Assembly (NCBI GenBank): GCA_010093745.1
Contig: MU005980.1
Location: 211,440 to 247,114, forward strand
Reading direction: 5' to 3'
DNA length: 35,675 nucleotides
Source of the DNA: Piedraia hortae CBS 480.64
Taxonomy: Eukaryota
In this document: positions 1 through 35,675 of the stretch, piece after piece
Numbering within the stretch: the stretch's first letter is position 1
Layout: each line of letters starts with the position of its first letter
Program-made: the position numbers and the translations under genes
The notes under the pieces: model-generated
The model's database searches: none
What the model was told of the DNA's origin: nothing
The model's input: only the letters and a program-made list of their open reading frames with translations

Positions 1-535
1 CTGATAGGCAAAGTACGCAGCAGCGCCGCCGAGGATGAGAAACGCATAGAGGCCAATGCCGAGTCCACCTGCAGATGGAGGTGGTTTCGCTGTTGCTGTC
101 GCACTGTGTGTCTTGGGTGAAGGATCTCCCGGCTGTTCCACAGTCAACTTCATGTCCCACCATTGACGATTGTTTGAACTCACTTGTCTCTTCAGCTCAC
201 CAACAAGCATCTTGCTGAGAATCTCACGCGCCTCGTCACTGTGACCAACATCCTCAAAAGCCTCAGTAGCGTCTTGGCCTCCGACATCTAGCAACACTTC
301 TTCTCCACCCCTAAGTTCCAGATACGTTAGTAACGCAGGACTTGGGCTCTGCAATCGTCAAGACATACGGGTGTTCATCCTGTCAATGTCAGCTGCGTCA
401 TGACTGGCTTTTCCGAGCCATACGTACAACAAAACTGCCGACATTGTACACCTTGTCGTGGATGACAACTTGCAGATCGTTCTTGGTATTATGCTTGGCG
501 ACTTCGCTATACGTGAGCTCGGGAGAAGTGGACAT
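1..535 (-). CDS. CYB5: Cytochrome b5, tail-anchored (3' end runs off the window); exons 535-428, 379-369, 310-184, 132-<1
   Basis: Missed by the ORF track. Manual splicing at GT-AG introns gives [86 protein letters not shown]...[22 protein letters not shown]. It has the HPGG and GHS heme-ligand motifs and a C-terminal TM helix, and frames stay consistent across all three introns. Confidence 0.96.
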
Positions 536-809
536 TTTTGCAGTTTTCCGACCAGAGACTTGCTCAAAGTCGTCTACGTCCTTTTACTCGACAAGCGCTT
601 CGGCAATGACGTCAGAGGGGCACGTGATTCAACACGTGCATTTGTGTTTCCATCTTTTTTCTGCATGGCGCAGGCAACGTGTGAGAAATGCACAGCTGGT
701 GAATTGCTACCAACTGCACAGCCGACTGCTGCTCCGCCCTGACTGCGGCAACTGGCACCGTTCTTGGAAGGAACAGAATCGGGCCAATTGCATTGTTCGC
801 ACTGTGCAG

Positions 810-824
810 GGAATGTTCCAGAAA
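810..824. promoter_or_regulatory. Heat-shock element (nGAAnnTTCnnGAAn) in the CYB5-BiP divergent promoter
   Basis: gGAAtgTTCcaGAAa is a perfect three-unit HSE about 290 bp upstream of the BiP ATG. KAR2/bipA promoters are known to carry HSEs. Confidence 0.6.
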
Positions 825-1028
825 TAGCTAGGTAATTGTCTTAAGGCTGAAATCAGCGTAGTTTTGGTGGAGACTTTTGGCCGCTCAGACCAATTGCCCG
901 CTGTTTTGACATACTGTTGCCAAAATTCGTGATTCTAGAGAACGGCCAGGTGAGTTTTGATTGGCTGCACGTGATTTGGAGGTTTCTCAAGCTGGCCTCA
1001 AGCAGAAACTGACAGCTGGAGTTCTCGT

Positions 1029-1035
1029 TATAAAA
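1029..1035 (+). promoter_or_regulatory. TATA box of BiP
   Basis: TATAAAA starting 77 bp upstream of the ATG at 1106. Confidence 0.6.
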
Positions 1036-1105
1036 ACGTTACCTGTGCCAAACCTCCTCCATAACCCATACAACCCTCTTGAGTGCAAGCTCACCACACA
1101 TAGCC

Positions 1106-3242
1106 ATGGCCAGGAGTCACAGCTCACGGCGAGCCGCATCCCCTTGGATGACGGTCTTCTATGTCTTTTCTCTCCTTCTGGCACCGATGCTCCTCGTGGG
1201 GCTCATACCCGCTGCACAGGCCGATGGTTCCAAAGAGTCGTCAGTGTCTGGTCCAGGTAAGTCTTGTCTAAGCTCACTGTAGTAAATCGCATCTTAATTT
1301 ATGGCAGTGATTGGCATTGATTTGGGCACAACATATTCGTGTGTAGGCATCATGAAGGGCGGCAAGGTTGAGATCCTTGTCAATGACCAAGGCAACCGCA
1401 TCACACCGTCATGGGTGGCATGGAACGATGAAGAGCGTCTGGTCGGAGACGCGGCAAAGAATCAATACGCCTCTAATCCCCAGCGCACCGTCTTCGACAT
1501 CAAGCGTTTGATTGGCCGAAAATACGACGATAGGGATGTGCAAAAGGACATCAAGCACTTTCCGTTCAAGGTCATAAACAAGGGCGGCCAACCGCGGGTA
1601 AAAGTTGACGTCAAGGGCGAGGAGAAGACGTTCACGCCCGAAGAGGTTTCGTCTATGGTATTGGGCAAGATGAAGGAGGTTGCCGAGAACTATCTGAATG
1701 AAAAGGTCACCAACGCGGTCGTCACTGTGCCGGCCTACTTCAATGACGCTCAACGTGCGGCTACCAAGGACGCCGGAACCATTGCCGGCCTCAACGTCAT
1801 GCGCATTGTCAATGAGCCCACAGCCGCCGCTCTCGCCTACGGCCTCGACAAGTCGGACAAGGAGCGCCAAATCATCGTCTACGATCTTGGTGGTGGCACA
1901 TTCGATGTCTCGGTTTTGACAGTGGACCACGGTGTCTTTGAAGTTCAGGCGACGGCTGGCGACACTCATCTCGGCGGTGAAGACTTTGACCAGCGGGTTG
2001 TCGACTGGTTCGTCAAAAACTACAACAGCAAGCACGGTACAGACATCACCAAGAATCCCAAGACCATGGGCAAGCTCAAGCGCGAGGTTGAAAAGGCCAA
2101 GCGCACACTTTCCAGCCAAATGAGCGCCAAGATTGAGATCGAGGCCTTTCACGAGGGCAAGGACTTCTCTGAGACGCTCACTCGCGCCAAGTTTGAGGAG
2201 CTCAACAACGATCTCTTCAGGAAGACGCTGAAGCCCGTGGAGCAGGTGCTCAAAGACTCGAAGCTGAAAAAAAGCGACATTGACGATATCGTTTTGGTTG
2301 GTGGGTCTACTCGTATTCCCAAGGTTCAGGCCATGTTGGAGGATTACTTTGGCAAGAAGGCCAGCAAAGGAATCAATCCTGACGAGGCTGTTGCCTATGG
2401 TGCTGCCGTCCAGGGCGGTGTTTTGTCTGGCGAAGAAGAGGTAATTTCTGACCCTTTCGAGTCTTTGCGAGTTCTAACATCTGATGCAGGCCAAGGATCT
2501 TGTTCTTATGGACGTCAATCCGTTGACTCTTGGCATTGAAACTACAGGTGGAGTCATGACCCATCTGATCAAGCGTGGCACAACAATTCCCACGAAAAAG
2601 AGCCAGATCTTCTCTACGGCTGCCGATAACCAGCCCATTGTCCTCATTCAGGTCTTTGAAGGCGAGCGGTCTATGACAAAGGACAACAATCTTCTCGGCA
2701 AATTTGAGCTCTCCGGTATTCCGCCTGCGCCACGTGGCCAGCCCCAAATTGAAGTCACGTTCGAGCTAGATGCCAACGGCATCTTGCGTGTAAGCGCGGC
2801 CGATAAGGGCACTGGCAAGAGCGAATCTATCACCATCACCAACGACAAGGGCAGATTGAGCGCTGAGGAGATCGAGCGCATGGTTGCCGAGGCTGAGAAG
2901 TATGCGGAAGAAGACAAGGCTACTCGCGAGCGCATCGAGGCCCGCAATCACTTGGAGAACTACGCATTCAGCCTCAAGAACCAAGTCAATGACGCGGAAG
3001 GCCTTGGCGGCAAGATCGAGGAGGACGACAAGGAAGCTATTCTTGAGGCTGTCAAGGAAGCACAGGACTGGTTGGAGGAGAATGCGCAATCGGCTGACGC
3101 TGAGGCGTTTGAGGAACAGAAACAGAAGCTTTCTGATGTCGCACACCCAATCACCAGCAAACTGTATGGTGGCGGATCTAGCGGCGGTGCAGGGGGCATG
3201 CCTGACTGGGACGAGGAGCCGTCCAGCCATGATGAATTGTAG
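1106..3242 (+). CDS. KAR2: ER Hsp70 chaperone BiP, 678 aa; exons 1106-1256, 1308-2440, 2490-3242
   Basis: Signal peptide [39 protein letters not shown], Hsp70 motifs [21 protein letters not shown] and [11 protein letters not shown], and C-terminal HDEL. Introns GTAAGT..CAG (1257-1307) and GTAATT..CTAAC..CAG (2441-2489) join the ORFs in frame. Confidence 0.98.
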
Positions 3243-4671
3243 TTGGCGTTGGTGTAAATGTTAGAGTGGGTTCCACGGGAAATGTATACAGCCAAGCAAT
3301 GAAATAGTCTCACGTCTGCATGTACAGTTGTTTCATAATGCGTCAGTAGTAGAGCTTGAATCACACAGCATAAAGTTGGCCAATTGAATTAGCAAAACTA
3401 GGGCGGGTTACCAATTTGAAACTGTCAGTCTAGTGCGTAGGGGATACCATTCAATGATGATGGGAGAAGAGACCAGCCAAACTAATCTATTGTACGGTTT
3501 CGATTCTGCAATACACCCCCTCCTCGATTGAAAGCTGGTAAGCAAGTTGTCCATCAACCCATGCTGTCTCCAAGGCCATGACAGAGCCGAGAACCATGTG
3601 TCGGAATGGTGAGCCTCCGAGGACTAAAGTGGAGCGGATATCAACGACTAGTGTGTTCACTTAACTTTGACCGAAAGGTGAATCTAGATGTCTATCTCTA
3701 TGTGAGGTGAGGTTTCGAAACCTTCCCCACACTACCTCAGTCTAACCGCATTCGCCAGGACAACGTCAGCGAACCATGCCCTTAAGCATGAACGAGACAA
3801 TGACCCATCTCAGGGTAAACTTCCTCTATAGAGGTAAAAACCCTGAGAAGTTTCGACTTCTATCTACAGTTCGGGTCATGGTAGGTGCCACATCCTTCTG
3901 ACAGAGCGTTACCAGGAGATATCTCTAGGTGAACCCGCTCCGCATGAACCATATATTGGTGTCTATCCGTGAATCATTTCCTGGGATATTTAGCGACTGC
4001 GCAAGGTCTTTGGACCGCACATCGTGGCCTGCGTGGTGCTTCGGCCTGGCAATTTTGTCGAATCTGGCTAGGAAGCAATATCGATTGTTGGTGCCCTTCA
4101 CGTCTCGAGGCGGTGTTGTAGTTTGAAGCTTTGTGCCGCGCACAAAATAAACTTATGCCAGTCCCTCATCGTCCTAGCTTCGTGCACCATTGACCAGAGG
4201 TGCACGTGGGTGCACTGCAAAATTGCGCGCAGGCTATTCCTCGACTCACCGCTTGCCGCCCGTAAGCCTCCTGAAAACACGCAGAAAAGTGTTCAATGGT
4301 TCCAACAGAACACTTGTCCTGAGACACGCGGAGCGCATAATATAAGCCGATAAGTTCATGCATGTGCCAAGAAATTCGCGCACGGATCTCCCCTGACACG
4401 TGGCCTGCACGGTCTTGTCTTTGAAGCCTACTTTACCACTTACCATACGTCTTGTCGCTACTTTGACGCAAAACCGCGTGATACCGATCACATCATACAT
4501 ACCCGAGCGTGGACTCACTGCCTTGACAATCATATTTAGCGCTTGGCGGCCGACATCGGTGCTGTTTACGGAGGCCCATAATTGACTGCCAATCAAGTTA
4601 CGGGTTTCCCGGAAACAACGCACGGACTAACAATAATACGTGGTCCGTGGTGTGCCCTCGCATGAATACCA

Positions 4672-5045
4672 TGTTGGATTCAAGCATCGCCGCTAGCGCG
4701 TATGCAGGGCACTTGCATAGCAAGTCAGCGATACCTCCTACACTACCAGCTGCACCCTAGATTATTCCCTTCACAGAGATTTTCGCTCAGGGTCATGTCA
4801 TATGTGACACGGCGAATGCGGCCTGCTAGTATACGACGTGACGTCACCGGCCCACCGGTACAGAATTTTCATTCTGAACGTCCCCTCATTTGAGATAGAT
4901 AGTCATTCACACTGTCACATCGACACTGGTATTGACTCATCTTCATCTGCATCTGTCCTGTCCCTGTTGTCAATTTCCGTCTATCGCTTAGTCCTCTTAA
5001 TTCGGGACGCTGCGCACTCCCATCAACGAGAGCCTTATCGCTACA
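4672..5045 (+). mobile_element. Solo LTR, copy 1 (374 bp; strand is relative only)
   Basis: Starts TGTTGG and ends GCTACA (TG...CA). Flanked by the exact 5-bp direct repeat TACCA (4667-4671 and 5046-5050). Homologous over its full length to the reverse complement of 13173-13657. Confidence 0.9.
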
Positions 5046-5546
5046 TACCATTCCCAATTGCCCCTTATGCTTTTACACCGCAACATAAACTTCCCGCCTG
5101 CTTGATAAACACTTGCAAGTATATACATAATCTCGGACGAGTGCTGCCTTCCCAAGACTTTCGCTGAGGTTATCAGGTCATGATAATGTACAGCACCTAC
5201 CCCGTGAGTGGGCGCACACAATAAGCGCTGACAATACGAGGCGCATAAGGTCAACTTTCTTTTGAAGGACTTCCACAATCTCAAACAGCGATTCTACAAC
5301 TCCTGGCACGGGCCAAAGTCAAGCCCAACCTTCCCTCAGACGTCAACGACCGCTGCGTTGAATCTTTTGAGGAGACACTTGCTCTGTCAAGTATCTATGT
5401 TAAGCGGATCCTAGAAGTCAGCGGTATACTGCTGGAGGGCGTTTCAGCACACGAATGCGACAAAGTTCTTCATTGGCCGTATTAGGAAGAAGATGTAGTT
5501 TGTCACCTGTTACCAACATTTAGTCAAAACCATCGACACCCGAACA

Positions 5547-5900
5547 ATGCCTTCCTCGTCACCATCTTCTTCACCCCACTCCCTCTCCAATGGCAAAAAC
5601 TGGCGTGCCAAGTCCACCTATACGCCAATCGTCGCCAATACCCGCAGTCGCCACCGCGGGTACGACACCTTTAACGAGGCTTGCAGTGTAGGTGCCTATC
5701 GATCCACAACCCAGGTCCCTGGTGTGTCACTTCCTGATGCAGGATGATTGCTTCTCCTTATGCAGCATGTTCGCACTGCCTGAACAGACTCTGACCGCAG
5801 CACTGAATGTGACGGCCTAGTCACTCGGCAGGCTGGAAGAGGCGGTCAAGGAAGCAAGACCTGGAGGAGCAGCAATATTGCTCCGACTGCATGGCGTCTC
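5547..5900 (+). pseudogene. Disrupted paralog of the small protein at 7579-8055 (3' boundary approximate)
   Basis: MPSSS...NWRAKSTYTPIVANTRSRHRGYDTFNEACSVGAYRS aligns to 7579. A net 23-nt deletion near 5721 shifts the frame. The +1 frame continues CHFLMQDDCFSLCSMF (vs GHLVVRGDCFSLCSIF), meets TAG at 5818-5820, then continues EEAVKEARPGGAAILL (vs ETFVKESRAEKAARLL). Confidence 0.8.
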
Positions 5901-6621
5901 CATGACCTGTGGTGCGTCGGACGCTATAAGGACGCAAAAAACCATCCCTTCACCTTTCCAATCCGGCCATATCCATTTTTTGTAACGGCCTTTCCGTGAC
6001 CATTGGTTCTGATACATATCAGCGTTGTCTGTCTGTCCCTTTGGAGGTTATACCTCACACCACAAACCCTTATGCACGTTGACTCTTTAAACTGGTCATT
6101 CTAAGACACCGTGGAGCTACAACTGGACCGGGAACATGATGCGTATCGCTGCCTTCGCGAAAAGAATATGGATGGGGAGTAAACAGGAGTAGAAGCGGAA
6201 GCGATATACGGTGTACCATTACGCTGAATATTGTCGAGTGACGACCCAAGCGGATAGGGACTGTGCAGGTCGGAAGGTACGAATACCTCCCTAACATCGT
6301 GGCAAACAGTCTTGTAGTAGTAGGCAATGCATTCAACACCAAATTCATCTCATTTCAAGTTTTGAGATGTATAGATTCCTATATGACTAATCCACAAGAA
6401 TTGACGGTGGCCGCTCATGGAGGCACATTTGTATGAGAGTCATGTCCATATGACTCATATTTACAAAAAATATTCGTCTCTCGCTGAACTATATCGTTAG
6501 TTGTAGAATCTGCAGGATCAAAATCTTGCACACGGAACTACAGGCTTGAAATGATTTGGCGCCATTATTGTGATACCGAAAGACTACACTTAAGCCTCTG
6601 CCCAGTCATTCTCCTTCCTCC

Positions 6622-7179
6622 CTACTCCCCTGGAAACTTTCCGAAAATCCACTTGTAAGCAAGTGGGTCTTTTGCCATTTCCTCGTCAAACAAGTCTGCC
6701 CACAAGCCCTCCTTGTAAAAATCATATGGTAGCGTTCGTGCCTCGTGCGAATCGACCGCAACTGAATCTTTGGCAGGCTGCTGCGGCGACTGCACCGAAG
6801 TAGGAGAGGAGTGACGATTGCCCATGGTTGCTAGGAAGGCGTTGCGAGACATCTTGGTATCGCACCCCTGTTTGGTGGTGGGCACTTGACGGTATACCCC
6901 CGCGGCTTGCGCTTCGTGATAAGTGTTATACCCCTGATACCAACCGCGGGTATCCTCATTGATGGGAGTATAATTTGAGTTTCGGCGCCAATCGTTGGCA
7001 GGACGGGTGCCGGTGCTTGCGATGCTATTGGTGTCCTTGATTAAGTTGGCATGGGCCGCGCGGATCTCTTCATGAGTATTGTAGCCATGGTATCGGTCAC
7101 GAGCACTGGCATGAATCGGAGTGTAGGTCGAGCGGGAACGCCAATCACGACCTGGAGAGTAGCCGGGAGTGTTAGACAT
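6622..7179 (-). CDS. Hypothetical 185-aa protein with two tandem copies of the W..STY.PI....R..Y.GY.T..E motif
   Basis: First ATG at 7179. DWRSRSTYTPIHASARDRYHGYNTHEEIRAA and DWRRNSNYTPINEDTRGWYQGYNTYHEAQAAGVYR match each other and the neighbouring paralogs. C-terminal DPLAYKWIFGK matches EPDTYRWFYGK of 7579-8055. Protein-level conservation supports coding. Confidence 0.8.
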   Translation of the reverse strand: MSNTPGYSPGRDWRSRSTYTPIHASARDRYHGYNTHEEIRAAHANLIKDTNSIASTGTRPANDWRRNSNYTPINEDTRGWYQGYNTYHEAQAAGVYRQVPTTKQGCDTKMSRNAFLATMGNRHSSPTSVQSPQQPAKDSVAVDSHEARTLPYDFYKEGLWADLFDEEMAKDPLAYKWIFGKFPGE

Positions 7180-7578
7180 CTTGTTCGAAGGATTTAGATA
7201 GTCGTGGTGTGGAGTGTCCGAGAGGGAACGGGATGTGGGAAGTTGAAGGTTGAAGGGGAAACACATACTATATGAAGGGTGGAGGATCGAACTCTACTCA
7301 AGTGAGCCCTGGAGCCAGTGAAGCAACTTCGACATTATAGTTACCCGCAAAGTTTGCTTAGGTCACATGTGTGCAAACCCATTTTACACCTGAGTCTATC
7401 TGGCGGCACTTCATTTCACTTACAAGTAAACTTTTCTTTACTTGAGGGGAACTCCAGCTATAAGAACCAAACCCATCCTCCTCTCCTTGCAAAACTCTCC
7501 AAACCATCTTCCCCGACAACCTTCTAGCATCACCACAAAACACCACTTTAGCCACACTGCTCAACACGCTTATCCGTC

Positions 7579-8055
7579 ATGCCTTCCTCGTCATCGCCCT
7601 TCACTGGCAATGATTGGCGCAAAAGCTCAACATACAAGCCGATCGCTAACAATGCCCGCGGTCGTTACAACGGATACGACACTTTTATCCAGGCGCGTGC
7701 TGCCGGCGCCTACCGCTCTGACGCCACAAAGGGCCAAGTTCCCTCCGGGCCAAATAGATCTGAAGCCAAGGGCCACTTGGTCGTGCGCGGCGACTGCTTT
7801 TCGTTGTGCAGCATCTTTGGACCAGCGAAGAAGGCCCCCGCCACTACGAAAAAAGTGGCAGCCAAGCCCTCCTTCAAGCCCAAGGAAACATTCGTCAAGG
7901 AGTCCAGAGCTGAAAAGGCAGCTCGTCTTCTCCCGCCCTTGAGTATGGATGTACGCGTCCAAGCTGGGTCGTGTTATGGAATTATGCAGCTGCAGTTGGA
8001 GCTGGAGCCGGATACGTATCGCTGGTTTTACGGTAAAGAGATGGATGAGGAGTAA
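7579..8055 (+). CDS. Hypothetical 158-aa protein with a single copy of the same motif
   Basis: DWRKSSTYKPIANNARGRYNGYDTFIQARAAGAYR, an intact ORF, and a TATA-like TATAAGA at 7459-7465. Divergent from the paralog at 7179 across a 399-bp spacer. Confidence 0.8.
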   Translation: MPSSSSPFTGNDWRKSSTYKPIANNARGRYNGYDTFIQARAAGAYRSDATKGQVPSGPNRSEAKGHLVVRGDCFSLCSIFGPAKKAPATTKKVAAKPSFKPKETFVKESRAEKAARLLPPLSMDVRVQAGSCYGIMQLQLELEPDTYRWFYGKEMDEE

Positions 8056-8427
8056 ACAGGATGGGGAACGGGAGCAAGACACGCGTATGTACAACTACTG
8101 TTTCATGAACAATCGATTCCTTCTGTGACTTTCTCAACGTTTTGCAATCAGATCAAATATTTGTCGCATTTCTTAGAGTTTTGTAACGATCTGTGTCATT
8201 CTCCGCTGCGAACGCAATTTTAATCAAACTTCATACGCAACTAGTGCTACACGCAGACAGCAGACATGCCCAATTGAAGAAGCCGGTCTACAGCTGTTTG
8301 CAGCACTTTCTGTGCGTAGAGTATGGATTAGAAATGTGCACACAGTGTGTGAGACTTCCAGCAAAATAATTTATAACAAGGAGAAAAATTCGTTAAAGAC
8401 TATAATCCAGCCCGTACCTGTACCTAT

Positions 8428-9133
8428 TTAATCCCTCATAAACTCCACCAAGACGGGATAAACCAGCTCAAACGCCCTCAACAAAGATTCATGAATCTTC
8501 GACCCCGTAAGCACAACCTTCCCGTTCCCAAATAACATAACCGTCACCTTCGGCTCGAAGACATGATACACCAACCCCGGAAAGATCTCCGATTCGTAGA
8601 CACAAATCAGCGCATGTGTCCTCGCAAGAGCATCAAGATTCACCCCGAACCCGACATTACAGGAAGCAACAATGTTTTCAACCGCGTAATCCTCGAATCT
8701 CGCGTTGAATCCCGCTTTTTCGACCATGCGTGCGAATTTTAGCGTCGCAAGTCTGCTGGTCGCGAGGGAGTTAGTGCCCGTTACGATCATCTTGCCGGAG
8801 GAGAAGATATTCGCAGTACTCCGCGGGGACCGCATTCGCATTACCACTGCGTGAAAGCGTTTTGGGTTATATTCGGTGTTGTTAGCACGGAGGGCGAGTT
8901 CGTAGAGGTCGATAATCGTATCGAGGTTGACGCTAGAGACGACGTTTCTGGTTGGTGGAGTCAGAGATGGGAGGGTTAGTGAGACGGTGGACGTACTGAA
9001 TTTTTGGGATGGGGATAGATGTGGTTGGGTCAGTGGACGTTGTGGTGGGTTGAGTTACTTCGTCTTCCAGTGCGTCGTGGAACCGTCGTGCAGCGCGGGC
9101 GCTGGTGAGATTTGTCTGGCAGAGGCGGTGCAT
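8428..9133 (-). CDS. Divergent TATA-box-binding protein paralog (TBP-related factor), 218 aa; exons 9133-8997, 8947-8428
   Basis: A 49-nt intron GTACGT..CTAAC..CAG (8996-8948) joins PIPKIQ to NVVSSVNL...EYNPKRFHAVVMRMRSPRSTANIFSSGKMIVTG...ENIVASC...YESEIFPGLVY...LFGNGKVVLTG...AFELVYPVLVEF. This is a complete, gap-free two-repeat TBP core with no stops or frameshifts. Confidence 0.93.
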
Positions 9134-11216
9134 GATTGGTTTTGTATATGTGGTCTTTGGATGTGTCGATGATGGGGTAGGTATTTAGAGTATGGGGAAT
9201 GAGGTACGGGGAGGAACTGGCTCGATGTACATGGCTTAGATTCAGGCACCATGCTCCATGTCAGGGCTGCTAAAGAATTGATAAAATAAATATCTTGGCA
9301 CGTTTTTGGCCTCAGGCACCATTTTATCATAAAAACTGGCGGCATCCATTGACGACAAAATAATGCCCGAGGCTAAAAAAGCGCCAAGATATTTCTTCCA
9401 TCTATTCTTCAACAGCCTTGCTCCATGCTGGGCACGTCTACGTTACCATCACATTTGTTACAGTGAGGCTAGTGATCATGTATCTTGTGCAGTAAGGCAT
9501 TGCTTTGCCTCGTCAGGACATGTACGACTGTGTAGTGAATTGCGTTGTGGAACCGGAAGAGCTTTCAAGGTGACCGTCGCAGGGATAGATATTTTTGTGT
9601 TACCTACTTCAATGCGAAGAGTTGAGAAAACCTTCATGTTTTCACGCGCCCTCTCTGGTGATTCTTACAGGCAAGCCTTCTCGTTTTATAATTGTTTCAT
9701 GGGCGCGGTTTACCAGGCGCGCACTATACAGACAAGGGGCTCTCGTGCAGGAGATCATGAGTATATAGCTGGCCCTCTGGCCCTCTCTAGCTTCCATACG
9801 AGACAATATCTTTCTTGAACCTGAGCACATGCACGTTCCCGGTGCTTTCCTTTGCAGTAATGGGGCCGCGTTATAGGCACTCCGACCTGAAGTATAATAT
9901 TGGCCATTCGAGGCGAGTCTTGATGTCGCACAGTGCTAAAAGACCTGAACGCTGTCATCACATTCGTAACGAAGCCATCTTCACTGCAATACATGACTGA
10001 CTCGTTCCCTGCAGCATAAACTGTGAACAAAAGACCACTTTTGCTACTGAACATCATTCTCATCGGCACTAGCGTGGTAGTAAGAGTGACGTACCATACG
10101 TTATCAGAAAATGGCCACAAGTCGATGACAGTAGGGCAAAGAGAAGTGAGGAGAGAACCAAGAAGCCGTATGCATGCTGATTTGTTTAGTGCTCCATATG
10201 TCAATTCTGGCTTGAATAATATAAAGCTTGTTGCAAAGTTAAATAAACTCTGTTGACAAGCCTTTTTGTACAATTAAGAAGTATTTCTCATTGAGTAATC
10301 ACTCTTGCGACATGAGCAGCAAAATAAGGGCAAGGAAAAATGCCATCTCATAACCGAGAATGTAATGTTGTCTATTTCGCGCCAATCCGTCGTTCTCTCC
10401 GTCATCAGACTTATTCACCATAATTTGCTGCCCTAATGAAGATCGTTTGCACGAGCGGCACTATCGCATGGTAGGATGCGTGACGGCTGAGCTCTTGGTA
10501 AACGAGGCAAACATGATAGCACGGTGAGCCTCATGCCAGATGAGTTAGATCGGTGAAGTTAGAACGCCCGAGGCTTCGCAGAGCTTTCTGCCTCATAGAG
10601 GAGTTTTCCCCTGTGACACGATCACGTCATCGCGTGGTCGCAGCAAATGCGGTCTGGCCAACTGTAGGACTGTGGAAGACGTTGCGTTAGCTCTTAGCAC
10701 GTAGAGACGTACACAATTACACACACCTTTTGACCCAGACTTCGCGTCTTACATGGGAGAGGTGGAGCAGTAGAGACTTCATAGTCACGTATTTTAAGAC
10801 ACGGCTGAAGCTCAATGTAAGAAGTTCTCCTACTATAGTTAGTGACAGATACTGAGCGTTGTGGAAACAATAGTCAACCGTTCCTAAACAGGGATGCCAA
10901 GTTTAAGATCCCCTGGGTAGAGAAAAGTCCGTGCAGTGCGTATAGGCCGCTTTGAAGCTCGCGCGGGTAGAATGCGACCTTTGAAATTCAGCGAGAGGTG
11001 GATCACGACTAATGCTACCTGTGGCGGCGTAATTGAAAGAGTTAGCGCTGACTGTGCAATTTCGGCAAAACTTCGTATTACTTTCTCAAATCACAAATCT
11101 TTCATATCACAGAGGAAGCGACGATATTCGCGAAACCAAGAAATTCGCAATATCCTTCACAATATCATCGCATCATTCGTCCCGATTCCACCCACTCCAT
11201 CGCTATACAATCAAAG

Positions 11217-12693
11217 ATGCGACGTCGTAAGGGCGCCAAGGGCAAAACCAAAAAGCATGGGGAACCTGCCGTGCGAAGATTGAATGTGATGCTTTCAAGA
11301 TAAATGCAACTACGGAAAACTTAGACCTCTCCACGAAAACGGCAGTCTCCAAGTCCGTTCAGGCATAAGTTTAGGACGACGTGGACGATGAGCGTGAGCC
11401 GAGTTTGAAGGTTACCTACCAAGCAGAAGACAACCAACCCTCAGAGTGCGCATTAAAACGATTGGCGAGAGGCAATCCTCATAAAAGGAGAAGCGCACCA
11501 CCCTTAGCAAGGAGTATCAAAAAGCCCAAGTGGTGGCTGGCCAGAGACGCGTGCAAAAGCGAAGACAAAAAATCGAAACCATCACGCAAGACAGTGCCGC
11601 GCCCATGTGGGGCATGGAAGAGTTAATCGTCCGACTGGTCGCACTGATGCTACAAGTCGAAGACGATCCCGACGTGGAGCCTGCAACAGAGCTCCTACAC
11701 AAAATGGTTTATCAAGCCGACAACAATTCCCCACTCTTGAGGACCAGATCGATGTCTCTTTCCGTATTGTTCACACCCTCATCCCCGGAGACGGTGCGCC
11801 GTTCCGCGCCCCAAGAACCGTATATCGGCAGTATTGATTGCATGAAGCTATTGCTAGAAGGAATCCGCAAAGTGCTCTCATTCCTGCAAAACGCCAGCGC
11901 AGACGTCGAACACATGTATGTCGAATCGACTACATTTCATGAGTTTGTCTCCACAGCCGGAGCCGCAAGGCTTATGCGAGAGTTGAGAGATGTGATGTCT
12001 TTGCAAGAGCCCTAATGTCAAACAGTGTTCGATGCTCGTTGTATTCTCCAACAAAGTGCCATGGAAAGCCTGCAGGGGCTGGACTGTATGGGAGGAACTG
12101 GCAAGAACGAGGGATTGGAGCGAGATACTTTGATCATGAAAGAAGAGGTTGAGAAATAGCAAAAGCAGGCAGGGCATCTTCTTCTTGAGAAGATCGAGTT
12201 TGGCTTTGATGAGGCCGAAAAGAGACAAATGTTCCGCAGATGCAAGGTGTATTCTGCTCTCATAGATCCTGCGAATTTTCCTAGGCCGTCCGACGACGAG
12301 TGTGCGGTTGCTCAGTTTGAAAATCTTGTGGAAGAGAGCGAAAACATTACGCAGAAATTAGCCAAGGGAACTATCCCAGCTGTGAGCAAAACACCACAAG
12401 AGCCTTCCCCACCCAGTGAAGAATCGAGCGCTGAAGACACCAAAAGCAAGGCTGCAAAAGAGACACTATAGCTTACAAAAGGCCAAAAACGGCGGTGTTA
12501 CGAGCTGTATGCCCCGGCGGAAGCAGATGTCGTACCCAAAGAAGCAGGGTCAAGATCAGAGAACAAGCCCAAAGCGAACGGCGAGGTCGAAAGAAGCAAC
12601 AAACGGGATGGAAATGCCTTCAATGAAAGTCAGTCTCTTCAGATGGTCAGACCTGAAGCAGGCAACGACGCTGCCGCAAGAGTGAAAAAATGA
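11217..12693 (+). pseudogene. Decayed gene for a charged hypothetical protein (boundaries approximate)
   Basis: One frame runs 11530-12693, broken only by TAA 12013, TAG 12157 and TAG 12469. An upstream frame has TAA 11366 and TAG 11372, plus apparent frameshifts. The read-through translation is K/E-rich and protein-like. No family recognised. Confidence 0.55.
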
Positions 12694-12736
12694 ATCCGCA
12701 GTAAAGGACGATTGCAATAACGAACGAAACTACCGC

Positions 12737-12755
12737 AAAAAAAAAAAAAAAAAAA
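12737..12755 (+). repeat. Poly(A) tract, A19
   Basis: Directly visible homopolymer. Confidence 0.9.
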
Positions 12756-13172
12756 CCACAAGAAAGTGACGCCATCACATCAAACGAGCCAATGAGTAGT
12801 CCCCAAGCGAATACCCAGCAAGAAAATCATGCTGTAGCTGAGCTATTTCAATACCAAACACTGCTTTGATAGTGCTAGAATAGCAAGGTACAACAACGGA
12901 GACTCTTCGTGAAATGTAGTTTTTTCAAAAGAGTCACTTGACGTGCAAAGTGAGACCCTTAGCTTGTAAAATATCGATATGGCACATCTTCAAAGCAAGA
13001 GCTTTCAAGGAAACTCGTTTATAGCCACGTTGGATGGTTGTGTGTCGCGCATTTTACGTTATATCTGGCTTGCGCGCAGTATGAATGTGCGCACGCAGTG
13101 GGGAAGCATTGCAAAACTAACCAGAAGTTGAGTAACTTATGGCACTGATGCCTTTCGCGCGGGGGTATCGCC

Positions 13173-13657
13173 TGTAGCGATTTGGCTCCCGAGTGTGAGA
13201 GTGCGCAGCGGCCCGAAGAGGACGAAGCGATAGACAGAAACAGGGACAGGACAGATGCAGATGGATATGAGTCAATACCAGTGTCGATATGACAATGTGA
13301 ATATGACTATCAGTTGAAGGATGTGTCACGTGATGACTATGTACAGCATCCTTTCATGTATGCAGCACAAATAACAATACTATTATTCATGTCTTAGTGT
13401 ACTCACACTATCAGTTCGTCCCCTTTAACTCTATCTATCTCTATGAGGGGACGTCAGAATGAAAATTTCTACCGATGGGCCGGTGACGTCGCGTCGTACA
13501 CTAGCAGGCCGCATTCACCATGTCACACATGACATGACCCTGAGGGAAAACCTCTGTGAAGGAAAAACCCAGGGTGCAGCTGGTAGTGTAGGAGGTATCG
13601 CTGACTTGCTATGCAAGTGCCCTGCATACGCGCTAGCGGCGATGCTTGAATCCAACA
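13173..13657 (-). mobile_element. Solo LTR, copy 2, inverted relative to copy 1 and carrying a nested insertion
   Basis: TGTAGC...CCAACA flanked by the exact 5-bp direct repeat TCGCC (13168-13172 and 13658-13662). Its reverse complement aligns to 4672-5045. Confidence 0.9.
13312..13430. mobile_element. 119-bp nested insertion (MITE-like or mini solo LTR)
   Basis: Absent from LTR copy 1. Ends AGTTGAAGG...CCTTTAACT form an imperfect inverted repeat, and CTATC is duplicated on both sides (13307-13311 and 13431-13435). The first 26 bp recur exactly at 34681-34706. Confidence 0.8.
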
Positions 13658-13791
13658 TCGCCAAGACAGCCCCTCTCAACTGTACTCCACTCTGCGTCAA
13701 ATCATCTCCCCAAACCCACAATCACAAACACAACGCTTCTGTACGTTATATGAACACGCTAACAACAAAAATATCCACTATGCTCCTACGA

Positions 13792-14988
13792 TCATCTAAA
13801 AACGCGTCTAATCAACCCCCCCTCCTCCTTCTTCCTCTCCTTAATTTTGCTCGTCTCCTTCGCCCTACTCGAATGATGGCTCTTCCCACTTTCCGAATGC
13901 ACCTTCTTGCTCTTCTCATCCTTATGTTTCTTCTTCTTTTTATCCTTCTTCAAATCCTTCTCAGTAAGAACCCCCTCACTAACCAGCGTCTTCGCAGCTT
14001 TCTGCGTGATGAACTCGCCCTCACCTGATCCGCCCTCCATATTAGGATCGAGAACGATCCCTCGTCTCCAGAGTTCGATTCCATCAAGCTCTTGCAGCTC
14101 TTCCGGCTCATCAGGGGCTTCGATCGTGTTGGAGGTGAAAGCTTCCACGGCGTTGGCCTTGGATTCTCGGATCTTCTTTACGATTTTGTATCCGCCGAGC
14201 ATGACGATTGTGATGCCGACGCCTGCACCAACGGCGATAGCGAACTGGGGGGATGCGAGTAAGGCGACGATAGCTGGGAAGGAGCTTTTGAGTGACATGA
14301 GGGCACCGGGAGCGAGTTTGCTTGCTAGAGTTGAGATTTCGGCGAGTGCGAGGCCAACGGCGGCGAGGGATTCGGGGTCTTTTTGGAGGTTGGTAATTGT
14401 TGTCGTTACACTGTGTGAGACACAGGAGAGCTCGTCGAGCATGACTTGTAGGGATGACATCTTCTCCCGGAGCATGACTTCGTTTTGGTGAGGTGTGGTT
14501 CCTACTGGGGGAGGGACGAATGGACCATAGGCTAATGCCATATCGACTTCTTCTTTAGTCTGCTTGGGCACAGCTGTGGCTGGCGCAGCGATGGTTGCTG
14601 TGTGGCGTCGCGTCAGCTCCCCACAGGGGCGGGAAGGGACGGAGGAGGCATTGTCGGGGGTAAAAGTCTCGGTATATCCCCTCTCTAAGACGGGCCGCGA
14701 GGTGCCAGATCCCCGCTGAGATCCAGATCCTCTTCGTGAAGCTGCGGCATCATGAGAGTGCTTCCGAAAGTGACTGCCCTCGCCTCTTGTGCTGCGTTTG
14801 TTGCTTTGCGATGCGGATTTCGCGGCTTCAATGCGCCGAATCTCGTCGACGCGTCGAAAGGCCTTGATCTCAGCTTTCTTTTCGTCGTAGGCTAGTTTAG
14901 CGTCCTTGAAGACGTTGACGAGATGCTTGGAGGTCTTGATAACCTTGCCGGATTGATTGACAATGGTTACTGTTTGGTTGAGGGGCAT
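13792..14988 (-). CDS. Fungal hypothetical protein, ~398 aa, with a hydrophobic segment and Lys-rich tail
   Basis: Long ORF. MPLNQTVTIVNQSGKVIKTSKHLVNVFKDAK N-terminus, central LAAVGLALAEIS...FPAIVALLASPQFAIAVGAGVGITIVMLGGYKIVKK block, and IELWRRGI. An alternative ATG lies at 15003. Confidence 0.85.
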   Translation of the reverse strand: MPLNQTVTIVNQSGKVIKTSKHLVNVFKDAKLAYDEKKAEIKAFRRVDEIRRIEAAKSASQSNKRSTRGEGSHFRKHSHDAAASRRGSGSQRGSGTSRPVLERGYTETFTPDNASSVPSRPCGELTRRHTATIAAPATAVPKQTKEEVDMALAYGPFVPPPVGTTPHQNEVMLREKMSSLQVMLDELSCVSHSVTTTITNLQKDPESLAAVGLALAEISTLASKLAPGALMSLKSSFPAIVALLASPQFAIAVGAGVGITIVMLGGYKIVKKIRESKANAVEAFTSNTIEAPDEPEELQELDGIELWRRGIVLDPNMEGGSGEGEFITQKAAKTLVSEGVLTEKDLKKDKKKKKHKDEKSKKVHSESGKSHHSSRAKETSKIKERKKEEGGLIRRVFR

Positions 14989-15482
14989 CGTCACACAATG
15001 CAAGGCGCAGTGTTTGATGCTCTTAATGGCTTTCTGGAGAACGAAGGAAGTGGGTTTTTTATTATGAGTGGAACAGGGTCACCGGACCCTTTGGGCATCT
15101 CTTCTCTTGATTATCTACCCAACCGACGCCTATTGGCCAGAACCAGCCACACACAGGTGAGCCACACACGGCCCCTGGAAGCCAAGCCATTTTCTGCATG
15201 GGTGGCTGAGCACATGGCGGATGACACGCGTCACCACCTGCTTTGGGCTTAGCGTGTCCGGTTGACATACGTCATCTGCACGCCTCACGCCATGACCCGT
15301 TGACATCAACCGTCACTGACACTGTTCTCCCAACGATCGATAGAGCGCATTCGTGGTCCATAAACCTGTAGAGAACAAATCTCCCATTTTTCGGATGTCC
15401 TGTCAGGCTGCCAATTCAACACCAAATTGTGTGCATTAGAGATTGGATTTTAGGTACAAAAATACCAGACAAACTCTCCGGT

Positions 15483-18400
15483 CTACGAAAGGTGAAAAGC
15501 ACCTTGACCTTCCTTGATCGCCACCCCAATTTTCTCTCGCAAAATCTCTAGGCTGCTGTAGTCTGGCATTTTCAGGTAATTGGCGCAAGTCATGACGCTT
15601 GGCAGGTAATCATCCGAAGTCAGGGGAGGTTCGCTGGGCTTGCAGACCACCGTAAACATGGGCGTCAGGGCTTTGAATCCTTGGAAATAGTCAGCTCAGC
15701 TCAATGAACTCTGACTCACGATACTCACCGCCGATAGGCAGCTTGGGGCTGCCAGTGACAAACTTCAAAAAGTCTCGGCGTTCCTGGGGCGTGTATTCGG
15801 ACATGACTTGCAACAAGTTGCGTACGCTCTTGCTGTCCAGGTTAAAACCGTGATCGGCCTTGATGGAATCGAGCAAAAGCTCCAAAGACCAGTCTTCTTC
15901 TGCCTTCCCAAACAACATGACCAGCTCGTCTGGAGTGAAGGCCTTCAACGCCGAAAAAGGAAAGACTTTGGAGAAGCCGCGTTTGAAAGCATCGGCTTGT
16001 TGCTTCACACCAGACCCCACTGTGACCTCAATGACTTTTTGCACATATAGGTCGATGTTGTCAATAGTGACATCCTTCGTTGCACCCCCAGGCACAAGCT
16101 CAATGTGCGGATAGCCCGGCAGTGTAAACTCTAGACCCAAATCTTCGATGGTAGCATCATGCACCCGGACATGTTTCAATTTAAGCTGCTTTTGCTGAGC
16201 AGAAAGTCGCTTGTCTTTGACGATTTCTTTTTTGATGACAATGTACTTGCTGAGCATTGCGAGAGACTGAGCCAAATCCGGGTCCACCGCGGCTACTGCG
16301 CGAAGTGACGGAGTCTCAGTACCGATCTTGAAGAAATAGGGATTGAAGTTCACATCGATGATGCGGGAATCAAGCATAGAACGCGCAACAAACCTGCCCA
16401 GTACCTTAAACATGTGCAGTACACGCTTTCCCTCCTCAGTTGTGGCCATTTTGGCCGTCATAGGCGCGGGGAAGAGACCGGTCTTACTGTAGGCATATTC
16501 GCTCGTGTTTGCCAGGCCGTTCGTGCGCCACATATTTGTCTTTTTGGCGCTGAATTCGTTGGAAACGGTAGAGTAGAATTCCAACGTGGGCCCTAGACCG
16601 GTACCGACCTCTCCAAAATACTCAACCTCAAGCACGCTTTGCAGATGACCGTAGAGCTCCATGACCTTGATAGCGGACTCTAGGATACGCTCTCGCTGAA
16701 TGCGCACCTTTTGGCGCTGTACCCTCGACAGTTGCAGTCTCTCCACACGAACACGCCTTGCCTCATTGTCCAGCTGAGAGCTCTGCCAACGTGCCATTGA
16801 ACGGCTGTACCCGAAAGAGGTGGACTGAAGGAGCAAGTGGCGAGTTTGAAAAGGGAAGAGAAAAGGGAACAGTCGGGTCAAATCCTCGATCCAGGTGGGA
16901 AGACACTGGCTAGCCACGATGAGAGGCTCGTCCAGCTGTCTATTAAGCTTCGCCGTCAGCTTAGTGTTGATAAACTGCGACTGGGCTTCTGCTTGAGATC
17001 CCGCAGTGTCCTTGAACTTGTGCAGTATGCTCATCAAGCGCAGGATGGTACACGTGAGCGGGTGTTTTTCAAGTGAAGTGGGAAGACCGGATTCGGTGTC
17101 GGATGAGCTTGCATTACTGGACGAGGCAACGCCCGGCGAGCTCGGCGGCGGACCTGGCGCCTTCTTGAACTGAATTGCATGTGTGGTGGTCCAGAAGTTG
17201 CGGGACGATACTTCAACATCCTGGCCAAAATGGCACGCCTTAAAAACTGTTGTATCGTTTGGAATCGGCCGACCATCAACACTAAACTCAATGTGCCAGT
17301 CTTGCGGCTCTGACTGCAGCGCCGAAGCGTAGCTCAGCTGTCGGGCTGGCGTCGGCGTGGCTTCCCGTGGGGAGGGTTGACGAGCAGCCGGGCGGCTCTG
17401 GCTCGAAGCAACTGTGGACGGTGTCTGGATGCGAGACCCATTGTCTGTACGAGCAGTGACTTTTCCGGAATTGCCGACCTCGACCGTGACGGCAGATGGA
17501 TCCGCAGAGTCCTGCTCCAGCCCACCGTCCTCCAGCTCGTCAACCAAAGCATCCAGATCGGCGTCCAAATCATCGTCATCGTCATCTTCCTCCTCGATTT
17601 GGGCTTCGTCGACACACTCAAGCGGCTCCTGCGACTCTTCTTCGTTTGCGGGTGGCGGCTGCGTGGAAGCACCAGCCTGGGACGACTGCCTACGCGACCT
17701 TCCCGGTCGACTGGAACCTTCTCTTGTCATCAATGGCCAATCATCGTCCGGCCTTGAAGTACTGGCCCTGCCGCCAAACGGATTGCCAGTATTTCCACCA
17801 GCAGGCGATTCAGTCGACCCAATTCTGCGGCTAGCGGCGGCGATGCTATAAGCCGCAGCCATCATACTATGTAAATGCTCGCGGCGTGCACTTCTAGGAC
17901 GCTCCATAGAGCTCATACGCGGTCGTAGATAGCTGTCCAAAGCTTTGAACGTGGCAACTGCATGAATGGACACAATGATATTGCGTAGATGGCTTGGAAT
18001 GCCGGAATTCTCATCAGCAACCAGTTTAATGCGCAGCTGCTTTGAAAGCATCATGGCCGCCGAACTGCGGCTACTATCCGCAGTGGGATGCTGGACGGTG
18101 AGAACTTCAAAGTGCTCCGCACGGCTCAGTAAGTCTTGCAACTTTGCCACAAAGATGCTGAATGGGGAAGCTGACGAGCTTCCTTTGGGCATAAATGCCT
18201 CCTTCAGGTCACCTTGGGCTTTGCTGGCCAGCTTCTCATCGTTCGTCTCAAAGATGGACAGCAACACATTCACGATGTTAGACGCCATCAACTCGTAACT
18301 GGTAATGCCCTCGAGGGCACTCCCGTCAAAATATCGCGCAAGACGTGCAAAGACATTTGGACCGCCTGTAGCAGTATCATCGCTGTACGCCTTTTGCAAA

Positions 18401-20679
18401 TCAGCGGCAAGACTCTGGAGGCTGTCGAGCACATGGGACGCCTTTTCACGCATCTTTGGAGAGCCCTCGTTTCCGTGCGTCGCGATAAATTTTTTAGCCC
18501 TCATCGTGATAACGTCGTCGGGAAGAGGAAAAGCTCGAAGCATAGCGGCCCTATAAGCGTGAATATCCTCATCCTCATCCTCATCGTCATGATTGTGATC
18601 GTCTTCTCCGCCGTACTCATTCCCAACATCTTCCCCGTCTTCGTCATCCTCGACTTCATCGCCCTCGCCCTGTTGAAGCGGACGTTCAGCCAGCTTAGCG
18701 ATCTCGGCCATGACACCCTCGCGGTAAAACTGCGGGCGGTAGATGGACTCTAGTCGCTTGAGCAGTAATTCGGCAGCTTGCAGAGCATAGGTAACCAATG
18801 AGGAATCCTCGTGTTGGGTGAGAATGGACGCCAAGTGGGACGCGTAAGGGACTCCACAAAGGGCTTCTTCTAAGATGTTACTGTCCAAGTTTGACAGCAT
18901 CTTGAGCTGAGCATCCAAAACCTTTTGGCGGACTCCTAGGTTCACAGTGCTGGTAAACGTGTACATGAGGGTGGGGAAGAGGATCACGGAAAAGCGTTTG
19001 ACTTCATCTGGACAGCCCTTGAGCAGTTCCAGCTTCTTCTCATTAGGCGCCTTTTTAGAACGAGTGGACATTGACACCGACGGTGGTCCGGACTGAGGCT
19101 TGGTTTGCAAGTCATCCAGAAAGATCAGATCGTCTCGGGCAATGGTCGGCAACACTTCGCAGATGACGTTTAGCGTCTCGTATATTTGCGCCTTGGGCGT
19201 GCGGATAACAGCTTGCATGATGATATTCTGGTCAATTTCGGACGCAATGTTATCCATGCCAGCGGGTGCAGAGACTCCGGTGAGAATCTGGTAGAGAGTA
19301 TCGACAACATTCATTTTCAGCAACTCGACAGACAAGCGAGGACTGGCACGAGCGCTGATCGAAAGCAGACGGAGAAACTGCGTGTGGATGGCGGGGCCAA
19401 TCATGTTGGTCGAGCCAGGCAGCAGGAGGCGGAGAACAGCCTGAAGCAGTTTGGCCCTGACCAGCTTTTCCAGCTTGTCTGGCGACGACTGGAAGCTGTC
19501 GACGATGCGGGATACGCACAGCGACGTCTGCTCCACAACTTTTTGGTCGCTGCCACCCAGTGTGTCCTCCAACGTGGGCATTACATCGAGCACGGCAGGG
19601 AAGTGCTCTTGCTGGAGGTTCCGGCAGCAGTTGGCTGCCGTCGTCACCGCCGTTCGCTGGGTGCTGGTGGCAAAGAAGTCAAGGTTGCCCAAACAGGCGC
19701 GCAGGCCGCCTTCCTTTACGATCGACGCCGGGAACTCAGTTGAGATCTTCTGCAGCGTTGTCAAAGCCTGCTCAGCGACATCGATGAACTGCATCTCCAG
19801 AAGCATGTTGCAGAGCACGGGCACAGCATTGCCGTAAACCACATTGACCGTTGCCGACGGAAGGGCCTCCATGAGGTTGCCCAGGCACCGGCAGGCAAGC
19901 AGCATCAGCTCGACATTGGCCTCTTGGAATGGGCTTGGCTGCATCAGCGCCACAAGCTGCTCGATAAACTGGTCCGAGGGGAAGTTTCCTGACAGAGCAT
20001 CTTCGTTAGTCATCAGTAGGGCCTCTGAAAGCTCTTGCAACGCCGCCATTTGCACCATTTGGTCATCGCTGGTCTTCAACTGCTCAAGCATGCCCCGGAA
20101 ACGTTGCGGGGACCCTGTCATAAGGTCTCCAAACATGCGGAAAGGGTTGTAGCGTCCAGGCCCGGCGAGGCTGTCGAGAAGACCACGGGAAAACGGGTCG
20201 ACATCTTCTTCAGACTCAGCATCTTCTTCTTCTTCGGGCCGGGGCGCCTCAGCCTCAGTGTCCCGCTGGCTTGCCTCCCGGTCGGCGTCTTTCATGGCCA
20301 CGTCCTGTGCTTTTTTGGCGGCCTTCTTGCTCTTACGCGACGCAGAGCCGGTTGTGGTGTTGGCGACATCTGTATTGCCCGACTTCCGGCGGCTGGATTT
20401 CCTCCGCGACGAGCTCTGAGGACTCTGCTGCGGAGTTGCGTCGCGGGCAGACGACGGCGCTGACATGTCGGTGGCCCTGGACTTACCCCGCGTCCTCTCC
20501 GCTTCGGCGTCTCCCCTAACCCTCTTGCTCCGCCGACTCGGCTGTGCGGGGGTGGGCGACTCGGCTGTGGCCTTCCTCTTCCGCGAGGCTGGCGGCGAGG
20601 TAGGAGCGGTTGAGGACGACGGGCGGCTATCGGATTCGGCACGAAGTCTCGCTGCTGAGCGAGTTACTCTAGGGGACAT
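15483..20679 (-). CDS. UFD4: HECT E3 ubiquitin ligase Ufd4/TRIP12 family, ~1715 aa; exons 20679-15729, 15679-15483
   Basis: ARM region ([23 protein letters not shown]), [16 protein letters not shown], and a HECT domain ([26 protein letters not shown]). A 49-nt intron GTGAGT..CTGAC..AAG adds [12 protein letters not shown]...[17 protein letters not shown]...GQGAFHLS* with the catalytic Cys. Confidence 0.96.
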
Positions 20680-21256
20680 CTGTGAGCCGCAGTGCTCGCT
20701 ATGATGGCGGCCACAGCCTCACAAAGAGTGGCTGTATATGTGGGATGTGGTGGGAGTGTGTGCACGGGTCATGCGGATAAGGTGGTGTGTGAGGCGGAGG
20801 GAGGCGGAGGTGGGTGATGCGTGGCGATAAGAGGGGTGGAGCGAAGGTGGGGTGTTTGGGGAAAGGAGGGTGTTAGGCGTGTGTACCTATGAAGTGGGTA
20901 TGAAGCAGGTATGATGTATGAGGCAGGAGAGGTAGGAGGGGCAAGGCAGCGTACGACGTGACAGAGGAACAGTGGGCAAAAAGGAGCAGCTACTTGCCTC
21001 TTAAAGTCGCTTCTGTCACTGCGGTGTGTTGTTCCGCTCATGAACGTCGTCGTGGTGAATGATGACTCAGAGACTTGCGGCTGCTTTGTGCGACGCGTGA
21101 ACGCTACCTGAAACTGGACGCGATTGTGAGGCATCCACCATTGTTATGGATAAGACGGTCACTCTGATCAAACGCGCTTACAATCGAGGTCCCTAAGACA
21201 GGCCGTCACCTTTGACTCATGGCATAGCTGCCACCGCCGAGCAATTGAACATAGAA

Positions 21257-21988
21257 CTAAGCTTTCCATTCGGTCCTCCCCAACTTGACAATATCCGCCT
21301 GGTTCAGAATCTGCACCTTCTCCACTGACTTTCCTTCCACACAGTCCAGCGCGGCTCTAACCGCCGCTTTGGCGATGGTGTCGGCGCTTTGAGCCCAAGG
21401 ATCCGTACACCCTAAACCGCCAAGCCCACCCACCAGCCCCGCCAGCTTCTTTAGCGCAGACTCTGCAAATCTAGCATCACTTCGCTCGCCCAGTATGAGG
21501 CCCGGCCTTACGATGACTGCATGATCAAAGTCCAGAGCCCTAACTGCGTCTTCCAGCTCCCCCTTCATCTTGGGGTATGCGAAGAACGAACTTGAGCTGG
21601 CCCCCTGCGACGAAATGAGCACATATATCTTTGTTCCCGCTGCTTTGGCGGCTCGCGCCAACTCCAAATTCAGCCCATAATCGATCTTCTTCTGGTTCTC
21701 AGTGCTACCTGCCTGGGCACGCGTTGTCCCCAACGCCGAGAGAAAAACCTGCGTGGCAGGGCACTTTCCTGCCCAGGCATCCGAATCAGCTGAGACGATG
21801 TTGGTCGTCTTGGGCTTGGCAGGAAGATCCCTCCGCGAGAACGCGTAAATCGAGCTGACGCTCGGGAGATCTTGAAGCGTGGAAAGGATACGAGATCCCT
21901 AGCACCACATCAGCAAATCCACTTGACGAAGGAGCATCATGACACGAACAACCAATCCTGTACTGCCTACGACACATGCTGTTGCCAT
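21257..21988 (-). CDS. FMP52: Fmp52/HTATIP2-like NAD(P)-binding protein, 226 aa; exons 21988-21950, 21898-21257
   Basis: Spliced N-terminus MATACVVGSTGLV-GSRIL (GxTGLVG Rossmann motif). Also SALGTTRAQAGS, KIDYGLN, YPKMKGELE and RPGLILGER. Intron GTTCGT..CTGAT..TAG. Confidence 0.92.
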
Positions 21989-22430
21989 CTTGTCTGAGAC
22001 CGGCAGCAGCTGATAAGCCCCGCTGTGACGTTGTCTGGATTAGTAATCAAGAATGTGCCATCCAACGAATGAGATCGACAACCGAGGGAAGAGATGCCGC
22101 TTGATTATGCATGGCAATTTCATTTGCAGAAACTAACGGCACGAAGAGTCCTGCCGAAGAAAAATGTCGGCGCTGAGTGACTTGACGAGGGTTGCGAGCA
22201 TCTTTGATCTGGATGATGATCCACTCCCGCTCATGCCTCAACATCTGGAAGTGCTCCAAAATACGTCACGTGATGCACAATGTATCCGCCCTATGTCGAT
22301 GGATAGAATCTACACGACGTAATAGGTATTTTCTCAAGGCATTGGTCGCTTGGTGCAAGATAGCATATTCTATGGAAATGGAAAAGGCAAAGGCAAAGTG
22401 AGCAGCAGGCGGCTCCGATGCTTGTCCAAT

Positions 22431-23495
22431 TCAGGGCCCGCCAGTCCCTGCAGTAACGGAGCTTACTGCAGGGGCTGGCACGGTTTCAACGTTATTAGAT
22501 GTAATCTTCCCGCCATCTATCGTCTGTGTATCTTGTTGCGTTCCACTGCAAACGACGTACTTTGGCTTGGGTTCGGATTCAGTCGGACTTCCGTGAGTAG
22601 GGGTAACAGCCAGTTCTTCAAGAACCATCTGTGTCGAGGCAGCAAGGTTCATGGTGTAAAAGTGCAGGTGTTTCGTCACACCGCTGTTCAGAAGCTTGCG
22701 GCAAAACCCTGCTATGAGGTCCTTACCTGCCTCGCGGACAGCGGCATCATCACCCTTGATGGGCTCAAGTTTCTCCAACCATTCGGGTGGAATCCGGGCA
22801 TTGGTCCACTTGGCCCTTCTTAGGAAACTGTCAAAATTCTGGATGGGCATGATGCCTGGAATAATGGGAACGTGATCAGGTATTCCAGATTCTCGCACCT
22901 TTCTTGCCCATGTAATGAAGCGTTCCGCATCATAGCACATCTGCGTGACAATAAAAGTCCCGCCCGCGTCAATCTTCTCTTTCAGATAAGGAATGTGGGC
23001 GTCGGCGGTCGTGCCATCATCGCAGCCTTCGGGATAGCCAGCGACCCCAATATCAAAGTAGTCATCATACTTGCTTTTGATAAATTTTATCAGATCTCGA
23101 GCATAGCGAAAGGCAGTGGAGTCTGTTTGCTCCCATGAGTCCTTTTCCTTGGGCGGATCGCCGCGGAGGGCGAGGATGTTGGTACAGCCAGCTTCATACG
23201 CTTTCTGCAGAGCATCTGTAATCATTTCTATGCCCATATCGGTGCAGGTTAGATGCATACACGTCTCGAGGCCATACTCGGACTGCGCTACCTTCACCAT
23301 TTCACAGGTCAGGCTGCTACCGCTACCGCCTGCTCCCCAGGTGATGTCAATGAATGCTGGCCCAAGGCTGTTCATGCGACCCATGCGCGCATAAAGATTC
23401 TGCACGCCTTGGGGTGTCTTGGGTGGAAAGTACTCGAACGAATATGTCGGGTGGCCATCGGCGTGAGACGCCGCCAGTTTTTGGGTAATGTGCAT
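22431..23495 (-). CDS. Methylenetetrahydrofolate reductase, catalytic domain only (~320-354 aa)
   Basis: SFEYFPPKT, FIDITWGAGG, ETCMHLTCT, NILALRGDPP, IGVAGYPEG, FIVTQM, PIIPGIMPI and LHFYTMN motifs. A possible late intron at 22560-22517 would end the protein KWREDYI* at 22495. Confidence 0.93.
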   Translation of the reverse strand: MHITQKLAASHADGHPTYSFEYFPPKTPQGVQNLYARMGRMNSLGPAFIDITWGAGGSGSSLTCEMVKVAQSEYGLETCMHLTCTDMGIEMITDALQKAYEAGCTNILALRGDPPKEKDSWEQTDSTAFRYARDLIKFIKSKYDDYFDIGVAGYPEGCDDGTTADAHIPYLKEKIDAGGTFIVTQMCYDAERFITWARKVRESGIPDHVPIIPGIMPIQNFDSFLRRAKWTNARIPPEWLEKLEPIKGDDAAVREAGKDLIAGFCRKLLNSGVTKHLHFYTMNLAASTQMVLEELAVTPTHGSPTESEPKPKYVVCSGTQQDTQTIDGGKITSNNVETVPAPAVSSVTAGTGGP

Positions 23496-23875
23496 GATGT
23501 GTGTTGGTTCAACAGCACAGTATTAGTCGTGTCTATCGTCTATTCATAATCCGGGGCGAAACAGCCTGGTGTTGCAGCGATTGCTAGGATGAGGTTTTGT
23601 TCTGGGAAAAAAGCCGCGGCGGGGAAAAACGTCATTGCCTAAAGCGGCTAGAGCGGATTGGCCCAAACCACTGCATCAGAATCGGCTACCTGACATTCGA
23701 GGTCATTTAATAGTGGCAGAACAAGAGATTTCGTGACATCGAGGTAGTGAGTTGAGAAAACTAGCTGCAATTGCGGAAAGAATCAGAGAATCTGCAAATC
23801 AAGCTGTGTCTCCCAGTGAAACTCGCGACGTCTCATGCAGAACCAAGCCAGTCCGACATTGAAGCACCAGAAGCC

Positions 23876-24424
23876 ATGCTAAATGCCAAAGCCCTAACTG
23901 AGTTGCTGTCGAAGAACAGCGATGAAAAACTATACAGGCGTTGGTGGCTTACAACAGCCAATGGAACGTTGTTAGCTTACAATGTGCCTGCAGATCTGAG
24001 AAGTTTGCGTAAGCAAGTGGCCGCAGCAGTCATGTTGTGGCAAGACCATCACCTTGAAAGTGATGCAAGCCAGACAAATCGTCAGGCACCAACAATGATA
24101 ATATTATCGGAAGATTGCAATGTACTCGTGAGAGAAATTGAAGACGACCTCTTGCTCGGACTTGAAGCAGGAGTTCCTCTTCGAAATCGTGGATTCAAGA
24201 CCCGAATTATAATAGAAAGCCAGGATGGTAACCGGTTACACAAGAGCAACACCGCATCAGATGTTTTGGGCACGTCAACGGCCTCGACAGCTAATAGCAC
24301 AATTAGTGTTGCCACCAGTGGGGTTTTGAGTCTGCATAAGAAAAAGTTTGATGCCATGGCCGCTGCCATGCTAGACCGGTTTGAAGAAATCGGTTTCAAG
24401 CTACCAGAAATGCAATATTTCTGA
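23876..24424 (+). CDS. Roadblock/LAMTOR2-like protein (putative Ragulator/EGO subunit), 182 aa
   Basis: First ATG at 23876. MLNAKALTELLSKN...LTTANGTLLAY resembles the recalled LAMTOR2 start MLRPKALTQVLSQAN...LLNNEGSLLAY. The C-terminal GVLSLHKKKFDAMAAAM resembles the GMLKAKAQAL helix. Confidence 0.65.
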   Translation: MLNAKALTELLSKNSDEKLYRRWWLTTANGTLLAYNVPADLRSLRKQVAAAVMLWQDHHLESDASQTNRQAPTMIILSEDCNVLVREIEDDLLLGLEAGVPLRNRGFKTRIIIESQDGNRLHKSNTASDVLGTSTASTANSTISVATSGVLSLHKKKFDAMAAAMLDRFEEIGFKLPEMQYF

Positions 24425-24801
24425 TCACGTGCTTTTGGCAAGGAAGATACTAATGAGGTATGACAACTTGTTGTGCCTCTCGAAGACTGCTATACGGTCC
24501 AAAGTGGCCAGTCTTTGAGTATCATCATTTACCTTGACCTTGACGAGGCTGACGTAGAAAACAGGCACCATATTATGGGGCTATCTTCCAGCCAATTTAC
24601 GCGAGATGTGTTTCCTTTCTTCTTCCATCATCACTGGGACACATCCATCGCAACTACGTGGCCTCGGCTTCCACTGCTACTCATGACGTCGACCATGACG
24701 GCTCTATGCTACCCCGCAGCGGGGAAACTGTTTCGGAGCGGGCCGTCTAAACTTAATATACACCAATATGGACTTCGAGGACGAGGGGAACTGCTTCAGT
24801 C

Positions 24802-26283
24802 ATGGTGGCTATCCGTGTAACTGTGTCCCCTGCCCAGCGAGCTGTCAAACTGCTTCGTGCAGTCAACAGCGGGACCTCATCATGTCCCTGCCATGGAAAT
24901 TCTCGTCACCACCACCCATGTCACCACGCGCATCCATTTGGAGGTAGGGTTCGGTCTCTGGCAACTCCTGTCAATACCTCTAGTGGCAAAGAGTATGCGT
25001 TCGAAATGGCCGCAAGTAGCATCCGTTTTGGTCCTGGTTGCACCCAAGAAGTGGGCATGGACCTGACCAATCTCGGTGCTAAGAAAGTGATGGTAGTTAC
25101 AGATGAGATGGTGATGAAGCTAAATGCCATGAAGCAGGCAGTGGAAGCATTGGATAAAGAAGGTATTTCCTATGAGGTCTTTACCAAATCCAGAATTGAG
25201 CCAAAGGACTACAGCATCAAAGAAGCCGTAGAATTCGCGAAGCCTCACCAACCTGATGCGTTCTTGGCAGTGGGGGGCGGCAGTGTCATCGACACAGCCA
25301 AGCTAATGAATTTATACACAACGTTCCCGGAAGCCGATTTCCTCGACTTTGTCAACGCGCCTCTGGGTAAAGGCAAGCCAATAACGGCCAAACTTAAGCC
25401 TTTGATCGCCGTACCCACGACAGCAGGGACGGGCTCAGAAACTACAGGAACTGCCATATTCGATTTAGTTGATAAGAAGGCTAAAACAGGTATCGCCCAT
25501 CGCAACCTCAAGCCGACATTGGGCATTTGCGACCCTCTTAATACTCGTACAATGCCGTCCTCAGTACACGCTTCCTCGGGTCTAGATGTCCTTTGCCACT
25601 CTCTGGAATCCTGGACGGCTATTCCATACAATGAGCGTACCCCAAGGCCGGCAAACCCCATCCTCCGCCCAGCCTACCAGGGCGCCAATCCCATTTCAGA
25701 CATATTCTCTTTACAAGCCCTCCGCAGCACCGTCAAGTACCTGCCCCGAGCAGTCAAAGATCCAGACGATGCCGAAGCGCAGTCTGAAATGCTACTTGCC
25801 GCTACATTAGCAGGCGTTGGATTTGGTAACGCCGGCGTTCACTTGTGTCATGGCATGTCATATCCAATCTCGTCCCAGAATCCTGGCTACCAACATGCTG
25901 GGTATCAGGTCGATTACCCCATCATTCCGCATGGTGTCTCCGTAGCTGTCACAGCGCCCGCGGTATTCAAGTTCACTGGCCCTTCAAACCCTGAGAGACA
26001 TCTAGCTGCGGCGGAGGCGTTTGGGGTTGACATTTCCAACGTGAAGAAGGCCAGCGCGGGTGAAGTTTTGTCAGAGGCCGTGGCGGGGTTTCTGGTCAAA
26101 CTTGGAGATCAGCCTCGAGGATTGAAGCCCTTGGGATTCGACAAAAGTCACATTGATGGCCTGGTTGAAGGAACGATGCCACAGGCAAGAGTTCTGGCCT
26201 TGGCGCCGAATCTGACCATGAGTGATGTTAATGAAGAGAGAGAACAGTTGAGAGATTTGTTTGAGCAATCGCTGGAATATTAA
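24802..26283 (+). CDS. ADHFE1: Mitochondrial hydroxyacid-oxoacid transhydrogenase (ADHFE1/HOT, Fe-ADH family), 493 aa
   Basis: EYAFEMAASSIRFGPG, AVGGGSVIDTAK, VPTTAGTGSETT, RPAYQGANPISD, GFGNAGVHLCHGMSYPI and PHGVSV motifs, with a basic presequence-like N-terminus. Intronless. Confidence 0.95.
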   Translation: MVAIRVTVSPAQRAVKLLRAVNSGTSSCPCHGNSRHHHPCHHAHPFGGRVRSLATPVNTSSGKEYAFEMAASSIRFGPGCTQEVGMDLTNLGAKKVMVVTDEMVMKLNAMKQAVEALDKEGISYEVFTKSRIEPKDYSIKEAVEFAKPHQPDAFLAVGGGSVIDTAKLMNLYTTFPEADFLDFVNAPLGKGKPITAKLKPLIAVPTTAGTGSETTGTAIFDLVDKKAKTGIAHRNLKPTLGICDPLNTRTMPSSVHASSGLDVLCHSLESWTAIPYNERTPRPANPILRPAYQGANPISDIFSLQALRSTVKYLPRAVKDPDDAEAQSEMLLAATLAGVGFGNAGVHLCHGMSYPISSQNPGYQHAGYQVDYPIIPHGVSVAVTAPAVFKFTGPSNPERHLAAAEAFGVDISNVKKASAGEVLSEAVAGFLVKLGDQPRGLKPLGFDKSHIDGLVEGTMPQARVLALAPNLTMSDVNEEREQLRDLFEQSLEY

Positions 26284-26292
26284 ATTGGGAAG

Positions 26293-27111
26293 TTAGTCGT
26301 TGCTGTTAAGGTCCCAATCGTGGAATGGGTCATCGCTGTTGTCGTCTACATCTTGATCTTCATCTTGTTTATCATCTTCCACTTCCGCTTTCTCATCGAC
26401 CTCAACTTCTTTGGACTTCATCAATTTCGCCCTTCTTTCCTTCAGTTTCTTCACCCTCAAATCCAAGATTTCCATTGTGTCCAATTCCTCCTCAATCGCT
26501 CTCAACGCATCTTCTCGCTCTCCCTCAATGTCCAAATCAGTCTTTGTGCGCTGCTGACTCTGCTCTTCCGTTGCTTTCGCAGCGATTTCTTCAGCCGACA
26601 ACGGTTTTGCGGAGATGGTTGCTTCCACATCGAGCGCTGTCTTGTCTTGATGGTCCTCCATCAAAGCGAGTTCAGCCTCGAACGCCGCCAATTCCTCCGC
26701 CTGCATTGGACCTTCATCAGCCTCTCGGGGCTGGGCAGTTTGCTGGGGTAGCTCTTTCAGGACTTCCTCCTCGACGTTGTCCCCCCAGGGCGGCGAGGCC
26801 TTGACTCTCTTCTGCTCTACATGGGCAACTTCTGGCGACGAGATTTCCAGTTTCCGCTTCTTCTTTACCGGCGACAGATCCCTGTCGCGGACTTCGTGTT
26901 TGGCCTCTGTTGTGGGGGGGTTGAGTTCGACCGACTGATGTTTGAGATGAGCTGCAGAGTGGAGGTGCGCTTTCCATGATGTTGACGGTACGGGAGCTGC
27001 ACAAACGGTGCAGTGGAGCTTCCCGTCCGCTGTGTAGATTGCATTTGGGTGGACTATGCGGCGATTATTATGCTCAGCGCGGAGAAGAGAGCGCACGTCT
27101 GTGGCCGCCAT
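26293..27111 (-). CDS. ZNF830/CCDC16-like zinc-finger protein, ~272 aa
   Basis: MAATDVRSLLRAE..RRIVHPNAIYTADGKLHCTVC...WKAHLHSAAH (U1/matrin-type C2H2), TISAKPLSAEE, a coiled coil and an acidic tail ending DW. Confidence 0.8.
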   Translation of the reverse strand: MAATDVRSLLRAEHNNRRIVHPNAIYTADGKLHCTVCAAPVPSTSWKAHLHSAAHLKHQSVELNPPTTEAKHEVRDRDLSPVKKKRKLEISSPEVAHVEQKRVKASPPWGDNVEEEVLKELPQQTAQPREADEGPMQAEELAAFEAELALMEDHQDKTALDVEATISAKPLSAEEIAAKATEEQSQQRTKTDLDIEGEREDALRAIEEELDTMEILDLRVKKLKERRAKLMKSKEVEVDEKAEVEDDKQDEDQDVDDNSDDPFHDWDLNSND

Positions 27112-27277
27112 TGAAAGACGCGGTTCGGTACACGCGGTGTTGTGTTGCAATTGGGGGTAGTAGATTACAGGGTGTTACCGTTTCCGTTACAATACTACCG
27201 ACTCCATGACGTCATTGGACGGAAGAAGTTCAGCAGGGATACAAATACACGTCTATCCACACATTACCACTGTATCA

Positions 27278-27763
27278 TCATTGTCGTAGTTCGCTAATGT
27301 GAAAGACTAGAGGCGAGGATGAACTCAAACCTTCTATCTTTCCAGCATCTTCCATTGTCGGCGCTTGAATGCTCTTCAGCCATTCTGCCTCTTCCGCATC
27401 TAATGGTTCCGACATATCATGTAACTGCTGCTGAGATTGGCTGAACATGTTTGAGTGAACCACATCCACCATGTTGCTGGCAACTAATCAGTGCGATGCC
27501 ACATTGACCGTGTACGTATGCTTACTCGGTTGCGCGCCTGACGATTCTGTTCATATCCTCCCACTCTGCTCTTATTTCCTCTTGCTCTCCTTCGTCTGCT
27601 TCATCTCCCAGAGTCCCATACTGGCCGTGGTCTGAGCCATCAAGCAGCGGATCTTCCTCGTCGTACTGATGCACACCCGTTAGCTCTACCCGAAGGCCTG
27701 CTCGGGCCGACTAACCTGCGAGGAATGCCGTCCGAGGCCAAGGCAGGAGGCACAGATGCCCAT
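27278..27763 (-). CDS. LAMTOR1/Ego1(Meh1)-like lipid-anchored Ragulator scaffold, 128 aa; exons 27763-27716, 27665-27526, 27476-27278
   Basis: Only exon 3 is in the ORF track. Splicing (GTTAGT..CTAAC..CAG; GTAAGC..CTGAT..CAG) gives MGICASCLGLGRHSSQ-YDEEDPLLDG...EDMNRIVRRATD-NMVDV. It has a myristoylation Gly2, palmitoylatable Cys residues, an acidic dileucine EEDPLL and an IV..T..NMVDV LAMTOR1-type motif. Confidence 0.85.
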
Positions 27764-28671
27764 CAAGAATGTGATCCCGTTGTCGCTCGTGTAGCGATCG
27801 CGCTTTGCCCGGCAGAAAACCTGATGAATTTATACAGCGTCTGCGGTTGTCGCCGAGAAACGACGTCTGACTCTGAACTACATTCGCAGACTCCTGAACG
27901 CCATGGCTTGGGCAAAATCAAAACAGTGGTGAGAACTGCCCGCGACACGTGATTGGTGAATGACGGCTTATCCCGCGCCGCCCTGCATTGGCACGAACCC
28001 CAACTGAAACGGTTGGGTGGAATTCAAGCGGATGGTTGTCCAAGTGGTGGATTCCCAATCCTCGACGGGTGAAGCGTTCAACACCCTCAGCTAGTAGAAG
28101 TGTACACGATCATCTACCAGTTTACTCGTTCCTTTCTGGCTTCACATGCTCGTCGTTTGAATGTTGACTTGCGGCTAGATTTCTCATTCCTCTGATGCCG
28201 AAAGGACGTCCAGAGGTGTCAATGTGACGACAGGGAGTCAAAACACTGCAAGGCTCTAGTGGGCCCCATCACCAGTTTTGCAATCCCAGGAAGGGCGCGC
28301 GGAGATGTAGTCCGATCCCTAAGAATGTGGACTTCTCAGCTTCCGCCGAACCCGCTCGAACGGCTGAGCCTGGACTAAGCCTCAACCAGTGATTGCGAAC
28401 CCAAACCTGTGGCGCTTCATTCAAGTAACACCTCAATCGGCTGGTCGACCACTGCCGGCATGCAGCCTCCAGCCACTGCAGGTCCCAAGTAACGGTGGTG
28501 GCTACTCCCAGACACTGGTTTGAGTGTCTCCAAGGGAACTTATAAGGCTGCTAATGCAGTACTTAGCAGACAGGCAGGGCAGATATCTGTCTACATATCA
28601 AAGACCTTCATCCAAGTTTGTCTTTTTCGGAGAGCCCCATAGTTTGCCGTTTGTAAGATTGAGGAGAAGCT

Positions 28672-31600
28672 ATGCGCTCTTGGTGCTGGACTTCGGCCTT
28701 TTGCCTGCTACTGGCTCATGCCCGAGTAGCTCGCCCAGAAGACTCGTCTTCTGATAGCTCCAGCTGCTTACGGCGCTTGTTCCGGAAGCAAGCAGCTGAA
28801 CAGTCTTGGGTCGAGGATGTCTACTATAATTTCGTCCACAATACCTCTGTTGGCTAGACACTTTGCAAGCAAATGTTCAATTACCCTGATAAAACCGTCA
28901 CCGTCGAAGTCACACCAACTAGGCAAGTGTCTGCTACCTTCAGTAAATCTAGCCGTTAACAGTTGGCCAGCACTGAATACAACGTATATTCCACGCGGGT
29001 TGTTACTGTGCTATTCGTTAGCACCGATTCCAGTACCACGATAACGGCGACTGTGACTCCTACTCAAAGCGCTAAACGTCAAACAGATGAAGGTTTCGAC
29101 TTTTGGGAGAAGCTTAAAATCCAAGCCGCCAATGCCGGGCTACCCGCTCCCGATGACTCCCTGGTTAAGACTGCATTTGAGAATGCATGTCAATGCCAAA
29201 GTTTCGCTGGGAACACAGTCACTTCTACTTTCACGGATGACTCTACAGTGGCAACTCTGGATGAGTTCGATGTTACCACGACTACCTATGTTGCTACTAG
29301 TACGGCCCTTTCTGGAGTTGCTGAGGTTACAGCCACGGTAGATGCTTCTGCTTCTGCGGACCCTGAAACCGCGGTCTCGCAGGGGACAGCTACCACTACT
29401 AGCGCGCCTGATGCTGCAACCCCAGTTGCCCCAGCCCTTGCCTGTCCAGCAGATAACAACACGATTGTGAGTCAGTTGGTCGGGAATCAGCGATACGGCT
29501 ACCTCATCTTGTGTGATAGTGAGCTGACGTCTCCTGTCTGCAGGGGAGTTTTGTACAATGCTGGCGAGCAATCGAATAACTGTATCCTCAATGATGAAGC
29601 CGATGCAACTGAAGCTGCTGGTTCGAACGTTGCTCTTCTCCAAAGAATTGCAGTAGGTATCAATGGCAACACGCCGACAACAATAACACCTGCAATCGGC
29701 ACTCCGACATCTGACGCTGCCCAAGTCAGCTCTTCACTCGATTCGATCTTGATCAGCAAGTCGGAGACTATTCCCATGACTACCCTTGTGCCGGTAACTG
29801 TGACTCAGTCCGGCATGATTCATTCGACTTACGTTTCTGAGGGCACAACGTATTTTGTTGGCACCTGCTTCACTTCTGCCACACCTTTTGCTGATGGCCC
29901 ATGATACTCTACCTACTACACGTCCTATACGTTGTATTGGGCATCAACCACCACTGAGTATGTGATCACCCCAATGTCAACCGGCGCGACCAACTACGCC
30001 ACTTACTCCCCAAATGGCACTATCACCATCACTCAGATTATGACCAACGAGTCCTATATTTAGGGCGGTGAAGAGATCGCTTCTTCTGCCACGATGAATT
30101 ACTTCAGCTACGAGACTGGCTCGAGTGGCGCTGCTAGTGGGGGTCCCTCTCAGGCGTATGCTTCTATCACGCCCGAGTTATCAGCGACCACAATTACCAA
30201 TATCGGTGGAACTGGTGTAGTTGCCTCCGGCGCTGCATCAGGCAGCCCCTCACTTGGCTCAGAACTTCAACTACTGTAATGACTCTAAGCGGCGGTGTTG
30301 GATTCGGATCTTTCGGTGCTGCATCTGGTGGACTAACAGTCAACACATCCACGACTGCTGCGACCATGGTCGGTGGAACTGCCTTTGTCTATTTCGGAGC
30401 AGCATCTTGCGGCCCAAGTACCAGTATTTCCAACACCGTCATTCCAGGATCGAGTGGCATCGAGGTTATCTCCAGCGATGCTGTCTCTGGAGGCTCTTCG
30501 GCGACGACTTCCAGGACTGCAATTACAGTGAGTGGTGGTACTGTTGTGGTGTCCAGTGGAGCTGCATCTGGAGGCCCCACTCCAGAGACCTCGTCCACGG
30601 TGATTATTAACTCCGGCGACACGGCCTTCAGCACTGGCTCTGCTGCCTCAGGAGGCCCAAGCTCGTCTACGTTGCAAACTTCTGTTTCCCCCGGCGGGGC
30701 CAAATTTTCGAACACAGGCGCCCCTCGATCAGGCCTTGACACATCTGTTCCCACCTCTGATCCGAGTCCTTCATCACCGAGCAATGCGTTCTCGGACACC
30801 GGTGCGCCCCGCTCTGGTCTACTTGAGAAATCTTCGAGCACGATATCTTACGGACCATTCCCTAGCCAGCCTTCGCCTTCTCCGATTACCTCTAGCGACA
30901 CATTCCCCAACTCAGGTGCGCCTCGCTCTGGACAACCCGAGGAGTCACTCAGCACCACTTCTTCCGGGCCATCGACTTCCTCCGTAGTGTCTTCTACTTC
31001 TCTTGATACGTTTACCGACTTCGGTGCTCCCCTTTCCGGAGTCCTTGCTGAGACTTCGAGCACCACCGCAAGTAGCTCATCTCTCAGCACCATTCCCTAT
31101 GAGCCATTCACTTCTTCGGCAGCATCCTCCAGTCCTTTCAATAAATTCACCAACTCTGGTGTTCCTCGTTCCGGATTTCCTGATGAGACTTCAAGCACAA
31201 CCTCGAGTGGCCTATCAGCACCATTACATACGTGCCGTCGACAACAGGGAGCCCCACTCCGTCGAGCTCTAGCAACACATTCAATAATACAGGTGCACCT
31301 CGCTCTGGGCAACCTGGGGAATCCTCCAACAATATCCCAGACAACGTTTTCTTTTCCAGCCCTGCCACCACTGGCCCCTCATCTCTCAGCAAAAATCCAT
31401 ACGTGCCTTCTGAGTCAGAGACTCCGACTCACTCTAGCTCCAACACTTTCACCAACTCTGGATCGCCTCGTTCTGGATTCCCCGAGGAGTCTCTGAGCAC
31501 AATCCCCTTTGGCCACTTAGCTCCTCGCCAGTGTCCTCCAGCTCCGTGGATATCTTCACCAGTTCCAACGCTCCTTTCACTTCGCTATCCGCATTTCCAA

Positions 31601-31947
31601 ACACAATGAGCATTGTGCCATCAAGTTCTGATACATTCACTAATCCTGGCGCGCCTCGCTCGGGACAGTCTGAAACCACATCAACCTCGCCGTCTGCGTA
31701 TTCGAGCACAATGAGCACAGTGCCGTCAAGCTCCGACACTTCCACGAACTCTGGCGCGTCTCGCTTCAGACTCCCCGAGGAGAGCTCGAGCACTATACCA
31801 TGTGGCCCGTTCATCAGTTCCGTGATTTCGGTCCAGTCAGCCCCTTCAAGTCTTGGCAATACATCTCTTACCAGTACTCCACCGTTGAGCACATTTAGCG
31901 CGACTACCACTGAGACGGCAAAGGTCACGAAGACGGAGACAGTGTAG
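28672..31947 (+). pseudogene. Disrupted gene for a secreted Ser/Thr-rich repeat (mucin/cell-surface-like) protein
   Basis: Signal-peptide-like MRSWCWTSAFCLLLAHARVA and in-frame TAGs at 28855 and 30061 within coding-like sequence. The same peptide repeats continue across different frames (30094, 30279, 31232 and 31531 ORFs), showing several frameshifts. Confidence 0.75.
30121..31770 (+). repeat. Coding repeats: ~7x (S)SGAASGGP-like, then ~9-10x F(S/T)N(S/T)GAPRSG-like
   Basis: GAASGG-type units at 30121-30660. FxNxGAPRSG-type units near 30706, 30789, 30903, 31011, 31146, 31280, 31448, 31636 and 31741, separated by Ser/Thr/Pro spacers. Confidence 0.85.
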
Positions 31948-32801
31948 GAGTGTTGGAGCAGTTGCCCCACTGCTACGGCGTTGGGTGGAGTCGTTCTGAC
32001 TCGTTTTTAGTTGAGATTGGTTTTTGGCGTTAAAGTTTTAGGTCGAGAAAGACAGATTGTGGTATTGGTAGCTTTTTATGTTTCGATAGATCGATAGTTT
32101 GGTCAATTGCTTGAGTGAATCCACTGCGTGCATGGCGCCGCTGAATGGACACTTTTGGCGGATAACCCTAAAAGCCATTTAGCTCTAACCGAATTATTAA
32201 AGAGATTTCGAGCATATGTGCCCGAATTGTCACAAAGCACGCTTTATACTCCCACTTAAAGTGCGTAGATAAATTGCAGTAGGAGGGACAGTGCAGGGCA
32301 ATAGATCACATGACTCTGACAGAGCGGGATGAAGGAGAGAGGGGAAGATGGGATGGAGGTATGGTGCGGCTCACCTAATCGATGTAACCAGCCCTTTTTC
32401 ACCTATAACTTCGCAACAAGGCCCTCAATCGGAGATCAAACGGTACAAAGTATTCTTCCGATAGCGCTCAATAGAATGAACATGTTCATTGCATTGCATA
32501 CGCAGAGCTAAATAAGACAATTCGAAAAGGCGTGACGGACTGCGGACTAGGCCTCGTTGGAGTACGAGACAAATTGTTCCAACCAGGTATGCATAGACTA
32601 CCAGAAAGGTATTGTACGAAAGCGCCGTGGTTGCGTATATATCGACAGCGCAGGTTCTTCCATCGCGGACCAGCCTCTCAAGTTGAGAAACATGGCCGAA
32701 ACCAAATCAGGCAATTACTCTATTACACATGTCTCTAACGAGGAATGGCTCAGAGACCGTGGTCAGCGAATATGAGGCTGGATGAAGGGCATTATGCCCC
32801 A

Positions 32802-34355
32802 TTAATGCAATAGGATGTCAACCGAAACGCTGGGTGATCCGCCTCTATGACTCAAAGCACTATCCAGAGCACTTTTTCTAGGGTCTCTGACCAGATGATA
32901 CAAAGCATGCAACGGAGAACTTTCCGATGGCGGAGAAAGATGCACGCAAGACCAATCTTCCCCAAACGAATCTTGTAACAGTTGTCCTAAGCTCTGACTA
33001 CCCTGCAAGGCTTCCGACTCTAACGTACGGCTAGTAAAAATGGGCAATATAGCGAATGTACCCTGCGGCCCTGAAGGATCGCTAATGATGATATGAAGGT
33101 TTGTGGCGATAGCGTCCTGCAAAGCATCAAGATTGTAGAATGCCCACTGTACTGCCCTTCTACGTTCGTATCAAGCACGCATCACGTTGTTCTCGGTGAG
33201 ATCCTCCTGGTTTGGGGGAAAATCAGCAATTCTCACGGGGCCAGATAAGATGTGTCCAATGTTGAGGTCTTGGCATTGTAGATCTGCATGTTCCACGAGT
33301 CGACAATACCAGAAGTAGTCCGCCCAGAGCGAGCCATTACCAATCCATACGAACTCTCGCCTCAACCCACCTATGAACGCAGTGGAAACCTGGATCTGGA
33401 TAATCGAAATGCATGCTGTGCCGTTTCGAATTCTGGCGTTCCAGTAGCTAGCAGCAAACATCCCATTGAAATCATCTCCGCCTGGATGCACGAAGTGCTT
33501 CATCTTGACCCGAACATCATGCAGGAACAGGGGGCTTGGCGTCGGGTGGATATCGGAAACCCGCACCATTCCACGGCTCAGCGTTGTAAACACCGACTTT
33601 GGCGGTGGTTGGTGATGTTAAACCTTACAGGAGGCGAACATTGTGTCACCGGATGATCTCGAAATGGTAGGCCAGGGTTGGCTCTCAGCGCTCGCCAAGT
33701 ATGTCGGCGTACTCGTAGTCTCTTCGATTCCTTCGCAAAAATCGGGCCCCTCCTCAGACTTCTCATTGCCAATGGCCTGGGCTGCCGCCTTTAGGCGTGC
33801 GATAAGAAGCCGTAGCGTCTCCAAGTTTACTATTAATGTATCCTTCAGACAAAATGGTATTGTTTGCGTCGAACTAACTCGCGCGAACCGTAGGTCTAAG
33901 ATCGCGTCTCGTACATATTTTCTCAATGTCAACGGAGGCCATTACCTCGTTAGGCGACAACTCTCGGATAGCCTTCTCCAAGTGTATCTCAATGATTCCG
34001 AGAGCAAGGCCCAGGAAGTCGTCCCGATATTCATTAGGTAGCCCGTTCCAAAGGCTCGAAATCTCATAAGCCATCGGAGTGGCCAACCCGATCCATTCCA
34101 GCTCTGCTCACAAGATTGAATCCAAGGAATAGCAATGCGATTGATGCCGAATGTGAAGGCGGTCTCCTTTTGCGGTCTAAGTTTTAGCTACCTCGGAACA
34201 GAACCCCAGCCTGTGACCAAAATCAACCAGAGGGTAGATATGAAGCGTATTTCGGGCATGTTTGCCGTGGTGAAAAACCGTCCCTCAGAGAGCGCTGCTT
34301 CCTCGTCAAAAATCTGAGTTGTGCTAGAAACAGTTCTGGGATGGACATCTGCCAT
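32802..34355 (-). pseudogene. Fragmented gene of an uncharacterised fungal family (boundaries approximate)
   Basis: A chain of same-strand, protein-like ORF pieces in different frames (ATG 34355; 34086-33874; 33932-33618; 33593-33171; 33122-32802) separated by stops and frameshifts. Confidence 0.5.
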
Positions 34356-34680
34356 GGTGGAAGTAGTTAGTGCAGGAGAACTGTGTTGGGATTCTTCTCT
34401 TCCCCACTCTGGATTATGTTAGTTGTTTAACACCAGAGTGGAAGCGAACGCCTATGACTTGTGTTCAGGCCTTCGCACTCAAAATCAAGTGACCCCTCAG
34501 CAGCAGGAAGAGCCGCGTGTTGAGATTGGTGCTGTAATTCTTATGTCATCCTTTTGTCCCATCTGCGGAAATACTCGACTGCCCGCTGTCTCCCGAAGGG
34601 TGCTAGTCCTTTTTACTTAAACCAGCACCCTTCGGGAGGTCGCCTACAGAAAACTCGAACCCAGCCGGCAAATTCCATCA

Positions 34681-34895
34681 AGTTGAAGGATGTGTCACGT
34701 GATGACCATGAACAACGTCCCCTAACTATACACATATTTGTTGGCATGAAGTCTCATTGCTATGAGTGTAGATGCCAATACGCGACACCGCTTACACCAG
34801 CAGCTGCACCCTAGGTTTTGTCCTAACAGAGGTTTCCCTCAGGTCCTGTCGCATGCGACATGGTGAATGCGCCCTGCTAATGTTTGAGGTGAGTC
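34681..34895 (+). mobile_element. Degenerate remnants: start of the 119-bp element (34681-~34730) abutting a diverged partial third LTR copy (from TGTTGG at 34739)
   Basis: AGTTGAAGGATGTGTCACGTGATGAC is identical to 13312-13337. CAGCTGCACCCTAGG..CAGAGGTTTCCCTCAGG..GACATGGTGAATGCGCCCTGCTA aligns to LTR 4747-4828. Confidence 0.7.
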
Positions 34896-35675
34896 ATGGA
34901 GTAGGGCCGCATGCTGACGGCCTTACTGCATGTATGACCACTTGCTTACGGTCATACGATTGATGACTCTTCATACGAGGCTACGCACGGGCGTTCCAGC
35001 CCAGAAGATATTCTCTGATGTCCCCTCGTAGATACACTTGTATTCACTCATACACACACCGCTACTCTCAATCCATCGTTCCCACTCGCACGTACCATCT
35101 GTTTCAGTTTGTACGTTAGCGTGGAAATCACCCAAAACTCTCATAATCAGGTCCCTGCACCACATAGAGACGTTGGTCTTCATGATCTTGGTCTTTAATC
35201 TACTTTTTCTCGCAGCTTGCAATTTTTGGTCCTACTATGTAGATATCACACAAAAGAGGAATATTACCACAATATCGCCGTAATATTCGGTAATATTCTG
35301 CAGGGCTAGCTGTGATAGCGGTAGAAATCATCAACACCAGTCTAAAATCTCCTGTTCCGCACATCGTAGAAGCTCACTGGCCCCTAAACGTACCTCTACC
35401 AACTTTAATGCCACAACTTAATACTGCATCTCAAATCAACCTTTGCGAGTCCCTCGAAAACGCAGGTGGTTTATCTGTTCACCTAAACATGCTCTCAAGA
35501 TACGCGAAAATGGAAGTAGTCTAAACGTCAAAATAAATTTCCAAGCTAACTCTGAGAAATCAGTGTCAAATAGTAATGCTAAATTTACAATCTACTCCTT
35601 CCAATGCTAACCTATTATAATTGTGAGCAGATGTGTACCTGCATACAAATCTCTACGGAAAACTAGTTGACGCGT

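Follow-up and report, generated by a model that had tools for sequence, protein, structure and literature searches.

The window analysed here, a stretch of 35,675 nucleotides from contig MU005980.1 of Piedraia hortae CBS 480.64 (positions 211,440 to 247,114 of the forward strand), contains on its minus strand a gene for a divergent second TATA-binding protein (TBP) which, judged by its sequence and at about even odds (a probability of roughly 0.5), is a lineage-restricted TBP-related factor that has been kept under constraint and that combines a modified DNA preference with a modified use of cofactors for a subset of promoters. Few eukaryotic proteins are as conserved as TBP, and within this one genome the branch leading to the canonical P. 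hortae core measures 0.026 changes per site, that leading to the paralog about 1.

The coding region of the paralog (8428..9133, minus strand) consists of two exons separated by a single intron and comprises 218 codons plus stop. Exon 1 (8997..9133, 137 nt) runs from the start ATG (9133-9131), 5' of which an in-frame stop is found, to the second base of the codon for Gln46, the equivalent of Q68 in yeast TBP, and encodes an N-terminal tail that is unrelated to the tail of canonical TBP. The intron (8948..8996, 49 nt) has a GTACGT 5' site, an ACTAAC branch-like motif and a CAG 3' site, and exon 2 (8947..8431) ends at the stop codon TAA (8430..8428). The spliced product of 218 residues is letter for letter the annotated protein P0002 of the same strain, deposited as 'eukaryotic TATA box binding transcription initiation factor TFIID-1 [Piedraia hortae CBS 480.64]'; the gene is intact and its annotation as a member of the TBP family already exists in the database. 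The preliminary description had placed the protein at 8500-8860, a range that holds the residues of interest except N69, which lies just outside, and that is shorter than the gene (8428-9133). Sequencing reads that hold the locus come from a single DNA run, which was probably used for the assembly; no RNA run is listed, which is a blank and not a sign of silence.

The window has the appearance of an ordinary fungal chromosome. An Hsp70 gene (1298-3239, plus strand) is read in two overlapping open frames (1298..2539 and 2478..3242) whose matches to Pfam positions 1-381 and 380-598 join, so that the two frames are probably linked near 2478-2539 by a short intron or a change of frame. A 1675-residue open frame (15694-20718, minus strand) encodes a Ufd4/TRIP12-type E3 ubiquitin ligase in which a HECT domain is combined with TRIP12-like TPR repeats, and a housekeeping run (21260-27174) contains genes for a HIM1-like/NAD-binding protein (21260-21898, minus strand), MTHFR (22434-23522, minus strand) and an iron-containing alcohol dehydrogenase (24757-26280, plus strand). 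The long open frames at 6625-7293 and 13795-15078 (both minus strand) and at 28960-29901 and 30138-31493 (both plus strand) are without Pfam match. A secondary-metabolite cluster or another cluster setting was considered and rejected, as the adjoining genes are housekeeping genes. Horizontal transfer was likewise set aside, since GC3 of the paralog gene (0.63) is like that of its neighbours (0.52-0.64), the intron is fungal-looking and the path lengths in the trees are nearest to fungal canonical TBPs.

The family assignment is clear. The protein matches the Pfam TBP model PF00352 in two stretches (E 2.6e-36, 123.8 bits at a cut-off of 22.9), and residues 1-170 of its 172-residue core (P0001; 8431-8946, minus strand) align without gaps to residues 69-238 of full-length yeast TBP (chain 1rm1_A); the core also gives gapless full-length matches to 35 PDB TBP sequences, and no gap is needed in the alignment with any eukaryotic TBP chain of the PDB. 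Yeast numbers used in the following are the core index plus 68, and yeast letters are those of the 1rm1_A alignment. Repeat 1 (8686..8947, yeast 68-155) carries N69, F99, H100, R105, N114, F116, I122 and T124, and repeat 2 (8431..8685, yeast 156-240) carries E158, N159, the C-terminal stirrup, F190, P191, V194, H196, E199, T203, M205, F207 and N209, all on the minus strand. The preliminary description had listed eight residues as retained and six as substituted and had proposed a formal alignment to yeast TBP as a check; this alignment, followed codon by codon, confirms all 14. Retained are the four intercalating phenylalanines F99 (8854-8856), F116 (8803-8805), F190 (8581-8583) and F207 (8530-8532), the asparagines N69 (8944-8946) and N159 (8674-8676) and the TFIIB-stirrup acids E186 (8593-8595) and E188 (8587-8589). 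Substituted are A100H (8851-8853), L114N (8809-8811, codon AAT), I194V (8569-8571), R196H (8563-8565), V203T (8542-8544) and L205M (8536-8538), of which L114N is, among those that affect listed base contacts, the most radical. The last four belong, together with E199, to a block in strands S2'-S3' of repeat 2 (8536..8571) that includes positions 194, 203 and 205, those changed in the engineered mutant TBPm3, and the stirrup itself reads E186-S187-E188-I189 (8584..8595) where canonical TBP has E-P-E-L.

The designation as a paralog is borne out by a canonical TBP in the same strain. This protein (P0391, 258 residues), deposited as 'TBP-domain-containing protein [Piedraia hortae CBS 480.64]', was found by a protein search with the canonical TBP of Friedmanniomyces (P0206) and is encoded on another contig, 190 kb long. 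Other Pezizomycotina have cores nearly identical to that of P0391; at yeast position 231 it has His, where the paralog and the other TBPs compared have Tyr. Paralog and canonical copy are 51% identical over 176 gapless residues and differ at 83 of 170 core positions, and in both trees described below the end branch is 0.026-0.027 changes per site for P0391 and 0.84-1.16 for the paralog. With about 51% identity to canonical cores and P0391 present beside it, the paralog does not belong to the canonical, orthologous fungal TBPs.

Is such a divergent copy still a working TBP? A non-redundant set of 122 cores, in which all pairs are less than 80% identical, was drawn from 399 near-full-length cores among 454 fetched proteins. 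In the 50 columns of this set with a consensus of at least 85% the paralog keeps the consensus residue 44 times, as compared to 53 of 122 in the other columns (hypergeometric p 2.7e-8), and because this retention is beyond chance the paralog is, as far as column conservation tells, a protein with a history of TBP-like constraint. The six exceptions are L114N, V122I, F155Y, P187S, R196H and L205M, three of which (114, 196 and 205) had been named in the preliminary description. The long end branch of the paralog also fits relaxed selection, and it is possible, albeit on the unlikely side, that the gene is a redundant or decaying duplicate that was released from constraint and drifts without a distinct promoter specificity, in which case the copy may be weakly functional or recently dead. 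A terminal branch some 30-45 times longer than that of the canonical copy, changes at 83 of 170 core positions, unique or rare substitutions such as P187S and L114N and cluster and HMMER protein searches that found no ortholog agree with decay, whereas the open frame of 218 codons with its consensus-like splice signals, the 44 of 50 conserved columns kept, the preferential retention of base-contact residues and a fold predicted with high confidence do not. Moreover, of the 101 Dothideomycetes for which figures are given in PMC7082219, none has a smaller genome (16.95 Mb) or fewer genes (7572) than P. hortae, and since the gene was retained in so strongly reduced a genome, a function is supported and decay is argued against.

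An AlphaFold2 model of the paralog has a mean pLDDT of 89.3 with 173 residues at 90 or above, and only the N-terminal tail is of low confidence (about 51-61). Superposition of the model on chains of TBP-DNA complexes, a comparison suggested in the preliminary description, gave TM scores (target) of 0.93-0.95 and an rmsd of 1.3-1.4 Å over 177-178 columns, indicating that the protein folds, as predicted, into the TBP saddle.

How much of the DNA-reading face is altered? Table 1 of PMC12529657 gives 16 base-contact residues for yeast TBP, eight in the first half (N69, V71, F99, A101, L114, F116, V122 and T124) and eight in the second (N159, V161, F190, P191, L205, F207, V213 and T215). By this table 13 of 16 are identical in the paralog, the changed ones being L114N, V122I and L205M. 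Because only 3 of 16 contacts are changed as compared to 80 of 154 positions elsewhere in the core (Fisher p 0.016), the DNA-reading face is, on these residue counts, the best-kept part of the protein and not a part that was selectively changed.

The individual substitutions differ widely in how common they are. Among the 454 fetched TBP-family proteins, a set that is biased to hits of the queries used and in which the paralog is counted twice, H100 is found in 15, V194 in 54, T203 in 28 and N209 in 36, H196 in 8 and N114 and M205 in 5 each, with L114 in 435. Six further proteins (P0003, P0041, P0021, P0322, P0330 and P0332) combine H100, V194 and N209, with T203 in addition in P0041 and P0021, and V194 and T203 co-occur in several unrelated divergent TBPs. 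Since they recur in this way, V194, T203 and H100 are, by these counts, no special signature of the paralog; N114, H196, M205 and E158 are essentially private to it within the group sharing H100, V194 and N209. The preliminary description had drawn a parallel to TBPm3, for which it had given the composition I194F, V203T and L205V, in agreement with the introduction of PMC1636458. The same three positions are indeed changed in the paralog and V203T is identical, but position 194 is V and not F and position 205 is M and not V, so that one of the three TBPm3 residues is present and the analogy is thin. The proposal built on it, a natural TBP of altered specificity, holds insofar as there is a real extra TBP with altered DNA-facing positions that include the symmetric pair L114/L205 and R196; it is weakened by the fact that base contacts are the best-kept residues and that V194, T203 and H100 recur elsewhere. 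Arndt and colleagues reportedly found in 1994 that L114F and L205F in yeast TBP alter how the TATA element is recognised at its two ends.

Larger changes are found outside the base contacts, and the altered stirrup proline, the fall in charge and the heavy remodelling of the helices had all been absent from the preliminary description. The H2 and H2' surfaces of TBP carry many partner contacts, and in the paralog 10 of 17 residues of helix H2 and 9 of 17 of H2' (about 55%) are replaced. The N-terminal stirrup is largely kept. In the C-terminal stirrup E186 and E188 are retained and P187S, L189I and K199E are changed; serine between the two TFIIB-stirrup acids occurs in none of the 122 non-redundant cores, and P187S may impair TFIIB binding. 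The claim that the protein still recruits TFIIB therefore retains the two acids in its favour and becomes less safe through the three substitutions in the same stirrup. The net charge of the core is +2; that of P0391 is +11, and in nine further divergent TBP-like proteins from fungi it lies between +7 and +12. Twelve basic residues are lost (R79, K83, R90, K127, R137, K156, K167, R171, R196, K199, which became Glu, R220 and R238) and three are gained, a loss that would be in line with a decaying duplicate as well. L114N makes a hydrophobic base contact polar. R196H and the lower net charge (+2 instead of +11) could weaken rather than retune DNA binding.

How could a lineage-restricted, constrained TBP-related factor of this kind act? 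With Phe 99, 116, 190 and 207 and Asn 69 and 159 all in place, the residues associated with DNA kinking by TBP are complete, and the protein would still engage AT-rich DNA through its minor groove and kink it. L114N, V122I and L205M, together with the nearby changes R196H, V203T, I194V and A100H, probably shift or relax the sequence preference, and they would do so at both ends of the 8-bp site, while the loss of nine net positive charges probably lowers the general affinity for DNA. As the N-terminal stirrup and E186/E188 are kept, TFIIA-like contacts and contacts with TFIIB-family proteins are plausible; P187S, L189I, K199E and the replacement of about 55% of the residues in H2 and H2' suggest that cofactors and regulators are used differently. 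The most likely role would be initiation at a subset of promoters or under some conditions, with P0391 serving general transcription beside it.

A more far-reaching proposal is that the paralog is a working TBP of altered preference, a low-charge, DNA-kinking protein with a rebuilt cofactor surface that reads a non-canonical element, and that it belongs to an undescribed set of fungal TBP-related proteins that runs a dedicated class of promoters; such a set would join the Piedraia paralog with the lineages of P0003 and P0041. N114 would then read the downstream half of the core element and V194, H196, T203 and M205 the upstream half. This proposal is unlikely. Quite unlikely is a role as competitor or decoy, in which a TBP-like protein that binds DNA poorly or non-productively acts as a regulator instead of an initiation factor, by titrating TFIIA, TFIIB-family proteins or other TBP partners or by occupying promoters without initiation. 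The largely kept N-terminal stirrup and E186/E188 would suit such a protein, as would the net charge of only +2, R196H and L114N, but a pure protein decoy would have no need of the complete sets of intercalating Phe and central Asn or of the 13 base contacts out of 16 that the paralog keeps, and H2 and H2' surfaces of which about 55% is replaced are not what a competitor for TBP partners would be expected to have. That the paralog is a natural TBPm3-like protein reading TGTAAA-type elements through positions 194, 203 and 205 is very improbable, for although V203T is the TBPm3 change itself and 194 and 205 are both altered, V instead of F and M instead of V are conservative replacements, V194 and T203 are found in 54 and 28 of 454 TBP-family proteins and both occur together in several unrelated divergent TBPs.

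The closest relatives of the paralog are two metagenome proteins, P0003 (58% identity) and P0008 (55%), followed by canonical TBPs at about 51%. A word-index protein search of 5.8 billion clusters gave no relative of more than 58% identity, and an exhaustive HMMER search of 1.84 billion representatives none of more than 54%. P0003 has 24 of its 59 derived states in common with the paralog, the highest share seen, and is encoded by an intronless gene on a metagenome contig (L001:3484-4320). A metagenome scan with P0003 yielded six loci, its own contig and five weak matches; the latter (contigs L002-L006) are TBP-like and match parts of the P0003 core at 27-47% identity. In two trees with rows hand-picked from the 454 fetched proteins, a quick one of 60 rows and a careful one of 41 rows, the paralog stands in a polytomy, and monophyly with P0003/P0008 or with the P0041 clade was not recovered; this clade itself (P0041, P0021, P0322, P0330 and P0332) is well supported (100/95 in the careful tree). 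Approximately unbiased (AU) tests rejected neither a sister relation to the canonical TBP of the same strain (p-AU 0.121), nor grouping with P0003 and P0008 (p-AU 0.314), nor grouping with all seven other rows of the H100 type (p-AU 0.343). The gene could have arisen by recent duplication in the Piedraia lineage or could belong, heavily altered, to an older family of fungal paralogs.

Other divergent fungal TBP-like proteins stand beside canonical TBPs, namely the P0041 clade, P0059 from Tothia fuscella with P0044, and P0003/P0008. From the sequences compared, TBP paralogs seem to be recurrent in fungi. The available portions of PMC7221094, PMC3597702, PMC5415576 and bioRxiv 10.1101/2025.10.03.680374 describe such paralogs in animals only and none in fungi; Supplementary Data 9 of PMC7221094, as referred to in its text, holds paralog counts per species and may include fungi. 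Five plant entries of 305-420 residues (P0100-P0104) score about double in TBP searches. P0100 has two matched stretches and P0104 three, and the entries are probably tandem TBP genes that were merged in annotation.

The paralog is unusual in its fungal setting and in its low-charge saddle. If the paralog is a constrained extra TBP, it would provide a natural experiment on the saddle residues that set DNA preference, a view of how far cofactor surfaces can drift, and a simple fungal system for promoter-class-specific initiation. Should the proposed altered-preference set of fungal proteins be real, it would put an end to the view that only animals have TBP paralogs with jobs of their own; a gene that merely drifts as a duplicate would be an ordinary curiosity of a gene family.

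With canonical TBP, as represented by yeast Spt15 and P0391, the protein has two PF00352 repeats, a gapless core and the predicted saddle in common. Kept from canonical TBP are the four intercalating Phe, N69 and N159, R98, R105, T112, T124 and T215, and furthermore V71, V161, V213, P191 and E186/E188. Unlike canonical TBP it has L114N, R196H, L205M, P187S, V122I and F155Y at highly conserved columns, and it differs from P0391 by an identity of only 51%, by a net charge of +2 instead of +11 and by its unrelated N-terminal tail. The divergent fungal and metagenome proteins P0003, P0041 (from Podospora aff. communis), P0021, P0322, P0330 and P0332 resemble it in H100, V194 and N209, and P0041 and P0021 also in T203; these proteins, together with P0008, P0059 and P0044, are at most 58% identical to it and, unlike the paralog, retain leucine at 114 and 205, have R or K at 196 and bear a net charge between +7 and +12. 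With TBPm3 it shares the three altered positions and V203T, but V194 and M205 are conservative and are accompanied by 80 further core changes.

Among the TBP-related factors of animals, TRF1 and TRF3 keep the intercalating Phe and can bind the TATA box, as stated in the available text of PMC10005294, which is a precedent for the favoured reading of the paralog, and TRF1 and TRF3/TBPL2 are, like the putative factor considered here, extra Phe-keeping TBPs for subsets of genes (PMC10005294; bioRxiv 10.1101/2025.10.03.680374, in the parts available). They are insect or vertebrate families and the paralog is fungal; the likeness does not imply common descent. TRF2/TLF/TBPL1 is likewise a divergent TBP paralog, but TRF2 has lost an intercalating Phe and is without TATA binding according to the same text of PMC10005294, and TBPL1 has, in its N-terminal lobe, Trp in place of a universally conserved Phe according to that of PMC7221094, whereas in the Piedraia paralog no intercalating Phe is lost or replaced. 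The TRF2-like proteins P0358 and P0346 (N99, W116, H190) carry N or S at position 114, comparable to N114 of the paralog. A further analogy is offered by the TBP mimic ORF24 of KSHV, which according to the available text of PMC12529657 keeps the Phe, has the polar residues Ser at the equivalents of L114 and L205 and Asn at that of V122, and reads a non-canonical TATTWAA element. The likeness is an analogy only, since ORF24 is viral, has an extra C-terminal DNA-binding domain, is without the TFIIB acids that the paralog retains, and is related to it by fold only.

Follow-up and report, generated by a model that had tools for sequence, protein, structure and literature searches.

Fungi, and yeast above all, serve as the reference for a single universal TATA-binding protein (TBP). 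A TBP-family gene of the hair fungus Piedraia hortae CBS 480.64, located within the 35,675-nt stretch of DNA analysed here (the window), raises the question of whether a fungus can carry a TBP that has departed far from this standard and, if so, what such a protein would do. The answer proposed below, with a probability of roughly 0.6, is that the gene encodes an intact, selectively maintained and very fast-evolved TBP, most likely a DNA-level duplicate of a Pezizomycotina TBP gene, which would exist beside a canonical TBP and act as an alternative core-promoter factor.

Gene structure and predicted fold

The gene occupies positions 8428-9133 of the window on the minus strand and consists of two exons and one 49-nt intron. 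Its features are as follows:

8997..9133, minus strand: exon 1 (137 nt), with the ATG at 9133-9131; it encodes a 45-residue tail and ends with the CA of the Gln46 codon
8948..8996, minus strand: intron (49 nt, phase 2), bounded by 5' GTACGT and 3' CAG, with a CTAAC branch site
8428..8947, minus strand: exon 2 (520 nt), encoding the entire TBP core, Asn47-Asp218, with the TAA at 8430-8428
8689..8946, minus strand: first TBP repeat (residues 47-132), with Phe77 and Phe94 (yeast F99 and F116) and the TFIIA-side stirrup EYNPKRF
8443..8688, minus strand: second TBP repeat (residues 133-214), with Phe168 and Phe185 (yeast F190 and F207) and the stirrup Y-E-S-E-I-F-P-G-L

The spliced coding sequence of 657 nt encodes 218 aa followed by TAA, without an internal stop or frameshift. 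The intron (8996-8948) divides a Gln codon into CA and A directly before the first core residue, Asn47, and the 45-residue N-terminal tail is rich in Thr, Ser, Pro and Ala. The 218-aa product is letter-identical to GenBank protein P0001 of Piedraia hortae CBS 480.64, named by NCBI 'eukaryotic TATA box binding transcription initiation factor TFIID-1'; a model of the gene is already present in databases.

The protein encoded by exon 2 matches the Pfam TBP family (PF00352) with 164.4 bits against a cut-off of 22.9, in two stretches, the best of which is 87-168 of the 172-aa query. Residues 1-170 of the same query match chains of 35 distinct PDB sequences, including the solved TBPs of Chaetomium, yeast, human, plants and Encephalitozoon. 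The top match, Chaetomium 7z7n_D (199.7 bits), and yeast 1rm1_A (189.2 bits, chain residues 69-238) both cover query residues 1-170 without gaps, and the gap-free statement rests on these two displayed alignments. An earlier note on this DNA had described a spliced, lesion-free 218-aa ORF with a full, gap-free TBP core, a description borne out by the exon and intron reading and by the PDB alignments. The AlphaFold2 model (m8d6f9e5f81be, built from a 77-row alignment) has a mean pLDDT of 89.6, with 96-98 in the core blocks, and contains the elements S1-H1-S2-S5-H2 twice, in keeping with the S1-H1-S2-S3-S4-S5-H2 order of each TBP repeat; residues 1-40 have a pLDDT of 48-62, i.e. they are disordered. 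The 218-aa protein can be predicted with confidence to have the TBP saddle fold, composed of two repeats.

DNA-binding and partner surfaces

Positions F99, F116, F190 and F207 of yeast TBP, which we take to be the residue numbers of the kinking phenylalanines, are all occupied by Phe in the Piedraia protein (4/4). With yeast numbering taken from the gap-free PDB match (1rm1_A), and with the roles of the listed DNA-contact, TFIIA-side and TFIIB-side positions in yeast TBP likewise assumed, the protein retains 13 of 21 DNA contacts, seven of eight residues on the TFIIA side and three of six on the TFIIB side, where E186 and E188 are kept. Residues N69, V71, N159, V161, T124 and T215 are also unchanged, as are the EYNPKRF stirrup and the fold-critical Gly, Pro and Phe positions. 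The two Phe pairs are described as the DNA-kinking residues of TBP in the available part of PMC6672047.

The changes include L114N, R196H and G174A, the complete replacement of strand S4' (0/5 identical) and an extensively altered helix H2, where 7 of 17 residues are identical and R137L and K127N are found. The net charge of the core is +2 versus +12 in canonical TBPs, a drop of 10. In the second repeat (8443..8688), the changes I194V, V203T and L205M (yeast numbering) affect all three positions altered in the mutant TBPm3, V203T being identical to the TBPm3 substitution. According to the available part of PMC1636458, TBPm3 (I194F, V203T, L205V) binds not only TATA but also TGTA, its stringency being relaxed.

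The best reading of this residue pattern is that the protein would be a TATA-type DNA binder, competent to interact with TFIIA and TFIIB, with its sequence preference shifted and its regulatory surface rebuilt. The kept Phe residues, the Asn, Val and Thr minor-groove contacts and the stirrups would probably still allow AT-rich core promoter DNA to be bound and bent, and the kept stirrup residues would probably still permit the recruitment of TFIIA and TFIIB. The changes at positions 194, 203 and 205, which take part in recognition of the second TATA base pair, may have shifted or relaxed the sequence preference, and the rebuilt convex surface, together with the loss of charge, would leave the protein largely uncoupled from TAF1, Mot1, NC2, Brf1 and SAGA. 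Such a protein could serve as an alternative core-promoter factor for a subset of promoters or conditions. A more specific proposal is a two-TBP system, in which canonical TBP would be general and the diverged copy would work at a separate promoter class with a TGTA-like or relaxed 5' half-site, escaping Mot1, NC2 and TAF1; this proposal is tentative, and in its full form we would not expect it to be right.

The main rival to the alternative-factor reading is a decoy or regulator, a protein with the TBP fold that competes for TATA boxes, TFIIA or TFIIB and acts as a repressor or buffer without taking part in initiation. Kinking Phe residues and stirrups kept beside a heavily changed convex surface (7/17 in H2; R137L, K127N, G174A) are consistent with this role, as is the fall in net core charge from +12 to +2, and the purifying selection described below is compatible with any retained function. 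E186, E188 and seven of the eight TFIIA-side residues, however, are kept, as an initiation-competent factor would need. The present evidence does not separate a decoy from an alternative initiation factor, and we consider the decoy role unlikely, if still worth serious attention.

Divergence, selection and origin

The core of the Piedraia protein is identical to that of the Elasticomyces TBP (P0338), a canonical Dothideomycete protein, at 89 of 173 positions (51%), and to canonical cores generally at 51-52%, in agreement with the earlier estimate of a core 'about half identical'. The canonical cores of 12 Dothideomycetes are nearly identical among themselves, 99% alike when compared with Penicillium and 92% when compared with a yeast-like sequence. 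The canonical cores of Pezizomycotina are 92-99% alike, and the Piedraia protein falls outside this near-invariance of the housekeeping ortholog: of 158 columns invariant among 25 canonical Pezizomycotina TBPs, 73 (46%) are changed in it, and its end branch in a maximum-likelihood tree of 56 rows measures 2.28 changes per column, the median being 0.19. Among 1.84 billion cluster representatives, searched exhaustively with HMMER, 6670 TBP-family proteins were found, none more than 54% identical, and a word-based search yielded two nearer proteins, both from metagenomes (58% and 55% identical); neither search found a close ortholog in any other named fungus. The BiP of the same window matches yeast Kar2 with 634 bits over about 375 residues. 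Because this neighbour is ordinarily conserved, the fast divergence is, as far as sequence comparison tells, specific to the TBP-family gene within the window.

A canonical TBP was sought in run X1, the only public run found with the locus, where 124 of 124 sampled words of window positions 8200-9400 are present; no RNA run was listed for these positions, and X1, the kind of which is guessed as DNA, may be the source of the window and hence not independent. Its contigs were compared, at a likeness of at least 80%, with a canonical cDNA-like locus (L004:155-931), a Penicillium-like reference 98% identical to P0304. One contig (A; 20,874 nt, depth 272.4) spans the tail and core with 10-12% differences from the reference and is interrupted by three introns, in the L004 codons Gln88, Lys117 and Asp256. 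Another (B; 33,358 nt, depth 12.3) matches L004 positions 418-819 unbroken, with 70 differences in 402 positions (82.6% identity), and continues into a canonical IVLLIFVSGKI-type coding sequence. Since Dothideomycete cores are 79-85% identical to L004 at the DNA level, contig B looks like a Dothideomycete gene and contig A like a relative of L004. The X1 contigs total 55.8 Mb versus 16.95 Mb for the published assembly; this total and the 22-fold gap in depth indicate that X1 is a mixture of two or more fungi, each having a canonical TBP, and that its data are not to be read as one organism. On these contigs, it is likely that a canonical TBP is present beside the diverged gene in the Piedraia hortae genome. 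In published supplements, those of PMC5415576 do not mention Piedraia, and those of PMC7082219 do not mention PF00352, TATA or TBP.

The intron of the Piedraia gene has the same place and phase (a Gln codon divided into CA and A) as introns of the canonical loci L077, L069 and L070 and of contig A, and the match of contig B begins at that same reference position, 418. Locus L077, the core of which is 98% identical to the Acidomyces TBP, has a single intron up to residue 265, as in the Piedraia gene. The shared place and phase fit either duplication of a Pezizomycotina TBP gene at the DNA level or direct descent from one. The earlier proposal of a paralog that arose by DNA-level duplication thus retains the intron as its support; for a canonical TBP alongside, the mixed run X1 gives indirect support.

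Direct descent would make the diverged gene the sole TBP, a fast-evolving housekeeping ortholog in a reduced genome that lacks a canonical copy. The genome of Piedraia hortae, with 16.95 Mb and 7,572 genes, is the smallest and has the fewest genes of 101 Dothideomycetes (PMC7082219, available part), which would suit such a reduction. No protein named Piedraia hortae occurs among the best 120 of 6273 hits to a canonical Aulographum query or among the best 120 of 5291 hits to the canonical L004 query, but best-120 lists of more than 5000 canonical TBP hits say nothing on absence from this species. A sole TBP would require 73 changes at otherwise invariant positions and the co-change of many partners, whereas canonical cores hardly vary, in Dothideomycetes or in other classes, and the BiP of the same window is ordinarily conserved; moreover, the run that contains the locus also has canonical-type TBP genes, one of them single-intron and Dothideomycete-like (82.6%). 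This explanation is therefore highly unlikely; if the gene were the sole TBP of the genome, the finding would be far more surprising.

When the gene is set against the canonical coding sequences of metagenome loci, all 11 comparisons give a dN of 0.41-0.43. In the same 11 comparisons, dS was undefined by NG86 and YN00 gave no estimate, so four-fold sites were used instead of a formal dN/dS; they were taken from codons sharing the first two bases (42-44 sites per comparison). The four-fold difference between the Piedraia gene and canonical genes averages 0.78 over the 11 comparisons, i.e. saturation, versus 0.56 over 55 canonical pairs, the saturation being partly inflated by a shift in third-position composition (G 0.40 versus 0.08-0.19 in canonical genes). 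Nearly all the amino-acid change, plus extra synonymous change, falls on the Piedraia branch, so that the branch-average dN/dS would be well below 1, with a rough upper bound of about 0.3; the comparison is with canonical genes of other species and does not date the duplication. The dN/dS check suggested by the earlier note, carried out here against canonical genes, thus gave a dN of about 0.42 with saturated four-fold sites, not a ratio near 1. Of 2000 random-mutation runs carried to 65% or 57% nucleotide identity, none retained at least 51% amino-acid identity, and 47/2000 and 13/2000, respectively, were free of stops. When neutral runs were halted at 51.5% amino-acid identity, 159 of 3000 (5.3%) were stop-free; an open frame alone is thus weak evidence of selection. 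Judged by its codon-level pattern, the TBP-family gene is intact, not decaying and under purifying selection.

An unselected or recently dead duplicate, drifting neutrally and yet to acquire a stop, would account for an orphan confined to one species, for which no ortholog exceeds 58% identity, and for its position in about 10 kb of DNA where no other gene is recognised; 5.3% of the neutral runs halted at the gene's own amino-acid identity do remain open. It is at odds with the saturated synonymous sites (0.78 versus 0.56 in canonical pairs, at a dN of 0.42), with the failure of all 2000 neutral runs to keep 51% identity at the observed nucleotide divergence, with the lack of gaps against solved TBPs over 170 residues, and with the intact splice signals and kept fold-critical Gly, Pro and Phe positions. 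We regard it as very improbable.

The surroundings of the gene include two further features:

1298-3242, plus strand: Hsp70 gene, the intact BiP/Kar2 ortholog, which contains a 49-nt intron (2441-2489) and matches the yeast Kar2 ATPase domain with 634 bits
9262..9420, no strand assigned: imperfect palindrome with 72-nt arms, 74-78% complementary, and a 15-nt spacer, 130-290 nt upstream of the ATG

Several neighbours had been taken for pseudogenes, which was not confirmed: the Hsp70 gene is intact, its apparent frame change being splicing, since 2441-2489 is an ordinary 49-nt intron, and no gene remnants were recognised in the flanks of the TBP gene. In roughly 4 kb on either side (3300-7400 and 9300-13450), none of 33 ORFs of at least 70 aa has a Pfam match, no ORF exceeds 223 aa and GC is ordinary (0.46-0.52). 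The TBP gene is located in a gene-poor island, while the rest of the window is gene-dense, with BiP, a HECT E3 ligase, a HIM1-like gene, MTHFR and Fe-ADH. The palindrome may belong to the promoter or may be what is left of a repeat. Inverted copies of a dispersed repeat, about 400-500 nt long and 8.1-8.8 kb apart, flank the TBP gene at 4671-5045 and 13173-13658, with 92.7% identity over 232 nt and 81% over 150 nt; a third, partial copy is found at 34681-34896. This flanking repeat may be a mobile element or a trace of the duplication that made the gene. A 99-nt direct repeat (6112-6210 and 7985-8083; 71% identity, 1873 nt apart) is located downstream of the TBP gene, and direct repeats of about 55-160 nt (70-81% identity) are found at 30880-31807, inside and just after ORF 30138-31496, which has no Pfam match and may encode a repeat-containing protein. 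No non-coding RNA was found in the window by Rfam and tRNA scans.

Further diverged TBPs (P0040, P0058, P0043, P0002 and P0007) are known from Podospora aff. communis, Tothia fuscella (176 aa, partial) and three metagenome sequences; by reading of its sequence, P0040 also carries Thr at yeast position 203. The 56-row core tree leaves the Piedraia protein unplaced: it joins the long branches of Podospora, Tothia and metagenomes with support of 71/92 and a long-branch warning. The AU test does not reject a single clade of this protein and the 25 canonical Pezizomycotina TBPs (p-AU 0.378). The TBP phylogeny that the earlier note had called for therefore leaves descent from canonical Pezizomycotina TBPs tenable and places the protein in no supported clade. 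Animal rows of the tree did not join the Piedraia protein; no TBPL1 row was included. A sister group with metagenome proteins P0002 and P0007 (57% and 53% core identity) was considered but gained no backing from the trees: its support was 0 in a quick tree, it was absent in the careful tree and in a 27-row quick tree, and the shared derived residues are few and mostly Ile/Val. A tail motif, TNLTSARAARRF, was rejected as a match to canonical THPSTAQQAKAF, local alignment scores giving z from -0.76 to 0.33 for 10 canonical tails and 1000 shuffles each. A scan of viral contigs for close relatives found no viral relative.

A foreign origin, whether through horizontal transfer (from a virus or a distant eukaryote) or through contamination of the assembly, is the least probable explanation, for although the core tree places the protein in no supported clade, joining it to other long fungal branches (71/92), and third-position G is 0.40 versus 0.16-0.28 in neighbour genes, the locus is embedded between ordinary fungal genes on a record with a longest contig of 247,114 nt, GC is even along the window (0.46-0.61), the intron place and phase are common to Pezizomycotina TBP genes, their clade is not rejected (p-AU 0.378), and the viral scan was empty.

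Comparison with known TBPs

TBP is described as single-copy or 'frozen' in ascomycetes (PMC9934661, Table 2; PMC5415576, available part), and TBP paralogs are placed in animals (PMC7221094; bioRxiv 10.1101/2025.10.03.680374; PMC3597702). A literature search for published fungal TBP paralogs yielded only the Lichtheimia genome paper of Schwartze et al. 2014 (PMC4133162), the available part of which calls TBP duplication in fungi 'exceptionally rare', reports two TBP copies in four of four Mucorales examined and lists, outside Mucorales, Chaetomium globosum, Grosmannia clavigera, Podospora anserina and Laccaria bicolor. The premise of the earlier note, that ascomycetes have one TBP and that TBP-related factors (TRFs) are mainly animal, needs correction to the extent that rare ascomycete duplications are in print there; otherwise, the papers cited describe ascomycete TBP as single-copy and place TBP paralogs in animals. 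In its available part, this one genome paper notes the few fungal duplications without follow-up. As with those duplicates, the Piedraia gene is probably a second PF00352 gene in a fungus; Piedraia is, however, a Dothideomycete, a class absent from the list in the available part of PMC4133162. Most likely, the Piedraia copy is an extreme case of an already reported, rare fungal TBP duplication and, as far as the literature search reaches, the first TBP paralog noted in a Dothideomycete.

The diverged TBP of Podospora aff. communis (P0040, 198 aa) is 47% identical to the Piedraia protein. The diverged fungal copies are 56-64% identical to canonical TBP versus 43-57% among themselves; as each is nearer to canonical TBP, no common origin of the fungal duplicates is shown. 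Should the two-TBP proposal be true, it would mean, together with the copies from Podospora, Tothia and metagenomes, that TRF-like factors arose repeatedly in Pezizomycotina. The Piedraia gene is a tractable case for the question of whether fungi have alternative core-promoter factors, and its protein, with 46% of invariant positions changed yet kinking and stirrup residues kept, represents a natural experiment on which TBP surfaces can vary.

Canonical fungal TBP of the Spt15 type (Acidomyces P0328, Elasticomyces P0338) shares with the Piedraia protein a collinear saddle, the four Phe residues, both stirrups (EYNPKRF and E-x-E), an intron that interrupts the same Gln codon in the same phase, and a disordered N-terminal tail. 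The Piedraia protein differs in its core (51% identical, charge +2 versus +12, 73/158 invariant positions changed) and in its short tail (45 aa), the resemblance of which to canonical tails is no better than that of shuffles. With the mutant TBPm3 it has in common altered positions 194, 203 and 205 (V, T and M); in contrast to TBPm3, it occurs naturally and carries 84 further changes, two of its substitutions at these three positions are unlike those of TBPm3, and its DNA preference is predicted only.

Among animal factors, insect TRF1 and vertebrate TBPL2/TRF3 resemble the Piedraia protein as extra TBPs with kinking residues that may, in principle, support initiation at a subset of promoters. 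No orthology links them to it; the intron place and the AU test fit a fungal origin of the Piedraia gene. TBPL1 (TRF2, TLF) is, similarly, a strongly diverged paralog with the TBP fold. TBPL1 carries Trp at one of the kink positions, where Phe is otherwise conserved (PMC7221094), and according to the available part of PMC4133162 the TATA box is not bound by TRF2. The Piedraia protein differs from this factor in having all four kinking Phe residues, and the loss of Phe is not seen in it.
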